Shown here in pieces: positions 1 to 64,000 of a stretch of DNA of 64,000 nucleotides; position 1 is the stretch's first letter, and every line of letters starts with the position of its first letter. The stretch comes from a phage, in the sequence record PZ534534.1; one strand, 5' to 3'. The notes beneath the pieces are model-generated. The model saw nothing but the letters and a program-made list of their open reading frames with translations. It searched no databases and was not told the origin of the DNA. The position numbers and the translations under genes were made by a program.

Positions 1-554
1 AAAAGATTGCAAAACGTTATCAGAATGAAGAACAGATGGAGAAAACTTTCAAGTGGAAGCCAGGTTTCCAGCGTAATCATTCTAACGCTCGTGATCGTAA
101 GCATCCGGATAAGTGGTTAACACCGCCAAATGATGGCATTCAGGTTGGTGATGAGAAGGAGCTGTCACCTGGAAAAGATGGCAACTACATTCGAACTAAG
201 GAAGCAGGTCCAAAGGATGACAGCTATCTTGTAGATAAGGTTCTTGACGGTGTTGATGTAGGTGTTGACACTGCACGAAACCTTTTTCTTGGTTGGTATC
301 GCACAGGGTTTTTCGACATCAAGGCTATTCGTCGTGTTTGTGATATTAAAAAGTCTGCCTACGATGATGATTCCCTACATCGCACTCTGAGACAATACTC
401 AGAGAGATACGGTCATCCAGTTATCACTCTTGACGATATTAACGAAGTGATGTATCATGTAGAGGTTGTTGCAGGCAGGTTCGGTGATGCATATCTCGGT
501 ATTCTTTCTGCAAAGGATGAGGTAATGTTAAATAAGATTTACTATGAACGCTGA
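1..554 (+). CDS. hypothetical protein, possibly 5'-partial
   Basis: ORF track 36..554; the reading frame stays open back to window position 3, so the true start may lie upstream of the window. Confidence 0.35.
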   Translation, partial: KIAKRYQNEEQMEKTFKWKPGFQRNHSNARDRKHPDKWLTPPNDGIQVGDEKELSPGKDGNYIRTKEAGPKDDSYLVDKVLDGVDVGVDTARNLFLGWYRTGFFDIKAIRRVCDIKKSAYDDDSLHRTLRQYSERYGHPVITLDDINEVMYHVEVVAGRFGDAYLGILSAKDEVMLNKIYYER

Positions 555-753
555 GGGGCTATTAATGAATAATCCGGTAGCAAAGAACTGTAATAAATTC
601 AACAAGTCTGCGATTCACACTGACAGGAAAAAGAGTTGGTTTCCTGACATTGACGAGGAGCTTGAGAGTTACTTTGAAGATTTAGTCACCAATGCAGAGG
701 AGGTTGCGATTAAAGAATACGCAGACAGGCGAGATAAGGCCGGAATCTGTTGA
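544..753 (+). CDS. hypothetical small protein
   Basis: 69-aa ORF with GAGGGG Shine-Dalgarno about 8 nt upstream; overlaps the previous stop. Confidence 0.4.
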   Translation: MNAEGLLMNNPVAKNCNKFNKSAIHTDRKKSWFPDIDEELESYFEDLVTNAEEVAIKEYADRRDKAGIC

Positions 754-778
754 CAAAAATAATGTTACCTGATAAGAT
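750..778 (+). promoter_or_regulatory. sigma70-like promoter (TTGACA-17-TAAGAT)
   Basis: Consensus -35 with 17-nt spacer, read directly from sequence. Confidence 0.5.
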
Positions 779-829
779 CTGCAATATGATGTGATACAAT
801 TTTAACTTACGAGGTCTACAGGTAATGCT

Positions 830-1072
830 ATGTTTAAGGTTAAGCTCGTTTTTCGTTCCATGAATGAGGATTATTTAGAAGATGAAGGTGAATTTCGTGC
901 ACTGGATGATGCAATAGATTTTGCCAACGACTTAGCTTGTATGAATACGGGTTATGGGCTATGCTGTTGGGATGGTGGTGTTCAGATCGGTGATAGCAAG
1001 ATCTTCTACTTCTACCCTGAGCCTGATAACAAACAAATTAAGTATGTTTTATTTATTTGTGCTTTACAATGA
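830..1072 (+). CDS. hypothetical small protein
   Basis: 80-aa ORF downstream of promoter at 750. Confidence 0.4.
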   Translation: MFKVKLVFRSMNEDYLEDEGEFRALDDAIDFANDLACMNTGYGLCCWDGGVQIGDSKIFYFYPEPDNKQIKYVLFICALQ

Positions 1073-1359
1073 GGTTGTTTTCGTGTATCATGATGAATAT
1101 CCAATTTAAAGATGAATTTGATGGCTTTATCTCCGGATGCTTTGAAACAGGGTTCGGAGAAGACTGAGTTCCCCTTAGAGGGCTTGATAGTGCACCACAC
1201 TTAAAATGGTAGGGGCAGCCAGCACATGACGATGTGACCCCAGCCAACCTGTAATAAGGTCGAGCCAAAGTGCGGTAATGGGCTCTGGTAACCCACTTGT
1301 TGGGTCTTGCTGGTCTAGGACGCTGGACAAGTCGCAGGGAATACCACCCTGCGGCGAAC

Positions 1360-1388
1360 TTGACAATCAGTATTTGCTATGATAAAAT
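1360..1388 (+). promoter_or_regulatory. sigma70-like promoter (TTGACA-17-TAAAAT)
   Basis: Perfect -35, 17-nt spacer, TAAAAT -10, about 28 nt upstream of the ATG at 1417. Confidence 0.6.
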
Positions 1389-1416
1389 CCACCTATCACG
1401 TGATAATGGAGGAAAC

Positions 1417-1755
1417 ATGGCGGATACAACTAAAAAGCGTCGCCGTAGAGGCAGACCTCTGAAAGAGGAGTCCAACGCCATTCAGCTAGAGAAGAACATC
1501 CTTGATATGAAGGAATCTTTTATAGCGATGGTTCCAGAAGCTCACAAAGTTTTAAGAGAGCTGATGTTGGACCCGAAAACCAAACAAAATATTCGTCAAA
1601 GCATTGCAGAGTATGTTCTTGATAAGGCAGACCGAATGCAGGAAGAATATGATGAGATGTTCGGTGAAGAGGAAGAGGTGGTAGTAGAAGAGGCTGAAAA
1701 ACCAGCACCTTTTATGCCATTTACCACAGAAATACAGCCTGTTGGCAATAGTTAA
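1417..1755 (+). CDS. hypothetical protein with basic N-terminus and acidic C-terminus
   Basis: ATG at 1417 preceded by GGAGGA; N-terminus KKRRRRGRP; the ORF-track start at 1297 lacks an RBS. Confidence 0.5.
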   Translation: MADTTKKRRRRGRPLKEESNAIQLEKNILDMKESFIAMVPEAHKVLRELMLDPKTKQNIRQSIAEYVLDKADRMQEEYDEMFGEEEEVVVEEAEKPAPFMPFTTEIQPVGNS

Positions 1756-1764
1756 AATATTTTC

Positions 1765-1793
1765 TTGACAAACTTTGCTTAACAGTGTAATAT
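1765..1793 (+). promoter_or_regulatory. sigma70-like promoter upstream of tRNA cluster (TTGACA-17-TAATAT)
   Basis: Consensus hexamers with 17-nt spacer about 60 nt before the first tRNA. Confidence 0.6.
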
Positions 1794-1851
1794 TGTAAAC
1801 ATGGTCTCCCACCTTTTCTGGCGGCTAAGGTGTAAAAGAAAGCCACCCAGT

Positions 1852-1926
1852 GCCCTGTTAGCTTAGTGGATAAAGCAGCGGCCTTCTAAGCCGTTGACAC
1901 TGGTTCGAGTCCAGTACGGGGTGCCA
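1852..1926 (+). tRNA. tRNA-Arg (anticodon TCT)
   Basis: Cloverleaf folded by hand: acceptor GCCCTGT/ACGGGGT, anticodon loop CTTCTAA, T-loop TTCGAGT, CCA encoded. Confidence 0.8.
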
Positions 1927-1930
1927 AATT

Positions 1931-2017
1931 GGGGAGTTATCCCGTAGAGGTAGCGGTGTAGACTGTAAATCTATTGTCATTGCGACTCGGGTGGTTCGAC
2001 TCCACCACTCCCCACCA
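1931..2017 (+). tRNA. tRNA-Tyr (anticodon GTA), long variable arm
   Basis: Acceptor GGGGAGT/ACTCCCC, anticodon loop CTGTAAA, variable arm and T-arm GGTGG-TTCGACT-CCACC; layout matches bacterial tRNA-Tyr. Confidence 0.8.
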
Positions 2018-2131
2018 AATTTACATTTTTAAATGCATAAATCATACAGATAATGGCATTGATATTTATCGTCGTTTATACTAGTCACTAACTGCTCGAA
2101 AATCAGTGTCATTATCAGTATTGTTTATAAA

Positions 2132-2222
2132 TGAGGGTAGGGAGCAATGGTGCTCAAGCGGTCTTGAAAACCGTCCCGTTGAGGATGACTCGATGATGGT
2201 TCGATTCCATTACCCTCAGCCA
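2132..2222 (+). tRNA. tRNA-Ser (anticodon TGA), long variable arm
   Basis: Acceptor TGAGGGT/ACCCTCA, anticodon loop CTTGAAA, long variable arm, T-loop TTCGATT, discriminator G plus CCA. Confidence 0.7.
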
Positions 2223-2320
2223 TATTGTTGACCTTGTAATTAAGCGAAAGCCGGAAGCAGAACCGGATTATCAAATGTTACAGTCGTCATCGCCGACTAG
2301 CAACATGGTCAACATACTGA

Positions 2321-2417
2321 GCTAGGTAAGCCCTTTGGCAAGGGCGAGGATTTTTAATCCTGAAAATAGACGAGGTAGTCGTTGAATACATAGGTGGTTC
2401 GATTCCATCACCTAGCA
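2321..2417 (+). tRNA. atypical tRNA-like gene, anticodon loop TTTTTAA (UUU, Lys-like) with about 30-nt variable region
   Basis: Perfect 7-bp acceptor GCTAGGT/ACCTAGC, D-arm GCCC-TTTGGCAA-GGGC, T-arm GGTGG-TTCGATT-CCATC; anticodon arm imperfect; CCA not encoded. Confidence 0.45.
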
Positions 2418-2424
2418 CCTTTTT

Positions 2425-2500
2425 GCTGATGTAGCACAATTGGTAGTGCAATTGATTTGTAATCAATAGGTTGCAGGTTCGAGTCCTGCTATCAGCACCA
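2425..2500 (+). tRNA. tRNA-Thr (anticodon TGT)
   Basis: Acceptor GCTGATG/TATCAGC, anticodon stem ATTGA/TCAAT, loop TTTGTAA, T-arm GCAGG-TTCGAGT-CCTGC, CCA encoded. Confidence 0.8.
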
Positions 2501-2501
2501 T

Positions 2502-2576
2502 GGCCCTGTAGCTGGAAGGTTCAAGCAAGCGACTCATAATCGCCAGACGGTGGTTCAATTCCACCCAGGGCCACCA
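2502..2576 (+). tRNA. tRNA with CAT anticodon (Met, fMet or Ile-lysidine)
   Basis: Acceptor GGCCCTG/CAGGGCC, anticodon loop CTCATAA, T-arm GGTGG-TTCAATT-CCACC, CCA encoded. Confidence 0.8.
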
Positions 2577-2587
2577 AATAATAAATA

Positions 2588-2664
2588 CTCCGCGTAGCTC
2601 AGCTTGGTAGAGCGCCTGATTTGGGATCAGGAGGTCGAGTGTTCGAATCACTCCGTGGAGACCA
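2588..2664 (+). tRNA. tRNA-Pro (anticodon TGG)
   Basis: Acceptor CTCCGCG/CGTGGAG, D-arm TAGCTCAGCTTGGTAGAGC, anticodon stem CCTGA/TCAGG, loop TTTGGGA, T-loop TTCGAAT, CCA encoded. Confidence 0.85.
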
Positions 2665-2710
2665 CTTTCAGTTATACTTTAAACATATACAAACAAAAGG
2701 AACCTTTAAA

Positions 2711-2980
2711 ATGTATACACTTAAAATTGTAGAGCGTGTAAATCCAACCCATACTGTAGATTTTCGTGACGATTTCAATCCTCTGGCTGTAAATCTTCGA
2801 GAGTCATATCATGAACTCAGCTGCGATGCAGTGGTGGTCTTTTTTGAAGACAACTCTGAAGGGGCAGTAGCTTGTGTTGTTGATAGTGAGCAGAAGTTTT
2901 ATATTTACAGAGATGTAGATGCATACTTGATGAATGAAAATGCAGTTACTGTTAGAATCATCCACCGAGTGCCTCGATAA
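2711..2980 (+). CDS. hypothetical protein
   Basis: ORF track 2621..2980 overlaps tRNA-Pro; internal ATG at 2711 with AAAGGA RBS taken as start. Confidence 0.45.
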   Translation: MYTLKIVERVNPTHTVDFRDDFNPLAVNLRESYHELSCDAVVVFFEDNSEGAVACVVDSEQKFYIYRDVDAYLMNENAVTVRIIHRVPR

Positions 2981-3032
2981 GTATTAGTCTCCTTTTAGTT
3001 AGTTTCGATCTATTTAGGTTACTCAATTTTAA

Positions 3033-3067
3033 CCCGCCCCGTTAGCTGCATAGCTGCGGGGTTTTTT
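3033..3067 (+). terminator. rho-independent terminator
   Basis: GC-rich hairpin (CCCGCCCC...GCGGGG) followed by TTTTTT. Confidence 0.55.
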
Positions 3068-3085
3068 CGTTTCTGGAGCCTTAAA

Positions 3086-3484
3086 ATGATTTCAGTTTTA
3101 ACATGGCTGAGTAGGTATAAAGGGATCATAAAAGGTTTAGTTTTTGCAGCTGCGATAGGTACAGCTTATCTTGGGGCCGTGTATTGGTTTAACTCCAAGC
3201 TTAATGATGCCTACCAGGAGGGTGTGTCAGCAACAGAGTTAAAGTGGGAACGGATCCTTGATCAGCAACAAAAGCAGGCCGACAAGATTAAAATGGGCCA
3301 CGCAGAGGAGGTTAAAAACCTTGAAAAATCTCTTTCTGATCTGCAGGATAAATTAAATATAGCTGAGAGGGCAGGTAAAGAAAAGCAGATTATTTACCTC
3401 CAATCACCTGAGGGTAAGAAGTCAACACTCCCTGATCAGCTTATAGATATTTATAATGAGAGTATTAATCAGGAGGGTCGATGA
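3086..3484 (+). CDS. inner-membrane spanin (i-spanin, Rz-like)
   Basis: N-terminal TM helix (GLVFAAAIGTAYLGAVYWF) followed by charged coiled-coil region; overlaps the lipoprotein gene by 4 nt. Confidence 0.65.
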   Translation: MISVLTWLSRYKGIIKGLVFAAAIGTAYLGAVYWFNSKLNDAYQEGVSATELKWERILDQQQKQADKIKMGHAEEVKNLEKSLSDLQDKLNIAERAGKEKQIIYLQSPEGKKSTLPDQLIDIYNESINQEGR

Positions 3485-3768
3485 GAGTTGCTGCACTGTT
3501 TATTGTGTGCTTGTTATTATGTGGGTGTGCAACCAGCGTTGAGAGAGAATACAAGATTGACCCTCCTGATGTAGGAAGGTTGATTGTTAAACCCCCGGAA
3601 GGTGCCATGAAACCACCTGCTAAAGCTATGCCTTTGAAGAAAGGTGCGCCAGATGCAGTGAATTCTGGCATTATGAGGGATAATAATCTGTCTTGTAGCA
3701 ATGATAGAGCTAAATTGATCATTTTGCAAGACTATATTAGAACACTGTTTCCAAAGGAGAGAGGTTAA
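3481..3768 (+). CDS. outer-membrane lipoprotein spanin (o-spanin, Rz1-like)
   Basis: Signal peptide with lipobox-like LLLCGC, Pro-rich 95-aa product; classic spanin gene pair arrangement. Confidence 0.65.
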   Translation: MRVAALFIVCLLLCGCATSVEREYKIDPPDVGRLIVKPPEGAMKPPAKAMPLKKGAPDAVNSGIMRDNNLSCSNDRAKLIILQDYIRTLFPKERG

Positions 3769-4193
3769 TGTCTAAGATTTACGGACCGTGTTCTGAAAAG
3801 CAGAAGATGATCCTTGAAAACGATGCAGATATTTTGGTAATCGGCGGTGCCGCAGGGTCTGGCAAGTCGTTCCTCTTGCAATTGATGCCACTTAAAATTA
3901 TTGATGACCCCCACAGCTCTGTGGTTATGTTCCGAAGAACAACCCCACAGTTGGAAGGTGAGGGTGGACTATGGCCTAAAGCAGTAGCTATTTATAGTGA
4001 TCTGCCTGAAAACATTAAGCCAAAGTTCAGAGAGAAGGATCATAAGTTCATTTTTCCACGGTTTGATCCGAACACCGGCAAGTGGGATAGAAGCAAAAAG
4101 GGAGCTGTTGTAAAATACTGCCACATGGAGTATGTACAAGATAAGCTTAACCATCAAGGGCTTGAGTATACCATGGTTTGCTTCGATGAGGGT
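3768..4193 (+). CDS. terL: terminase large subunit, exon 1 (ATPase Walker A GGAAGSGKS, Walker B MVCFDE)
   Basis: Walker A/B motifs typical of terminase ATPase domain; ORF ends with in-frame stop immediately after the predicted 5' splice site (GAGGGT|TAATT). Confidence 0.8.
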
Positions 4194-5076
4194 TAATTTG
4201 TAGCTCTCGTAAAACCTCCCTAATTGCGGGGAAATCTTTATTATTGACACCACCAACCTGTCATGGTAACATGATAGAGGCTTCGAAGAGAGATCGAAGG
4301 TATGGTAACAGTGTGTTAATTTAGATAATCCGCAGCGAAGCATCCGAGAGGATGAACGTTCAACGACTAGTCGAAAGACGTAGAATCAAGCGATTCGAAA
4401 CGGGAGGGTGAATGTGTAATACTAAAAAATGTATGGATTGCCAAAGAGTTCTACCTATTGATGATTTCTTTTTATCATCTAAGAGCAAGGATGGATACTC
4501 AGGTACATGCAAGGAATGCTATATGTACTACAGGAAGGGTGGATCTCGTAAAAACAAAAATATGGTTAAGAGAGATGACGCAGCATTGTTTATTCAAGAC
4601 TTGCTGAAGAAAGGTGAACTTTTTGAATGCAAATCTTGTCATGAAAGTATGCTCGCTGATAGTTTTTACACAAAACGTGACTATGGTAAAGTATATCTGG
4701 TTACGAACAGGTGTAAGATGTGTGAAAAGTTTTATCAGATTGAGAAGAAATTTCACATAACAAAAGATGAATACTATCGTCTACTCTCAGATCAAGATCA
4801 TAAGTGTGCCATTTGTAGAATATCCCTTGATGAGTATAGGACGCAAGGGTATAGAGATTTCTTTTGTGTTGATCATGACCATAAAACTGGTGCTGTAAGA
4901 GGGTTGCTTTGTGATAAATGCAACAGAGCTTTAGGTTTCTTCCAAGAGGATGAGGAAACTATTCTTAGAGCGGCAGAGTATTTACACATTCATAAGATAT
5001 AGTCTGGTCTGCATGGAGACATGCAGCTGCCTGAAAATGGCGGGGCAAGACTAGCGACCTTGCCCGAACATAAACG
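4194..5076 (+). mobile_element. group I intron 1 (td-like) in terminase gene, carrying an HNH endonuclease ORF
   Basis: Begins TAATTT after exon-terminal U; 3' core CTGCATGGAGACATGCAGCTG...GGCGGGGCAAGACTAGCGACCTTGCCCGAACATAAACG closely parallels the T4 td intron core as recalled from memory; exon reading frames are restored across it. Confidence 0.7.
4412..5002 (+). CDS. intron-encoded homing endonuclease, endonuclease VII-like HNH zinc-finger type
   Basis: Motif CAIC...VDHDHKTGAVRGLLCDKCNRALG matches the recombination endonuclease VII / HNH pattern; several CxxC pairs; own RBS GGGAGGG. Confidence 0.8.
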   Translation: MCNTKKCMDCQRVLPIDDFFLSSKSKDGYSGTCKECYMYYRKGGSRKNKNMVKRDDAALFIQDLLKKGELFECKSCHESMLADSFYTKRDYGKVYLVTNRCKMCEKFYQIEKKFHITKDEYYRLLSDQDHKCAICRISLDEYRTQGYRDFFCVDHDHKTGAVRGLLCDKCNRALGFFQEDEETILRAAEYLHIHKI

Positions 5077-5393
5077 ACACAATTCGAATGGGAGCAGATA
5101 GACTATCTGATGTCTCGTCTGCGATCTCAGTCAAAGTATCCATCAAGAATGGTTATCAGCTGTAACCCCGATTCAGAACACATGCTTGCCAAACTGGTTA
5201 GATGGTGGTTGGACGATGAAGGGTATCCAGATCCGGAGAAATGCGGTAAGAAAAGATATTTTATCCGACGCGACGGTGAATTTATCTGGGGAGACTCTAA
5301 AGAAGAGTTGATAGAGAAATACACCACGGTTAACGGACTGGGTGTTGAGATCAAGCCAAGACCGTTGTCATTCTCGTTTATAGGCGCAACCAT
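5077..5393 (+). CDS. terL: terminase large subunit, exon 2
   Basis: In-frame continuation (TQFEWEQIDYLMSRL...SFSFIGATI) with no RBS at the internal ATG (5110); boundaries inferred from frame conservation and td-like intron ends. Confidence 0.65.
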
Positions 5394-6372
5394 TAAATGA
5401 TAGTGGCTTCGTGCAGAAATGCACGTCGAATAACTTCGTTAATTGCTGGGAAATCCGATTGCTAAACGGACAATCAGCAGCTATAATTACCCTTCCGAAC
5501 CTGTAGTAGGGAGATGTTTGAAATGAAAAATTTAGGCTTTTTAGGCTACAATCATTATTGTGCTACATACGATGGCAGAATTTACAGTCTGTATTCTAAT
5601 AAATTCCTCCATCCTAATGTGCAGAAAAAGACTGGCTATGCTATGGTAACTTTGTGCGAGGACGGTAAAAAGTTCCAAGTGCTCGTTCACAGAGTGATTG
5701 CTATGACTTTTGTTGATAATGACAATCCCAGCGTGAAAACTCAAGTAAACCACCTAGATGGTAATAAGTTGAATAACGCCGCATGGAACCTTGAGTGGAC
5801 AACGCCTGAGGAAAACACACATCACGCTCATGAAATGGGACTTAAAAAGGACTATGTCAATAAATACAGGTCCCTGGATGATGCCACTGCTCTTGAAATA
5901 TGTAGGCTGTTAGAACAAGGCGCAAGGGTAAAAGACATTTGTGAAATGTTCGGTGTCAATCAACCACTTGTAAGTGGTATAAAGAATGGCTCAGTATACC
6001 CAGATATTTCTAAAGAGTTTAACTTTAGAAAAGTGCCAACCTCTAATCGGATAAGTGAGCACAAGATAATAGGTATCTGCGAGGATCTTAGTGATAAGGT
6101 CTTGTGTGTCAATAAAATAGCTAAGAAGTGGGGAGTAAGTTTTAGTGTTGTTAAAGGAATAAAAGACCGTAAGACTTACACCTATATTTCAAACAATTAC
6201 GATTGGTAATGTAGTTCAACGACTATCCCGAGAGGGAGTAGGGCGCAAGCTTATGGCGCTCGAAAAGCGAAGCACCCTGAAATGGGTGGTGATATAGTCT
6301 ACTCTGCATGGTAACATGCAGCAGCACGTAAAGGTGCGGAAGGTGGTGTTGCGACCACCTTTGAATATAAGG
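5394..6372 (+). mobile_element. group I intron 2 (td-like) in terminase gene, carrying an HNH endonuclease ORF
   Basis: 3' core ACGACTATCCC...GGGAGTAGGG...GATATAGTCTACTCTGCATGGTAACATGCAGCAG plus P9-like hairpin AAGGTGGTgttgcgACCACCTT; the exon-3 frame opens only 2 nt before the predicted 3' splice site. Confidence 0.7.
5514..6209 (+). CDS. intron-encoded HNH homing endonuclease with C-terminal HTH
   Basis: Motifs VHRVIAMTFV...VNHLDGNKLNN...NLEWTTPEEN are the canonical HNH endonuclease signature seen in phage homing endonucleases. Confidence 0.85.
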   Translation: MFEMKNLGFLGYNHYCATYDGRIYSLYSNKFLHPNVQKKTGYAMVTLCEDGKKFQVLVHRVIAMTFVDNDNPSVKTQVNHLDGNKLNNAAWNLEWTTPEENTHHAHEMGLKKDYVNKYRSLDDATALEICRLLEQGARVKDICEMFGVNQPLVSGIKNGSVYPDISKEFNFRKVPTSNRISEHKIIGICEDLSDKVLCVNKIAKKWGVSFSVVKGIKDRKTYTYISNNYDW

Positions 6373-7177
6373 ATTCGATAATCCTGTCTGCCTGAGAGAT
6401 AACCCAGAATACCTTGCTTTCCTTGAAGGTCTACCAGAGCTGGAAAAAGCTCAGCTTCTCCATGGTAACTGGTTTGCAAAGCCTGAGGGTGCAAACTATT
6501 TTCAAAGATCTTTCCTTCGTGATGCCGATAGAGTACCTCTTGGGTCAGTATCTTGCAGGGCATGGGATAAGGCAGGAACCGAGAGAACTTCCGGTAATAA
6601 ATTTCCTGACTTTACTGCCAGTATTAAGGTAAGTAAAGATAGCGACGGCTTTTATTACCTGTCCGGTGATTATTGTCCTGAGAACGTGGATGACGGGAGG
6701 TATTCCACAGGTCTGGAAGGCAAGTTCTGTAAAAAGGCTGGTGAACGAGATGTGATCATCAGGAAACAGGCGCAGTTCGATGGTGATGATTGCATAATCG
6801 TCTTCTCTGTGGACCCAGGGCAGGCAGGTAAGAGTGAGTTCTTAACCTCCTCCAGATCCTTGCTTGCCGAAGGGTTCAGGGTTGAAGAAGACCCAATGCC
6901 TTCCAACAAGTCTAAACTGACAAGGTTCTCACCTTTTGCCAATCTTGCCCAACAAGGAATGGTGAGGATTGTAAAATCCAGTTTCCATCCTGATACTCTG
7001 GAAGCATTTCTGACTGAACTTGAAAAATTCAACGGGGAAAGATCAACATTTAACAGAAAAGACGACTGGGCCGACTGCGTAGCTTCTGCGATTAATTTCC
7101 TGGAGAAAGAGGAGGTAGCACTTCCTTGTGTGATTCCATCAATCTCATCACCTTCTATGTTCAAGCGTTTTATCTAA
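6373..7177 (+). CDS. terL: terminase large subunit, exon 3 (nuclease domain)
   Basis: DNPEYLAFLEG...LHGNWF... motif block typical of the terminase C-terminal nuclease domain; frame matches exons 1+2 for a total of about 515 aa. Confidence 0.75.
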
Positions 7178-7180
7178 GTG

Positions 7181-7209
7181 TTGCCAATCTTAATTAGATG
7201 TGGTACAAT
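7181..7209 (+). promoter_or_regulatory. sigma70-like promoter (TTGCCA-17-TACAAT)
   Basis: Hexamers with 17-nt spacer upstream of the portal gene. Confidence 0.5.
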
Positions 7210-7277
7210 AAAGTAATTGGAGATACTAGCCCTCTGACGAGGGCTATTTTGTTATACTGTTTTGAGGGGTAAAGCTT

Positions 7278-8834
7278 GTGTCCAAAAAGAACCGCAGGAA
7301 ACACAACGCCACAGCCAAAACTGTGAATAAATCTGGGAACGCAGGCGCACCAACTCATAATGTTCGTATGAGTGAGATCGGTTCTGGCGCACTTTCCCAA
7401 ATTATGGCAGAATCGCAATCTATGATGGTTGAGGAATTGCGTTGGCCTCAGCTGATTGCCACAGTGGAGACTATGAAATGTGATTCCACAGTTGCTACTG
7501 CCTTAGATACAAAATATGTTTTCATCACGAAAGCATTCAATGATTTTAAGATCCTTTATAATGTTAAAAGTGAAGACTCTAAGAAAGCTGCCGAGCTTAT
7601 AGAGTATTCTTTGCGTAATTTGGCAAACCAACAAACTCTTCGAGATATTGCAAGAAGCGCAGCTACCTTTAACGAGTATGGTTTTTCACTGTTTGAGAAA
7701 GTATACCGCAGAGAGAAAGAAGGTAAATATGCCGGGATGCTTCTTATTGATAAAATTGCATTCCGACCTCAGGCCAGCCTGTCCAGATCAGAGCCGTTTG
7801 TTTTTGACAAGAATAGTAGAACACTGACAGGTATTTATCAGTCACCTAATGCATTTCTAAACACTCAGAATGCACGCTGGGCTGGACCTCTTGCTGCAAT
7901 GCCTTCAAAAGGCTTTAATGAGCCTGAAATTTTCATCCCTGCTAAAAAGCTTATGCTCATGACCCTGTCAGGAACAGAATCTAACCCTGCAGGTGTGTCA
8001 CCGATGATAGGTTGCTACAGATCTTTCCGTGAGAAAGTTCTGATTGAAAACCTTGAGGTTGTTGGCTGTTCCAAAGACCTTGGTGGCGTGCTTGAGCTGA
8101 AAATTCCTTCCAATATTTTGAACAAGGCCAGCATTGACCCGAATTCAATGGAAGGGAGAATGGTTGCAGACCTTATGCTTGACGCAGCAAACGCCCATAG
8201 TGGTGAGCAAAGTTTCTTTATACTTCCGTCTGATAGAGATAAGTCTGGTAAAGAGCTTTACTCCATGACCCTGAAGGGGGTTGATGGTATGGGTAAGCAG
8301 TATTCGACTAAAGATTTGATTGATGCCCGTAAGAAGGCGATTCTTGACCGTTTCGGTGCTGGCTTTATTAACCTCGGTAACGATAACGTTGGATCCTTCT
8401 CTCTGTCTGAGTCAAAACAGTCTATCCATGGTCATTTTGTTCAGCGTGATATAGATATTATCACTGAAGCCTTCAATAAGGATCTTATTCCACAGCTTCT
8501 GGCATTGAATGGTATCATCCTTGAAGATGATGATATGCCTAAACTGAAACCTGGTCTGATTGAAGAGGTGGACATGGAGAGCTTCTCCAAATTTGTCCAG
8601 AGGATCGGTGCTGTAGGTTACTTGCCAAAAACTCCTGCAGTAATTAATAAGATTCTTGAAGTAGGCGGGTTTGATGAAAGATTTGACGAGGACATGGATC
8701 AGGAAGAGCTGATGAAGCTCTTGGGCCAGGACATCAGTAGGGCTGGTGATGGAATGGCTGCAGGATCCACTGGTAACGGCACTTCTAAGATGTCATCAAC
8801 CAGAGATAATTCCATATCCAACATGGAAAATTAA
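7278..8834 (+). CDS. portal protein (putative)
   Basis: 518-aa protein immediately downstream of the terminase, conserved portal position and size; GTG start with GAGGGG RBS. Confidence 0.65.
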   Translation: MSKKNRRKHNATAKTVNKSGNAGAPTHNVRMSEIGSGALSQIMAESQSMMVEELRWPQLIATVETMKCDSTVATALDTKYVFITKAFNDFKILYNVKSEDSKKAAELIEYSLRNLANQQTLRDIARSAATFNEYGFSLFEKVYRREKEGKYAGMLLIDKIAFRPQASLSRSEPFVFDKNSRTLTGIYQSPNAFLNTQNARWAGPLAAMPSKGFNEPEIFIPAKKLMLMTLSGTESNPAGVSPMIGCYRSFREKVLIENLEVVGCSKDLGGVLELKIPSNILNKASIDPNSMEGRMVADLMLDAANAHSGEQSFFILPSDRDKSGKELYSMTLKGVDGMGKQYSTKDLIDARKKAILDRFGAGFINLGNDNVGSFSLSESKQSIHGHFVQRDIDIITEAFNKDLIPQLLALNGIILEDDDMPKLKPGLIEEVDMESFSKFVQRIGAVGYLPKTPAVINKILEVGGFDERFDEDMDQEELMKLLGQDISRAGDGMAAGSTGNGTSKMSSTRDNSISNMEN

Positions 8835-8901
8835 AAATTATCAACACAGGGGGTTGCAAAACCTCCTTTGGCGTGATAAAATAATCCACATGGGGAATAA
8901 G

Positions 8902-9321
8902 ATGCCACAGGAAGAAATGATTTCCTACGAAATCATCTACGAGCCTGACACTAAAGATGCTCACGGTGAGTGGATGAGTAAAGACACCATCAAAAAGGCT
9001 AAAGATAACTGGGACGCAGCATACGCCGCAGGCCTAGTTTCTGAAAACCTTTTTCACTTGACCTCTACAGATGCTTTCACTATTGAAAAGACGTGGATTC
9101 AAGAAGAGTTTGATGTTGTAGTAATTGGCACTGAGCAGGTCATCAAGGCTGGCTCTTGGGTTGCTAAAGTTAAATACAATAATCCTGAACTATGGGAAGC
9201 TAAGAAGGCTGGCATTGTTGGTGGCCTAAGCATTCAGGCAACAGGTAATGTTGATGAAGAAACTGGTGAAATTACCAACGTAAACTTCGGAATCAGTGTT
9301 GTAGAAGAGGGCAATGAATAA
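8902..9321 (+). CDS. hypothetical head morphogenesis protein
   Basis: About 139-aa ORF between portal and scaffold; start codon uncertain (ORF track 8746). Confidence 0.35.
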   Translation: MPQEEMISYEIIYEPDTKDAHGEWMSKDTIKKAKDNWDAAYAAGLVSENLFHLTSTDAFTIEKTWIQEEFDVVVIGTEQVIKAGSWVAKVKYNNPELWEAKKAGIVGGLSIQATGNVDEETGEITNVNFGISVVEEGNE

Positions 9322-10298
9322 TGTCTGAAAAAACGATTACTATTAAAGAGAAGGGGATTGCCCTGTGCCATAAGGCGCAAGGCTATAGCGCTAACAACAG
9401 ACCTGTATCTCTTTTAATGAAGAGTGATCTTAAGCCTGAGCAGTTAACAGACGACATTGTTAAGGCACTTCGCCAAGTTACTGTGGAGCTTAGTTTTGAA
9501 GAATACCTGCGTCGTTTCTTCGATATGTGGTATGATGATGCTAAAGCACTTGCACACATGCTTGGTTTTGAGATTGAAGAGGAGGCTTGGGCTAAAGAGC
9601 ATCCTGATTGGGAATGGGCGCAAGCTGACGCAGAGTCTTGTATTGCATGGCTGGAAGAGCGTTGTGATAACGTGACCATTCATAAAGCTGCAAAAGAAGG
9701 CAAGCAGCTTAGTGTGGTAGATCAATACAGCCTGTTAAAAACACAACAGATTTTTGAACAAGTAACCGCTGATCTCTTCGATAAAGAAGGGAACCTGATC
9801 AAGGCGGTACAGGAACCTGCTGAGGTGGATAAAACTACCGAGGTGGATGATGTTGCAAAATCCGCAAATACCGAGGAGAATCCGGTGGACGTAACCAAAA
9901 CTAAAGAGTATCTGGATCTGCTGAAGCAAGTAGAAGAGCTGAAAGCAACCCAGAGTAAAGCTGAAGAAATCATCAAGGCCCAGGTTGAAGTTGAAAAAGC
10001 TAAAATGCTGACTAAGGCTCAAGCTTTAAGCTTTGTTGGTGAAGAAGATCACGCAACCCTGGTTAACTTCATGCTGGAAAAAGCTAACGAACCTATCGTA
10101 GCTATGCTGGAGAAAGCTCAAGCAAAAATTGAAGAGCTGGAAGCAGAGGTGCATAAAACTAAAGAAGAGTTTGCCACCACTGAACATGGTAATGATGGCG
10201 AACCTGTTGTGGATGATATTGCGAAATCCGCAGAAGAAATTCTTGCTGAAAACGTTGCAAAAGCACTTGCTCGTGCACGTGCAGAATCTAACAAATAA
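9321..10298 (+). CDS. scaffolding protein (putative)
   Basis: 325 aa, highly acidic, Ala/Glu/Lys-rich predicted coiled coil, located just upstream of decoration/capsid genes. Confidence 0.5.
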   Translation: MSEKTITIKEKGIALCHKAQGYSANNRPVSLLMKSDLKPEQLTDDIVKALRQVTVELSFEEYLRRFFDMWYDDAKALAHMLGFEIEEEAWAKEHPDWEWAQADAESCIAWLEERCDNVTIHKAAKEGKQLSVVDQYSLLKTQQIFEQVTADLFDKEGNLIKAVQEPAEVDKTTEVDDVAKSANTEENPVDVTKTKEYLDLLKQVEELKATQSKAEEIIKAQVEVEKAKMLTKAQALSFVGEEDHATLVNFMLEKANEPIVAMLEKAQAKIEELEAEVHKTKEEFATTEHGNDGEPVVDDIAKSAEEILAENVAKALARARAESNK

Positions 10299-10318
10299 GA
10301 CATTAACGGGGGAAATAA

Positions 10319-10708
10319 ATGATTACCGCTCAATATTCTGATATCGTGCTCGGCAAAGTTGATTCTAGCGATGCTGGCTACAATTTTAAAGAGATGGAAA
10401 TTACACTGACAGAGCACCACCATGCGGGTACTGTTGTAACAAAAACTGGCACTATCGCTAACGATGATGGCTCAGACGTTTATGGTGTTCTTGTAGACCG
10501 AGCTTTGGTAAAAGATGCAGGAAAAGTTCATCTTGCTGAGCCTCTGCAAACAGGTCAGAAATATAAACTGGTTGTTGCAGTTCACGGTGTTACCTTTGCA
10601 AAAGATAAGCTGCTGGGGTCTAACGGTGAAGCAGCTAAGCAGGCTGTTCTTGAAAAGCTGGAAGCTCTGGGTAACAAAGTTCACGTCCAGACTCTTGGTG
10701 AAGAGTAA
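10319..10708 (+). CDS. head decoration-like protein (putative)
   Basis: 129-aa protein directly before the major capsid gene, lambda D-like position; strong RBS. Confidence 0.35.
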   Translation: MITAQYSDIVLGKVDSSDAGYNFKEMEITLTEHHHAGTVVTKTGTIANDDGSDVYGVLVDRALVKDAGKVHLAEPLQTGQKYKLVVAVHGVTFAKDKLLGSNGEAAKQAVLEKLEALGNKVHVQTLGEE

Positions 10709-10756
10709 GTCCTAAATTGTTCGGGAAAATATTTAAGTTTTACTTTGGAGAAATAA

Positions 10757-11767
10757 ATGATTACTCGTAAAGATGAATTTGGCATTGTTGATTTAGGTGC
10801 TACTCTGGACCTTGTTCCACGTCAATTCCGCCTGATTACTGGTATGGATCTGTTCGAAACCCGTCTCGGCACCTCAACAATTGCTCAGATTGAGCGTGTT
10901 GATGAAGTTGTAACCGACATTCCGGCACGCCGTCGTGGTGGTGAGCGTAACTACGTTGGTAGTGAACGTGCTCAGGTTAAAAACCTGAACATCCCGTTCT
11001 TCCCTCTGGACAAAGGCATCACCGCAGCAGATGTTCAGAACTTCCGTCGTTACTTCACCCCTGATGCTCCGAAAACTGTTCAGGACGTAGTAACCCGCGT
11101 TGTTCGCCGTATCCGTGTTTCTCATGAAGCACTGCGTGAGAAAGCGCTGTTCCAGGCTATTCTGGGTAAATCCTATGCACCTGGTGACACAACCTGTCAG
11201 TATGACTACTACACTCTGTGGGGCGTAGATCAGAAATCTGTAGAAATCGATCCAGCAAAAGCAGATCAGGACCCGATGGAAGTTCTGGAAGACGCTCGTC
11301 TGCATATCGCCCTGCAAGCTGGTGACAACGCTGCTGGCTACCGTATCGTGGCTCTGTGCTCTCCTGAGTTCTTCAGTGCAATCACTCACCACCCTCTGGT
11401 AGAGCTGGCATACACCTACTACGGCTCTGCTCAGGAACCTCTGCGTCGTCGTCTGGGTGCTGGCGGTCAGGACAGCGTTTATCGTGTGTTCGAACATAAA
11501 GGTATCACCTTTATCGAAGATATCTCTGGCAATATTCCTAAGAAAGAAGCTCGCATTCTGCCGATGGGTATTGATCAGATGTTCCAGCTGCACTTTGCTC
11601 CGGCAGACGATGTTAACGAAGCAAATACTCCAGCACAGGAACTGTATATGTGGTATAAACACTCTGCATACCTGCGTGAAGAGAAGATTGAATCTGAAAC
11701 TTCTATGCTGGCAGTTAACACCCGTCCGGAGCTGGTTGTTAAAGTAACTCTGAAAAACGGTGGCTAA
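10757..11767 (+). CDS. major capsid protein (putative, lambda E-like position)
   Basis: 336 aa; gene order portal-scaffold-decoration-capsid; strongly biased high-expression codon usage; followed by a strong terminator. Confidence 0.7.
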   Translation: MITRKDEFGIVDLGATLDLVPRQFRLITGMDLFETRLGTSTIAQIERVDEVVTDIPARRRGGERNYVGSERAQVKNLNIPFFPLDKGITAADVQNFRRYFTPDAPKTVQDVVTRVVRRIRVSHEALREKALFQAILGKSYAPGDTTCQYDYYTLWGVDQKSVEIDPAKADQDPMEVLEDARLHIALQAGDNAAGYRIVALCSPEFFSAITHHPLVELAYTYYGSAQEPLRRRLGAGGQDSVYRVFEHKGITFIEDISGNIPKKEARILPMGIDQMFQLHFAPADDVNEANTPAQELYMWYKHSAYLREEKIESETSMLAVNTRPELVVKVTLKNGG

Positions 11768-11791
11768 TCACTAAGGTGATTCATCCCATAC

Positions 11792-11821
11792 GGGGAGGGG
11801 GTTCTCCCCTCCCCTTTTTAT
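11792..11821 (+). terminator. rho-independent terminator
   Basis: Perfect hairpin GGGGAGGGGgttcTCCCCTCCCC followed by TTTTTATTT. Confidence 0.75.
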
Positions 11822-11847
11822 TTATTAGGGTTTAACAGGAGTGTCCC

Positions 11848-12675
11848 GTGAAGAGAGCCGTATATCCAGTTGAGTATGATCCTCTATTAAGAGTTTTCAA
11901 CAATCAGTTAAGTTTTTATCAATTTTTAGCACAATACAATCCAGAAATCAATGTTGGTTTATCAGCTCTTCTGCCACCAACAGAATTCGTTATTGGCAGT
12001 GTTCACTATCCATGCAGAACGATTGTAGACTTCTTCCAGAAGATTGCAAAACACACAGGCCTGCCAATTGATACTGGTATTTCAACTATCCGTATGGGTG
12101 TTATTCTTCTGTTCTTCACAGAGAACCTTGATGAAAGCACTTTAACACTGCAAAGCGGGGATGTCAATATCACACTAACTCCTTCAGTGTTTAAAGAGGT
12201 AGATGCTGCTTTCCAAGTTTCCGTGGCAGAGGGCCATCTATGGGACCCTGTAGGGATGCCTAAAAAAGTGACCATAAACGATGAGCAATGCAACATTGTT
12301 TATGAAGAAGATACCCAAACTTTCACCATTGAGTGGCCTAAGAAACGTTCTCAGGTTGTAAATCTTGGACTGGTCTCTACGATAGCTCCACCGCCTGAAC
12401 CAGAGCCGGAGCCGCCTGTAGGTCCTACTGAACCTGGTGGTGACGGTGAAGTTACTGTAGCAGATCCGCAAGATGTGACTGTATCCTCTTCCTCATTTGT
12501 AGCCATTGAGAATAAGGATGAAATCCTTAAACAGGCCGCAGCTCTTAACAACGAAGATGACAAAAGTGGTTCAAAAGATGCACTTCAAGCCTTCGCTAAA
12601 GAGTACGGTGTTACCTTAAGTAAGGCAAAAACTTTCCAAAATATGATGAAAGATTTTGAGGCTGCACTGGCATAA
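11848..12675 (+). CDS. hypothetical head/neck structural protein with Pro-rich linker
   Basis: 275 aa, GTG start with AGGAG RBS; PPPEPEPEPP linker. Confidence 0.4.
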   Translation: MKRAVYPVEYDPLLRVFNNQLSFYQFLAQYNPEINVGLSALLPPTEFVIGSVHYPCRTIVDFFQKIAKHTGLPIDTGISTIRMGVILLFFTENLDESTLTLQSGDVNITLTPSVFKEVDAAFQVSVAEGHLWDPVGMPKKVTINDEQCNIVYEEDTQTFTIEWPKKRSQVVNLGLVSTIAPPPEPEPEPPVGPTEPGGDGEVTVADPQDVTVSSSSFVAIENKDEILKQAAALNNEDDKSGSKDALQAFAKEYGVTLSKAKTFQNMMKDFEAALA

Positions 12676-12683
12676 TTTTGTTA

Positions 12684-12718
12684 AGGCCCCTTCCAAATCA
12701 GGAATGGGGCTTTATTTT
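12684..12718 (+). terminator. putative terminator
   Basis: Imperfect hairpin GGCCCCTTCC...GGAATGGGGC followed by TTTATTTTT. Confidence 0.4.
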
Positions 12719-12734
12719 TACGAGGTATTTTCAA

Positions 12735-13355
12735 ATGGCATGGTATGAAGATGAAGAGATTATCCCGTCACCGCCTAACCATGATGGTGTAGTCGATACC
12801 CCAGAAGAACCACCAAAAGAAGATCCTGTACCTCCGGAACCTGATCCAGACCAACCTCTTATTAATATTATGAGGTTGTTACTTGGCAATGTTGATGAGG
12901 AAACCCTCCCTGATGAGGTAATTAAAACATTCCTTGACATGGAGAAGTTGAAACTAAATTATCCGGCAGATCCTGATAAGCTGCCCCTGCTTAAGTACAA
13001 TGTGCTTGTGCAGCTTGTGCGGTGGCTGATGATGCAGGAAGTGTCCAGTGGTAATGCAAGTATAACTTCCCGTCTGGAAAAAATAGGTGATGAGACCATA
13101 GAGATTCGTGGTGGATCTTCCTACGCCCAATGGAAGGATTTCCTTGATTGGCTGCTGGCACACCCAGACTATGTAGATTCTGAGCTAGATGCTTACAGCA
13201 GAATGATTATCATTGGTGGTGTTCGTGTAGACGAAGGAATTCGGGTTAAATTTAATGAAAACAGCAACGGACCGTTCGATGTCCAGGGGATTACACCTAT
13301 CAGTGGTCTAAATAACCAACCTCCTCGCCACCCAAGACGCAAACGCAGTTTTTAA
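12735..13355 (+). CDS. hypothetical structural protein (neck/head completion candidate)
   Basis: ATG at 12735 with GAGG RBS; acidic Pro-rich N-terminus. Confidence 0.4.
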   Translation: MAWYEDEEIIPSPPNHDGVVDTPEEPPKEDPVPPEPDPDQPLINIMRLLLGNVDEETLPDEVIKTFLDMEKLKLNYPADPDKLPLLKYNVLVQLVRWLMMQEVSSGNASITSRLEKIGDETIEIRGGSSYAQWKDFLDWLLAHPDYVDSELDAYSRMIIIGGVRVDEGIRVKFNENSNGPFDVQGITPISGLNNQPPRHPRRKRSF

Positions 13356-13361
13356 AAATTG

Positions 13362-13390
13362 TTGCTTTTGATGTATCTTTGTGGTAAAAT
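13362..13390 (+). promoter_or_regulatory. sigma70-like promoter (TTGCTT-17-TAAAAT, TGGTAAAATA family)
   Basis: -10 TAAAAT preceded by TGG; 17-nt spacer. Confidence 0.45.
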
Positions 13391-13408
13391 ACATTAGTGA
13401 GGGATATA

Positions 13409-13867
13409 ATGCTAAAGGTTAAATGTCAAACAAGGTTCAACCTAAAGCGTTTAGATCGCTTCTACAAAGAACTTGTGAGACTTGAAAGTAAAACAATAAC
13501 CTACGGCTTTTATGACGAACCTCACCCGTCAGGCTTAAATATGGCAACATTGGCAGCCATTCACAACTTCGGTTGGAACGGGCTGCCTGTTCGCAATTTC
13601 ATGGAGACAGCCTTTGCATTTCATAGTACTCAACTACAGACCTTGACAGAAAAATTGTTGAGAGCTATGGCTAGAGGATCAAGTGCAGAGGCTATTCTTA
13701 AGCAGATGGGGGACACAGGGGCCAAAGCTATCCAGTTTGTTATTGAGGCTGGGCAGTTTAGTAATCCTACTGTTAGTGAGCAGTGGGCACAAGAAAAGGG
13801 CTTCAACGAGGCTATGCGGCATTACGATGTGCTGCTTGAATCTGCAACCTTTAAAATCGGACAGTAA
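13409..13867 (+). CDS. hypothetical structural protein
   Basis: ATG at 13409 with GAGGG RBS. Confidence 0.4.
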   Translation: MLKVKCQTRFNLKRLDRFYKELVRLESKTITYGFYDEPHPSGLNMATLAAIHNFGWNGLPVRNFMETAFAFHSTQLQTLTEKLLRAMARGSSAEAILKQMGDTGAKAIQFVIEAGQFSNPTVSEQWAQEKGFNEAMRHYDVLLESATFKIGQ

Positions 13868-13882
13868 AAATAAGGGGGTTGA

Positions 13883-14308
13883 GTGGCAGCAGGTTATAAG
13901 CTGATAGGAAAGAACAGACTAATACCTCGTAAAACATTCAAAGGTCGCCACAGAGTGTATAACAAAACAGTTGGTGGCCCTTTTGCCAACGAGGGGTTAG
14001 AACTTGAGTATGAAGAGTTTGATGTCTTAGAGTGTGTTGTGCAGCCGTTGACAGGAAGGGCAGCTAAAGATTACTCCTCTCAAATAAACCCTGAAGGTGA
14101 CAGACAGTACGAGGCTTTTACAGTTTACTCTTCAACCAAGTTGTATAGTCCGGATGAAGGGACATATGCAATGGCTGATCAAATTCAACTTCCTGACATT
14201 CGTGGTGACTTGAAATGGTTTACCGTTTTAAAATGCGATGCATATGTTACCTCTGGTGGTGGGAGATATAGATTTTTTGTAGTAGAAGAGCCTGAAGGAG
14301 AAAACTGA
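13883..14308 (+). CDS. hypothetical neck/tail completion protein
   Basis: 141 aa; GTG start with AAGGGGG RBS. Confidence 0.4.
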   Translation: MAAGYKLIGKNRLIPRKTFKGRHRVYNKTVGGPFANEGLELEYEEFDVLECVVQPLTGRAAKDYSSQINPEGDRQYEAFTVYSSTKLYSPDEGTYAMADQIQLPDIRGDLKWFTVLKCDAYVTSGGGRYRFFVVEEPEGEN

Positions 14309-14859
14309 TGGAAGCTTTCGAAAAAGTTTTTTCTGATCTTGAAACAACCATTGCTAAGCTCGTCAAGGTTGCCACAGGAAGAACTGTAGTTCTGGCAGAA
14401 AGCTCTACCATACCGAAGCCGGAAGGTGAGTTTGTACTTTTACAAACCTTGGCGATCAATCCCACAACTTGGGAAGATAATGAGTTTCAAGATGCAGAGG
14501 GTAATGCTTACGTCACCCACAGTTACACTGTTACTTATCTGTTAACAGCTTATCGTGGCAGAGCATATGCTGCACTTAGCAGAGTATTGCAAGCAATAAA
14601 CCTTCCAATGTTTTATGACAAGTATTTCCCTCTGGGATCGTGCTTTGCCTACTCTAACAATTCAACAATCTCACCTCAAAGAGTGCCGTTGAATAAGCAG
14701 ACGTATGAAAATAGAGCCACTGTGATGCTGACATTTAACGTAAGGTTTGTTGAAACAGACATTGGGGCTTTTGAGGATCTTCAGGGAATTAAGGCTGAAA
14801 TAACCACACACTTCCCTTCACCCAATTCTGGTAAAGCGGTTACAGACAGTGGTCAGTAA
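14308..14859 (+). CDS. hypothetical tail-associated protein
   Basis: 183 aa, start overlaps the previous stop. Confidence 0.4.
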   Translation: MEAFEKVFSDLETTIAKLVKVATGRTVVLAESSTIPKPEGEFVLLQTLAINPTTWEDNEFQDAEGNAYVTHSYTVTYLLTAYRGRAYAALSRVLQAINLPMFYDKYFPLGSCFAYSNNSTISPQRVPLNKQTYENRATVMLTFNVRFVETDIGAFEDLQGIKAEITTHFPSPNSGKAVTDSGQ

Positions 14860-14931
14860 TCGTTATAATTGTGTAGTGTAATGATTACACTGCGTGTTTG
14901 ATATCCGTGCACAGATATTAAGAGGAAACAA

Positions 14932-16308
14932 ATGCCATATTTAGATAAAGTGGTAGATGTTACAGTTAACCTCGGAACCCAGCCTATTGACACTGTAGGT
15001 TTCGAAACTCCGCTGTTCATCGCTATCCACAACAACTTTACTGAGCGAGCTCGTGTATATGCTGAGCTGGATCAGATGGTGGAAGACGGTTTCGCACAAG
15101 GCTCTGCAGCTTATGAGTTTGCAGCAAAAGCTTTCGGCGGTGTATTCCCTCCGCAGTATGTTATGATCGGCAGACAGGCAAAAGAAAAAACCACTGTAGA
15201 TTTTAAAGGTATTGCTGCCGCAGCTGATACCGATGTCGTAATGACTATTGCAAAAGGTGGCTACAATACTTCTCTGATAGTGCCTATCTCTGGTGGAACA
15301 GGTGCAACTCAGATTGCAGAGTCCATGAAGACTAAAATCGAAGCAGATGATAACTTGGACGATATCACTGTAGCGGCTGAAGACGGTGTTCTCACCATCA
15401 CGGGTGACTGTACTGTTGGTTATCATACTGGTAACTATACAATCAAAAATATCGCCAATGCTGAAAAACCTTCTACAGTAGTTGATAAGATCAATGCTGA
15501 GCGTGACAATTGGTACTTCCTGTGCCATGAAGACCACACCGACATTGAAGCATGTGCGAAGTGGGCTCAGGCTAACTACAAGCTGCATGTCTACTCTACT
15601 GCAGAAGATGTGACTGGCAAAGATAATAACATCGCCACCAAACTGATGGCTGCACAATATGACAGTGTTGGCATGTACGATCCTCGTGCAGATAAGGACT
15701 TCCCGGAGGGTGGTATCATAGGTGCTATGGCATCCAACGATCCGTCTTACGGCGACAGCTTGCACTTAAAACAGATGCCAGGTGTGATTGCACCGTCTCT
15801 GACTTTAACTCAGCGTATGGCTATTTGGGAAAACCACGTTAACTTCTACAGAATGATTAACGGTGTTGGCGCTTTCTGGGAAGGTAAGTGTGCTTCAGGT
15901 CAGTATGCAGACGCTATTCGTTTTGCACACTGGATCAAGTTCAGATCTGAAGAATCTATGTTTGGGTACATGCATCGTCGCTCCAACATGGGTTTAAGCA
16001 TGAAGATGTCTGATGATGATCTTCCGGTTATCAAGTCTGTCCTGATGAACAACCCAATCAACACTGGCATTAAGAATGGTGCGATCCTGACAGGTTTCGA
16101 CGAAGACAATAATGTATTCTACGACCCGATCATCACAGTTCCTAAACGTGCAGAAATCCCAACCAATCAGTTGGCTGCTCGTGTTCTGGAAGGTGTGAAA
16201 GTAGAACTGGTGTATAACAACGCCCTGCACTTCGTCCGTATCCGGATCAACGTCCTTCTGGACAAAGTTGGTTCTAAATCCACCAATGCTGTTGCAATGA
16301 CTGAATAA
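14932..16308 (+). CDS. major tail protein, tail sheath-like (putative)
   Basis: 458 aa, strong RBS, codon-biased; positioned before the tube-like gene, chaperones and tape measure. Confidence 0.5.
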   Translation: MPYLDKVVDVTVNLGTQPIDTVGFETPLFIAIHNNFTERARVYAELDQMVEDGFAQGSAAYEFAAKAFGGVFPPQYVMIGRQAKEKTTVDFKGIAAAADTDVVMTIAKGGYNTSLIVPISGGTGATQIAESMKTKIEADDNLDDITVAAEDGVLTITGDCTVGYHTGNYTIKNIANAEKPSTVVDKINAERDNWYFLCHEDHTDIEACAKWAQANYKLHVYSTAEDVTGKDNNIATKLMAAQYDSVGMYDPRADKDFPEGGIIGAMASNDPSYGDSLHLKQMPGVIAPSLTLTQRMAIWENHVNFYRMINGVGAFWEGKCASGQYADAIRFAHWIKFRSEESMFGYMHRRSNMGLSMKMSDDDLPVIKSVLMNNPINTGIKNGAILTGFDEDNNVFYDPIITVPKRAEIPTNQLAARVLEGVKVELVYNNALHFVRIRINVLLDKVGSKSTNAVAMTE

Positions 16309-16318
16309 GGAAGCCTAG

Positions 16319-16792
16319 ATGGAAACTCAAATTTTAACTCCTTATGCGTATGACCCTAAAAAGGTCAAACTGTATCTGATGCAGCAGCGTGTCACTGGCT
16401 TCGCTGCTGACACCAAGATTGTTGTTTCAAGAAACGAAGACAACATTTATCCTCACGTCGGTGTGGATGGTGAAATGTCTGCGGCTCTGTCCCGTAACCA
16501 ATCCGGTGTTATGACTGTATCTTTGCAGAACACTTCTGTATGGAACGCTTACCTTTCTGACTGGCAGAAACAGGCATCTATTACTGGCCTGGTATTCTTC
16601 CCGGTTCTGCTGGAAGGTAGCCAGGGCCCTGGTATTTCCACAATCGGTTGGATCCAGAAACAGCCTGACCTGACTTACGGAACCGAAGTAGGTCAACTGG
16701 ACTGGGATATCGGTATTCTGGATGCATGGCTCAACCGTGATAACATCACTGGTGCTCTTACTGGCCTCGCAGGTCTTGCAGGTATTATTTAA
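16319..16792 (+). CDS. tail tube-like protein (putative)
   Basis: 157 aa directly after the sheath-like gene and before chaperones; followed by a terminator. Confidence 0.45.
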   Translation: METQILTPYAYDPKKVKLYLMQQRVTGFAADTKIVVSRNEDNIYPHVGVDGEMSAALSRNQSGVMTVSLQNTSVWNAYLSDWQKQASITGLVFFPVLLEGSQGPGISTIGWIQKQPDLTYGTEVGQLDWDIGILDAWLNRDNITGALTGLAGLAGII

Positions 16793-16810
16793 GGGCACAC
16801 TTTAGCATAA

Positions 16811-16837
16811 GCCTCACCTTCGGGTGGGGCTTTTTGC
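16811..16837 (+). terminator. rho-independent terminator
   Basis: Hairpin CCTCACCttcgGGTGGGG followed by CTTTTTGCTTTT. Confidence 0.65.
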
Positions 16838-16882
16838 TTTTATGGTTTTGACACACGTTCTTGAATTGCTTGAAAGGTTAAA

Positions 16883-16911
16883 TTGACAATGCACCATAAT
16901 CATGGTAAAAT
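16883..16911 (+). promoter_or_regulatory. sigma70-like promoter (TTGACA-17-TAAAAT, TGGTAAAATA family)
   Basis: Consensus -35 and -10 with 17-nt spacer upstream of the chaperone gene. Confidence 0.6.
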
Positions 16912-16954
16912 ACACAAATATGGTGCACAACATGACTAATAAGGATGCTATAAA

Positions 16955-17428
16955 ATGGCTATAAACTTTAGACCTACAACAGAGATTGATTTAGCAGGGC
17001 ACAACTTTGTGATCACCCACTGGGGGCCGATGAAAGCAATGAAAAACATGCCTAAAATCGGTAAGATTGTGGCTGTCCCGCTAGGTGCTATCGGTGGATC
17101 TATTCTCTCAGGTGGTCAGAATATGGCAGAGGTCCTTCCTACAGCCCTGGCTTACCTGTTCCAAGAACTTGATGATAACTCCATTGAAGAGCTATTTAAA
17201 ATCTTGTTCGAAGATATTACCGTAGATGGTGTGGATAGGCTTAACCCGGATGTTGTGTTTGCAGGGCATCTGCTGGAGATGATTAAGCTGGCAGGTAAGG
17301 TTCTGGAGGTTAACTACGGCTGTTTTTTCACACAAGACGGTTTAGGAAGCCTTCTGGAGATGTTACAGCAGATGGGTATGATTCAGCAGGTGAACAATCT
17401 GGATCAGACTCCGGAAGAGCAGGAATAA
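16955..17428 (+). CDS. tail assembly chaperone (lambda G-like)
   Basis: 157-aa acidic protein directly upstream of the tape measure gene; contains a slippery heptamer near its 3' end. Confidence 0.6.
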   Translation: MAINFRPTTEIDLAGHNFVITHWGPMKAMKNMPKIGKIVAVPLGAIGGSILSGGQNMAEVLPTALAYLFQELDDNSIEELFKILFEDITVDGVDRLNPDVVFAGHLLEMIKLAGKVLEVNYGCFFTQDGLGSLLEMLQQMGMIQQVNNLDQTPEEQE

Positions 17429-17688
17429 GCAAGGTTGTTGTGAGGGCCAGTGAGTGGGCAGCCAAGAACAGTTCACTAAACTGGTTCGACTTTCTTTGGT
17501 GCAGGGTGCTCAAGAATTTCAAAGGGGAAAATTTTGAATCGCTAAATCTTGCAGATATGGCGTATTTCCTGAAGCTATGTGAGTATCTTGATATCGAAGA
17601 ATTCCTAGATACCGTCCAAAACAGGGAAATGGAGCGGGAGCAGAAGGCTGCCGCAGCTGCTGCGAAAGCTAAGCGCAGGAGAGGATAA
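16955..17688 (+). CDS. tail assembly chaperone frameshift fusion product (lambda GT-like)
   Basis: Downstream ORF (17440..17688) has no independent ATG or RBS, lies in the -1 frame and overlaps the upstream ORF, as in the lambda G/GT paradigm. Confidence 0.5.
17323..17329 (+). promoter_or_regulatory. programmed -1 ribosomal frameshift slippery site (T TTT TTC)
   Basis: X XXY YYZ heptamer in the zero frame of the chaperone gene; the -1 frame is open from 17314 to 17688. Confidence 0.55.
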
Positions 17689-17692
17689 TCTA

Positions 17693-17728
17693 AGGGCCGG
17701 ATTCCTTTTCTGGGATCTGGCCCTTTTT
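17693..17728 (+). terminator. rho-independent terminator
   Basis: Hairpin GGGCCGGAT...ATCTGGCCC followed by TTTTTATT. Confidence 0.6.
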
Positions 17729-17742
17729 ATTATGAGGAAACC

Positions 17743-20079
17743 ATGGCTACAAACAAAATAGTTGCCACAACAGTCAACAAGATTGGCTTTGAGATAGAGA
17801 ACTCCTCCTACAAAAAAGCTGTAGAGAAAATTCGCAGTATTGGGAGGGAGTTCAGGAAACTGGGCGAGGATTTTAACTCAGCCAACCCCATGAGTAGATG
17901 GCAGGCAGTGGCGGTTAAAACTCAGCAGACAATGCAACGTGTTGCCAGACAACAATCTCAAGCAAATGCTAAACTGCACAGGGAGAGCGTTGCTCAGGCT
18001 AAGAAAGAGGCTGCAGTAAAGGCTGCAATAGAGCGTAGGGAGAATGCAAGACGTAGGCAAGCTGTAGGCAATCTTACCGCCAAAAACCCAGAGATGGCTA
18101 GGATGCGTAAGTTCTACCAGCAGCAAGCTAAAGAGGCTAAAAAAGCTGCCAAATCTGCACCAGTATCCTATGGGGGTTATAAGGCACCTAAGGCAAGAGT
18201 TCTTGCTAACGCCAAGTCTTTCAGATATATTCCAGGCAACCCGAACATGGGTGGAGTGGCTTCAGATCCTAATCTTGTGAAAGCCCAGACCGCTGCCATG
18301 AATCGTTATCATAGACAGCTAAGAAGAGACAGTAAAGCTGGTATGGATAATAGGCTTATGTCGGATCGTGAGGCAAGGAGAACCCACCTCTACAACTCCG
18401 CGATAAGACTTTCTGCCAAGTATGGGGCCGGATTCCGTGGAAGCTTGCCAGGATACTCAGAGTTAGAGTCCAGGTTTGCTCGCGGGGAGATGAAGAAGTC
18501 AACCTTTAACGCCCACCTGTCAGCGCTGCAGTCTGGGTTTAAAAGCGCCACCAGCCAAACGCTTACACTAGGCGATGCCATGAGAGACTTACGTAGATCT
18601 GTTATTAATGCAACAGCTGCGTATACAGCTTTTTCTGGATTTGCTGCAGTTAATAGATCCGGTCACATGATGGAGGGGGCAAGTGCTGCTCTTACTGCTG
18701 TTACTGGAGATCCAAACAAAGCTAACAGTGAGGTTGCGTTTGTCCAGCAAGAGGCTATGCGTCTTGGTTTTGATCTCAAATCTGGTCTTCAAGGTTACGC
18801 CCAGATGTCGGTAAACGCCAAAAACCAGATGACAAATCAGGAAGTGCATGAGCTGTTTTCTGCATACTCCCAGTATGCTGCTGCTTATGGTGCCGATGAG
18901 GTAAAATACCAGCGCGGTATTATGGCAATCCAGCAAATGCTCGGTAAAGGGCAAGTAATGTCCGAAGAACTGAAGCAACAACTTGCTGAAGCATTGCCTG
19001 GTGCATACGAACCTTTTATCAAGGCCACCAAAGAGGCTTTTGGTCTTTCTGAACTCTCCATGGATCAGTTCATGGACATGATGAAGAAAGGTGAGGTTAA
19101 AACAGCCAAGATCATGAAGTATGTGGCTAAGTACATGAACGAGGCATCTGCAGCTGGTTATGAAAGAATGCAGAAGTCTAACGTGCTGGCAGAAAACAGA
19201 CTGAAAACCTTCATCGAACTGACTCGTCAGAAACTGTTCACCCGTTGGTCTGACGAACTAACAGAGTTCTATTATACACTGATCCGCACGGGTGAGACTC
19301 TGCAATTTGTGTGGGATGCCTCTGGTGATTTTGTTAGCGGGTTTGTGAGAGGCCTTAACTGGGTAGTTGGTGAACTAAACAACACTATAGTCAAGATCCG
19401 CATGTTTTTCCTTGAATGGGGGATTAAATGGGGGTTCATAACAGCCAAGACGAAGGAATATTCTGAAGAGCTTCATGACACCTTTAGCTATGCTAAATGG
19501 GCAGGGTTTGCTGCTGCCATCATGCTGGTCGTCAACGCCCTAACAAAAGGTTTTGTCATGGCATCTATGCTTGTAAAAACCTTTAAATTCCTTAACTCTC
19601 TAAGGGGTGCAGCTGGAGCAGCGGGTGCCGCTACTACAGAAGGATCTGGTGGTGGAGCTCCGGCAGGAAAAGGTGGAGGTGGCCTCAAGACACCTGGTGG
19701 CAAAGTTGGTCTGCTCGGTAAGCTGGGCATTATCGGTACAATACTAAGCGCCGGGGAATTATTTAATGACCGTTACAACCCACTAAGTGAAAGAAATCAG
19801 CAGCTGGATACTATCAGCGATATGATTCGCAAAGATATCATATCGGGAGGTAACGGGTTTGTTAATCCTTTGGACACCTTACCGGGCGGGACTCTTCCGT
19901 TGCCGGGTGGCCCTGGTTTTGCTTCTCAATTAAGAACTATGGAAATGCTACCTTTAGAGATCAGTGATGGGAAAATCACGATTTCAATAGATGAGGGTGA
20001 GTTTAACAAAATATTTGATGCAAAACTTGAGTGGGAGAACAATAAAGATATCAACTTCATGTCTACCGACCTTTGGTAA
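17743..20079 (+). CDS. tail tape measure protein
   Basis: 778 aa, basic Ala/Gln-rich coiled coil N-terminus, conserved tape-measure core block (QQMLGKGQVMSEELKQQLAEALPGAYEPF), Gly-rich C-terminal region. Confidence 0.85.
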   Translation: MATNKIVATTVNKIGFEIENSSYKKAVEKIRSIGREFRKLGEDFNSANPMSRWQAVAVKTQQTMQRVARQQSQANAKLHRESVAQAKKEAAVKAAIERRENARRRQAVGNLTAKNPEMARMRKFYQQQAKEAKKAAKSAPVSYGGYKAPKARVLANAKSFRYIPGNPNMGGVASDPNLVKAQTAAMNRYHRQLRRDSKAGMDNRLMSDREARRTHLYNSAIRLSAKYGAGFRGSLPGYSELESRFARGEMKKSTFNAHLSALQSGFKSATSQTLTLGDAMRDLRRSVINATAAYTAFSGFAAVNRSGHMMEGASAALTAVTGDPNKANSEVAFVQQEAMRLGFDLKSGLQGYAQMSVNAKNQMTNQEVHELFSAYSQYAAAYGADEVKYQRGIMAIQQMLGKGQVMSEELKQQLAEALPGAYEPFIKATKEAFGLSELSMDQFMDMMKKGEVKTAKIMKYVAKYMNEASAAGYERMQKSNVLAENRLKTFIELTRQKLFTRWSDELTEFYYTLIRTGETLQFVWDASGDFVSGFVRGLNWVVGELNNTIVKIRMFFLEWGIKWGFITAKTKEYSEELHDTFSYAKWAGFAAAIMLVVNALTKGFVMASMLVKTFKFLNSLRGAAGAAGAATTEGSGGGAPAGKGGGGLKTPGGKVGLLGKLGIIGTILSAGELFNDRYNPLSERNQQLDTISDMIRKDIISGGNGFVNPLDTLPGGTLPLPGGPGFASQLRTMEMLPLEISDGKITISIDEGEFNKIFDAKLEWENNKDINFMSTDLW

Positions 20080-20087
20080 TAAACTGT

Positions 20088-20112
20088 GCAGGGGGGGCTC
20101 CGGCCCCCTTTA
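20088..20112 (+). terminator. rho-independent terminator
   Basis: Hairpin GGGGGgctccggCCCCC followed by TTTATTTTAT. Confidence 0.6.
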
Positions 20113-20123
20113 TTTTATCGGTG

Positions 20124-20152
20124 TTGTAAAAACGGCTATTTTATGATACAAT
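20124..20152 (+). promoter_or_regulatory. sigma70-like promoter (TTGTAA-17-TACAAT)
   Basis: Hexamers with 17-nt spacer upstream of the first post-tape-measure gene. Confidence 0.45.
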
Positions 20153-20185
20153 ATCTAGATGGTATCGGAGTGTCCTGGAGAGGTT

Positions 20186-21070
20186 ATGCCAAGCAATATA
20201 GTTGATGAAAAAGACCTGTACAAGCCTCAAGAGGTTAAATCTCCAAAGGCTGAAAAGGCAGAGCAGCAAACTGAAAGCGATGTAAAGTACACTATGTTTG
20301 TCAGCGGTCTTAACTATGGTGGTCGCAATACGGAGATGAAGGGTAAAAACTTTACTAACGATCTTGCCATTATCTTCGACCAGGTTGAGAACTATTCTTT
20401 CAAACATTCTGTTGATAAAACTAGTTTTGCAGTGGAAGATAAGTCTACCCTGTCAGACCACGCTGTAATTAAAGATGGTGTATTTTCTTTTACTGGTAGG
20501 GTAAATACATCACCACATATAATCTATGAGCAAAACTACATTGACAGGAATACTGACTCTAAAAACCCTGCAGCATCTATGCGACCGGGCGCTGCACTGG
20601 AGGCTTTGACTGAGATCATTAATAAGCGCCAATTGGTTTCTTTGGTTACCGAGGAAAGACTCCTTGAGAACTACATTATAACCAGCCTTTCTGCCAGCAA
20701 GTCTGTTGGTGAAGGTGCTGCAATGGTTTTTGATGTAGAACTTACAGAGTTCCGCACATTCTACTTGAACAAGGTTGTTAATGCAACTGTATACAGCAAT
20801 CCTAAGAAAGTAGGCAAGACCCAACAAAAAGGTGCTGTCAACGACTGTAAGAATGGTAGTAACGTAGGTAACAAGAGGGACACAGGAGCATTCGCAGACA
20901 CTGCATCCACAAATGCTGCAGAGGAGTGGCAGCCATACAAATCCATGATGTGGACAGATGAAAACGGTGTTACCCAATCGGCTGCGGATTGGTATTATCA
21001 GGAATATGGAAGACCTTCTACCATAGTCCCATCTGAGCAGGGGAACTACAACAAAGTTAACGGGAAATAA
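20186..21070 (+). CDS. hypothetical baseplate/distal tail protein
   Basis: ATG at 20186 with GGAGAGG RBS (ORF track start 20159); first gene after the tape measure. Confidence 0.4.
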   Translation: MPSNIVDEKDLYKPQEVKSPKAEKAEQQTESDVKYTMFVSGLNYGGRNTEMKGKNFTNDLAIIFDQVENYSFKHSVDKTSFAVEDKSTLSDHAVIKDGVFSFTGRVNTSPHIIYEQNYIDRNTDSKNPAASMRPGAALEALTEIINKRQLVSLVTEERLLENYIITSLSASKSVGEGAAMVFDVELTEFRTFYLNKVVNATVYSNPKKVGKTQQKGAVNDCKNGSNVGNKRDTGAFADTASTNAAEEWQPYKSMMWTDENGVTQSAADWYYQEYGRPSTIVPSEQGNYNKVNGK

Positions 21071-21082
21071 GGGGAGCGTATA

Positions 21083-21463
21083 ATGGAGCTTAAAGATTGG
21101 TGCATAATCACCTTTGTGTGGGACATTGACGGCTTTCCTGATCAAACCATGCGTGTTGTTTTAGACAACGAAACGTATGAAATGCGTATGCAATGGAATG
21201 AGAGGGATGAGTCCTGGTGGTTATCTCTTGGTCCGGTAGGTGACAGCCCTTTAGTAACCAGAAAAGTAACAGCTTGTCAAGATATTTTAGACGGACTGCA
21301 TTACCGAGATGATTTACCGAAAGGTAGACTGATGGCGCTGTCGTTTAAAGACGATCAATATTGGGGCAGGGTTGGAAGATATAACCTTGGGGCGAGATCT
21401 GAGCTACAACTTGTATACGGCACCCCGGTTGATCTTTACAAGGAACAGCAAGGGTTAGAATAA
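21083..21463 (+). CDS. hypothetical baseplate protein
   Basis: 126 aa, tightly packed with flanking baseplate genes. Confidence 0.4.
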   Translation: MELKDWCIITFVWDIDGFPDQTMRVVLDNETYEMRMQWNERDESWWLSLGPVGDSPLVTRKVTACQDILDGLHYRDDLPKGRLMALSFKDDQYWGRVGRYNLGARSELQLVYGTPVDLYKEQQGLE

Positions 21464-22467
21464 TGGCGGAGTACAGACGTAGAACATGGCGATTATTGTT
21501 TGGTCGTCCTGTAGAACATGGCGGTAAATCAAAAACCAATATCCCAAAATCTGTTGAAAAGAAAGGGGAGAGTGATTCCGGAGTTTATGAAGTTAGCTCT
21601 GACACTGGTGCTGCCAATATAGAGTTTGACATACAAAAGGATAATACCAAAGAGCCAAACAAAGGTTATGTGACAGTTTACAACCTGTCTGACGATACAG
21701 TTAACTATCTGGATATGCATCAGGCTGATGCCCTTGCAGTTATGTTTGAAGCTGGATATGATGATGAGAACCAGTTAATATTCTCCGGAACTGTAGAGTT
21801 TGTTGAAGACAGATGGGAAGGTCCGACCAGAAAAACTAAGTTCATCTTTGGAGATGGTACTGAGAACATTATTAAGTGCCAAAGCACAAGATCTTATCAG
21901 AAAGGTACACCTCTGAACTCTGTGCTTAATGACCTGCTGAAGGATATGAACTTGCCAAAAGGTAGGGTTGTGGGTTTTGGAAACCAGACTTTGCAATACT
22001 CTATGGCTTTCTCTGGAAACACTGCAGAGAACCTCCGCAGGTTTGCAAGGCTGACCAACTCCACATTTAGCGTTCAGGATGGAGCTTTGTATTGGACCAA
22101 GGTTGGAAAAAGGTTCAAAGACTCTGTGTTTGAAATAAGTGCAGAGTCTGGGATGCACGGATCGCCTACCCCTAAAAACCCAGAACCTGCTAAAAAACGA
22201 AAAGCTAAAGCTGCTGCCAAAGGCGGTTCGACATCTAAAAAGAAAAAGAAAAACCCGAGAGAGGATGTTGGCCTTACTGTAACCACATGCCTTAACGGAG
22301 CTATCCTCCCAGAGTCCACTATTTATCTTAAAAGCAAGCAATATACAGGATTCTATAAGGTGATCACGGTGCATCATAAGGGCACCATAGAAGGAGGTGA
22401 TTACACTACAGAGCTTGGCCTTGGGGAAACAGTGGGTGGAGTTGTTGACAAAACTGAGGAGGTATAA
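21463..22467 (+). CDS. baseplate hub-like protein (putative)
   Basis: 334 aa, position upstream of the spike gene; Lys-rich internal linker. Confidence 0.35.
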   Translation: MAEYRRRTWRLLFGRPVEHGGKSKTNIPKSVEKKGESDSGVYEVSSDTGAANIEFDIQKDNTKEPNKGYVTVYNLSDDTVNYLDMHQADALAVMFEAGYDDENQLIFSGTVEFVEDRWEGPTRKTKFIFGDGTENIIKCQSTRSYQKGTPLNSVLNDLLKDMNLPKGRVVGFGNQTLQYSMAFSGNTAENLRRFARLTNSTFSVQDGALYWTKVGKRFKDSVFEISAESGMHGSPTPKNPEPAKKRKAKAAAKGGSTSKKKKKNPREDVGLTVTTCLNGAILPESTIYLKSKQYTGFYKVITVHHKGTIEGGDYTTELGLGETVGGVVDKTEEV

Positions 22468-23144
22468 TGGCAATAAATAGGAAAGATGCTGCTGTAAGAT
22501 CCTTCATAGAAAAAATAATGAGGGACTACCACACCAGTATCAGGGCCAGAGTTGTCAGTGTAGACTACAGTATCCCTTCTGCATCTGTGCAGCCAATAGC
22601 TGAAACCACGTTTGATGACGGAGATGTGGAGAGATACCCCCTTATCTATGACGTTCCAATTCAGGTGATGTCTGCAAACAGCGGAAAGGCAAGGTTAACA
22701 CTTCCTATTAAGGCCGGAGATGTTGTAGGATTGCAGTTTTCAGAGAGGAATGAAAACAATAACGACGATCAACAAACTCACGGCCTGTTTCCAGGGTGGG
22801 CAATCACCTCCGTTCATTCAGACTCAAACGCTTTACAGATCGATCCTGATAACGTAGAGTTATGGAATGATAGGGTTTATTTTAAACTGACACCTTCTGG
22901 CGATTTTGAGCTTCAGACACCGGGTGGAACATTACGGTGCGACAGCAGCGGGGAGTTTTCTTTCACTAACGGTGCTGCCAATTTGCGAGCTGCTGTGGAT
23001 GGAAATATCAGAATGAATGGTGCCACAATAGACCCATCTGGTAGAATTATAACTGCTGCTGGCGTGGATTTGGATTCATTCTATGCAGAATATAAAGGTC
23101 ATACCCACTCTTGCCCTGATGGCGAGACAAGTGGACCGCACTAA
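22467..23144 (+). CDS. baseplate central spike protein (P2 gpV / Mu gp45-like, putative)
   Basis: 225 aa; beta-rich spike-like sequence ending in a His/Cys-rich apex motif (YKGHTHSCPDGETSGPH). Confidence 0.5.
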   Translation: MAINRKDAAVRSFIEKIMRDYHTSIRARVVSVDYSIPSASVQPIAETTFDDGDVERYPLIYDVPIQVMSANSGKARLTLPIKAGDVVGLQFSERNENNNDDQQTHGLFPGWAITSVHSDSNALQIDPDNVELWNDRVYFKLTPSGDFELQTPGGTLRCDSSGEFSFTNGAANLRAAVDGNIRMNGATIDPSGRIITAAGVDLDSFYAEYKGHTHSCPDGETSGPH

Positions 23145-23156
23145 TAGAGGGCTTTC

Positions 23157-23873
23157 ATGGCTACGCTTTATAGTGATATATTGATGGACCCACAGACAGG
23201 CGATTTGGCGATAGACAAAGGTCTTGAGTTGATAGATTCAAACCAGGTAAGTCTGCGCCAGCGCTTGTGGATGAGATTTAATACGTGGAAGGGGAGCTGG
23301 TACTTTGACGAGCTGTTTGGCTTCCCTTATATGGACTTTCTCAGCAAGAAGGTCATGAAGACTGTTCTTGATAACAAGATTATGGAAGTGGCAAGACAAG
23401 AGCCGGATGTGCTAAACATCATAAACTTCCAATCCACCATGGATAGAAGATCGAGAACATACCAAGCGTTCTTTGAGGTTGTTACCAAAGAGAACGAGAT
23501 TGTAAGGCTGGCTTTTGTAGGTCTTGATCAGTTCACCTACCCACAGCCTGATTCTGGGACAACCTCCCTCTGTGATGATGAGGGTTGGATTAAGTGGGCT
23601 AATAAACTGTACTATCTGATCAACTTCAGATTGCCTAGAACCGGAGATGCCACATGGTGGAACCAGTATGCTGGTCCTGAGATGGAAAACCCGATCCCTG
23701 TAGGCTCTCTGTTGACTCAGGATAAAGATCTGCTGATGACTGAGGCAGAACAAACCATTAACCGCAATACCTGGACGCTTGCTCCAGATGAGCGCGAATA
23801 CTCTGGTGTTATTGCTACCTCCAATGATGAGGCTATTGCCAACCAGTCTGGTCGTGCTATTGATGTTAACTAA
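23157..23873 (+). CDS. hypothetical baseplate protein
   Basis: 238 aa in baseplate gene run. Confidence 0.35.
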   Translation: MATLYSDILMDPQTGDLAIDKGLELIDSNQVSLRQRLWMRFNTWKGSWYFDELFGFPYMDFLSKKVMKTVLDNKIMEVARQEPDVLNIINFQSTMDRRSRTYQAFFEVVTKENEIVRLAFVGLDQFTYPQPDSGTTSLCDDEGWIKWANKLYYLINFRLPRTGDATWWNQYAGPEMENPIPVGSLLTQDKDLLMTEAEQTINRNTWTLAPDEREYSGVIATSNDEAIANQSGRAIDVN

Positions 23874-23882
23874 GGAGAAATC

Positions 23883-24551
23883 ATGGCTGTAGCTTATCCT
23901 ACAATACCAATTCCAGATCTTGAAGATGCAGAAACAGTCCTGAGTGATGACTTCTTGGTTGTCAACCAGACTGATGGGACAAGAAAGGCTAAGATTGACG
24001 ATGTTGTCAACGATCTTAGCATCACTAAGATAGTCTATTTCACAGAGGGTGGTTATCTTAAGAGCAAGAAGGACTTTGCTTATGATCCAGAAACTAAGCG
24101 CTACTACACGTGGAACGGGGATTATCCTAAAATAATCCTCCCAGACTCCACTGTAGAGGGTGCTGGGGGTGTGTCTGCAAATGCCTGGTCTGTTTTTGGT
24201 GAGCTTGCTGCAACTTCTTCTGGCAGAATAGTTGATTACGGATCTATCGGTGGTCAGCTTGATATGGATCTTGAAGTTGCGGATACCTTTAAGGTTCGAC
24301 TAACTTCAAATACCACAATCTCTTTTGAAAATCAAACAGAAGGTCTTGAAGGGGTGGCGAGGACTATAACCGTATGCATTACTCAGACCTCTGGCGGCAA
24401 CAAAGTCTATTGGCCTGGTAATGTTAAATGGTCCTACGGAAGAGATCCTATCCTAACATTTACAGCTGGTGCAACAGATATTTTCAAGTTGGAAACCTAC
24501 GACAACGGGTTAACTTGGTACGGGGCACTGATTATCGCAGGAGCTATCTAA
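23883..24551 (+). CDS. receptor-binding protein with conserved N-terminal particle-anchor domain
   Basis: N-terminal 100 aa share a recognisable pattern with the N-terminus of the 27186 fibre (F.EGG.L....DFAY.......Y.W.G..P...P). Confidence 0.5.
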   Translation: MAVAYPTIPIPDLEDAETVLSDDFLVVNQTDGTRKAKIDDVVNDLSITKIVYFTEGGYLKSKKDFAYDPETKRYYTWNGDYPKIILPDSTVEGAGGVSANAWSVFGELAATSSGRIVDYGSIGGQLDMDLEVADTFKVRLTSNTTISFENQTEGLEGVARTITVCITQTSGGNKVYWPGNVKWSYGRDPILTFTAGATDIFKLETYDNGLTWYGALIIAGAI

Positions 24552-24552
24552 G

Positions 24553-27150
24553 ATGCGTATTCAACACAACATTGATAACGTATTTCAGATGATTGAGGGG
24601 CACAGGAAGTGCCTCGATAACAACACAGGTATTACCAACACACCTACACAAAATAAGCTAGTAAACCCTGATGGTCTTATAGCTGCAGGGTGGGCAGGTA
24701 ATAAGATAAATAACGATTGGGCAATGCATGAGTCCCAAGCTGTGTTGATTCTGGGATACATTGAAGCATACAGGGCATCGAAAAGCGATTTCTATCTGGA
24801 TAGGGCAAAAGATGCTTGGGAAGCTTACAATAGTCATCTTCTGGGTGCATATGCCGTAGAAAGTAAAATGCAAAGATTGTCCCACTACCCTCTATCCACA
24901 GATGGGGTTCCATCACACGGTGGGTTTAAAGATGTGGTGGTGTCTTTTACCAACGGTAGAGGAAAAATCCCAGCTGGATCTCCGACATGGGGGGAATACC
25001 TGGACAAGGCATTCCAAGCGTATAACGGTGTGTTAGGAAGAAACACTGTAGACTCTGATGTTTACGGTGGCACAGATGCTAACCCAGATTGGACAACATC
25101 CGGATTAAGTTGGTGGGTTGAGTGGTACATAGCATGGGATGGTAACCGCTATTGGGCTAACGGTAGCATAGCCGACAGTGGTCATACGTCTGTAGAGTTC
25201 GGCACAATCCAATTACAAGATAAGGGTGTTACAGGCAGCCACAAGGTGACCTATTGTGTAAGATTACCTCAGGAGCAGGGTGGATCGGTGATACCTGCAG
25301 GATCCCCTGTAATTGTAAATCCTATAAACGTGGTTGCAGATAATCAGGCCCCAGAGTTGGACGGGGAAGAAATGTGGTGTGACGCTTGTTATCAACTCTA
25401 CACCTTGACAGGTGAGGAAAAGTATTACACCGCGTTTGAACAGTCTTACAACAAACTGCTTAATTTCAGTGATATAAACGCCTACGACAAATTGTTTAGA
25501 AAGACCACGTTGATTAAGGCACCGTTTACAGATGGTACTTGTCTTGTTGCAGGAACAGTTCCTGTCATGAGCAGGGACAGTGACGGGTATATCAATTTTA
25601 GAATGAACGCACGCCAGCCTTGCGAAATAATCCAAAAAGGGACTACATACAAAATAGGCAGAGATGCTGAAATTGTTATGAATTTCGGAGGAGAGGGGGT
25701 TCTGTTCCAGCCACATTTCATCCTTAATGATGGCAACAATAACAAAAAACAGTACAGGATAGGGGTTCCTTTTGGAAGGGCAGAGGTAACAGAAATAGTT
25801 GCCAAGGTTACCGATTTCGTAGAGGTGGTTGGTAAAGACGGTAATCCGTATCTCTTACCTAAAGAGGAAAACATTGCCGTAAGCGGTGGTGCTAGTGTTA
25901 GTATGCAGTATGATACCGACATTTACAACCACTCTGACAACTTCACCCGTTGTAATATAGCAAGAGGTAAAGTAACTTTCAATTTTGGAAGAGAGATTTC
26001 TTTAAACTCAGTAACTTATCGATCAGATGATGAGATGGTAAGGGTCAAATTTCTTGACAAAGACAGGTGGTTATGGTATGCTGATCTATATGCCACCAAT
26101 GGACAATGGATAACAGAAACTCTTACTCTAGGAGATTTCAAACTAGATCCGACACAACCTCATCACACCGAAGAAGAGATTAAACCTTTCTTTGCTAATC
26201 CTAAGGGACTAACCTCTGTAGATTTCAGTCTAAGCGACAGGCAGATAGGTAATGGCTTGTTTGATCTGTATTGCGTCAACACGCTGCCGCAATTCTATAT
26301 TGCAGATAGGGATGCTTATCTAATCTGGTTTAGCGTGTGGATGGCAAGCAAGACAGAATCAACCGCTAAGGTTGGCGATTGCTATGTCAGAAACTACAAG
26401 CAAGGTGCATACAGGCACACACCGGGTGTGTTCCCTGCCGGAAAGGTGATAGATAAGGAAAACTATCTCTTAGAGGAAAAGCCAAATTGGCCCTACCCTG
26501 GCATGCAATACCCAGCAGTCTACTGCATGGGTGCAGAAAACATAGATCGCCATAGATTGTCAAATACAATAGGCTTTCTGTATGACGCTCAAGTCTGGTA
26601 TAATAATACATTTAGGACAGAGGGTCCAGTTGCCTCACGTTATGTATGGCAGAGAGGCAATGAAGGGTTGACTGGTTGGTGGGAGATGGTAGATAACTCT
26701 AAGCTCCAGTCAAGATCTTTTGTTGCTGCGTGCCGCACAATATATGAGCTCAAGAAACATAAAGAACCTGTTGATGAAAGACTGTTCCTGTTCTGCCAGA
26801 AATGGGCATGGTTCCTCAACAGATTCCAGTCATCTCATTCAGGAAATCTGCCTACAGACTTTAACACCTCTGGGGGATACTCTTATCAAGACAGAGGGGA
26901 CAGGATGTGGGTGGTAGGTGAATGGCTTGCAGGTTGCTGCTGGCTAGGTCTGTGCGGGTATTCAGAGACAATACCTCAAATAGATATTGTTGTAGAAGCC
27001 TGTGTGAAGCTACTGCAAAAGCACCACTTCATTAATGGGGATAATATTTTAAACGGCTGCTGGGCAGTTTCTGATCCGGTTGGCTATCACTCTGGCGAAA
27101 TCCTTCGCGGTCTGGGTCTTTATGCTCAATACCGTGGATTGTACCTTTAA
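24553..27150 (+). CDS. large tail-associated protein, putative polysaccharide depolymerase (tailspike-like)
   Basis: 865 aa immediately following the anchor-domain protein; Trp/Tyr-rich sequence suggestive of a carbohydrate-active fold; function inferred, not demonstrated. Confidence 0.4.
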   Translation: MRIQHNIDNVFQMIEGHRKCLDNNTGITNTPTQNKLVNPDGLIAAGWAGNKINNDWAMHESQAVLILGYIEAYRASKSDFYLDRAKDAWEAYNSHLLGAYAVESKMQRLSHYPLSTDGVPSHGGFKDVVVSFTNGRGKIPAGSPTWGEYLDKAFQAYNGVLGRNTVDSDVYGGTDANPDWTTSGLSWWVEWYIAWDGNRYWANGSIADSGHTSVEFGTIQLQDKGVTGSHKVTYCVRLPQEQGGSVIPAGSPVIVNPINVVADNQAPELDGEEMWCDACYQLYTLTGEEKYYTAFEQSYNKLLNFSDINAYDKLFRKTTLIKAPFTDGTCLVAGTVPVMSRDSDGYINFRMNARQPCEIIQKGTTYKIGRDAEIVMNFGGEGVLFQPHFILNDGNNNKKQYRIGVPFGRAEVTEIVAKVTDFVEVVGKDGNPYLLPKEENIAVSGGASVSMQYDTDIYNHSDNFTRCNIARGKVTFNFGREISLNSVTYRSDDEMVRVKFLDKDRWLWYADLYATNGQWITETLTLGDFKLDPTQPHHTEEEIKPFFANPKGLTSVDFSLSDRQIGNGLFDLYCVNTLPQFYIADRDAYLIWFSVWMASKTESTAKVGDCYVRNYKQGAYRHTPGVFPAGKVIDKENYLLEEKPNWPYPGMQYPAVYCMGAENIDRHRLSNTIGFLYDAQVWYNNTFRTEGPVASRYVWQRGNEGLTGWWEMVDNSKLQSRSFVAACRTIYELKKHKEPVDERLFLFCQKWAWFLNRFQSSHSGNLPTDFNTSGGYSYQDRGDRMWVVGEWLAGCCWLGLCGYSETIPQIDIVVEACVKLLQKHHFINGDNILNGCWAVSDPVGYHSGEILRGLGLYAQYRGLYL

Positions 27151-27154
27151 CATA

Positions 27155-27175
27155 GGGGGCTGTTTGCCCCCTTTC
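27155..27175 (+). terminator. rho-independent terminator
   Basis: Hairpin GGGGGCtgtttGCCCCC followed by TTT. Confidence 0.55.
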
Positions 27176-27185
27176 AGGAGAAAGA

Positions 27186-30100
27186 ATGGCTGATATTAAA
27201 GTTGTCAGAATTGAATCTCTTCCTGCCACTACCGCAGTGACAGAGGATGATTACCTGGTTGTTCAACAACCAGACCTGACTCGTCGTGTAAAAATTGGCG
27301 ATGTTGTCCATGTGGATGGGACTGTTTCTCATGTAATCTCCTTTAAGGAAGGTGGTAAGTTAAACGGCCCAATGGATTTTGCCTACTTCGAAGAGGAAGA
27401 CCTCTACCTGCGTTGGAAAGGCGAATTTCCACACACTGTTCCTGCACTGTCTTCACCGTACGCTGATGGTGGGATTACTGACGCTGCATGGATGGTATAT
27501 ACTGACCCGTCCCTAAGGGAGGAGCTGGAATCTACCATTGGCGCATCTATGATCATGACAGCCGAAGGGCAGTCTGTCCAGGATGTAATGGATGTTACTG
27601 TTCAGACAGCTAACGATGCTAAAGCACTTGCACAGCGTGTAGATTTTGGTACAGTGCACACTGTAGGCGATGTTATTCACCTTGATAACTTTGTTGGCCC
27701 TGCAGTTATTGAAGAGGGAAGAACTACCAACTACCCTTCTGTAGCAGCTGGTGAAAAATTTCTGAACGGTGTGGTATCTCGTCGTGATACTACAACTGTT
27801 GATGGTATTTTCCGTGGCGCTACCACCGGAGCTATGTACACCATTGCAGTAACCAACGGTGTAGCAACAACAAAAAGAATAGCACTTCGTGATGAATTTA
27901 AACGCCTAGAGACAAATAACCCAACAAGAACAGTTATCCGTGCTGGAGATGATTTAAATACGGCAGGGTACTTGCAGCTTGATGCAACAGGCCGTTGGGG
28001 TATGTGGAACCAACAAACAGCTTCGTGGCAACCTCTTGCTATAGAGCAAGGCGGCACAGGGGCTAGAGATGCCGCTGGAGTCCGTATCAATATCGGTGCT
28101 TTCTATAAGCAGCGTGCTGCGCTTGATGCAAATTTCAATATCAATAATTTGACTGGTAATCAGGATGGTATATACTACCAGCCGATGACTGCTAATGCAA
28201 CTGAGGCAAATGGTTACCCTGCAGGTTCTGGTGCTGGTCACTTGATTGTTTGGCAGAACAATGCTAACGGCGGTACAGGGTGTCGTCAGGAATACTATCC
28301 ATTCTCTAACGTAGATGTTTGGTATTTGAGAACCTATCAGGCCAACACAAATCAGTGGACTGCATGGCAGCCGATGGTCAGACCTCGTAACGATGATACC
28401 TTCAGATCTCATATTGGCCTTGGTAAAAACAACTCGCCAGCCTTCGGGCACCTTTACTTAGCTCAATACTCGGGAGATGTTAAATCGGCCTCAGGTATTC
28501 TCCATGGAGATAAATATAATACTGACGGTGTCCTTGAGCATGGATATAGGATCTATTCTGAGGTAAGAAACGACAATAAGGCTTGGTTGACAATCCACCT
28601 GCACAAAGGTGCAAAAGGATCTGAAACTCATAGATATTTAGGTTTACGCGAAGACGGCGTGTTAGACTGCCCTAAATACATGCAGGTTGGGGATCTTACT
28701 GGTCAGCTGACAAACTGGGGACTTGGAGAGTGGATTCGTAGTTCAGGAGCAGAAAGAGGCTTCTGGGGGTCCAAGAAAGCCGCCAAGATGGTCGTCTGGG
28801 ATGGTGGGATGGATGAGTCCGGTAACGGCACTCTGGAATGGGGTGTTTATAACAACCGGAAGGCCAAGTGGGAACCTTTATCTCACGCCGCAGGTGGCAC
28901 TGGGGCTACAACCCTGGCAGATGCTCAGAATCTGTTCAAAGTTCCTATAGCTGCGGGTGTCAAAGATTTCTTAACACTGCCAAGAACTGCAGGGATGGAA
29001 GATGGGAAATACTACCCAATCATCGTTAGAACAGATCCGTACTATGCTCCAGCAACTGGTACTGATATTACCATAGTTACCAGATCGTCATCCGGCAGTG
29101 ACCCTATGAACTGCGCTACTCTGCAGTGCCATTACAGAACTGGGGGCTGGACAGACAGAGGAGACTCTTTCTACGGGGTAGTAAATTTCTACCAGAATGA
29201 AAAAGCACTTCTTGGGATGGTTGCTCCAACAAGGGGTAAACAAGAGTATGTTGCTTTCTATGTAGAGGCTCGTGCTTTCCCTGTCAGCGTATACGCAAGT
29301 AGAAATGTTGTAGAAGTGTTTACCAGAGAGCAAGATTACCAGGTCGGAGCTGTAACAGACAATCAGGACGGTGTTAAGTTTGTTGCGCCTCTCCAGTCAG
29401 CAGATTTGAATCTTGCTGTTCTTGGAGATAACAATACCAACACCAGACCTATTGTTGACTTCAAAGGTACCTCTGGGTTCTACACTGGCGGCGGCACACA
29501 GTGGCACTATATAGGCACTGCTGAACGCTATGCGGTGATGAGCAAAATGAACATGCCTAAAGTCGAACTATGGGCTGACGGTATTGACTATTTGTGCTAT
29601 GGCAGCCCTAGAAAGGCGTTATTCTCTAATGCAGGATTCCAGTGTGCATCAGATGGAACAGAGGATCTAACTAACGGTACGTTTACCTCTAAATGCGGTA
29701 ATGGTGCTGGCCTCAAAGGTCAGGCAGAGTTCAGATCTACCCCAGAAGCTGGTCAAGTTATTGTTCGCGATGTTGTGGGCACAGCTCACAGATTCTACAA
29801 TTTCAACAAAGACGGTACTTTCTCGGCCCCTGGTGGTTTTGTATGTCATACTGGTGGAGACTGGAACAACCAGTTTGGGTCTAATAACCCGTCAAAAATA
29901 ATGGCGGGTAATGTTAACGGACCAGAAGGCTCGATGGTTGTTGGTGGACTGTCTGTGGCGTTCTCTGGAAACTATGCTTTCCAAATGGCTGGACGCCTTG
30001 ATCAGTTATACACCAGATCTATCGAGGGTGGTAACCATAGAGCGTGGAACAAGGTCATACAACACAGAGGGCAAGGTCTGGGGATTAATGACCTTAACGA

Positions 30101-30986
30101 CTACAAAGGGGATAGGGAAGGTTTTTATCATCAGGAGGCCAATGCTCAAGCCACACCTGATAGAAACTACCCATGCTCCCGGGCAGGTACGCTTATCGTG
30201 TACAGGAACTACGCCAATGTTCCAGAGAGTTGCGTACAGGAGTATATATCATATCTTGGGGAAAAATTCCTGCGTTATGGAACAACAATAGGTAGTGTTT
30301 TCACATGGGGACCTTGGCAGCAGCTTGGTGGTAAGGGAATTACTCTTAAAACCGCAGGTTCCAATCTTGACCCAGAGTTCATGATACATACAGGTGGTGG
30401 GACCGATGTTACCAACACTTCCAACATGCCTTCTAATACAGGCAGAATGTACTACTGGGGTAATGGCGCAGACAGGAAGAACGTGCTTGAGTTTCAGATA
30501 AACGACAACGCTACATCTGCCAGTTGGGTATGGCATTGTGGTGCTAAGACAGATGAGGCCAAGTCAAGGTACTTTGCTGTCAACGGCGTAGTAGAGTGCA
30601 CCGCTGTCAGCCAGAGCTCTGACCGTGACCTGAAGGATAACATAGAGGTTATTCCTAACGCGTTGGAAGCTATCCGTAAGATGAAAGGCTATACCTACAC
30701 TCTAAAAGAGAATGGTATGCCTCACGCGGGGGTAATTGCTCAAGAGGTTATGGAAGCATTGCCTGAAGCGGTTGGTTCTTTCGTGAAAAGGAAAGAGGTT
30801 CCTGGTCCTACTCAAGATGGTATTCCTCTGATGACCGAGGAAAGATTCTATAATGTTGACTATGCGGCTGTAACAGGATTGCTTGTTCAGGTTTGCAGAG
30901 AACAAGATGATAAAATAACCGCCCTTGAGGAGCAGGTTAAAAAATTGACAGAGGTTGTTACTGGGTTGCAAGAGAAACTGAAGTAA
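27186..30986 (+). CDS. long tail fibre with C-terminal intramolecular chaperone (peptidase S74) domain
   Basis: C-terminal block SDRDLKDNIEV...GYTYTLK...GVIAQEV is the hallmark of the self-cleaving chaperone domain of endosialidases and T5 L-shaped fibres; N-terminal anchor domain shared with the 23883 protein. Confidence 0.8.
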   Translation: MADIKVVRIESLPATTAVTEDDYLVVQQPDLTRRVKIGDVVHVDGTVSHVISFKEGGKLNGPMDFAYFEEEDLYLRWKGEFPHTVPALSSPYADGGITDAAWMVYTDPSLREELESTIGASMIMTAEGQSVQDVMDVTVQTANDAKALAQRVDFGTVHTVGDVIHLDNFVGPAVIEEGRTTNYPSVAAGEKFLNGVVSRRDTTTVDGIFRGATTGAMYTIAVTNGVATTKRIALRDEFKRLETNNPTRTVIRAGDDLNTAGYLQLDATGRWGMWNQQTASWQPLAIEQGGTGARDAAGVRINIGAFYKQRAALDANFNINNLTGNQDGIYYQPMTANATEANGYPAGSGAGHLIVWQNNANGGTGCRQEYYPFSNVDVWYLRTYQANTNQWTAWQPMVRPRNDDTFRSHIGLGKNNSPAFGHLYLAQYSGDVKSASGILHGDKYNTDGVLEHGYRIYSEVRNDNKAWLTIHLHKGAKGSETHRYLGLREDGVLDCPKYMQVGDLTGQLTNWGLGEWIRSSGAERGFWGSKKAAKMVVWDGGMDESGNGTLEWGVYNNRKAKWEPLSHAAGGTGATTLADAQNLFKVPIAAGVKDFLTLPRTAGMEDGKYYPIIVRTDPYYAPATGTDITIVTRSSSGSDPMNCATLQCHYRTGGWTDRGDSFYGVVNFYQNEKALLGMVAPTRGKQEYVAFYVEARAFPVSVYASRNVVEVFTREQDYQVGAVTDNQDGVKFVAPLQSADLNLAVLGDNNTNTRPIVDFKGTSGFYTGGGTQWHYIGTAERYAVMSKMNMPKVELWADGIDYLCYGSPRKALFSNAGFQCASDGTEDLTNGTFTSKCGNGAGLKGQAEFRSTPEAGQVIVRDVVGTAHRFYNFNKDGTFSAPGGFVCHTGGDWNNQFGSNNPSKIMAGNVNGPEGSMVVGGLSVAFSGNYAFQMAGRLDQLYTRSIEGGNHRAWNKVIQHRGQGLGINDLNDYKGDREGFYHQEANAQATPDRNYPCSRAGTLIVYRNYANVPESCVQEYISYLGEKFLRYGTTIGSVFTWGPWQQLGGKGITLKTAGSNLDPEFMIHTGGGTDVTNTSNMPSNTGRMYYWGNGADRKNVLEFQINDNATSASWVWHCGAKTDEAKSRYFAVNGVVECTAVSQSSDRDLKDNIEVIPNALEAIRKMKGYTYTLKENGMPHAGVIAQEVMEALPEAVGSFVKRKEVPGPTQDGIPLMTEERFYNVDYAAVTGLLVQVCREQDDKITALEEQVKKLTEVVTGLQEKLK

Positions 30987-30993
30987 CTGTTTT

Positions 30994-31019
30994 GCCCTCG
31001 CTTCGGCGGGGGCTTTTTG
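30994..31019 (+). terminator. rho-independent terminator (CGCTTCGGCG family)
   Basis: Hairpin CCCTCGCttcgGCGGGGG with UUCG-type loop followed by CTTTTTGTTTG. Confidence 0.65.
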
Positions 31020-31025
31020 TTTGTA

Positions 31026-31054
31026 TTGCGTATTAACTTAAAATCTGGTAAAAT
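31026..31054 (+). promoter_or_regulatory. sigma70-like promoter (TTGCGT-17-TAAAAT, TGGTAAAATA family)
   Basis: -10 TAAAAT preceded by TGG; -35 weaker. Confidence 0.4.
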
Positions 31055-31085
31055 AGCTATCATGATTGTTTAACCCGGAGGCACA

Positions 31086-31676
31086 ATGTTTTTATGGGAA
31101 AGGCCTAGATATCTTCCAGATATTAGATTGGAGCTGCTGGCAGATATTGTTACGTTTAAAAGTCCATTTACAGGTAAAACGCAAAAAGTAACCTATGCCA
31201 CACCTAACTGGAAAGGCACTTTGACGGTCTCCAATATCAGCGAGTCACAGTTGCTAGAGCTTAAGAGCTTTGTTGATCAGGTGTATAAAGATGGAAACAT
31301 CTTTCTTATTAAAACTTACGGTCACTCAGTAACAACTAATGAGCCAATCGCCCTTGGGCCTACTGGTAACGACGATTTTTTGAAGACGGTCGGATGGGAG
31401 CCAAACAGAGACATAGCTAGAGCTGGGGATAAAATATCTGTCAATGATGAATTGAAAGTGGTAACAGCTCCAGTGCGTAGTGATGGTGTTGGGTCTGCTG
31501 TTATAGGCATATCTCCAAGACTTAGAAAGCCTATTGCCGCAGGGGACACCATGAAGATAATAACTCAATCTCCGAAGGGTAGGTTTCATATCAGAGATAT
31601 TTATAAAATTAAGCAAAAAGTCGATGCTATGCAAAAAGGTGATAATATAGTTATCAACTTCTTTGAGGATTTCTAA
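31086..31676 (+). CDS. minor tail protein (tail-tip complex, first gene of J-type module)
   Basis: 196 aa, first of three small genes preceding the J-like gene. Confidence 0.45.
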   Translation: MFLWERPRYLPDIRLELLADIVTFKSPFTGKTQKVTYATPNWKGTLTVSNISESQLLELKSFVDQVYKDGNIFLIKTYGHSVTTNEPIALGPTGNDDFLKTVGWEPNRDIARAGDKISVNDELKVVTAPVRSDGVGSAVIGISPRLRKPIAAGDTMKIITQSPKGRFHIRDIYKIKQKVDAMQKGDNIVINFFEDF

Positions 31677-31677
31677 G

Positions 31678-32229
31678 ATGATCAGAGCGCCATTAGATAA
31701 TTTATTTCTTGAAAAGCTGGAGCTTGATGGTGTTGAGATCTTAATTGCTGCAAAGCTGGAGCTACCGACAGGAACTGTCAGGGTGTGCTCAGGCACTGGT
31801 GTTGTAGTAATTGAGGGGCAACATTTTATAGGGATAGGTGGATCAGCAACGTTAACTGCTGTGTCTGAGAAAGATGCCACCAACTTCGGATCTGTGGTAG
31901 CGACATTGAACGGGTTTGATCCTAAGTATGTGGGTGATCTGCTGAAGACGGAGTATTCTGGTTGTCGTGCCACGTTGTACATTACCGCTATGGAGAATGG
32001 TCTGCCTGTTACAACTAATGGCTTGTTTGACGGCCTTATAACAGATATGGCTATTCAGACAGGCGAGAATAGTGCTTTGTCCATATCCATCTCCTCCATC
32101 TTCAACAGCTGGTTAAGAGGTTTTCCTTATCGGTACACGGAGGAAAGCCACAGCTCAAGAAACGATAACGACAGATTTTTTAAATATGTGGATCAGGTGG
32201 CGAGCCGCCCGATCATTTGGGAGGTTTAA
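31678..32229 (+). CDS. minor tail protein (lambda L-like position)
   Basis: ATG at 31678 with GAGGAT RBS (ORF-track TTG start at 31663). Confidence 0.45.
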   Translation: MIRAPLDNLFLEKLELDGVEILIAAKLELPTGTVRVCSGTGVVVIEGQHFIGIGGSATLTAVSEKDATNFGSVVATLNGFDPKYVGDLLKTEYSGCRATLYITAMENGLPVTTNGLFDGLITDMAIQTGENSALSISISSIFNSWLRGFPYRYTEESHSSRNDNDRFFKYVDQVASRPIIWEV

Positions 32230-32654
32230 TGAGCACACATCCTCGTTTAGTGGATTGGCAAGAAAGATTGTGGAAAGTGTTTGACGAAGAGGCCACCATA
32301 CCTTTTGAATGGGGATTCCACGATTGTTGCACCTTTGCGGCTAAGTGTGTTGATGCCCAATACGGAACAGATTTTCTTTCTAACTTTGAAGGAACGTATA
32401 AAACAGAGTTGGAAAGCAAAAGATGGTGCATGCTTCGTTTCAAAACCACACACCTGCCTACTATTTTTGATCTCTTTATGACTCGGCTGGATACTCCTAA
32501 ACAGGCTCAGCGTGGAGATATTGTCATTTTCGAAGGTCTGAACGGGCTCACCGCTGGTGTGTTCTGGAACAACCAGATTTGGGCTAAAGGTGATAAAGGG
32601 GTCTTTATGTTCGACATGAAAGATTCTATCGTTGTTGATGTCTGGAGGTATTAA
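32229..32654 (+). CDS. minor tail protein, putative NlpC/P60-like (lambda K-like position)
   Basis: ATG at 32229 with GGGAGG RBS; conserved Cys/His (FHDCCTFAAKC) consistent with a papain-like peptidase domain. Confidence 0.45.
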   Translation: MSTHPRLVDWQERLWKVFDEEATIPFEWGFHDCCTFAAKCVDAQYGTDFLSNFEGTYKTELESKRWCMLRFKTTHLPTIFDLFMTRLDTPKQAQRGDIVIFEGLNGLTAGVFWNNQIWAKGDKGVFMFDMKDSIVVDVWRY

Positions 32655-35600
32655 TGCCAATTGCAATGATTGATAACATCGTTGCTTCTGCAAGATCTTC
32701 AAGTTATGACTGGAACGCATCCAAGGCAGCTCTGGCTGACAGCCTGAACACTGTTACCACCAGAACTCTGGATAAGATTTTCGAGGGAAACAAATCTTAC
32801 AGAAGTCAGCAAGATAGACAAAAGCTTCTCAGATCTTCTGCTGCACCTTGCTCTGTAGTGTATGGGAAGACACGTACATCTGGATTGCTTGCGTTTTTGG
32901 AGCAGGACAGGGACAGAACCCTTCATTGTGCTATTGTTCTTGCCAATCACCCTCTGGAAGGTATAGAAGATATACTTATCGACGGTAATCCTATTTCTTC
33001 GTATGGGGATTTGGTATCGTGGGAGCTACATAACGATAGAAAAACCTCTGATCCTTTCATGGGCACACACTGCCCATCGTGGTCACCGGACATGATAGGT
33101 AGAGGGATCAGTTGGCTACGGGTCAGCTTTAGGTTTGACCCTAACAAGTTTCCTTTTGGGTTGCCAAACGTCACACTCGTCAAGGTTGGTAAAAAATGCT
33201 ATGATCCTCGCACTAGTAAAGAGGTGTATACCAATAACGCTGCCTTGGTGATTCTGGACTATTTAAGAACGTACCTTAAATGTCCTGACGAAACCATCAA
33301 CTGGGAGTCCTTCAAGGAGGCTGCCAACATATGCGACGAGGCTGTAAGAAACGCAGACGGAACCAGCGAGCGTCGTTACACAATTAATGGCGAGTTCGAT
33401 ATGGATGAGGCCCCAGCAAGTATTATGGCAGAAATGCTGAAAGCTTGTGGCGCAGATCTCAGCTATGTAGCTGGTAAGTATGGTTTGCTGGTTGGTGCAT
33501 ACTATGGCCCGGCAACAATGACACTGAGTGAGGATTGTGTCTGTGGTGAGGTCAAGATCTACCCGGAAGCCTCATTTGACAAAAGATCCAACACAATAAC
33601 CGGCAGATTCACTAGTCCGACCAAAGGGTATTCTGAAACAGATTTTCCATCAGTGTTTGTCCCAGAGTGGATAGAGAAGGATGGAGAAAGAAAGATAATC
33701 GATATAGACTATCGCTTTGTTACCAGCCCTTATCAAGCTCAGCGTGTTTCTGCAATCTTCTTAAGACGCGCGAGAGCTGGCAGGATTATTGAAGTCACCT
33801 GCAATATGCGAGGTTTTAAATTTAAACCTGGTCGTTACGTTACAATGAACCTTCCAAGTATAGGTATAGTGGGCCAAGAAATGAGGGTTCTTGAATGGGA
33901 GTTTACCAAAAAGGGTGGTGTCAAGGTAAAACTTCGTCAAGATGCTAAAGAGTGGAATGATGCCACAGGGCAACTTCCGGATTCTGGCAATGTAGATATT
34001 CCGATATCTCCATCTGGTGTAGCTCAACCGCAAAACTTCAGATACTCCGTTCTCCAAGCTGGGGAAGTAACTCACGGTGTTTTGGCTTGGGACAACGTTG
34101 GGACTTACGCTCAAAATATTGTGCAGGTAAGAAAGAACGGAGAGATTGTTTGGACAGCACAGACAGTTGAGCAGTTTGTCAGAGTAGAAGGTTTGACCAA
34201 AGGGTCATACACAGCAACCGTGGTTGCAACATCTTATAAAGGTGGTGTATCTCCAGAAGCGTATTGTGAGTTTAACATTCAGGCACCTGAAGCTCCGGTT
34301 TCTGTAGAGGTTAAGCAAGGATACTTTGCTATCACCTTGATTCCGCATAGTAGGGATTTAGCAAGTGTTAGCACCCAGTATGACTTTTGGACATCCGGTA
34401 TGACAAGGTTGCCAGACACCAGTGATGCAACCGTTACTTCAAACGCCACCCGTATGGGTGTTGGTTCAACTTGGACATCTGAAGGTCTGCAGAACGATAA
34501 GGTTTATTATTGGTATATTCGAACCACAAACGCTTTTGGTAGTTCTCAGTTTGTAGAATGCGCTGCACGCTGCTACACCTCTATTGAGGATTTGATGCCT
34601 CAGATAGATGCTGAATTCAAAAAGACAGAAACTTATAAAGAGTTGATGAGCACTTTGGATTCCTCTATTGAAGAGGTTGAAAATCGTGTCACAGAACTTA
34701 ACAGGTACATGGATGGTAGGGTAGATGAAGCGTTCCAGCAACTTGGGGACAGAATAGGTGCGGTAGTTACAGAAACAACTCAGAAGTTTGAAGATGTCAA
34801 TGGTAACATTACAGCGCTGGATAGGAAACTTGTTGCTGCACAGAACAAATTCACCAACGATCTGAACACTGAAAGTGGCAGACTGGCATCTCTAATCGAG
34901 ACAACCAATAAAGCAACTACTGATCTTCTGAACAAAAAGACAGAGGCTTTAGATGAGAAATTGGTTGCCGCCAAAGGTGAGCTGGTAGAGCAGATAGGGG
35001 GAGTTGAGAGCGGGTATTTAGCCGGAGATAAAACTCTGGATGGTAAGATCAATACTCAGAGAACAGAACTTGACGCAAGCATCTTGAGCACTAACCAAGC
35101 CACTGTAGATCTTTTGAACAGGACATCTGAAACTCTGGATCAAAAGATTAGTCAGACAAACGCGACGGTATCTAAAAACTATACCACCCTTGACGGCAAG
35201 ATAACTACCGCAAAAACTGACCTCAACACCTTGATTGCCAATACCAACAAGGCCACCACTGACTTGTTGAATCAGAAAACATCTGCACTGTCAGAGCAAA
35301 TAACTTCTGCACGTGGGGAGATCTCTACCAACAAGCAAGCGATTGATGCTTTGGATGGAAAACTGACCTCCACAAAAACAGCGCTGGATGCTACAATTTC
35401 CGATACCAACAAAGCCACTGTGGACCTTATCAACGGCACAGCGTCAGCTATTCGTCAAGAACTTGCTGTCGCTAAGCAGGAGATCATCAATGATGTTGGG
35501 GATGTATCTGAGCTTAGGGCTGCAGTAGCTACAACATCTAAGGCTGTAACCGACTTAGAGGGTAAAGTAAATGCTCAATGGGGCACAAAAATACAGGTAG

Positions 35601-36493
35601 ACTCCGCAGGGAATAAATATGTTGCAGGTATCCAGTTGGGGATGGAAGGGTCTGGGGGCCAAGTTCAATCCTACTTCATGGTTAGTGCAAACAACTTTGC
35701 GGTATACAACCCCGGAAATGGAACAGCAACCCTTGCTTTCGCAATCAAGAACAACCAAGCGTTCTTGAAAGACGCTTTTATAGAGAATGGCACGATCTCT
35801 TCTGCCAAGATCGCACAAGAAATTTCGTCAAACAACTACGATGGCAACGGGTACCATAAATACGGTTGGTATATTAACAAGAACGGGCACGCCCAATTTA
35901 TGGATGTATGGGTGAAAGGCAACATCAACGCCAGTTCTGGTAACTTCACAGGGGCAGTTAACGCCACCAGTGGTACCTTCCGTGGGGATGTTTATGCCAA
36001 TAACGGTAGCTTTAGGGGCACCATAGATGCAACCGGAGGTACCTTCCGTGGGCGTGTAGAGGCTTCTGTTATTCGTGCTAACCAGTTCGAAGGTGCAATA
36101 GTTGCACACAAGACCTACGGTGACTGTCCTCCAGTATACAACTCTCAGCAGCAGGTTTGCCGTTGGAGATGGAGATACGTGGATAACGTTCAAGGACAAG
36201 GTAAGAACGTAACATTCTTCTTTAAGCTTAACGGAACTCTAGGAGGCTCCCAGTTGAATGTGTGGATAGCGGGGCACCAGTTGCTCGCTGGCAAGAAGTA
36301 TGGTAACGACAACGATGGTATGTGTGCAGTCGGGATAACAGGGCTGGGTGAACAGACCATAGACATTATTGTTGAAATTTACACACGCTGGTCCACCTCA
36401 GCTATAACAGGTGTTACAATATCCTGTCCTACTGTGATAGTAAGTCGTTCAAACTCTAGCTTCCAGGGACCTTGGAACGAGTCTCACGACTAA
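32654..36493 (+). CDS. host specificity / central tail fibre protein (lambda J-like)
   Basis: 1279 aa; blocks GYFAITLIPH, YYWYIRTTNAFGSSQFVE and WGTKIQVDSAGNKYVAGIQLGMEG...SANNFAVYNP match lambda J blocks recalled from memory; long heptad-like repeat region. Confidence 0.8.
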   Translation: MPIAMIDNIVASARSSSYDWNASKAALADSLNTVTTRTLDKIFEGNKSYRSQQDRQKLLRSSAAPCSVVYGKTRTSGLLAFLEQDRDRTLHCAIVLANHPLEGIEDILIDGNPISSYGDLVSWELHNDRKTSDPFMGTHCPSWSPDMIGRGISWLRVSFRFDPNKFPFGLPNVTLVKVGKKCYDPRTSKEVYTNNAALVILDYLRTYLKCPDETINWESFKEAANICDEAVRNADGTSERRYTINGEFDMDEAPASIMAEMLKACGADLSYVAGKYGLLVGAYYGPATMTLSEDCVCGEVKIYPEASFDKRSNTITGRFTSPTKGYSETDFPSVFVPEWIEKDGERKIIDIDYRFVTSPYQAQRVSAIFLRRARAGRIIEVTCNMRGFKFKPGRYVTMNLPSIGIVGQEMRVLEWEFTKKGGVKVKLRQDAKEWNDATGQLPDSGNVDIPISPSGVAQPQNFRYSVLQAGEVTHGVLAWDNVGTYAQNIVQVRKNGEIVWTAQTVEQFVRVEGLTKGSYTATVVATSYKGGVSPEAYCEFNIQAPEAPVSVEVKQGYFAITLIPHSRDLASVSTQYDFWTSGMTRLPDTSDATVTSNATRMGVGSTWTSEGLQNDKVYYWYIRTTNAFGSSQFVECAARCYTSIEDLMPQIDAEFKKTETYKELMSTLDSSIEEVENRVTELNRYMDGRVDEAFQQLGDRIGAVVTETTQKFEDVNGNITALDRKLVAAQNKFTNDLNTESGRLASLIETTNKATTDLLNKKTEALDEKLVAAKGELVEQIGGVESGYLAGDKTLDGKINTQRTELDASILSTNQATVDLLNRTSETLDQKISQTNATVSKNYTTLDGKITTAKTDLNTLIANTNKATTDLLNQKTSALSEQITSARGEISTNKQAIDALDGKLTSTKTALDATISDTNKATVDLINGTASAIRQELAVAKQEIINDVGDVSELRAAVATTSKAVTDLEGKVNAQWGTKIQVDSAGNKYVAGIQLGMEGSGGQVQSYFMVSANNFAVYNPGNGTATLAFAIKNNQAFLKDAFIENGTISSAKIAQEISSNNYDGNGYHKYGWYINKNGHAQFMDVWVKGNINASSGNFTGAVNATSGTFRGDVYANNGSFRGTIDATGGTFRGRVEASVIRANQFEGAIVAHKTYGDCPPVYNSQQQVCRWRWRYVDNVQGQGKNVTFFFKLNGTLGGSQLNVWIAGHQLLAGKKYGNDNDGMCAVGITGLGEQTIDIIVEIYTRWSTSAITGVTISCPTVIVSRSNSSFQGPWNESHD

Positions 36494-36502
36494 CCTTTAA
36501 AG

Positions 36503-36528
36503 CCCCGCTTCGGCGGGGTTTATTTTTA
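36503..36528 (+). terminator. rho-independent terminator (CGCTTCGGCG family)
   Basis: Perfect hairpin CCCCGCttcgGCGGGG followed by TTTATTTTTAT. Confidence 0.75.
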
Positions 36529-36536
36529 TGCTCAGA

Positions 36537-36565
36537 TTGACTATTGTTACAAAATTTGGTAAAAT
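36537..36565 (+). promoter_or_regulatory. sigma70-like promoter (TTGACT-17-TAAAAT, TGGTAAAATA family)
   Basis: Near-consensus hexamers, 17-nt spacer. Confidence 0.55.
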
Positions 36566-36598
36566 ACCTTGTAGAGATTTTCATACCGGAGGAGTGAC

Positions 36599-38089
36599 GT
36601 GGCTAAGTATGGATTGACAGAGGCTGGTTTCGTTATACCAACCCTAAATGACCTAATCGTTGAAACTAAGCAAAGCCTGATCCGTGCTTTTGGCGAAAAC
36701 TTCAACGTACAGAGTAACTCCGTTGCAGATAAGCTGACCACTATCTTCAACGAGCGAGAGTATCAACTTATTCTTATGGCAGCATCTGTATACGCATCAC
36801 AGACGCTGTATGGGGCAGAAGGTATTTACCTAGATGAGCTTCTTGGAAGACAAGGTATTTACCGAAGAGGCCGTTCTAAATCATCAGGTACCTGCCAGTT
36901 GACAATCAACACAACTGTGCCGTACAATATGATTTATGATTCCAAAACTTATACGCTGGACAGTGGCAACTTTGTTCTTAGCAACGATGTGCAAGTAGCA
37001 GGGAATCTTATTGCTCACAGAATAAATGCCCCAGACCTAAGGATTGGTAAATACAACTTTCAAATTACCAACCAGACAGATGGAAGTATCAAAACAAAAA
37101 GTCTGGTTTTAACAGATAAGTCTCTGGACTCTTCTGATCTGCCAAGCTTTTACGGAGAGATTAAGCAGTTCATTGTCGATAATACAACCCTGTTGAACGA
37201 CGATTTGATTCAGATAGATATGTTGACAGGAACGTTGTGGATAGGGTACAATTCGAATCTTGATCAAGTTGGACTTAATAGTAGAGTAGATTTCAGAGTA
37301 TCCCCGATTGTAGGGGAAAGAACTATCACACTGGATGTTATCGCTAACGAGGCGGGTGAGTTGTCAAGAGAGGCAGAAACCGTGACAACAATGTCACCTA
37401 CTCCCAGTGGATTTATCAAGCTTACCAACCGAGAAAGATTCAATGAGGGCAGGGATGTTGAGAAAGACTCAGAGTATCGCTTAAGAGCTTCCAGCACAAA
37501 ACAGTTAACATCTAAGGCTACCCGTCCTGCAATCCTTAGCGCTGTAAGCGAGGTGAAAGGTGTTGAGAAAGTGAGAGTGTTCTCCAATAACACCGATAAA
37601 ACTGATGCTAAAGGTATACCCCCTTACAAGTTCCAAGTGGTTGTGTTTGGTGGTGCAACGGAAGACATTTGCCAAGCACTTTACCAAACTATAGCCTGTA
37701 CGAACAGGACTTATGGTAATATTTTCTACGATGTCACTACATCTGACGGTCAAACTGAAAGAATTTATTACTCCAAGGCAAACACCTACCGCCTAGATGT
37801 AAGAATTACCTACTCCGGTGCTGCGCTTTCTACAACCGAAAAAGATGCCATTATAGAGGCTCTTTTGCAGGTTGTTAACGGACTGGATGTTGCAGATACG
37901 TTGTATAATATCCAATTGGTAGGTGCTGCATCTGCTGCTGTGTCAATAGGCAGATTTAATAGGCTGGTAATTCAAGTTAAATCCGTAGGAGCTTCTGATG
38001 AAGCTTACACTACAAACGATATTGTTGCGAACATGACCGAGGTGTTTGACCTCGACGAAAGTAATATAACTTTCCAACAAACTATTTAA
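36599..38089 (+). CDS. baseplate J-like protein (Mu gp47 / P2 gpJ family, putative)
   Basis: 496 aa; N-terminal block ...LYGAEGIYLDELLGRQGIYRRGRSKSSG... resembles the conserved baseplate-J signature; GTG start with GGAGGAG RBS. Confidence 0.6.
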   Translation: MAKYGLTEAGFVIPTLNDLIVETKQSLIRAFGENFNVQSNSVADKLTTIFNEREYQLILMAASVYASQTLYGAEGIYLDELLGRQGIYRRGRSKSSGTCQLTINTTVPYNMIYDSKTYTLDSGNFVLSNDVQVAGNLIAHRINAPDLRIGKYNFQITNQTDGSIKTKSLVLTDKSLDSSDLPSFYGEIKQFIVDNTTLLNDDLIQIDMLTGTLWIGYNSNLDQVGLNSRVDFRVSPIVGERTITLDVIANEAGELSREAETVTTMSPTPSGFIKLTNRERFNEGRDVEKDSEYRLRASSTKQLTSKATRPAILSAVSEVKGVEKVRVFSNNTDKTDAKGIPPYKFQVVVFGGATEDICQALYQTIACTNRTYGNIFYDVTTSDGQTERIYYSKANTYRLDVRITYSGAALSTTEKDAIIEALLQVVNGLDVADTLYNIQLVGAASAAVSIGRFNRLVIQVKSVGASDEAYTTNDIVANMTEVFDLDESNITFQQTI

Positions 38090-38100
38090 GGCGGCGAGAT

Positions 38101-38787
38101 ATGGCAGAGATTAAGTCGGATGTTAACCACATCCACACTCTGCCAGATTTTGTTCAGGGAGGTCTTGACTACCTGCCTGGAGATTTTCTGGCTGAGAAGG
38201 TTAATTTAGTCACATTCTTAACCGTATACCTTAAAAGGTTGGAGGATGTTGATAAGATGCTGGTAGGTTTGGCTGAAGGAAGATTGCTTAACAATGCCAG
38301 CGGAAGATACCTTGACGAAGTTGGTAATCAACTTGGTATTCTTAGGAATGGACTTTCAGATGCTGATTTTCGTGCCACACTAATTATTCAGCAGGCCGCA
38401 GCATCAAGGGGCGGGACTCGCGAAGATGTCATCTCCACCTTGCGACAATTGTTCGGAAGAGACAATTTCGATACGTGGAAAGGAGACAACTTCAGGTTTG
38501 ACATAAATATTAGAAAAACTTGCTTTGACATATTGCAGTCTATCGATCAGATCTTAGATATGCTACCATTACCTTGTCATTTGCGTCTTACAGAATCGCA
38601 AGGGCAAGCTTTTGGTTTTGAAGGGGACTCTACAGCTCTTGGCTTCGGATCAGTGTGGGAAGAAAACCAATTCGGAGTTGGTGGGCTGGCTACTTTGCTG
38701 TATGTTCCTGACGTAAGACCTGATTGGGACACCACAACCATTTATTGTGAAAGTATTACAGTAAACGCAACTAGACAGGAGGGTTAA
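38101..38787 (+). CDS. baseplate wedge protein (P2 gpI / Mu gp48-like, putative)
   Basis: 228 aa immediately after baseplate J-like gene, conserved gene order. Confidence 0.45.
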   Translation: MAEIKSDVNHIHTLPDFVQGGLDYLPGDFLAEKVNLVTFLTVYLKRLEDVDKMLVGLAEGRLLNNASGRYLDEVGNQLGILRNGLSDADFRATLIIQQAAASRGGTREDVISTLRQLFGRDNFDTWKGDNFRFDINIRKTCFDILQSIDQILDMLPLPCHLRLTESQGQAFGFEGDSTALGFGSVWEENQFGVGGLATLLYVPDVRPDWDTTTIYCESITVNATRQEG

Positions 38788-40859
38788 TGGCAACAGCTAT
38801 TTTTAAACCTTACCGTGATTACTCTACAATGGCTGCACGGTTTCATTACCGCACAGTTCAGGATACTGCCGTTCCTGGTAGGGATTATAATCATGTTGAG
38901 GGTGATGTAACTATCCCAATTGGGGCAACCAGTATTGAGATCCCAGTGGAAATTGTTGACAAATTACCCAACAGGTTGCCAAGAAGCTTCTTTATGGAGT
39001 TTTCATCAAAATCTCAAGGGGTGATGATTGGAACACAAAGGGCGAAATGTACAATAGTTTCAGATGAGAATCTTGACAGGATATCTTGGGATACTGTTGA
39101 GGAGAGAATGTTTCACCCAAGGTATTGGGTTACAACTACTCAGCAGACTGAAAGTACCTGTATTGTTGCAGATAACAACTGTTGTATTAACCGTTTAGTG
39201 TCAAGAACATATGGAGGTATGGCTGGGTGCATTTGGGAAACAGTTGACAAGTATGACCATTTCGGTATTGGGTTTGATGATCACTATGAGATGAGAAACA
39301 CCAAGCTTTGGTTCAGAATGTCAATAACCAATGCCAGCAACTTCTCCACCCCTGAAAAGATGATTATGACTGTAGACCTTGTTGATGGCACAATCATCTA
39401 TGTTCCTTTAGCTCAATATGCTGTCAGCATCTCAGAGGATAAGAATGTTGCAGAGATTCATATTGATTTCGAGGACTGCGTCGGGATGGATCAGAACAAC
39501 AACATGATGGGTGTTGATCCTCGACAGGTGAGAAGGATTTTAATACCGCTTATGCCTAAAGACTGGGTAAGTAATAGCACAGACCCGAGAACGGAAAATG
39601 TAGAGTGTGAGTTGCGCCTAGATCTGCTCCAGCCAGACACAGGCTGGAAAATGATGCAACTTAACAATATTCAGGTTAAAGAGCACGACGTTGGGATCTG
39701 CACCGCATATGACGATATGTGGAACGTATCTCCTTTAAGGGTGTTGAACAATATCAAGCGTCTGGGCTATACCGGAACCATAAACCATTATGTTGGTATG
39801 AGTCATTATTATGACTACACATGGTCAGGAACCCAATGGTCTATAAACAGAACAGGGGCGCTAAACGCTGCAGCTTATAAATGGCATGATGATTTTATGT
39901 ACAATGCCAAACGACATAACTTCGACGTTATGCAATCTGTAAGTTTTGAGCTTTTCAGCGATGCCTGCCCGTTGGAATGGACCCAAAGAGACTGGAACGA
40001 TAACTACGCTAAAACAGGGTATACACCCTGTAGCTACCTCCTGTCTCCAACCATTGAAGAGGGTATGAATTTCCTTACTGCAGTATTTAAGAATTTTGCA
40101 TCAGCCGCTATGAGAAACAACCTGCCAGTGATTATGCAGGTTGGTGAACCGTGGTGGTGGTACAATACCGATACTCGTAGACCTTGTATTTATGATTACC
40201 CTACAAAGCAGGCGTTTTATGATGAGACAGGTGAGTATGCATTAGATATTGGGACTATTGACGATCCTAAAACTGGCGGTGTTTACGACAAGTATGTAGC
40301 ATTTTGTCGTGGTAAGCTTGGCGCTCGTATTGCGGCCATTTCAAAGGCAATAAAGGCACACGCTGCATCAGCTCAGATGACAGCTCTGCTGTTTTTCCCA
40401 ACCATTATGGAAACAGAGCTTACGCAAAAGCTGAACCTTGCTGACCAATATAAAAAAGAAGCAGGTGCTCTTGATTTCTTCTGCACCGAGTGCTACGATT
40501 GGGTGATGCAGGGAGGTATTGAAAAGGCAAAAGAGTCTGTAAACATACCTATCGTTAAGTTAGGTTGGCAACCGTCTGAAATACAATACCTTGCAGGGTT
40601 CGTTCCTAGTAAAGAGCTTGCTCCGGTATATGGCTACGACCCAACCAGGAATTACCAAGAATTTTTATGGAGATGTATCTGCGGAAACATGGCAACCATA
40701 GAGTATAGATACCCTGAGGTAAAACAGTATGTGTGGGCATACCCGCAAGTAATGTCTGACAGCATCACTGTTACAGCCAGAGATTCTACCGTGCTTCATA
40801 TGGGGCAGGTTGCTCTGAAAGGGTATGTAGAAGATGTTGTCCCTCCAGACTTCTCATAA
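38787..40859 (+). CDS. tail fibre/spike protein with N-terminal Calx-beta-like domain and putative glycosidase-like C-terminal domain
   Basis: N-terminal pattern DYNHVEGDVTIPIGATSIEIPVEIVDKLPN resembles Calx-beta; Trp-rich C-terminal region (QVGEPWWWYNTD). Confidence 0.4.
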   Translation: MATAIFKPYRDYSTMAARFHYRTVQDTAVPGRDYNHVEGDVTIPIGATSIEIPVEIVDKLPNRLPRSFFMEFSSKSQGVMIGTQRAKCTIVSDENLDRISWDTVEERMFHPRYWVTTTQQTESTCIVADNNCCINRLVSRTYGGMAGCIWETVDKYDHFGIGFDDHYEMRNTKLWFRMSITNASNFSTPEKMIMTVDLVDGTIIYVPLAQYAVSISEDKNVAEIHIDFEDCVGMDQNNNMMGVDPRQVRRILIPLMPKDWVSNSTDPRTENVECELRLDLLQPDTGWKMMQLNNIQVKEHDVGICTAYDDMWNVSPLRVLNNIKRLGYTGTINHYVGMSHYYDYTWSGTQWSINRTGALNAAAYKWHDDFMYNAKRHNFDVMQSVSFELFSDACPLEWTQRDWNDNYAKTGYTPCSYLLSPTIEEGMNFLTAVFKNFASAAMRNNLPVIMQVGEPWWWYNTDTRRPCIYDYPTKQAFYDETGEYALDIGTIDDPKTGGVYDKYVAFCRGKLGARIAAISKAIKAHAASAQMTALLFFPTIMETELTQKLNLADQYKKEAGALDFFCTECYDWVMQGGIEKAKESVNIPIVKLGWQPSEIQYLAGFVPSKELAPVYGYDPTRNYQEFLWRCICGNMATIEYRYPEVKQYVWAYPQVMSDSITVTARDSTVLHMGQVALKGYVEDVVPPDFS

Positions 40860-40871
40860 TCAGGAGATAAA

Positions 40872-41912
40872 ATGTCAAAACCTAGTTTTCCATTAGAGAT
40901 TTGGGCAGAGGAGGATCAGGTTCTGCCTAACACCCACAGACAGAACAGGCTACGCCCGATTGATGATTTGTGGAGAAAAGGTTGGGATCTTGGTCAAAAG
41001 CCATCCTGTGAAGAACTTAACTATATTTTCAATATGCTCGGAACTTGGGCAAAATACATTGCTGACGAGCAGATCCCCGCTCAAGAAGGCCGTTATCTGG
41101 TACGTGATAATAACTTGAGCGATCTTTTGAACATCCCTGTTGCCCGTAGAAACCTTGGGATTATCACTAAGGAAGAGGCAGACGCCAGGTATGTAAAAGT
41201 TACAGGTGATACAATGACAGGCCCCTTGGGGTTGCAACGTATCAACTTTAAAGCTGCCGAGACAGATAAGGCTTGGATAGAGACAACTATTGGCCCAGAT
41301 AAGACAACTCTCGACTTTGGGTTAAGTGATAATACCGGGTCGTTTGATGATGGTGGTACATCTACAGTAGATGCGTTTCGTTGGAGATTCCAGCCAACTC
41401 AGCCGGATATTAATCCAGAGTTCACTTTGATGTACCTTAACGCGATCACGGCTAATCGTGCGCTGTTGAAAGTGGTAGGCAATGTTGAAGTTGTCGATAA
41501 CATGAGGTGCAATAACCTTACTATCAGCAATACAGCAACATTCACCAACTGTAATGTGGCTAGTCAGTTGACGGCTGGGTCAGTATATGTTAATGGTGGT
41601 GCAAGTTGTGACAGTATGGTTGTAAGAAGCCAGCACTGTGTTGTCGGTAACAGAAATGTGGTGCGCTCCGTGAATGGAGTGACGGCTAACGGTAACGGTG
41701 ATGTAACGATCACTATCCCGCAGACAGGTGTGCAAGACATCAGAATCGGTGCAAGACTTGTGGACGGCGTTTCTGAATCTCCAATCCGCAACGGCTACGT
41801 TGTCACAGGCTGGCATTTCGGTGACAAAAAAGAGATGCGTGGTTCAACCTACTGGGCAGGACCTTTACAAAAACTTGTAAATGGTCAATGGATCACTGTT
41901 AATTATGCATAG
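40872..41912 (+). CDS. tail fibre protein (paralogue A)
   Basis: 346 aa; paralogous to 42927..43970 (same N-terminal PLEIWA.EDQVL and C-terminal QKLVNGQWIT..YA ends); followed by a Tfa chaperone gene. Confidence 0.6.
   Translation: MSKPSFPLEIWAEEDQVLPNTHRQNRLRPIDDLWRKGWDLGQKPSCEELNYIFNMLGTWAKYIADEQIPAQEGRYLVRDNNLSDLLNIPVARRNLGIITKEEADARYVKVTGDTMTGPLGLQRINFKAAETDKAWIETTIGPDKTTLDFGLSDNTGSFDDGGTSTVDAFRWRFQPTQPDINPEFTLMYLNAITANRALLKVVGNVEVVDNMRCNNLTISNTATFTNCNVASQLTAGSVYVNGGASCDSMVVRSQHCVVGNRNVVRSVNGVTANGNGDVTITIPQTGVQDIRIGARLVDGVSESPIRNGYVVTGWHFGDKKEMRGSTYWAGPLQKLVNGQWITVNYA
41868..41897 (+). repeat. 30-bp direct repeat copy 1 (3' end of fibre paralogue A)
   Basis: CAAAAACTTGTAAATGGTCAATGGATCACT identical to 43926..43955. 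Confidence 0.9.
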
Positions 41913-41926
41913 ATCGGAGGACTAGC

Positions 41927-42511
41927 ATGAAAATACTTCAAGAGTTTAAACTTTACCAACCGGGATCTGGCGAATACTACTCCAACAAGGAAACCAAGGA
42001 GCTGACCCCTCAAGAGGTCGAGGATTACACCGCATACACTGGGTATTTTTTACGTAATGATGATGGTGATTGGTATGTGCAGTCACGAACATTACGACAA
42101 GAAAATCCAGGGTGTATCTTCCTACTTGTTGACGAGAAGGGAATTCTTAAGACATCTACAGAAGAACCTGATGCCTTATGGCCTGCTCCAGGTCTTCGTG
42201 TGGTTATCGCCAAAAAAGAAGAGGTACCAGAAAACATTATGCTTCACCACGACGCTTTGCGTTTAGTTGGTGATGAATTTGTCACAGACAATGAATTCTT
42301 TGTTCAACAGGCAGAGGGTGTCATAGAGACAGAACTTGCTTGGGCTACTGCTAGAATTGGTGCCTATCAAGACATGATTGACCTTGAATATGATCTTACT
42401 GATGACCAGAAACGTAACATCAGAGATTTGAAAATGTACAGGGTAAAACTTCTTGAAATAGATACATCTAAAGCCCCTGACATTTTCTTCCCGGAGCGAC
42501 CTACCCTCTAA
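41927..42511 (+). CDS. tail fibre assembly protein (Tfa chaperone)
   Basis: C-terminal block DQKRNIRDLKMYRVKLLEIDTSKAPDIFFPERP matches the conserved Tfa C-terminal signature (W..YR..L..vD.s.AP.I.WP..P). Confidence 0.7.
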   Translation: MKILQEFKLYQPGSGEYYSNKETKELTPQEVEDYTAYTGYFLRNDDGDWYVQSRTLRQENPGCIFLLVDEKGILKTSTEEPDALWPAPGLRVVIAKKEEVPENIMLHHDALRLVGDEFVTDNEFFVQQAEGVIETELAWATARIGAYQDMIDLEYDLTDDQKRNIRDLKMYRVKLLEIDTSKAPDIFFPERPTL

Positions 42512-42522
42512 GAGGAGGTGTT

Positions 42523-42837
42523 GTGGAGTTGGATTTGGCGGCATTGTACGGTATCTGCATGGGTACCGTTGTCCCGATCTGTGTATGGGCTTTCAACCAG
42601 TGGCACACCAAATGGAAAGGCATTTCCAAGAGGTTGGATGAGCTGGAGAAAGACCTCATCTTAGTGAAAAACAGTATGGTTACAAAAGATAGACTTGATT
42701 CCGTTATCGAGACTCGGTTAAGCAAGCTAGAGGCCGATATTAACGACCTTAAGCAGGATGTCAGGACAGATGTCTCCGGCATCCGAGCTGATGTACAAAA
42801 GATTTTGCACATGCTCGTAGAGCATAGTAAAAGGTAA
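42523..42837 (+). CDS. small membrane protein (single TM helix plus coiled coil) embedded in the fibre locus
   Basis: GTG start with AAGAGGAGG RBS; TM segment LAALYGICMGTVVPICVWAF; own terminator downstream. Confidence 0.5.
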   Translation: MELDLAALYGICMGTVVPICVWAFNQWHTKWKGISKRLDELEKDLILVKNSMVTKDRLDSVIETRLSKLEADINDLKQDVRTDVSGIRADVQKILHMLVEHSKR

Positions 42838-42846
42838 ACAAAGGTC

Positions 42847-42880
42847 AGAACGGAAAGGACTCCGTTCTTGCATTTTGTTC
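42847..42880 (+). terminator. rho-independent terminator
   Basis: Hairpin AGAACGGAaaggacTCCGTTCT followed by TGCATTTTGTTC. Confidence 0.55.
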
Positions 42881-42896
42881 TCTAAAGTGTTAAAAT
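42868..42896 (+). promoter_or_regulatory. sigma70-like promoter (TTGCAT-17-TAAAAT) for the second fibre cassette
   Basis: Hexamers with 17-nt spacer; overlaps the terminator tail. Confidence 0.45.
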
Positions 42897-42926
42897 AGTC
42901 CTAAGGAATTTTCTCAGGAGAACGTG

Positions 42927-43970
42927 ATGACTAAACCAGTTATCCCTCTTGATATTTGGGCCAATCAGGATGTTGTGCTTGAAAATACGGGAGAGTTGAA
43001 TAAATCTCAACCAAAAAAAGAAGAGAGATTGAAAGGTTGGGATATGACACAAAGAATGGCATGTGAAGTTGTTAACTTTGAACTTCACATGCTTTCTGCG
43101 TGGTTGAAGCATTTAACAGAAGATGTTGTCCCAGGATGGGATAATAGATTCTTAAGGGTCACTAATAATCTAGCAGACGTTCCAGACAAAGCTGCTGCAC
43201 GTCAAGTTCTCAATGTATACTCACCTGAAGAAATGGACGATCTATATGTTGACAAGTCTGGAGACATAATGACTCAGACTCAAACTTTAGGTCTTCAAAG
43301 AATCGAGTTTGCATCTGCGTCAACAGACAGTGCGGCAATATATACCACCATAACTCCAGACAAGACGACGATGGATTTCTGGATTATGGACAACATCGGT
43401 GGTGCTGACGGCACAGACCTTGATGATCCTTCTCACCAAATAGATGGGTTCCGTTGGAGATTTCAACCTTCTGGTGGGCAGCCTGTGTTTTCAGCTATGA
43501 AGCTCAATGCTATAACTGCCAACCGTGCAAGACTGGCTATCCAAGGAAATCTTGAATGCAACGATGCAAAAAGTTCCTCTGCAAATGCCAATGCGGTCAC
43601 GATACCAAGAGCCACTGTTAATGGACAACAATCCTGCGGAAGCGCTCAAATAGGTGGAAGAGTTGATTGTAACGATGAAACCGTCAGGGGCCAATATGCA
43701 ACAGTTGGTGGAAGAAACGTGGTCCGCAGGGTAAATGGTAACGGCGCAGACAGTAGCGGTAACCTTACTATCCCTATGCCTAGCAGAGGGGTTGATGATG
43801 TAAGGATAGCAAACCGTTTTAAAACCACCTACAGAGAGTCAAGAGTCTACCCTGGACATGTGATGTGCTCTGGTAACTACGCTTATAAACACCCTTATCA
43901 AGGTGATTACTGGACAGGTGCTATCCAAAAACTTGTAAATGGTCAATGGATCACTATATCTTATGCTTAA
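42927..43970 (+). CDS. tail fibre protein (paralogue B)
   Basis: 348 aa; ATG at 42927 with AGGAGAA RBS; paralogous to 40872..41912. Confidence 0.6.
   Translation: MTKPVIPLDIWANQDVVLENTGELNKSQPKKEERLKGWDMTQRMACEVVNFELHMLSAWLKHLTEDVVPGWDNRFLRVTNNLADVPDKAAARQVLNVYSPEEMDDLYVDKSGDIMTQTQTLGLQRIEFASASTDSAAIYTTITPDKTTMDFWIMDNIGGADGTDLDDPSHQIDGFRWRFQPSGGQPVFSAMKLNAITANRARLAIQGNLECNDAKSSSANANAVTIPRATVNGQQSCGSAQIGGRVDCNDETVRGQYATVGGRNVVRRVNGNGADSSGNLTIPMPSRGVDDVRIANRFKTTYRESRVYPGHVMCSGNYAYKHPYQGDYWTGAIQKLVNGQWITISYA
43926..43955 (+). repeat. 30-bp direct repeat copy 2 (3' end of fibre paralogue B)
   Basis: Identical to 41868..41897. Confidence 0.9.
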
Positions 43971-43981
43971 AAAGAGGGTAA

Positions 43982-44248
43982 ATGAAACTAACTCAGTTTT
44001 TATGGGGACTGGTTGCGGCATCTGATGACCCTACGAAAGTGTCCCAATCTAAGCTATGGTCGAACATAGGCATGGCGGTGATGACTGGGGGGTTTATTCA
44101 TATGGGGGATAATGATACGCTTCCTGAATGGTATGCGTGGATATACGCGCCTTCAGTAGCTTGCCCCCAGCTTATTAGCAAATTCATCTCGCTCCGGTGG
44201 GGTTGCCAGCACCCTGACCACGTTAAAAACGAAGAGCAAAAAGCTTAA
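43982..44248 (+). CDS. hypothetical small protein downstream of fibre paralogue B
   Basis: 88 aa with hydrophobic N-terminal segment; occupies the position where a fibre chaperone would be expected but lacks the Tfa signature. Confidence 0.35.
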   Translation: MKLTQFLWGLVAASDDPTKVSQSKLWSNIGMAVMTGGFIHMGDNDTLPEWYAWIYAPSVACPQLISKFISLRWGCQHPDHVKNEEQKA

Positions 44249-44257
44249 GGAGAAATC

Positions 44258-46003
44258 ATGGCGCAAGACATGACAAGCTTTGAGCAGGCGGTAGATCAAG
44301 TAATTGTTGATTCTGAACGTTTGCACCTGATTGTCAACGGTAACGCTGTGGATGAAGTTGTCGTAGAGGATGGGACCACCATCCCTACGGTACGAAAAGC
44401 CATGCTTGACACCCTTTATTTTAAAACGCCACCGATCCCTTGGGCGTATGGTGCATCCACAACAGTTTTTAACCAGCTGTACGAGTTTAAAGGGGACACA
44501 GGCCCTCAGTGGTGGTACGCTCCCGCAGCATCAAAATCTAACCCGGTTAGAATGCCAGCAGATCCTTCACAATCTCCAAACTGGAGATTATATACCGATT
44601 CTGCAGTAATGGCAAAATACTACGCAAAACTTAACAGTCCGAGGTTCGAAGGTGACCCGCGAGTACCTACGCCTCCAATGGACGACAAATCCGAGTCTAT
44701 AGCAAACACAGAGTTTGTTGTTGACTATGTGGATAGCATATTTGAAGCCATGGAGGGAATGAAAGTTACTGTAGGATCTTTGGTGGTAAAAGGTCTTACA
44801 GAACTTGCTAACACTATAGTTGGTGGCACACTCACCTTACATGGGCCTGTTAATGGAGCAGATTCTACTGCACGCTTCAGGAACCTAATCCTCACGGCAA
44901 ATACTTCTACACTTACTTTTGCGTGGAGTGATCCTAAGCATGCAGACTGGAGAAGCACAGAGCTGCAACCTCATGAAGTGTCCACCCACAGGGTTATAGC
45001 TGACACTATAACTTCTGGGAAACCAGTGGCTAATAATAACGATGTGCATTTTGATGGTCTAGGTAATAACTTTTTTGACTACGTGTACATTCGTGGTAAT
45101 GCCATGAAGGCAGCAACCGAACCGACATTGCAGGTAGATGGAACCACCAGGGTTAAGAACCTTGAGGTGACAGGCACTGTTACAGGGATAACCTACTCTG
45201 TCGATGGCACCATGATTTACCCTAGCTATATTGAAAGCACGGGGGACGCATTAATAAATGGTGATTTAGAAGTTGGCGGATCTGTAGTTATTCGAGGTAC
45301 AGCCTCTATCCAAAACATAGCTCTGAATACCCTAAGAGTCAATGAGCGTGCAACTTTTGAAGGGGAAGGGCTTACAGCCAACAAAGGTGTAATTACCGAG
45401 CTGACAACCACTACTTTAACTGCAACAACTGCAAACTCTGAAAACTGCAACGTTACCAGAAACTTGCAGGTAAATGGAGATGTTAGTTTAAACGCAGCAG
45501 GGACGGGCACCACCTACCTTCACAACCTTGAAATATCCGGCACAGTGACTGGGTGGCTGCCAGACTTCTCTAATGTCAACTTTGTTTGTAATGGCATTAA
45601 CTCCAGTGGCAAGATAACCACCTCTCAAGAAATTGAGGCGGGTAAAACCATTACTGCCCCTACTTTCCACGCAGGAAAGGTAGATTTTGATTTAGAGGAG
45701 GTTGACGCGTCCAGTGGGACATGGACACCTAACGGGCAGGCCAGTATGTATGTTGTCCACGCGAAAGGGGATTTTACAATAGGACAATGGCCTGGTACAT
45801 CAGCGGAAGATAAACCTTATCCATTCACTGCGGTTATCTATGTCATTCAGGATGCTGTAGGTCACAACGTGACTTTGCACGATAAGTATGCTATCCTGTC
45901 GGCAACGCCTGTTATTAATAACAAGGCTAATAGTGTTACCTTGCTGCAATTAACATATTGTGGTGTTGGTGATATCGTAGACGTAGTAATTGCACAACGT
46001 TAA
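44258..46003 (+). CDS. tail fibre/tailspike protein
   Basis: 581 aa, Thr/Gly/Asn-rich beta-rich sequence with repeated ...TG.V.G... segments typical of fibre shafts. Confidence 0.5.
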   Translation: MAQDMTSFEQAVDQVIVDSERLHLIVNGNAVDEVVVEDGTTIPTVRKAMLDTLYFKTPPIPWAYGASTTVFNQLYEFKGDTGPQWWYAPAASKSNPVRMPADPSQSPNWRLYTDSAVMAKYYAKLNSPRFEGDPRVPTPPMDDKSESIANTEFVVDYVDSIFEAMEGMKVTVGSLVVKGLTELANTIVGGTLTLHGPVNGADSTARFRNLILTANTSTLTFAWSDPKHADWRSTELQPHEVSTHRVIADTITSGKPVANNNDVHFDGLGNNFFDYVYIRGNAMKAATEPTLQVDGTTRVKNLEVTGTVTGITYSVDGTMIYPSYIESTGDALINGDLEVGGSVVIRGTASIQNIALNTLRVNERATFEGEGLTANKGVITELTTTTLTATTANSENCNVTRNLQVNGDVSLNAAGTGTTYLHNLEISGTVTGWLPDFSNVNFVCNGINSSGKITTSQEIEAGKTITAPTFHAGKVDFDLEEVDASSGTWTPNGQASMYVVHAKGDFTIGQWPGTSAEDKPYPFTAVIYVIQDAVGHNVTLHDKYAILSATPVINNKANSVTLLQLTYCGVGDIVDVVIAQR

Positions 46004-46012
46004 TATATATCT

Positions 46013-46040
46013 AACCGCTCCTGACGGGGCGGTTTTCTTA
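46013..46040 (+). terminator. putative terminator
   Basis: Hairpin AACCGCtcctgacgggGCGGTT followed by TTCTTATCT. Confidence 0.4.
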
Positions 46041-46053
46041 TCTGGAGAACACA

Positions 46054-49000
46054 ATGCTTCCAATCCCTTTGCTAAAACTTGGTCGTCATTTCCTCGATAA
46101 GAGGGGTGGAATTAAGGAACTTGCTGTTCTGTCATACCCAATAGACAACAGTGATGGTACAAGCAACACAGTATCCTATGTAAATAGCTTAGCTATACTT
46201 TTTGATGATGGTCAGCTTAATATTACTGGCTATAATAGGTTCGGAGAGTGTCGGACTGGAGATCTTGATACAATAAACTATCCTAATGAGGCAGCTTGGA
46301 ACGTAGACCATGTTTGGAGAGCTGACCGTGCATTTGTAATCCGCACATTCGATAATAAATTTTTCTATATTGGTTGCACAGCTGGTCTTATCGGATCGGA
46401 GGCAGCAGGTGGAAACGATGTTTGTGTCAGAGAGTGGACACCTTTGCCGGAACAGATCGTAACAGGGTTGCATTTGGACACCCATCCTGAGAGACTTGTT
46501 GAAGTAATGGGTGGCGTAAACAATACCGTGTGGGTAATTGCTGCACCAGAGGCTGATGGTATGCTTCACCTGTACGGCTCTGGCAATAATACTTACGGCT
46601 CTCTTCATGTTGACAAAAGTCAACACGCTACTCCAGTTAAGATCGGTGAAACATCTGAAAGTCCAGAGACAGGTCCTTGGAAAAATCCAAGAATTAATTG
46701 TGAAGTTCATGACAACTCGGTTATTTTTGGTGGTCCTAACGGATTCTGGATTGCAGGTTACGACTTTCTGAGAAATAACAGTAGAAACGACCTTGTTTGG
46801 CCTCCTGTGCAGATTACTCGTAACGATTTGAGGGGCATTCCTGCAGATGAGGAGTGGAAAGGGTTTATGTGTGGTCCTAACGGGGCAGTAATTGCTACAC
46901 AGAGGATGCATAGACCCGATGACCAGCAGCTTGTTAACGTATTTTATGGTCAAAACATTTGGGGAGATGATACATGGCGGGAACTGAATATCACCTACAC
47001 CCATGAGGTAATGATGGCTCGTGGGTACGGCACAAGTGGCATTTTCTTCAATAATGGCACTAAGCAGTATCGTGGGTTCTCTCGCAACTTATGTAATGAT
47101 ATTGGTGCACAATCTGCAAACAATAGTCCTAGGGCCGATTTTATCCACTATCAAGCTCTTGCTACAGCTAAATATGTTGAGCAACGCCTGCCAGTCAGCT
47201 GGACAGAGAGTGTTTATTTCCAAGGCATCCACAGAGAAGGTTTCTTAGGTACCTTTACTGTTGTTAATGGTAAACTTTGGTGGTCAGGTATCCCAAGGGG
47301 AAGTTTTACAGGATCTAATAACCTCTTTGGCGGCAGACTTAACAGCCAAGGGTTCACAGAGATTCCGGAGAATTGGTATAAAAATGTCCCGGTAGACAGT
47401 TGGGGTGTTGAGGATATTTTCGACGTTAACGGTGTTAGCAGCGTTAGCAATATTTACATTGGTGACACGGTCAAGATGAAATTGAAGCCTCAGCCAGAGG
47501 GGGCTACGTTCATTATTGACAAGATTGAACTGGTAAATGCTGCAGGCACGGTTGTTACAGATGCAAATTACCAATTCTCCACCAACTGGAACCACGGAGG
47601 GGCCAATGAAGTTGTTGTCACCCAGTATAACAGAAATGTTAACAGACGTGGCCTGTACTCTGTAAAAATAACCTATCATGACAAGCATGGCACAGGCAGA
47701 ACCCATACGACAAGGACTTTGAACTGGAACACCATAGTTCCTGCGTACCCGTCTGATGGTAAATGGCATACTGTCGGTAGAAACAAACAGTTCCATGTTA
47801 ATGATACTGTATACTTTGGGCTGAATGGGACCCAGCCTGCAGTAGAAGGGGATACATCGTATATGGTCAGACTCCACAGAATGGATGCTGGATCAGTCAC
47901 TTATGATGTGACCCAAGAGATCTACGATCAAAGACGCGCCACGTATGACAATATTGTGAAAACACAAGCCTTGTGGGAGTTCAATCCTAATGGCAAGGGT
48001 GGTAAAATGTTGCAGGTTAATGAGCAGAACGGAACGTCGTTGACTGTTCACGAACACCCAGACCCTTGGCCTGATCCTGGAAAACCTCACCCAGGAGCTC
48101 GTACACTGAAAATTGTCAGCCATGATGCAGGGTATTTCGGAATACGCTGGGAAGCTACAGTAAGATATGTCGACGGGACAACAAACAACATAGGGATTAC
48201 ACTTGGCGGCACTAGTGAAGATAACTCGCTGAAAATTGCCTACACGCCCAGAGGTATCTCTATTGATAATATGGATGTTGTTCGCAATGGTTACGGCGAT
48301 GTGAATGTCAAAGTTACTCTTGGCGAACATCTTGGTGGGGAAAGGATCATCATGTATGCCTTTGATCATGATCCACGCACCAATGGAACTTATGCAAATC
48401 AGGCATGGAGTTACCTGATAAATGCACCTGAGCCGAATACTAAAGAGTTCTACTATGGTATGAAGCGAGATGTGTGCAAGAAAACAGGAACACATGACTG
48501 GATTGCTATCTGCGTTAAAGATGAGCGCACAGCTTGGGATGAGCCTGTTAACAGATGGTTCATAGGTATTCCTACCAGAAGTGATAAGTATGTCGCAGAA
48601 TATATTGTATGCATGGGCGGTACCAACCTAAACATGTGTTGGAACGAAGATGTAAACAAATACTCTGATTATGACTATATGAGGGATTACTCTTGTAATT
48701 TGTGGTTTAACCAAACTACAGGTTACCCTCCAAGACAGGCGAGAGTAAACCCTGCAATCTTCACAGACACGCAGGTTTTCTTGACAAAACAGGCCAACGA
48801 GGTCCAGACCTTCAAGAACAAATACGACCCTAATAAGTGGTTCTATAACTGCTATGGGGCATTTTTCTGGGGACCTGGAGAATTACCTGGTGGTGGCTCT
48901 TGTTTTGAGGCTGCAACTTACGCCAGTGACAGATTTATGGGCCAGGTCAAGAAATACAAGATAATTCCAGGGCCTGAAACTTTAGGCAACGCTGTCGACC

Positions 49001-51681
49001 CCTATATCATCATGAGTGATCTAAGATCGAACATGGATGGAACATCCATATCTATGCAAGTTCCGGTAACAAACGGATACAAGCGTGTTGTGATGATCAT
49101 TAAGTGCGATCTGATAGGTAAGCAAGTTCTTGCAGAGAACGGAACTTCCACCCACCTATTTGAGACTGCTCTGCACTATCAGTTTGCTGATTCACCTTTT
49201 GCAGGGGATAAGAGAATATCTGACACAGACGCTGTGCGATGCAAGAAATTTATGCTAGGTGGTGGGTGGTGGTGGTATGAATTTGACTTAACAGACAAAT
49301 TCACCGACACGTCTAAAGTAGTGACGGGGCTTCGTCTAGACCTTGGCGAAAACATGCACAAAAGTGTTTGTGATGGCACCTACGGTGACCCAACAATCTA
49401 CTTAAAGTATGTCTCTTTTGAGCACCCAGAGGATGTTGTTTATGGTCCAAAACTGAGACTGTTTGGCAATTGGATTGCTAAAGACAGGGTAGGTATGGGC
49501 AAGAAGGTAAGAGGCTTCTTAATAGATGCCGGTACAGAGGACATGCTAGTCAATGCAGTGTGGCCTGAATTACCTGGGACTCAGTGGAACAACTCAGCCA
49601 AATCTATAAACTGGTTCAATATCCACAGGGCTATGTGGACAACCAACTGTTACCTGTGGAAAGAGCTGAATGACGGCGCTTTCGGGTTCACAGGCGGCAG
49701 AAGAATGGCAATCATTTGCTGGACAACGTTGCAAAGATGTTATGACCATGACTACGAGATTGGAGGTAGGGCATGGAAAAATATTAGGGATAGAATCATA
49801 ACCAACTTTGCAGATCCTAACGGTGGTGGAGCGTATGGCTTCGACTGCAGCAGGCTCATCCATTTGAACGGATCCTCTGCCTACAAGAAAGAAGGTTACT
49901 CTGGGTCTATGATAGAATGGGGCCTGGTGAAAGATGCTCGCGTGCTGATGGGTCAACAACTTGCTGCTGCAATAGGTCCTAATGCAGTGCAATCTGTTAA
50001 ACCTGCGTGGTTTGATATCCCATTGTGGTCATCCGGTACACCAGGAACTGCTGCAATCAACCCTACCACGGGGGATCTGGAAATCTCTTGGGAGGACTTG
50101 AAGCAGGTTGGAGGCTGGGATAAAACAGGGTATCAGGTCCAGTGGTGGAGGGCTGATGGATCTTTAGCCGCTGATGAGTTTGTTAAGGACAATTTCTACA
50201 CCATGTCCTCTGCAAAAGCACAGGAATTGTTCGGTCAGGCAACTCCGTCAACGATCACCATGTCTATGTGCTGTAAAGACAACAGGACTGGAGCTTTGGG
50301 GCCAAGGGTTGCTAAAGTTTTCTCAGGTATTAAATGGAATCTACCTGTCCAAAGTATTTCATGGAAGCAAATAGGTGATAACAAGCTGCTGGTTACCCCT
50401 GCCTGTCAGTTCAACGCAACTCTTAACGTTGATCCTGCTGTTGCGGCAAACTCAGCTAAAGCTTCTGACTTCTCTGTGTCTAACACTGCTATGGCAGATG
50501 TGAGGAAGATTGACACGCTGAACGCCAGAATTACCTGTAAAAACACTTATGGCACATTCCAAATCATCAACAACTTCACAGATGCTGATTCTAAGGTAGT
50601 GAGGACAGCAAGCCAGACTCTGAGTTTAGGAACTCTGGCCTATGCGGCACTGATCACCGAACAGTCGGCAACACTCCAAGGAGGCGGTGTAGGCAAGTCC
50701 ATTGCAACACCTGTGTGGAAGCCAAATGAGTGGGTTGTGTTTGATTTGACTGTGGACTTCTCCAGCGATAATAACTGGACATGGGTAAGGAATTGTTTGT
50801 CACAGTTGATGGGCGGTCCAAGCTCCGTTAGTGATAGTCACGACTCTACTGACCCGAGTGTGTTCCAGGTAGGTAAAACTCACCCAGAGACTGGAGAAAC
50901 GTTGCCTGACAGGAAGTATGCGTTGGTTTGCATCTCTTACGGGAAGGCAGATGTCACATTCTCAGGGACACACACTTATAACGGAACTTACAACTTCTCA
51001 AGGAAGTATAGTCTCAAAGCAGGGAACATTATAGACGAGGTCGGTGTGCTGTATAATCCGGGCAACGGCATAGGGATTGTGGGCGGTAAACTGCAGATGC
51101 AGGAACCTTCTATCACCCCTTCCAACGTATCCGGGATTAGAAAGACTTGGGAAAGTAGTAATACCAACATTGCAACAGTGGATGCCACCACAGGGCTGGT
51201 AACATTTAAAGCTACTGGGAATGTCACCATAAAGTTTGTAGTTAGAGATGATGCAGGCCGCAAAACGTCTTCAACATCGTTTACTGTCAGACAGATGGCA
51301 CCTCAGTGGTTTATTTGGGAAGGAAATCCTCTTGACGGGGCTTACCCTAGACCTGCAGGAACGTCCAATATGAGGGTCTTTACCGGTCCGGTCATGAACA
51401 ATCCGACCACAACCACCAACCCTACATTTTTTGGTGCTTACATACCTGAAATTATTGGCCTACCAAGGAACCAGATACAACTGCTTTTCGGAGCAGGTGT
51501 TGATGGTCTAGCCACTTTTGGGTACAGTGACAACATTGATGCAGCCAGAAGCTCGGGTTGGATTGGATTTAAGTTTCAGTGGAACCCTGGTGGTAGAACA
51601 TTAGGTGTTGCAAGCATAGGTGTTATGCTACCTGGTAACCAGCAATACCATCTCGAAGCTTATACAAACTTCCCTAGTTAA
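46054..51681 (+). CDS. giant tail-associated protein (1875 aa) with RCC1-like repeats and Ig-like (Big_2-like) domain
   Basis: N-terminal repeats of GxNxxGxxG type (GYNRFGECRTGD, GSGNNTYGSLH); C-terminal segment NIATVDATTGLVTFKATGNVTIKFVV resembles bacterial Ig-like domain group 2. Confidence 0.55.
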   Translation: MLPIPLLKLGRHFLDKRGGIKELAVLSYPIDNSDGTSNTVSYVNSLAILFDDGQLNITGYNRFGECRTGDLDTINYPNEAAWNVDHVWRADRAFVIRTFDNKFFYIGCTAGLIGSEAAGGNDVCVREWTPLPEQIVTGLHLDTHPERLVEVMGGVNNTVWVIAAPEADGMLHLYGSGNNTYGSLHVDKSQHATPVKIGETSESPETGPWKNPRINCEVHDNSVIFGGPNGFWIAGYDFLRNNSRNDLVWPPVQITRNDLRGIPADEEWKGFMCGPNGAVIATQRMHRPDDQQLVNVFYGQNIWGDDTWRELNITYTHEVMMARGYGTSGIFFNNGTKQYRGFSRNLCNDIGAQSANNSPRADFIHYQALATAKYVEQRLPVSWTESVYFQGIHREGFLGTFTVVNGKLWWSGIPRGSFTGSNNLFGGRLNSQGFTEIPENWYKNVPVDSWGVEDIFDVNGVSSVSNIYIGDTVKMKLKPQPEGATFIIDKIELVNAAGTVVTDANYQFSTNWNHGGANEVVVTQYNRNVNRRGLYSVKITYHDKHGTGRTHTTRTLNWNTIVPAYPSDGKWHTVGRNKQFHVNDTVYFGLNGTQPAVEGDTSYMVRLHRMDAGSVTYDVTQEIYDQRRATYDNIVKTQALWEFNPNGKGGKMLQVNEQNGTSLTVHEHPDPWPDPGKPHPGARTLKIVSHDAGYFGIRWEATVRYVDGTTNNIGITLGGTSEDNSLKIAYTPRGISIDNMDVVRNGYGDVNVKVTLGEHLGGERIIMYAFDHDPRTNGTYANQAWSYLINAPEPNTKEFYYGMKRDVCKKTGTHDWIAICVKDERTAWDEPVNRWFIGIPTRSDKYVAEYIVCMGGTNLNMCWNEDVNKYSDYDYMRDYSCNLWFNQTTGYPPRQARVNPAIFTDTQVFLTKQANEVQTFKNKYDPNKWFYNCYGAFFWGPGELPGGGSCFEAATYASDRFMGQVKKYKIIPGPETLGNAVDPYIIMSDLRSNMDGTSISMQVPVTNGYKRVVMIIKCDLIGKQVLAENGTSTHLFETALHYQFADSPFAGDKRISDTDAVRCKKFMLGGGWWWYEFDLTDKFTDTSKVVTGLRLDLGENMHKSVCDGTYGDPTIYLKYVSFEHPEDVVYGPKLRLFGNWIAKDRVGMGKKVRGFLIDAGTEDMLVNAVWPELPGTQWNNSAKSINWFNIHRAMWTTNCYLWKELNDGAFGFTGGRRMAIICWTTLQRCYDHDYEIGGRAWKNIRDRIITNFADPNGGGAYGFDCSRLIHLNGSSAYKKEGYSGSMIEWGLVKDARVLMGQQLAAAIGPNAVQSVKPAWFDIPLWSSGTPGTAAINPTTGDLEISWEDLKQVGGWDKTGYQVQWWRADGSLAADEFVKDNFYTMSSAKAQELFGQATPSTITMSMCCKDNRTGALGPRVAKVFSGIKWNLPVQSISWKQIGDNKLLVTPACQFNATLNVDPAVAANSAKASDFSVSNTAMADVRKIDTLNARITCKNTYGTFQIINNFTDADSKVVRTASQTLSLGTLAYAALITEQSATLQGGGVGKSIATPVWKPNEWVVFDLTVDFSSDNNWTWVRNCLSQLMGGPSSVSDSHDSTDPSVFQVGKTHPETGETLPDRKYALVCISYGKADVTFSGTHTYNGTYNFSRKYSLKAGNIIDEVGVLYNPGNGIGIVGGKLQMQEPSITPSNVSGIRKTWESSNTNIATVDATTGLVTFKATGNVTIKFVVRDDAGRKTSSTSFTVRQMAPQWFIWEGNPLDGAYPRPAGTSNMRVFTGPVMNNPTTTTNPTFFGAYIPEIIGLPRNQIQLLFGAGVDGLATFGYSDNIDAARSSGWIGFKFQWNPGGRTLGVASIGVMLPGNQQYHLEAYTNFPS

Positions 51682-51691
51682 CAGGAGGCAA

Positions 51692-51726
51692 ATAAAAAGG
51701 GGCCAGACGGCCCCTTTCTTTTTATA
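51692..51726. terminator. bidirectional rho-independent terminator between convergent transcription units
   Basis: Perfect hairpin GGGGCCagacGGCCCC flanked by an A-run upstream and a T-run downstream. Confidence 0.75.
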
Positions 51727-51727
51727 A

Positions 51728-51928
51728 TTAGTAATATTCCCAACACGACCCATCTTCAGACGGCTGGACACGCTTACCTTCATGATCGACATAGGTGTAA
51801 CCACAGCCTTCACAGATAACAGGGGCCGCATAACCTTCCTTCCACTGGTCCTCTGTGATCAGTCCTTTCAGATCTCCGCAGTCACGACCAAACAACTCTT
51901 CAGAACAATCTTTGCAAAAATCAGCCAT
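51728..51928 (-). CDS. small Cys-rich zinc-ribbon protein
   Basis: 66 aa with two CxxC pairs (CKDC...CEGC). Confidence 0.45.
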   Translation of the reverse strand: MADFCKDCSEELFGRDCGDLKGLITEDQWKEGYAAPVICEGCGYTYVDHEGKRVQPSEDGSCWEYY

Positions 51929-51931
51929 TTC

Positions 51932-52378
51932 TCAGTCCTCGCATTTAACAAATTTTTCTACAGATCCACCAAGCACAGCTTGTTGTTTAATGGCACTTTC
52001 TTCATCATAGTGGATAGATTTATGTTCCGTACCTCCAAACTTACCTGTGTGGAAGGTGTGCACCCAAATCTCTTTAGGAAGGGATTTATTCTCTTCCTCC
52101 ACCAACTCCCACATACCCCACAAGTGATCTGCGATATCTCTGATGAAATATCCCTCACCGAGGTTTGTATTCACACTATAAGCTGATTCGTGATCTCCGC
52201 AAATATAACGGAAGGCAGTGTACTCTTTACCTGGTGTGAAGTGAGTGTCCATTAGTATAGCTGTTAAAGAATAAGGGTCTCGAAAGCCTAAGAACTTTAG
52301 TTTAACAATTTCGACATTTACATCCGCAAGATTATCCATGACGATCTCCTCTGTTCGGTTGGTGAGATAATCATACAT
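51932..52378 (-). CDS. hypothetical protein
   Basis: 148-aa ORF contiguous with neighbouring minus-strand genes. Confidence 0.45.
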   Translation of the reverse strand: MYDYLTNRTEEIVMDNLADVNVEIVKLKFLGFRDPYSLTAILMDTHFTPGKEYTAFRYICGDHESAYSVNTNLGEGYFIRDIADHLWGMWELVEEENKSLPKEIWVHTFHTGKFGGTEHKSIHYDEESAIKQQAVLGGSVEKFVKCED

Positions 52379-52503
52379 AGATCTGGTGTTGGTGTCAAGT
52401 TTAATTTTAAGCGATTCTGGGGGGGTATTTTGTTCAGGAGGGTAATCACACAGGGTAGGGCAATTTATGAAGGCACAGGCCTCGTTTGAGGCCTTAAAAT
52501 AGG

Positions 52504-52884
52504 TTATGACGCTTTGACGTAGCGCTCTGACAAAGCTGGGAAGCCAAAAGCAGTACCTATACTACCGTATGCTACCCACCATTGAAGTTCATCGTGACAC
52601 CATTTTCCGATCAGGAAGGTGCTGGGGTAGCGGGTCAGTATTTTGGCATAAGCTTTAGGGTCTGCATCCTCTGGGATAATGATACTTGGAACATCTTTGT
52701 TATGACCACAGCAGCAGTTTAGAGTTTTCAATCCTGCCGCCCATAGACTCATGATAGGCTTAGCCATGCACTTATCAAGGCACACACGTTTTTTGCCGTC
52801 ACGGAGCTTTTTAGGCACATCAACGATAACATTTTGATGCTTGGCACCTTTCACTTTCCAATTATAGGATTTACACTTGCACAT
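52504..52884 (-). CDS. hypothetical Cys-rich protein
   Basis: 126 aa, multiple Cys clusters (CKCK, CCCGHN). Confidence 0.45.
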   Translation of the reverse strand: MCKCKSYNWKVKGAKHQNVIVDVPKKLRDGKKRVCLDKCMAKPIMSLWAAGLKTLNCCCGHNKDVPSIIIPEDADPKAYAKILTRYPSTFLIGKWCHDELQWWVAYGSIGTAFGFPALSERYVKAS

Positions 52885-52914
52885 TTAATCAGTCTCCATC
52901 TAGAAAGCAATACT

Positions 52915-53061
52915 TTACTTAAAATCTTTGTCACCTATTACGATTGCACGAATCCACTCATTGTGATGTTCAATGGCGGTAAGGTGTAACATAATGCAGT
53001 GATTGTCATTACCAAACACGGTGCGGTAAGCTTTAGCAGCACCATGATATAACTTCCACAT
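52915..53061 (-). CDS. small hypothetical ORF (48 aa), not in supplied ORF track
   Basis: Hand-translated from the minus strand in a 197-nt gap between same-strand genes. Confidence 0.25.
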   Translation of the reverse strand: MWKLYHGAAKAYRTVFGNDNHCIMLHLTAIEHHNEWIRAIVIGDKDFK

Positions 53062-53081
53062 CAGGTAATGATATCTTCGCC

Positions 53082-53561
53082 TCATGGCTCTTTCTCCGGT
53101 TCAGGATCTGGGTAATCTTCAATAATAAAGGGCCATCCGTTCCGCTTAGCCTCAGACTTGTACTCAATCTCCTTCATTGCAAACTCTAACTGATTCTTAG
53201 CCGGAATACATGCCGGAGAATCATCAATCCAGATATCTGGGTAGATATCAAACTGCGCCAAGTAGGCTGCCTTCTGCACACCGCCTGTGTAGAACACACC
53301 AACATCGAGCTCCTTGCGCCAATACTCAATGTCTACATTGTCTTGAGTAATGAATCGGAAAGTCACAAGGTAGACTGTCCACCCCTCCTTCTTCAGATCC
53401 CTGATCAGGCGGGAGAAGATGAAAGGGCTCGCATTAAACGTTCCATCAAAGTCGATGGCAATGATGTGTGTGCCGTGGCGAGTCTCGTATGGATTGCTTG
53501 TGGTAAGATTACTGTAGTTAAAAGGAACTTCTTCCCCGCAGTAGCTGTAGTCCATATTCAC
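53082..53561 (-). CDS. HAD-superfamily phosphatase-like protein (putative nucleotidase)
   Basis: Motif IAIDFDGTF matches HAD motif I (DxDGT). Confidence 0.5.
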   Translation of the reverse strand: MNMDYSYCGEEVPFNYSNLTTSNPYETRHGTHIIAIDFDGTFNASPFIFSRLIRDLKKEGWTVYLVTFRFITQDNVDIEYWRKELDVGVFYTGGVQKAAYLAQFDIYPDIWIDDSPACIPAKNQLEFAMKEIEYKSEAKRNGWPFIIEDYPDPEPEKEP

Positions 53562-53833
53562 ACCTTCTCGTTGATAAATTTACGGGCGGTTTGGTGGGTT
53601 GTTTCTGCTGTCTTCAGAATGATATTAATTTTATTGTCAAGATCATTCATCTCTGCAGTTAGTTCAGGAATCTCTCCGGCATGCATAGTGAAATCATACA
53701 TAGACATGCCCAGAATCTCATTGATGCGACGGTTGCATTCTGCAGCACGCTGGTTCATTTTCCAAGCTAACACCAAAGCCTCCTGCGTAGCCTCTAGTGC
53801 AAAATCTAATACGTCGGCCTCTTCTTTCGTCAT
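53558..53833 (-). CDS. hypothetical protein
   Basis: 91-aa ORF, 4-nt overlap with downstream gene. Confidence 0.4.
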   Translation of the reverse strand: MTKEEADVLDFALEATQEALVLAWKMNQRAAECNRRINEILGMSMYDFTMHAGEIPELTAEMNDLDNKINIILKTAETTHQTARKFINEKV

Positions 53834-53892
53834 CTCAGTCTCTCCTGTTGTATTGTTGTTGGTAGGTGCATGAATACCTTATAACTCACCTT

Positions 53893-54423
53893 TTATTCAA
53901 ACTGTAATAGCAAGTCCACTACCGCGCTAGGTCTGTCAACAAATTCCCCAGGTCCACATGCCCACAGAGGGTATCCGTCTACATACCGCCAAATCCAACC
54001 TGCGGTGTGGAGTTCGAGCAGGGCAGTGCCGTCCTTACTGTCAACCACTCTTTCCCACAGTGTCGGGCAGCGAAGCTTGAGGACCGGATCACCTCCCTTA
54101 TACCCGTCCATGTAGATACCCATTGCAAAGTTCAGCATCATCTTTTTGTGCACTGATCTCTTACTGAGGGTGCTCATCACTTCCTCTTTGTGAATGTTTG
54201 TAAGCTTCTCTTTGGCTACCCGCAGATCGTTGCAACCATTGTTCAGCAGATCTTCCAGACACTTGATCCGAAGGTCGTGAATGTCTTTGTCGTGTACCGT
54301 TGGCACAGGGTCGTAGCGGTATAGCACTGTTGATACAAGGTTGCTCGGGTGTGGGTCTGACAGCAACCCATACCCAATGTCTCTGTCAAGCTTTCCTGTG
54401 TTGTAAGCCACATTGACCGCCAT
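53893..54423 (-). CDS. hypothetical protein
   Basis: 176-aa ORF in minus-strand operon. Confidence 0.4.
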   Translation of the reverse strand: MAVNVAYNTGKLDRDIGYGLLSDPHPSNLVSTVLYRYDPVPTVHDKDIHDLRIKCLEDLLNNGCNDLRVAKEKLTNIHKEEVMSTLSKRSVHKKMMLNFAMGIYMDGYKGGDPVLKLRCPTLWERVVDSKDGTALLELHTAGWIWRYVDGYPLWACGPGEFVDRPSAVVDLLLQFE

Positions 54424-54425
54424 GA

Positions 54426-54671
54426 CTATAGCTCCACTAGCAAAGTGCTTTCAAAGTGCCGTTCATGCAGACCGTTGTAAGGGACCACTTCCACAACACC
54501 ATCACGGACATACGGGGCCATCATAGTGGTATAATCTCCAAACGGGTTGGTATTGTCACTAACCACAACCACCTTCTGCCCTTCCTTGGCAGAGTGCCAA
54601 ATAGATCTGCACTTCATCAGGTGTTCTAGAGCTCCAGGTAAAATTTTGTTACGTTCTTTACGGGTCTTCAT
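54426..54671 (-). CDS. hypothetical protein
   Basis: 81-aa ORF. Confidence 0.4.
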   Translation of the reverse strand: MKTRKERNKILPGALEHLMKCRSIWHSAKEGQKVVVVSDNTNPFGDYTTMMAPYVRDGVVEVVPYNGLHERHFESTLLVEL

Positions 54672-55117
54672 AACAGGTATAGCTCCTTATGAAAGTGGTC
54701 TTTTAATTTCTCACTGAGAAACTTCTTGATACCTTCCTCTAAAGTGTTTTCGATGTAGTCCAGCTTAACTGCTTCGATGGACATATCATAGATTGCCAGC
54801 TCTAAGCTGTCAAGTCCCATCATAGCATGAACCATAAGATTTTCATCTTCAGATACATTCAGGGGACTTCCTATAACATCTGTAGGTAGGATAGTTTCCC
54901 AATTATTCTGAGCGGTAGTTCTCCCGCCATCTACTTTACGGCGCAGTTCGAATGTGTTCTTAGTGTAGAACACTTCATAAGAAACGATACGACTGTCACT
55001 CTCATAATAGACGAAGTTCAGGTAGGATCCTAGCCGCAGTCGGCAAACTTCCACCCCAAACCATTGTTTCTTATAAGAATTCAGGCTAATGCTGTCGCAT
55101 TCACGTTTGCTCAACAC
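54668..55117 (-). CDS. hypothetical protein
   Basis: 149-aa ORF. Confidence 0.4.
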   Translation of the reverse strand: MLSKRECDSISLNSYKKQWFGVEVCRLRLGSYLNFVYYESDSRIVSYEVFYTKNTFELRRKVDGGRTTAQNNWETILPTDVIGSPLNVSEDENLMVHAMMGLDSLELAIYDMSIEAVKLDYIENTLEEGIKKFLSEKLKDHFHKELYLL

Positions 55118-55133
55118 GGTTATCTCCTTTTTG

Positions 55134-55367
55134 TTAATCTTCGTAAATCAGGATTTCTGCTTTAGGTTTTCGTGCTTTCAGGTCCAGCTCTATCCAGTGC
55201 ACCATAGCTGTTTCAAGAAAAACAGCCTGTATGCATCCGTCTTCAGCGTGCCCTACCAGCATAACAAGATCTTCACCTTCATCATCTGCATCACGAACAT
55301 ACAAAATCTCTCCAGATTCAAAGTCTTTCACAACCTGATTGCTGGATAATTTACGAATTTTTGCCAT
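55134..55367 (-). CDS. hypothetical acidic small protein
   Basis: 77-aa ORF. Confidence 0.4.
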   Translation of the reverse strand: MAKIRKLSSNQVVKDFESGEILYVRDADDEGEDLVMLVGHAEDGCIQAVFLETAMVHWIELDLKARKPKAEILIYED

Positions 55368-55368
55368 A

Positions 55369-55632
55369 TCAGAAACCCTCTAAAAAGCTCTTGTAGAAAA
55401 TAATCTCAGTATCCACACCAGTCACAATCTTGTCGTTCCTGATTTCATCTGTAAGATAGGTGTCAAAACGCAGCACCTGTGTGGTATTGTCACACATCCA
55501 CTCGGCTGTGACCATGGCAAAAATCTTAGCATCTTCATTATCCGGTGTGAATGTTACCACCTCACCGCATTTAAACTTTTCGATAGGTTGCGTGTTAGCT
55601 TTTGGTTCTGCAATAGTGATTTTTGTAGTCAT
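55369..55632 (-). CDS. hypothetical protein
   Basis: 87-aa ORF. Confidence 0.4.
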   Translation of the reverse strand: MTTKITIAEPKANTQPIEKFKCGEVVTFTPDNEDAKIFAMVTAEWMCDNTTQVLRFDTYLTDEIRNDKIVTGVDTEIIFYKSFLEGF

Positions 55633-55898
55633 TACTCTTCCTTCATAGTTTCACCAAATACTTCGATACGAGCGTCAAGCTCTGTTGCTTTCAGCTCCCC
55701 AACAAAATCTTTCAGTTCTTTCTCGTCAAGATCGTATGCCCACACACAAGATGAGCATGCAGATTTCACGATTAGCAGTGTAGATACACGGCCTGACTCT
55801 GTAATCATGCTCACAATGGTTCCTACAGGGAACGTGTTGATAGCTTTTTTAACTGGGCGTTCAGCTTTAATTACTACCTCTGTTGCCATAAATACCAT
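55632..55898 (-). CDS. hypothetical protein
   Basis: 88-aa ORF; the antisense + strand ORF 55588..55956 is Ser-rich and judged spurious. Confidence 0.4.
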   Translation of the reverse strand: MVFMATEVVIKAERPVKKAINTFPVGTIVSMITESGRVSTLLIVKSACSSCVWAYDLDEKELKDFVGELKATELDARIEVFGETMKEE

Positions 55899-55904
55899 CC
55901 TCTC

Positions 55905-57386
55905 TTACTTAGCGTACTCGATTAATTCCACAGTTTTCCCAAAGCTCGGGATATAATTTTTATTATACCCTTCGGTGAGAACCCATAAAGTATCGTACTT
56001 TTTCCACTTGTTGTCAACAGCCTTTTGTTCAAAGTTATGCTCAAAGTAGAGGTCGGTAAGGACGATGACATCTTTTGCATTCGGTATGTTAGCATCCAGA
56101 TACTCGAACACGCAGGCGGCTGTTGTGCCCCATGTTGAGTGGACCTCATAGTTAATCATCTCATCGATGTTACCGCGAGTGTATACTTTAACCTCTCCAA
56201 CCTCCGTTGACCAACAGAACATAGTAACCTTAAACTCTTTATACAAATTGCACAACCCGGTGATCTCATTGAACATTTTCTTTAAAGTTCTTTGTGAGAT
56301 CGACCCAGAAACGTCTAAAGCCACTACAATATCTATAGTGTTTTCCGGATTACGACCAGGAACAATAACGTGTTGATTCTTGTTTATAGCTCCAACTTTT
56401 CGCATTGTGGTGGTCAAAGACCCAGATCGGCGACCAGGTTTTCTGTAGGTTAACTCAGCCTTTCTTTTAGATAACATACGTTGCTTAATAATATCTATAT
56501 AATTGATTACAGGCTTGCCTCTGTTTTTGACAAACTCGCGCACCGCCTCGGGGCAACGACCTCCTGAAGCTTGCATTGCTGCTTCCAACATGTCACCAGA
56601 GTCCTGCATGGCCTGATCTTTGTCAGATTGACTGATTACTGGTTGCGGCTGATCATACCCCATAGCCTTTCCAAGATCATCACTAGTGCCACCGTTCCCG
56701 CTCATGTGATCATCGGTTTGTCGTTTATCTCCTTGGGAGTTCTCACCTTTACCGTTCTTACTTTTACCGCCATTCTGATCTCTTTGTTTATCAAGAACTG
56801 CATAGACGTTCTCAGCAATCCATCCATGAAACCTCATGTCGCAGTAGCAATTAGCTAAGAAGCCAAAAGGCTTACCTTTTACGAACTCAGTGCTTTTCCC
56901 CTTCGGGAAGAAAACACAAGGAGGCTTGCTAAAGTCAACCACAAGACCTGTGTTGATAACGTGATCACAAGCAATATTGAACAGTTCCGGCTCAAAGCTT
57001 TTACCACGGACCAGATGATCACAGATAATATGCCCCACCTCATGTGACAGAAGAAAGGCCACCTCTTTCACAGATTTTGGGGAATAGAAAACCTCAGCCA
57101 TCTCAAACTGCTTGTCAGTCAGAGATGCTTTAAGAATGGTTTTACGCTCATCCGCCAACCCCATAATGAACTCAGGGCTGTAGTAGATGCGTTTATGGTC
57201 GGTTGCCATGGTGGAGCACCATGTGTGGTTTTCTACGAACTGCAACCCTGACAGTAGTGTGCCATAAAACGGCAGCTTTTCAAGGAGATACATACGTGCA
57301 GCCTGCAACATTCTCAGGGCATCATCTTTCTGCGAGGCAATGATTTCTGAACTTCTGCTATCCATTAAAACTCCAGAAGGGGCCAT
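55905..57386 (-). CDS. vWA-domain protein with N-terminal HExxH metallopeptidase-like domain
   Basis: HEVGH zinc-binding motif followed later by a vWA MIDAS motif (VVALDVSGS); family normally partnered with MoxR-type AAA+ ATPases. Confidence 0.7.
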   Translation of the reverse strand: MAPSGVLMDSRSSEIIASQKDDALRMLQAARMYLLEKLPFYGTLLSGLQFVENHTWCSTMATDHKRIYYSPEFIMGLADERKTILKASLTDKQFEMAEVFYSPKSVKEVAFLLSHEVGHIICDHLVRGKSFEPELFNIACDHVINTGLVVDFSKPPCVFFPKGKSTEFVKGKPFGFLANCYCDMRFHGWIAENVYAVLDKQRDQNGGKSKNGKGENSQGDKRQTDDHMSGNGGTSDDLGKAMGYDQPQPVISQSDKDQAMQDSGDMLEAAMQASGGRCPEAVREFVKNRGKPVINYIDIIKQRMLSKRKAELTYRKPGRRSGSLTTTMRKVGAINKNQHVIVPGRNPENTIDIVVALDVSGSISQRTLKKMFNEITGLCNLYKEFKVTMFCWSTEVGEVKVYTRGNIDEMINYEVHSTWGTTAACVFEYLDANIPNAKDVIVLTDLYFEHNFEQKAVDNKWKKYDTLWVLTEGYNKNYIPSFGKTVELIEYAK

Positions 57387-57398
57387 TGGCCCCTGTCA

Positions 57399-58439
57399 TT
57401 ATTTAACGTGTTTGAAAATACCTGCCAACTCGGTCATTGTCATGCGGGTGGTCTTCATAAGATCTGTCATAGCTTTCTCCATAATTGGAGATACTACCAT
57501 AAAGTTTCCTTTAGTGAAACCTTTATTCCAGTCGGTCACCAACAGGGGTTTAAGTCCAGCTCCAAGACGTTCACCAGTTAAAGCACAGCATTTGCGAATA
57601 TACGAACTCTTAAATTGGCTGAATGACAGATCAACTTTCATACCTACATCGTAGAACGTTTGACAATAGAAAGTGTAAGCTTTGGCAATCTCAACATCAT
57701 CAGGTAGTGCAGGAACCTCTTCTGTAAGCTCCTCTTCGACCTCCTGAGTCTCTTTTTCCTCTTCATGCACCTGTTGCGTCATTTCTTCAATCTCTTCTGT
57801 GATAGGCTCGTTTACAATGTCGGAAATGTGCTTCTTGGGTGCACGATAAGTAACTTTAGACATCGGTAGCATATCTTCCTCCTCTTCTTCGTCAAAGAGT
57901 GCTAGTTTATCCTCTTCCGTTCCATATTGCAAGATGAAATCTTCAAAAGTATAATCACCTTTCAATTTCTCCATACGCTCTTCGCTCAGGTGGAGCATCA
58001 TCTGCTGGACAATTTTTCGATCAGTTTCGTCTTTAATCAAGACTGCAGTCTTTTTATCTACCAGACAGTCCTTTAGAGAGTTGCATCTCAATCCCACCAC
58101 ACAACAGTTATCAGCCGCATAAGGACCTTCATCATCTATCCGCTCCAGAGATGGGTAGAAAGGATTCCCCAGCCCGTTTTCATCTGTGTGCATGTCAAAA
58201 GGTATAAGGGTATAGTCGCATACTCCATCTCCTAAAAGTTTTTTACCAAATAGGAGGTATTCTTCCCATGACAGGTCGAACTCTATATCTCGTTTCCGTG
58301 CGTTATTCTGTTTGCGTCTATATTTTTTGAGCAAGCGCTCTAACTCTTCTGGTGTATAATATTTTTCAAGATTCATGAGTCGTCTCTCGTGCTCTGTAAG
58401 TGAAGAAATCGTATCAATTGTCTCAACAGATGTCAACAT
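57399..58439 (-). CDS. hypothetical protein with N-terminal His-Me finger (HNH-like) nuclease-like motif and acidic linker
   Basis: Pattern CDYT...SLERIDDEGPY..NC.....CN..K resembles an HNH nuclease core; poly-Glu linker; ATG at 58439 (ORF-track TTG at 58442). Confidence 0.45.
   Translation of the reverse strand: MLTSVETIDTISSLTEHERRLMNLEKYYTPEELERLLKKYRRKQNNARKRDIEFDLSWEEYLLFGKKLLGDGVCDYTLIPFDMHTDENGLGNPFYPSLERIDDEGPYAADNCCVVGLRCNSLKDCLVDKKTAVLIKDETDRKIVQQMMLHLSEERMEKLKGDYTFEDFILQYGTEEDKLALFDEEEEEDMLPMSKVTYRAPKKHISDIVNEPITEEIEEMTQQVHEEEKETQEVEEELTEEVPALPDDVEIAKAYTFYCQTFYDVGMKVDLSFSQFKSSYIRKCCALTGERLGAGLKPLLVTDWNKGFTKGNFMVVSPIMEKAMTDLMKTTRMTMTELAGIFKHVK
57840..57868. repeat. 29-bp inverted repeat, left arm (inside minus-strand gene)
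   Basis: Exact reverse complement of 59702..59730. Confidence 0.9.
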
Positions 58440-58450
58440 CAAAAACGTGT

Positions 58451-58479
58451 TGACTTTACTCTAACTCCACAATATAGTG
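58451..58479 (+). promoter_or_regulatory. sigma70-like promoter (TTGACT-17-TATAGT) in divergent intergenic region
   Basis: Hexamers with 17-nt spacer about 40 nt upstream of the ATG at 58519. Confidence 0.55.
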
Positions 58480-58518
58480 CACCCATTCGAAAGAAAACTA
58501 ACATAGGAGCACTTACTT

Positions 58519-59418
58519 ATGGCAAATCTTAACAGTTTTAGTACGCGGTGGAAACAGGACATAACAACCAATCTTTCAGCTGGGGACATCCTTTCTGCAA
58601 TTTACGAGGCTTTAGATGATAAAGCTACTTCAAAAGCGGTTTGTACCAACCCATTAATTCCTATAGTGATGAAGGTTATTGAGCGTAGATTGGTATCTGG
58701 GTCTGATAAGTGGACATATTTAGATAATGAAGGACACACCTATTCCAATGGGTATGTCGATATAAAAGTAGAATACGCGGTATCATACCGCCGGAGCGGT
58801 TCTGTAACTTTCAACTTCTCTGGAGGTTTTCGATCTCTGGCTACCTCACCTTTTGTTTCCTCAGAGGAGAAGTATGAGCTGCCATTTCTTTGGATGATGG
58901 CTAACGCGACAGGAAAAACCCCCGTTAGCATCCGAGTAAAATACAACTACAACGGATCTAGTAAGATCTATGCCGAAAGTGTCTCAGCAAGTTTTTATTT
59001 TGTGATGGGGGATGGAATCCTCAAACATATAAAGATGTGCGATATGCATGATGTTATAAATGAAGTGACTGATAAGAATGTTCTAGTGAAAGACCTCAAC
59101 AATTTTTATACACCTGGAGACTATTACGTCAGCCGTCCGCTGTGCATCTTTAATGCCGCACACCCTCTAGGTGAGTATTTGATCGCCAATAGCGATATTG
59201 CCAATAACCGCTTCGAGGTAGCAAGAGTTCAGAATGAGGTATTGACATCTTGCAAGAGCGGTGATAAGTTTACCGAAGAAGAGATGGGTGTTTTAGAAAT
59301 GATGGGATATAAGTGTAGCCTTTGGGTAGATGAGGTGTTTAATGATTGCATCTATGGACAGGATATTTACCCATTAAAGAAGTATACTGATACAAGTTTA
59401 ATTTATGCGAGGGTTTGA
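58519..59418 (+). CDS. hypothetical protein
   Basis: 299-aa ORF, first gene of + strand block. Confidence 0.45.
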   Translation: MANLNSFSTRWKQDITTNLSAGDILSAIYEALDDKATSKAVCTNPLIPIVMKVIERRLVSGSDKWTYLDNEGHTYSNGYVDIKVEYAVSYRRSGSVTFNFSGGFRSLATSPFVSSEEKYELPFLWMMANATGKTPVSIRVKYNYNGSSKIYAESVSASFYFVMGDGILKHIKMCDMHDVINEVTDKNVLVKDLNNFYTPGDYYVSRPLCIFNAAHPLGEYLIANSDIANNRFEVARVQNEVLTSCKSGDKFTEEEMGVLEMMGYKCSLWVDEVFNDCIYGQDIYPLKKYTDTSLIYARV

Positions 59419-59693
59419 CTATGATGAAGGCATGTGGTAATGTATATTACGTCGGTGAACATGTTCAGGCAGACAGTGTGTGGAAATCTATTAAGTCCAC
59501 CACTGACGATGCCTTTCTGAGTGGACTATGTTTCCCCAATCCGGGAGACATCCTCCCTCATCCTGGAGATTTTGTTGTCAACAAGATGGACGGTTATACC
59601 GTGTGCCTGATGGTTGAAAAAATCTTTTTAGACACTAGACACAATCACCGTCTTGTGTTAAAATTTCAAGAATGTAAAATGACAATTGCCTAA
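59415..59693 (+). CDS. hypothetical protein
   Basis: 92-aa ORF overlapping upstream stop by 4 nt. Confidence 0.4.
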   Translation: MTMMKACGNVYYVGEHVQADSVWKSIKSTTDDAFLSGLCFPNPGDILPHPGDFVVNKMDGYTVCLMVEKIFLDTRHNHRLVLKFQECKMTIA

Positions 59694-59701
59694 GGAGACC
59701 T

Positions 59702-59730
59702 TACCGATGTCTAAAGTTACTTATCGTGCA
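59702..59730. repeat. 29-bp inverted repeat, right arm (spans start codon of 59707 gene)
   Basis: TACCGATGTCTAAAGTTACTTATCGTGCA; exact reverse complement of 57840..57868. Confidence 0.9.
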
Positions 59731-60063
59731 GCTATTTACTGCAATGAACACCCAATCAATAATGATGGTCACTGCCTTTTTAAAGAAAATCAATTGGGCT
59801 GTATTGTCCTCCCTGATGAAGGGGAAGGTTATCTGATTGCATTGACAGGGTTTGAACCTAAGGCTCTGGAAGCCAATCTGGACTACCTGGTAGAAGAGGG
59901 TGCTGCAGACCTGGTTGCCAATGGCCTCTCCATAAGCCTTGACGAAGTAGAGCGCTTCATGGGCAATTACCGTGTAGTGCGTGAGTTTACTATCGAGGTG
60001 GAAACTCCCGAGTGGGGTAGCCATGAAACTAATGCCGAAGAAAAAGAAGAGGAGGTAGAATAA
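59707..60063 (+). CDS. hypothetical protein (N-terminus MSKVTYRA)
   Basis: ATG at 59707 preceded by AAGGAG RBS (ORF-track start 59686). Confidence 0.45.
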   Translation: MSKVTYRAAIYCNEHPINNDGHCLFKENQLGCIVLPDEGEGYLIALTGFEPKALEANLDYLVEEGAADLVANGLSISLDEVERFMGNYRVVREFTIEVETPEWGSHETNAEEKEEEVE

Positions 60064-60320
60064 TGAAAGTGCAGATCTTGACTAATGCCGAGAAGATGTT
60101 TATTGAAGATACACCTTTTGAAGCTGGTGAGCTACAGTTCGTTTATTTTGTTGACTTAGATAAGGTGTTTCCTGCACTGAATCTAGGTTTGGATGAAGTT
60201 CCTCATAAGGTTTTGTGCCAAGTTGTTCGTGCCTTAGCGGCAGAGGGGGAGTTCCACACCCTTCAAGATGTCCAGACCTACGGGTATCTTGAACTACAAC
60301 GAGAAGAAGAGGTGGACTGA
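60063..60320 (+). CDS. hypothetical protein
   Basis: 85-aa ORF. Confidence 0.4.
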   Translation: MKVQILTNAEKMFIEDTPFEAGELQFVYFVDLDKVFPALNLGLDEVPHKVLCQVVRALAAEGEFHTLQDVQTYGYLELQREEEVD

Positions 60321-60322
60321 TA

Positions 60323-60703
60323 ATGGCTCAGTGGAAGACAACAGTTGACCTTCATGATCAGTGGTTAGGACGCATCACTGAAGACGGGAAGCTAGTGGAG
60401 TGGGACAATAAGCATGTTAGCGAGTTGGCAAGTATTGTGGCTGGCAAGTTACGCTCCAAGTTCCCTGAACAACTGGATCCTGATAGTTCAAAGTTCGATC
60501 CTGAGTTAGAGGATGTTGTATACTACTTCGACACCGTTGATGACTACGACGCGTGGTTTGCAGCACGGGAGCTTTACCCACAAGGCTCTGCTATGCGCCA
60601 GATGGAAGAAGATTATCCTCCGTGTGAGCAATTCAATAGTGCAATGACTTGCCTCTATGATTGGGCAGATAAGAACCTTGTCTGGATTCGGACTGCATTT
60701 TAG
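60323..60703 (+). CDS. hypothetical protein
   Basis: 126-aa ORF. Confidence 0.4.
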   Translation: MAQWKTTVDLHDQWLGRITEDGKLVEWDNKHVSELASIVAGKLRSKFPEQLDPDSSKFDPELEDVVYYFDTVDDYDAWFAARELYPQGSAMRQMEEDYPPCEQFNSAMTCLYDWADKNLVWIRTAF

Positions 60704-60747
60704 TGGGCAGGAATGGCGGCAAGGATGCTGCTTAAGGAGTAGTAGAG

Positions 60748-61017
60748 ATGTTATACCAGCAATATGAACTTCGTGCAGAAAAAGAGTTAAATTTTGACAA
60801 AGATATTCACAGATATTATTATGGGAAAGTTAGAGGGCAAGCAAGAAAGTGTACTCCAACACTCTTTTATGCCAGCAGACGACTAGCGCCAGAAGAGGCA
60901 ACAGCAGAAAGGGTTGCGTACAACTGGAGAGTCACGTATGATATTGACAGATTCGATGTGATATCTGTTTTGGAAAACTTTGAAAACACTTACACACAAG
61001 TAGAGGACTTTTACTAA
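60748..61017 (+). CDS. hypothetical protein
   Basis: 89-aa ORF. Confidence 0.4.
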   Translation: MLYQQYELRAEKELNFDKDIHRYYYGKVRGQARKCTPTLFYASRRLAPEEATAERVAYNWRVTYDIDRFDVISVLENFENTYTQVEDFY

Positions 61018-62201
61018 TGTCAAGAAACGTATTCGAAAGTGGTCAAATCACTGTCCGTGAGTTGCCAGCTATTATTCAGTTTGCCCAACGTCATAGCCGA
61101 TCTGTCCTAATTTTGGGACCAATGGGTGTGGGTAAAAGCCAGGTGATGAAGCAGATCGCTGATAATATGTTCGGTGAGCGAGATGACAACCTTGTTGACG
61201 TGCGACTGTCAGATAAAGATCCTGCCGACTTATCTGGGCTACCTATCCCTGTAGAAGCGGATGGAACTACACGTACAGTGTTTGCAATTCCAGAATTTTG
61301 GCCTGCGGATCCTGACTGGAGCGGAATTATCTTTCTGGATGAGCTCACTCATGCAGATAACTACCTGCAAAAGGTTGCAATGCAAATTATGCTTGACCAC
61401 AAGTGCGGCACCTATGCATTCCCTAAAGGTTCTGTTTTTGTGGCTGCGGGTAACCGTTCTACAGATGGTGCGGTTCTTTCGGCGCTCGAAGCCCCTCTGG
61501 CTAACCGTTTTATCATTGTAGAGGTTACAAGCAATGCAGAGGTGTTTATTGAGGACTACGCATTCCTCAACGGGGTTCACTCCTCTGTAATTGGGTATCT
61601 GAAAAGAGTTCCATCAGCTATTGATAATTATGAGGCTATGGCTGAGATTAATTGTCCATCTTTTGCCACACCACGATCTTGGGTTGCTGCATCTGACATC
61701 TTGCACGATTTTGACAGCGGTATTATTTCTGACGCTATGGCCCGTGTTCTTCTACAAGGTGCTATTGGTCACACTGCAGCGGTAGAGATCTGGACTTACC
61801 ACACCAAGAAACGTAATTTACCGGAAATCGGTCGGATTATGGCAGGTGGCTGCAAAGAATACGTAGGTCCTAAGCAGCCAGACATTTTGTGGATTCTTGG
61901 ATCTGAAGGTTGTATCGCTATTCGCAATATGATGGAAAATGCAAGTATCTCAGACGAAGATCTTGTCAGCTGCGTGGCAAACTTCCTCGATTTCCTTTGG
62001 GAAAACTTCAAGGACGAGAACCGAGATTTTGTATTCTCAGTCTTTATGGCGATGATGAAACCTAATGCCTTAGGAAATGCCTTGCTTATCGGTAAAGGGC
62101 GTGACAAGATTGTTGCTCAGCTGATCAAAGCATACCCAAACCTGATGAAGATTGTAAAAGAGTTTGGTGAAGAGTTTAGCGCCATTTTGGCTAAAGCTTA
62201 A
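61017..62201 (+). CDS. AAA+ ATPase, MoxR-like
   Basis: Walker A GPMGVGKS and Walker B IIFLDEL with overall MoxR-type layout. Confidence 0.8.
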   Translation: MSRNVFESGQITVRELPAIIQFAQRHSRSVLILGPMGVGKSQVMKQIADNMFGERDDNLVDVRLSDKDPADLSGLPIPVEADGTTRTVFAIPEFWPADPDWSGIIFLDELTHADNYLQKVAMQIMLDHKCGTYAFPKGSVFVAAGNRSTDGAVLSALEAPLANRFIIVEVTSNAEVFIEDYAFLNGVHSSVIGYLKRVPSAIDNYEAMAEINCPSFATPRSWVAASDILHDFDSGIISDAMARVLLQGAIGHTAAVEIWTYHTKKRNLPEIGRIMAGGCKEYVGPKQPDILWILGSEGCIAIRNMMENASISDEDLVSCVANFLDFLWENFKDENRDFVFSVFMAMMKPNALGNALLIGKGRDKIVAQLIKAYPNLMKIVKEFGEEFSAILAKA

Positions 62202-62211
62202 GGGGGGTTGT

Positions 62212-62592
62212 ATGGCTAAAGTAGGTAAGCGGGGAAACTACCTGGTGGTATTGACCGAGGAGCCGGAGAAGGAGTACGAATGCAGCTCCACTTGCGTGAT
62301 CGATATCCGAGAAAAAGATGTAGATGAAGTCTGGTTTAAAATATTGGACGCTTGCGATAGCAGTGATTATTTCTTCATTTATGTCAACGATAAGGCTGGA
62401 TTCTTCCATGACGACGGAGAGTTGCCGTATGAAATCTATGAACTTGTAGAGGCTTGCCATCGTGGAGATGCGGAGTTGTTTGGCCTACGGCTGAAAAGCG
62501 GTAAATTCTTCTATCAAGATGAGTGCATGAATCTTCATAACTTTGTAGAGGGAACTTGCAACGATGGAGAGATTTTGGCACACTACGATTAA
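62212..62592 (+). CDS. hypothetical protein
   Basis: ATG at 62212 with GGGGGG RBS (ORF track 62164). Confidence 0.4.
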   Translation: MAKVGKRGNYLVVLTEEPEKEYECSSTCVIDIREKDVDEVWFKILDACDSSDYFFIYVNDKAGFFHDDGELPYEIYELVEACHRGDAELFGLRLKSGKFFYQDECMNLHNFVEGTCNDGEILAHYD

Positions 62593-62604
62593 TTTCTAAG
62601 ACCT

Positions 62605-62628
62605 CCCCCGCTTCGGCGGGGATTTTCT
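62605..62628 (+). terminator. rho-independent terminator (CGCTTCGGCG family)
   Basis: Hairpin CCCCCGCttcgGCGGGG followed by ATTTTCTATTT. Confidence 0.65.
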
Positions 62629-62641
62629 ATTTGGAGTCATT

Positions 62642-63142
62642 GTGAAAATTAAGATCTTTGCTATTATTTTGAGCGCACTTTTATCGCTGCCTGTTGTTGC
62701 AGCACCAAAACAAAAAGTATATCATACTTGCAAGCCATCAGATACTAAGGAAAACATTCTGGCATGCAATATCTACAGGGAAGCTAGAGGAGATGGCACG
62801 ATGGGTATGCTGGCATCTGGGTTTGCCACACTAAACAGGAAATCCCACCCTAAATACCCAGACACTATAAGAAAGATTGTCTACCAACCTAACCAGTTTT
62901 CGTGGACAAACCACGGCAAAACTTTTAAGGTGACAGAAAAAGATTCATGGGATCACGCTAAAAGTCTTGCAAAGATGCTTCTAAAGGTCTATAATAACAA
63001 CCATGTTGCATACATGGCTATGGACATAACAGGTGGAGCAACACACTACCATACAACCAAAGTACGACCGAAATGGGCAAAAAAGATGCAGAGGACAGCT
63101 CAATTCGGGAGCCATATCTACTACAAGGAGCGCAATAAATGA
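62642..63142 (+). CDS. secreted cell-wall hydrolase, SleB-like (putative endolysin)
   Basis: N-terminal signal peptide (MKIKIFAIILSALLSLPVVAAP); block CNIYREARGDG...ATLNRKSHPKYPDTIRKIVYQPNQFSW matches the SleB-type cell-wall hydrolase signature. Confidence 0.65.
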   Translation: MKIKIFAIILSALLSLPVVAAPKQKVYHTCKPSDTKENILACNIYREARGDGTMGMLASGFATLNRKSHPKYPDTIRKIVYQPNQFSWTNHGKTFKVTEKDSWDHAKSLAKMLLKVYNNNHVAYMAMDITGGATHYHTTKVRPKWAKKMQRTAQFGSHIYYKERNK

Positions 63143-64000
63143 TTGTAAACAGTAATGAAACTAAAGCGGTACTAACCGGGAATATGGAGGTCACCAGGGG
63201 CTCAATTTCTCTGAACAAAGAGACTTTTGGGCTAATCATTAAAGGGATTTACGAAGATAAGGTGCTGGCAAGCTGCCGTGAACCAATCTTCAATGCCGTG
63301 GACTCCCATGTTGAGTCTGGACGGGGTGATGTACCGATCATTATTCACTCTCCTACAGACCTTGAACCATACTTCTTTGTGCAGGACGTTGGATTGGGCA
63401 TGTCAGAAGAGATGGTCCGCAACACTTTCATGAATCTCGGGGAGTCAACCAAGCGCAACAGCAACGCTCTGGTAGGTAATAAAGGTGTTGGTTCAAAGGC
63501 TCCGTTCAGTATGGTGGACACTTTCGATGTTATCAGTGTGCACAATGGTGTTGAAAGCACATATCTATTGTTCTTGGATCAGGGTATCCCAAACGTTACC
63601 AAGATCCGTGAGCGGAAGACTGAAGAGCACAACGGGGTAAAAGTTCAGTTCCATGTTAAGAAAGAGCATGTCCTGAAATATCGCACTGCTATTGCGTCAT
63701 GCCTACGCTATGCAAAGTTTCCGTTTACCGTTACCGACCCTATGACCAGTAAGATGCTGGAAGGTGATAAGGTTGAGGCGCAGTATCACTACGAGAAGGA
63801 TGGTTGGAAAATGACCATCCTGAAAGGTTATACCAGCTCTGATGAGAGCCGTGTGGTGATGGGACACCAACCTTACCGCTCTAAGTTTCTGGAAACATTG
63901 ACAGACTACCCTGCAATCTGTGTAGAGATCCCTATCGGGGATTGCAATATTAACCCTGGGCGCGAATGGACCATAGAGGGGCACGACGATGGTGGATTCC
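63139..64000 (+). CDS. rIIA-like protein with GHKL-type ATPase motifs, 3'-partial (runs off window)
   Basis: Hand-translated ORF absent from ORF track (no stop in window); motifs EPIFNAVDS (N-box), DVGLGM (G1), GNKGVGSKAPF (G2). Confidence 0.5.
   Translation, partial: MIVNSNETKAVLTGNMEVTRGSISLNKETFGLIIKGIYEDKVLASCREPIFNAVDSHVESGRGDVPIIIHSPTDLEPYFFVQDVGLGMSEEMVRNTFMNLGESTKRNSNALVGNKGVGSKAPFSMVDTFDVISVHNGVESTYLLFLDQGIPNVTKIRERKTEEHNGVKVQFHVKKEHVLKYRTAIASCLRYAKFPFTVTDPMTSKMLEGDKVEAQYHYEKDGWKMTILKGYTSSDESRVVMGHQPYRSKFLETLTDYPAICVEIPIGDCNINPGREWTIEGHDDGGF

Follow-up and report, generated by a model that had tools for sequence, protein, structure and literature searches.

Microhomology-mediated break-induced replication and FoSTeS, known from large rearrangements of eukaryotic and bacterial genomes, proceed by template jumps that are guided by microhomology, extend over kilobases and leave point mutations near the junctions. 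In the serine-invertase switches (Mu G with Gin, P1 C with Cin, Salmonella Hin), the short inverted repeats are located within open reading frames, and parts of proteins are exchanged in frame on inversion; a length of 29 bp falls within the range of the gix, cix and hix sites. Templated mutagenesis has reportedly been described in phage T4 by Schultz and Drake (2008, Genetics 178:661). Mutation templated by imperfect direct or inverted repeats is an accepted mechanism in phage T4 and in cells (Schultz and Drake, as cited in PMC5941160 and PMC8604942). The template switches on record are mostly short-range, and in these two studies spacers were limited to 70 bp or switching was tied to shorter spacers, compared with 1.8 kb at the locus described here. 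Short-range template-switch clusters (PMC7954356, PMC8794818; yeast coding genes, PMC8604942) were recognized by comparative genomics and combine substitutions and an indel that stem from one copying of an inverted template close by.

The phage analysed here is an rV5-like coliphage (Vequintavirus, Murica group), of which a stretch of 64,000 nucleotides, called the window in the following, was examined. The sequence TACCGATGTCTAAAGTTACTTATCGTGCA is found in the window as two exact copies in opposite orientations (Table 1), separated by 1,833 bp, and no further copy is present in the 64 kb with up to three mismatches allowed. This 29-bp inverted repeat is the longest perfect repeat of the window. 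In pangalan, the closest complete genome, it is the only perfect inverted repeat of at least 24 nt, the two other perfect repeats of at least that length being direct. Its edges are sharp, identity ending abruptly on both sides with unrelated flanks, and the chance expectation is zero matches (100 shuffles), so the perfect inverted repeat claimed in the preliminary description is real. The same is true of its coding capacity, as MSKVTYRA is encoded in frame by both copies, one on each strand.

Table 1. Position of the repeat arms and of the surrounding genes in the window
Feature	Coordinates	Strand	Remarks
Left arm (derived copy)	57840..57868	-	residues 172-179 (MSKVTYRA), in the acidic inter-domain linker of the gp011 homologue
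Right arm (donor)	59702..59730	+	positions -5 to +24 of the rV5 gp008 homologue
rV5 gp011 homologue, 325 aa	57399..58376	-	phrog_3118, E=5e-113; same CDS in relatives
Divergent promoter region, predicted	58408..58478		leftward sigma-70-like 58436-58408; rightward 58450-58478
rV5 gp010 homologue, 299 aa	58519-59418	+	phrog_12338, function unknown
rV5 gp009 homologue, 90 aa	59421-59693	+	phrog_12847, function unknown
rV5 gp008 homologue, 118 aa	59707..60063	+	phrog_12908 full-length match, E=7e-80; CDS annotated in relatives; function unknown

The two arms have very different settings. The right arm contains the ATG at 59707 and codons 1-8 of the gp008 homologue, whose AAGGAG Shine-Dalgarno sequence is located just beyond the edge of the arm. 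Murica, rV5, FV3 and other genomes have their CDS annotated from this start, and the arm is found there in all 16 relatives aligned (16/16), with a few point variants. The left arm was also given as the start of a gene in the heading of the preliminary description, but it is found in the middle of one, covering codons 172-179 of the 325-aa gp011 homologue, a protein built of an N domain, an acidic linker and a C domain. There, 29 nt take the place of an ancestral 41-nt stretch.

MAFFT alignment of alleles and arms revealed two versions of the linker. The one with the left arm (type C allele), which reads MLPMSKVTYRAPKKH, is present in 28 of about 118 Vequintavirus records, and 27 of these 28 are identical over 81 nt. 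The other 90 records read MSPMQDFKNFMADRAANKH at the site (long allele), with 80-100% identity among them, the contrast in diversity indicating that the long allele is old and type C young. The preliminary description had held that a chance match absent elsewhere would speak against its interpretation: the repeat is indeed missing from most relatives, but it is no chance match. A 25-nt portion of the ancestral stretch has no donor elsewhere in the genome and is single-copy in each of the 90 long-allele records. Alleles intermediate between the long form and type C were absent from phage records, IMG/VR and the metagenome scan; a degenerate-pattern scan of IMG/VR returned a type A contig, a type B contig and nothing else, and the metagenome scan returned one gut contig with an identical type C allele, plus four chance matches.

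The direction of the change is given by outgroups. P0015 and P0016, obtained from a search of 5.8 billion proteins, are 62-65% identical, the contig (L030) being syntenic, and read EEEP-MTPAQELREFMEKRAEKH, a sequence that is homologous to the long allele and unlike MSKVTYRA. Because these outgroups share the long version, type C is derived and the long allele ancestral. The linkers of the more distant outgroups PVP-SE1, Av-05 and VIK251 are not alignable.

The left arm agrees with the gp008 start at every position (29/29). The ancestral alleles carry, around the stretch that was replaced, the motifs ACC(A/G)ATG and (A/G)ATCGTG(C/G)AGC, and what they have in common there with the gp008 start is ACC(A/G)ATG and ATCGTGCAGC. 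A derived multi-nucleotide change, an ancestral donor within the same genome and microhomology at both switch points are thus found together, and the sharp repeat edges, the preserved frame and the net change of -12 nt also support a templated copy. Most probably, therefore, the left arm is a recent scar that goes back to one ectopic templated mutation and is confined to a sub-lineage.

The event would have taken place in an ancestor of the Murica-type Vequintaviruses, where the linker of the ancestral Srd-like gene would have read ...GAAGATATG TCA CCR ATG CAG GAT TTT AAA AAY TTC ATG GCT RAT CGT GSA GCC AAC... and would have shared by chance two short microhomologies, a 5' one (ACC(A/G)ATG) and a 3' one (ATCGTGCAGC), with the gp008 start on the opposite strand, 1.8 kb away. 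A growing DNA end may have annealed to one of them, been extended along the gp008 start (TCTAAAGTTACTT and adjoining bases) and gone back at the other, either by template switching during replication or by repair of a break with an ectopic donor. About 41 nt would thereby have been exchanged for 29 nt in frame, with four codons lost, turning MSPMQDFKNFMADRAANKH into MLPMSKVTYRAPKKH. No prior relationship between the two sites is needed, since chance alone supplies many two-anchor microhomologies of such size (2,524 pairs across the 137-kb genome). The change was presumably neutral, as the linker is a fast-evolving acidic spacer in which it would be tolerated, and the type C allele may later have spread by ordinary homologous recombination among co-infecting Vequintaviruses. 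The perfect inverted repeat would be a by-product, probably without function.

Copying does not account fully for the junctions. A plain copy would give a repeat of 32 nt (TTACCGATG...GTGCAGC), against the 29 observed. The bases directly outside the two ends of the left arm are C and C, where both the ancestral recipient and the donor have T and G, and five bases beyond the downstream junction an AAC to AAG change matches neither of them. Because of these untemplated bases, error-prone synthesis at the junctions or later substitutions have to be assumed in addition.

The proposed event shares with the templated mutagenesis of phage T4 and with quasipalindrome correction in E. coli and yeast a lineage-specific multi-nucleotide replacement identical to another site in the genome, the flanking microhomologies, an inverted repeat that passes from imperfect to perfect and, for T4, a virulent coliphage as host of the change. 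It differs from them in the distance between the arms, 1,833 bp instead of a few to tens of bases, in being deduced from natural variation and not from reporter-gene selection, and in the two junction-adjacent bases that are untemplated. A hairpin intermediate is not plausible at such a distance; it is more likely that the switch was intermolecular or crossed the replication fork. The short-range template-switch clusters are alike in affecting coding sequence with the frame kept, whereas here the scale is that of kilobases, the donor is the start of another gene and an 8-residue peptide has become common to two unrelated proteins. The microhomology-guided jump over kilobases and the point mutations near the junctions are shared with microhomology-mediated break-induced replication and FoSTeS, but here just 29 nt would have been copied before the return to the original template.

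A striking perfect inverted repeat across two reading frames can therefore arise without function, and caution is advisable before such repeats are taken for switches or operators. The locus would represent an unusually clean natural case, of single origin, of templated mutation over 1.8 kb in a virulent phage, in which an in-frame deletion, eight new residues and the shared peptide all go back to one event. It suggests one route by which linkers evolve fast and multi-nucleotide “mutation clusters” come about.

Among the other explanations, the one that best withstands the data is that homologous recombination brought the type C linker in from a relative not yet sampled, in which the copying, or a series of steps, had taken place, so that the genome of the window was never itself the site of the event. 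The region is indeed a mosaic: inoa has the type C linker and C domain, with 0.6-0.7% divergence, and is 5-8% different next door, and ECP32 shows the reverse pattern. Outside the patch, the type C linker differs by 10-13% from the other alleles, so that its exact parent allele is unsampled, and the junction bases that match neither donor nor recipient would also fit an import. Against it, the phage records, IMG/VR, the metagenome scan and the search of 5.8 billion proteins contained no other source. We consider an import unlikely, and it would only relocate the same event, since the patch would still be a 29/29 copy of a Vequintavirus gp008 start.

Considerably less probable is that the repeat acts as a shared RNA or translation element, either as an operator by which one regulator would bind both mRNAs or as an initiation region from which the gp011 C domain would be made, starting at Met172. 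The identical sense sequence lies across an AUG on both mRNAs, a GAGGAGG motif precedes internal ATGs in the minus-strand gene, and the type C allele is found on several genomic backgrounds. Nevertheless, the element has only two copies in 64 kb, even with three mismatches, and most relatives and every outgroup lack the left one. The gp008 Shine-Dalgarno sequence was left out of the copied patch, which created no new start, because the ancestral alleles have the internal Met and the GAG-rich run as well. Nor have the arms stayed identical, with two mismatches each in Alma and ECP32, and local RNA folding is unremarkable at both (z-scores -1.2 and -0.7). The shared translational operator suggested in the preliminary description is thus made unlikely by the number of copies, by the restriction of one of them to a sub-lineage, by the divergence of the arms and by the lack of an RNA-structure signal.

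The same description had proposed an invertible or recombinogenic segment. If the arms were the crossover sites of a programmed switch of the Gin/Cin/Hin type, inversion of 57869-59701 would yield an in-frame fusion of the gp011 N domain to gp008, and the gp011 C domain would come to follow the gp008 ribosome-binding site. The arm length suits such sites, both inversion products would be in frame because the arms share the reading frame, and both flanks would still be transcribed after inversion because the segment carries divergent promoters. Both hypothetical inverted junctions were built, and a search of 50,697 phage records with the right-hand one gave half-length matches only; none of the 119 related records, 28 of them with both arms, contains this inverted junction as one piece. 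No invertase, resolvase or integrase was found in the seven neighbouring genes (Pfam, PHROG), none is annotated anywhere in pangalan, which is 99.9% identical, and the text of the rV5 genome paper (PMC3606486) speaks of none. Moreover, the left arm is absent from 90 of the approximately 118 records, so the site is not conserved, and the arms have drifted apart in Alma and ECP32. A programmed switch is hence extremely improbable. Unlike the serine-invertase systems, the locus lacks a recombinase gene and a conserved left site, no genome shows it in a second orientation, and the repeat lies outside that family.

A length of 29 bp is close to the minimum for homologous recombination, and there is a slim chance that in Murica-type phages this inverted homology allows a rare, recombinase-independent inversion of the 1.8-kb promoter-bearing segment, an unprogrammed switch born of a template-switch mutation. 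An inverted subpopulation would then make an in-frame fusion of the gp011 N domain with gp008, together with a free gp011 C domain translated from the gp008 ribosome-binding site. A chance match deserves practically no credence as an explanation, nor does an artefact of assembly, given the shuffles and the identical sequence in 28 independently sequenced phage records and one gut-metagenome contig.

A further proposal, that a nuclease had been fused onto a duplicated gene start, is correct as regards the copied gene start and wrong as regards the fusion. Seunavirus, Avunavirus, Mydovirus and intermediate homologues, all of them without the repeat, share the succession of N domain, acidic linker and C domain, a layout kept in distant Vequintavirinae that consequently predates the repeat. 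The readings as a switch, a gene fusion or an operator are accordingly unsupported, because there is neither inversion nor invertase, the arms drift, a third copy and RNA structure are lacking and the two-domain protein is older. The two domains do not represent a significant internal duplication (BLASTP of N against C, E=1.3). Nor is the N-terminal half recognizably HNH-like, as had been stated: no Pfam family, HNH included, matches the gp011 homologue at E<=0.1, and the “HNH” label comes only from PHROG and RefSeq names. Annotations call the protein either “Srd-like anti-sigma factor” or “HNH endonuclease”, the rV5 genome paper names it an Srd homologue (PMC3606486), and the Srd and endonuclease VII PHROGs match it more weakly than phrog_3118. 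It should be annotated as one two-domain gene, with no fusion.

The relatives' annotated start of this gene is the ATG at 58376. The 347-aa ORF that starts at a TTG probably extends too far upstream, since its first codons run into the predicted leftward promoter. The gp010 and gp009 homologues, which have no Pfam or recombinase matches, are bystanders between the arms. Promoter-like sites just upstream of the arms, at 57895-57868 (-) and 59636-59664 (+), were discarded as being at chance level, with eight found against 6.2 expected in the region. The predicted leftward and rightward promoters of the divergent region each score 10/12 in a consensus scan, and promoters are annotated at the equivalent place in rV5 (P11) and Gotham.

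The sequence TACCGATGTCTAAAGTTACTTATCGTGCA is found on the plus strand and, as an exact reverse complement, on the minus strand, and forms the longest perfect repeat of the window. No third copy was found in the window with up to three mismatches allowed, no match to the 29-nt repeat is expected in shuffled sequence, and the identity stops abruptly at either end. In the closest complete genome, the 29-bp repeat is the sole perfect inverted repeat of at least 24 nt, the other perfect repeats of this size being two, both direct. Both arms encode MSKVTYRA in frame, as codons 1–8 of a gene of 118 amino acids on the plus strand and as codons 172–179 of a gene of 325 amino acids on the minus strand. 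The exact inverted repeat and its coding in both orientations, as given in the preliminary description, were thus confirmed, with two copies only; of the meanings proposed there, the duplicated gene start stood, and the switch, the gene fusion and the operator did not.

Coordinates of the repeat arms and of other features in the window
Feature	Position	Strand	Remark
Seven tRNA genes (Arg, Tyr, Ser, Thr, Met, Pro)	1852-2664		clustered
Unusual tRNA-like gene within this cluster	2321-2419		4-base anticodon called by ARAGORN; 'tRNA-OTHER' in the pangalan annotation
Perfect 20-nt direct repeat GATGCTAAAGCACTTGCACA	9537-9556; 27615-27634		flanks unrelated
GC-rich hairpins CCCCGCTTCGGCGGGG, then T-run	16812; 30995; 36502; 62605		four sites
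62-nt direct repeat	41850-41911; 43908-43969		84% identity, 30-nt perfect core
Left arm of the 29-bp repeat	57840-57868	-	gp011 linker
Divergent sigma-70-like promoter pair (predicted)	58408-58478	both	rV5 and Gotham have annotated promoters at this place
Right arm of the 29-bp repeat	59702-59730	+	gp008 start

The window comes from an rV5-like coliphage (genus Vequintavirus), and over the region its identity is 99.9% with phage pangalan and 99.8% with Murica. Between 16 and 18 unverified 'Campylobacter phage' records (e.g. MG065635, MG065644) are 93–99.6% identical to this E. coli Vequintavirus; probably their host labels are wrong or the preparations contained contaminants. On the minus strand lies the homologue of rV5 gp011, which the rV5 genome paper (PMC3606486) describes as a probable Srd homologue. 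Its PHROG matches are to phrog_3118 (labelled 'HNH endonuclease') and, at lower strength, to Srd/anti-sigma and endonuclease VII families, and a Pfam search gave no match. Its start is annotated in relatives at the ATG equivalent to 58376, and a longer, TTG-started reading frame overlaps the predicted leftward promoter. The plus-strand genes are the homologues of rV5 gp010, gp009 and gp008, all three of unknown function. In V18 and Alma, the gp011 frame is broken in its N-terminal part and the annotated CDS is shorter (822 nt and 795 nt), reflecting either sequencing errors or a dispensable N domain.

Alignment of the region from 16 relatives (88–99.8% identity) placed the right arm at the gp008 start in all 16, where it shows sporadic point variants. 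The left arm is confined in these relatives to one allele of the gp011 linker, type C (...EEEEEDMLPMSKVTYRAPKKH...), and is absent from the type phage rV5. Type A linkers are carried by rV5, JES2013, V18, the slur16-like phages and Aya, and type B linkers by FV3, A147 and HMD-6; at the site of the patch, both read GATATG TCA CCR ATG CAG GAY TTT AAA AAY TTC ATG GCT RAT CGT GSA GCC AAC, a stretch that exceeds type C by 12 nt and encodes MSPMQDFKNFMA(D/N)R(A/G)ANKH. Type C was present in 28 phage-database records, 27 of them identical over 81 nt, and the long allele in 90 records, at 80–100% identity and in one copy per genome. Database and metagenome scans yielded no intermediate linker allele.

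The distant Vequintavirinae PVP-SE1, Av-05 and VIK251 keep the N domain, acidic linker and C domain, their linkers being unalignable. A search of a large protein collection provided two intermediate gp011 homologues (P0015, located on a syntenic 64-kb contig, and P0016), which are 62–65% identical and whose linker, EEEP-MTPAQELREFMEKRAEKH, shows clear homology to types A and B. This homology indicates that the long allele is ancestral and the MSKVTYRA allele derived. The outgroup gp008 homologue begins differently (MKIVILRN), and the donor sequence is therefore a Vequintavirus feature, copied within the genus.

The ancestral recipient matched the donor beforehand on both sides of the replaced stretch, with ACC(A/G)ATG at the 5′ side and ATCGTGCAGC at the 3′ side. 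The product kept the frame, lost four codons and has sharp edges, which together are the signature of templated replacement. What best explains the repeat, with high probability in our view, is one recent ectopic templated replacement guided by microhomology. In this model, a 3′ end would pair at one microhomology, copy a short piece of the ectopic template, the gp008 start, and go back at the second microhomology. Given the divergent orientation of the genes, switching would be to the opposite strand, either across the replication fork or, more simply in an infected cell, onto another genome copy; it may have begun as a replication error or as break repair. Pairs of microhomologies of 10 nt plus 7 nt within 5–40 nt number 2,524 in the 137-kb genome and are plentiful by chance, so that no prior link between the sites is needed.

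So explained, the repeat is a fresh instance of an already known mutational process. Templated mutation is established in phage T4 and, for quasipalindromes, in cells (Schultz and Drake 2008, as cited in PMC5941160 and PMC8604942). However, the search in PMC5941160 capped the spacer at 70 bp and PMC8604942 associates switching with shorter spacers, whereas the spacer here is much longer. The repeat is of interest mainly as a clean natural case over a long range and as a warning to sequence-based scans.

The functional readings all fail. Against an invertible segment, none of 119 records matched the predicted inverted junction in a single piece; one arm is also missing from most relatives, and no recombinase was found in the neighbouring genes, the complete pangalan annotation or the rV5 paper (PMC3606486). 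The genomes compared are consensus sequences, and low-frequency inversion may occur within populations. A translational operator or transplanted start is contradicted by the existence of just two copies and by the Shine-Dalgarno sequence, which was left uncopied; the internal Met and the GAG-rich run pre-exist in the ancestral alleles, and neither an RNA-structure signal at the arms nor co-variation between them was detected. Met172 may still be used as a start. A nuclease fused onto a duplicated gene start is dismissed by the two-domain architecture of every relative and outgroup without the repeat.

Following the proposed templated replacement, the two arms have not been kept identical: in Alma, the left arm reads TACCGATG...GTTACT and the right arm TACCTATG...GCTACT, and in ECP32 the left arm reads TACCTATG and the right arm TATCAATG. 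Arm position 5 thus carries one and the same G-to-T change (TACCTATG) in ECP32 on the left and in Alma on the right, which could be a coincidence or a second conversion between arms. The region around the repeat is a mosaic: in phage inoa, the type C linker and the C domain diverge from those of the window by 0.6–0.7%, whereas the N domain and gp010 differ by 5–8%, and in ECP32 the type C linker is joined to a C domain 7% diverged. The type C allele has thus moved between backgrounds by homologous recombination.

A clean copy would give a 32-nt repeat (TTACCGATG...GTGCAGC). The bases directly outside the left arm (57839 and 57869) are both C, whereas donor and ancestral recipient alike carry a 5′ T and a 3′ G there, and five bases downstream of the arm AAC is changed to AAG (57834). 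These off-template bases may come from error-prone synthesis at the junction or from later substitutions in a fast-evolving linker; between alleles, the linker outside the patch diverges by 10–13% and the flanks by 4–6%.

Other repeats were observed as well. The copies of GATGCTAAAGCACTTGCACA lie in a head decoration/scaffold gene and in a tail-fibre gene, and by our own estimate chance alone would yield about 0.004 such 20-nt matches in 64 kb. Full-length conservation of both sites across Vequintavirus means that a further templated patch here, if it is one, is old. In pangalan, a 46-nt perfect direct repeat with a TTGACA-like sequence inside (24974–25019 and 25595–25640, 621 bp apart) sits among small early genes, outside the window or not mapped to it, and is probably a duplicated promoter or regulatory module. 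The GC-rich hairpins look like intrinsic terminators with a common GCTTCGGC loop motif. The 62-nt direct repeat is shared between two neighbouring paralogous tail-fibre genes.

Follow-up and report, generated by a model that had tools for sequence, protein, structure and literature searches.

An open reading frame at the edge of a phage sequence window probably represents the 5' part of a Vequintavirus rIIA gene

Gene order at the 3' end of the window

The window is the whole stretch of phage DNA that we analyzed, 64,000 nucleotides of sequence record PZ534534.1 read 5' to 3' on one strand. Megablast places it among the Vequintavirus phages, which are rV5-like E. coli myophages with genomes of about 136 kb. 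The region between positions 62000 and 64000 matches 121 phage records at 90-99% identity, and the last 25 kb match 139 records. With more than 100 Vequintavirus records, the DNA identity reaches 97-99%. All features described below lie on the + strand. A cell-wall hydrolase gene of the SleB/CwlJ type occupies positions 62642-63142 (Pfam Hydrolase_2, E 2.1e-19) and carries the same annotation in the relatives of this phage. A small conserved phage ORF (62164-62592) lies on its 5' side, and a MoxR-like AAA ATPase was recognized further 5' using Pfam and PHROGs. Between the small ORF and the hydrolase gene, a hairpin at 62606-62621 (CCCCGC-TTCG-GCGGGG) is followed by a T-rich tail, at the same site where a terminator is annotated in phage EdH4. 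This predicted terminator may mark the start of a co-oriented block composed of hydrolase, rIIA and rIIB.

In the ATPase region, we noted two ORFs at 60748-61017 (89 codons) and 61017-62201 (394 codons) that overlap by one base. In phage nomo, each bears the annotation 'ATPase / MoxR ATPase'. The gene may be split here, or one ORF may owe its annotation to its neighbour.

The frame of interest begins at the end of the hydrolase gene. Its start codon (ATG, 63139-63141) shares two bases with the hydrolase stop codon (TGA, 63140-63142), and the resulting ATGA overlap suggests that the two genes are translationally coupled. Since an in-frame TAA (63136-63138) immediately precedes it, this ATG is the earliest possible start. 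A Shine-Dalgarno-like AGGAG can be read at 63126-63130, 8 nucleotides 5' of the ATG, and the whole junction from 63100 to 63145 has the sequence CAAGGAGCGCAATAAATGATTG. From the ATG, the frame runs through 287 sense codons plus one base without any stop as far as position 64000, which is the final base of the window. Each of the remaining five frames contains between 9 and 23 stops over these 862 bases, and none of 20,000 composition-preserving shuffles of this stretch stayed open. The first-pass annotation of the window had described an open frame that starts at 63139 in overlap with the hydrolase stop, reads to the window end and is missing from the ORF list. All of this was reproduced, and the frame is unlisted because the program omits ORFs that run off the source sequence. 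For the window, the result therefore amounts to an annotation fix, in which a real gene was missed at the edge of an ordinary rV5-like coliphage genome.

Assignment to rIIA and to the GHKL superfamily

We compared the 287-residue product with PHROGs and retrieved phrog_612 'RIIA lysis inhibitor' (E 3.5e-100), with residues 1-278 aligned to positions 1-279 of the 725 positions of the profile. The T4 rIIA protein, extracted from NC_000866, matches the same profile with E 9e-250, and BLASTP directly aligns it with the fragment from residue 1 over 198 amino acids at 27% identity (E 4e-22). By N-terminal profile match the fragment is thus a member of the rIIA family, and the likeness to the N-terminus of T4 rIIA-type proteins proposed in the first-pass annotation is well supported. 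In most of the matching phage records, the gene is indeed annotated as rIIA, 'RIIA protector from prophage-induced early lysis' or 'membrane integrity protector'. We estimate a probability of about 93% that the frame at 63139-64000 is the 5' 43% of a Vequintavirus rIIA gene cut by the window edge.

A second profile, phrog_609 'RIIB lysis inhibitor' (1,055 positions), is matched by T4 rIIA at positions 19-310 and by T4 rIIB at positions 751-1049. Fusions of rIIA with rIIB apparently form the basis of this profile or a part of it, and rIIA proteins therefore draw a misleading 'RIIB' match.

Because the window ends at codon 287, only relatives can show how the gene probably continues and whether PZ534534.1 is likely to have rIIB. 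The fragment is identical to the rIIA proteins of nomo and EdH4 at 286 of 287 residues (99.7%). In the genome of nomo (MN850578), the start codon lies at the counterpart of position 63139, and the gene is 1,983 nucleotides long and encodes 660 amino acids. It is followed after 10 nucleotides by a gene for a 401-residue rIIB and then by a helicase gene, and the layout of EdH4 matches. More than 100 relatives in GenBank share a 660-residue product, for which rIIA is the usual annotation, with rIIB starting about 10 nucleotides further on. The first-pass annotation had proposed that the full-length product be searched against rIIA profiles and that an adjacent rIIB-like gene be sought. Carried out on relatives that differ from the fragment by no or one amino acid in 287, both checks came out in favour of rIIA. 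Residues 1-656 of the nomo protein cover positions 1-722 of the 725 in phrog_612 (E 1.7e-124), and a rIIB homologue lies about 10 nucleotides past the rIIA stop in nomo and EdH4. It lies there also in six contigs from IMG/VR (L006-L011). Two of these six contigs are close relatives and the other four carry proteins 66% identical to the fragment. The nomo rIIB protein is 36% identical to T4 rIIB over its C-terminal 204 residues (E 2e-38). T4 and Vequintavirus rIIB share only these C-terminal ~200 residues, and the N-terminus of T4 rIIB shows weak helix-turn-helix matches that are absent from the Vequintavirus protein.

For the N-terminal domain, we built an alignment of residues 1-220 from nine rIIA proteins. 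These were the window protein, T4, a metagenomic protein 66% identical to the fragment, and the proteins of Moogle, KVP40, RpAliso, MaMV-DL02, Magneto and RHph_N38, which are phages of Citrobacter, Vibrio, Ruegeria, Microcystis, Caulobacter and Rhizobium, respectively. The set spans Straboviridae, Ounavirinae, Schitoviridae, a cyanophage and a Caulobacter phage, and its seven distant members share 23-34% pairwise identity with the window protein. Eighteen positions are invariant in all nine proteins: M1, Y38, R47, E48, N52, D55, D83, G85, S103, K105, G113, G116, G118, S119, K120, P122, P151 and G166.

The first-pass annotation had also reported three GHKL ATPase motifs in the correct order, and we could place each of them. 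The N-box, E48-P-I-F-N52-A-V-D55 (63280-63303), contains the predicted catalytic Glu and the predicted Mg-binding Asn. The G1 box, D83-V-G85-L-G87 (63385-63399), contains the Asp predicted to contact adenine, and the G2 box, G113-N-K-G116-V-G118 (63475-63492), provides the predicted glycines of the ATP lid. The fragment therefore carries ExxxNxxD, DxGxG and GxxGxG in this order (residues 48-55, 83-87 and 113-118), and the residues that define the motifs are all among the invariant columns except G87. The invariant S119, K120 and P122 come right after the G2 box.

Profile searches lead to the same superfamily. The GHKL model HATPase_c_3 of Pfam (PF13589) recognizes the fragment with 36.9 bits, above the gathering cut-off of 25 bits. 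When the N-terminal profile of the nine rIIA proteins was compared with PDB, the best match was E. coli HtpG (2ior, E 1.3e-12), followed by GRP94, TRAP1 and Hsp90-alpha (E 1e-12 to 1e-9). The fragment is therefore placed among GHKL proteins both by a curated threshold and by solved GHKL domains. In the alignment with HtpG all three motifs are in register: RElitNavDa of the rIIA profile corresponds to RELISNASDA, DyGvG to DNGVG and GalGlG to GQFGVG. The nine-sequence profile was needed to reach the N-domains of the Hsp90 family, as phmmer with a full-length relative returned PDB matches at E about 0.1 only. Our sequence and profile searches of PDB found no solved structure of rIIA, and a single-sequence AlphaFold2 model of the 287 residues (mean pLDDT 33) was discarded as too poor. 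At the level of sequence, the fragment belongs to the rIIA family and to the GHKL superfamily by every test that 287 residues allow.

The gene itself is already known, as it has been annotated and tested in near-identical phages. Dozens of such genes are annotated, and the copy in the window shows no departure from those that are deposited or published. We ran megablast with the whole fragment and with each half against 50,697 phage records. It returned no identical record, and the top match to the whole fragment reaches 98.7%. The first half of the fragment is closest to APECc02, JeffSchatz and PMBT16 (top match 99.3%) and the second half to MaxTheCat, I29 and the SA_NWU phages (99.5%). Scans with exact 50-mers found nothing in the contigs of IMG/VR and of the JGI metagenomes. 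As each half has its nearest relatives in another sub-lineage, the fragment looks like a mosaic assembled from known sub-lineages, which would fit recombination within the gene.

Among the records matching this region, 16 GenBank entries named 'Campylobacter phage' (including MG065635, MG065655 and MG065658; host C. jejuni) share 98-99% identity with Vequintaviruses of E. coli, both at the rIIA locus and over 25 kb. They are apparently mislabelled or contaminated.

Putative role of RIIA together with RIIB

Orthologues of rIIA have been described as an N-terminal GHKL ATPase joined to a variable C-terminus (Iyer et al. 2021, PMC7824862). The protein considered here, 660 residues long in relatives, would accordingly be made of an N-terminal Hsp90-like ATP-binding domain of ~190 residues with the GHKL Bergerat fold and of a more variable C-terminal region. 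It would be produced together with RIIB, which is encoded directly downstream. Hsp90, MutL and GyrB use an ATP-driven conformational or dimerisation cycle. Because the catalytic Glu, the Mg-binding Asn, the adenine-binding Asp and the glycine lid are all invariant, and given the general behaviour of GHKL proteins, we infer that RIIA may bind and hydrolyse ATP through E48, N52, D83 and the G113-G118 lid. A conformational or dimerisation cycle driven by ATP would then enable it to cooperate with RIIB at the membrane. How the rII genes work is described as poorly understood in the literature that we searched, and we found there no report that any RIIA binds or hydrolyses ATP, nor one on a biochemical mechanism for rIIA/rIIB. 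It is a tentative suggestion, with the odds against it, that RIIA works as an active ATP-driven clamp or chaperone-like machine which, in concert with RIIB, remodels abortive-infection effectors that depolarise the membrane, such as RexB, or blocks them. If this were true, the Vequintavirus orthologue could suit work on the rII mechanism better than that of T4.

Experimental evidence on the function of the pair comes from close relatives. As reported by Adler et al. (2025, PMC11879866), knock-down of RIIA or RIIB in T4, MM02, EdH4, SUSP1 and N4 had no effect on E. coli in the absence of Rex and lowered the plating efficiency on E. coli that expresses lambda RexAB. The RIIA protein of EdH4, one of the phages in this set, and the window fragment differ at a single residue. 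In the literature, RexAB is described as acting by abortive infection, through depolarisation of the membrane. RIIA and RIIB, which form a classic and widespread phage counter-defence module, would therefore be dispensable on defence-free hosts and would permit growth on lambda RexAB cells, where membrane depolarisation would abort the infection.

The breadth of this function can be read differently. Vequintavirus rIIA/rIIB could mainly counter defences besides lambda RexAB, such as further abortive-infection systems that depolarise the membrane, with the effect on Rex being incidental. In the BASEL study very few wild-type phages were affected by RexAB, and it was suggested there that immunity may not be the primary task of Rex. 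PhageMaP tied the rIIA/B genes of Bas63 to QatABCD, and RIIB from phage T6 activates a bacterial gasdermin system. By these findings, the module interacts with several systems. Against this stands the knock-down reported by Adler et al., which specifically sensitised a phage set including EdH4 to lambda RexAB. We regard a mainly broader target as possible, although the less probable of the two; in either case it concerns the breadth of function and leaves the identity of the gene undisputed.

Integrity of the gene and comparison with known systems

If the frame is rIIA by descent, the gene could still be broken by a frameshift or stop just past the window, and its product would then be reduced to the GHKL domain or the gene would be a pseudogene. 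Such a case is found in the record of phage V18 (KY683736), which is identical to the fragment at 287 of 287 residues and carries a 1-nucleotide deletion at gene nucleotide 1014 (codon 339), so that the annotated CDS has 346 amino acids. In addition, a preprint (10.1101/2025.10.21.683753) describes a hypermutable A6 tract in T4 rIIA that acts as a reversible off-switch, and nomo rIIA has an A6 run at nucleotide 1372, which lies past the window end.

Most of the evidence from relatives points the other way. A tblastn search with the 660-residue protein retrieved 184 records at E <1e-100, 181 of which cover at least 80% of it, and the best 60 of the 184 are all single unbroken matches. The six IMG/VR contigs all contain intact ORFs of 660-672 codons. 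The deletion of V18 does not occur in a homopolymer and may be a sequencing error. The first-pass annotation had considered that an early stop in the downstream sequence would speak against it. Judged on relatives, the frame is unbroken over 660 residues in nomo, EdH4 and the best 60 tblastn records, and it is frameshifted at codon 339 in V18. An early stop in rIIA is therefore possible but rare. We consider it very unlikely that the gene is broken in PZ534534.1, and its rIIA copy is in all probability intact beyond the window, as far as relatives allow to predict.

The deletion of V18, at about 7014 in the V18 locus, may be either a real inactivation or a sequencing error, and the RefSeq copy of this genome (NC_041937) still names the product RIIA lysis inhibitor. 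We also asked whether the window could be V18 itself, and rejected this candidate since 23 of 862 nucleotides differ (97.3% identity). Within the fragment (63139-64000), a check for contingency loci found no A/T run of 6 or more and no G/C run of 5 or more.

The pattern of substitutions can be compared across relatives at increasing distance. The fragment differs from V18 at 23 nucleotides and no amino acid, from EdH4 at 37 nucleotides and 1 amino acid, from contig L007 at 72 nucleotides and 1 amino acid, and from contig L006 at 100 nucleotides and 6 amino acids. By these counts, purifying selection on the rIIA fragment is strong.

Finally, the chance that the frame encodes a different GHKL protein, such as an Hsp90/HtpG-like chaperone, a MORC/paraMORC-like ATPase, a topoisomerase ATPase subunit or a GHKL component of a restriction or defence system, is negligible: there are weak generic matches to NCBIfam HSP90 (20.4 bits), to the sacsin ATP-binding domain, to the BbrUII restriction enzyme and to PADLOC TmtA and REase_II (E about 1e-3), and the top PDB-profile matches are Hsp90-family proteins, but none of these scores comes near its family threshold (for HSP90, 20 bits against 455) and the matches reflect the shared nucleotide-binding core only, while the rIIA match in PHROGs is ~90 orders of magnitude better and starts from residue 1, and in the relatives the full-length protein matches the rIIA profile along its whole length and rIIB is the next gene.

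The individual families were rejected on the same grounds. As a whole protein, HSP90 (NCBIfam NF010683) scored 20.4 bits against a cut-off of 455 bits, with PDB matches in the N-domain only, and for both reasons the Hsp90 likeness holds at the level of the superfamily only. The best PADLOC match to a defence GHKL protein was partial (E 1.5e-3, 14 bits), and sacsin, the BbrUII restriction enzymes and TmtA all remained far under their thresholds.

With rIIA as the preferred reading, the closest known systems are the rIIA genes of other Vequintaviruses (EdH4 QBO61345.1, nomo QHR66726.1, Murica and rV5). They have the same start and the same ATGA overlap with a SleB-type hydrolase, and their upstream order is that of the window, with MoxR-like ATPase, small ORF, terminator and hydrolase. 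Between the window fragment and these genes there are 11-37 nucleotide differences, which are mostly synonymous.

The type member of the family, T4 rIIA (NP_049616.1, 725 amino acids), resembles the window protein in its match to phrog_612, in the N-box, G1 and G2 motifs and in the invariant S-K-x-P that follows them. It also has rIIB as its next gene and counteracts RexAB. The two proteins differ in that their 27% identity extends, by pairwise BLAST, only over the first ~200 residues, in length (725 amino acids compared with 660 in the relatives of the window) and in a 6-residue insertion of T4 rIIA between G1 and G2. The genomic neighbours differ as well, being rIIA.1 and topoisomerase gene 60 in T4 and the cell-wall hydrolase in the window. 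T4 rIIA scores 22.1 bits with HATPase_c_3, under the cut-off of 25, whereas Vequintavirus proteins pass it with 34.9-39.8 bits. Judged from profile scores and alignment, the predicted nucleotide pocket of Vequintavirus RIIA is more canonical and Hsp90-like than that of T4 RIIA, with all catalytic residues invariant.

Among solved structures, the closest are the N-domains of the Hsp90 family (HtpG 2ior, GRP94 and TRAP1), whose core aligns with rIIA over about 180 residues with RExxxNaxDa, DxGxG and GxxGxG in register. Past the N-domain the likeness ends: rIIA has no Hsp90 middle or C-terminal domain, and its biological role is different.
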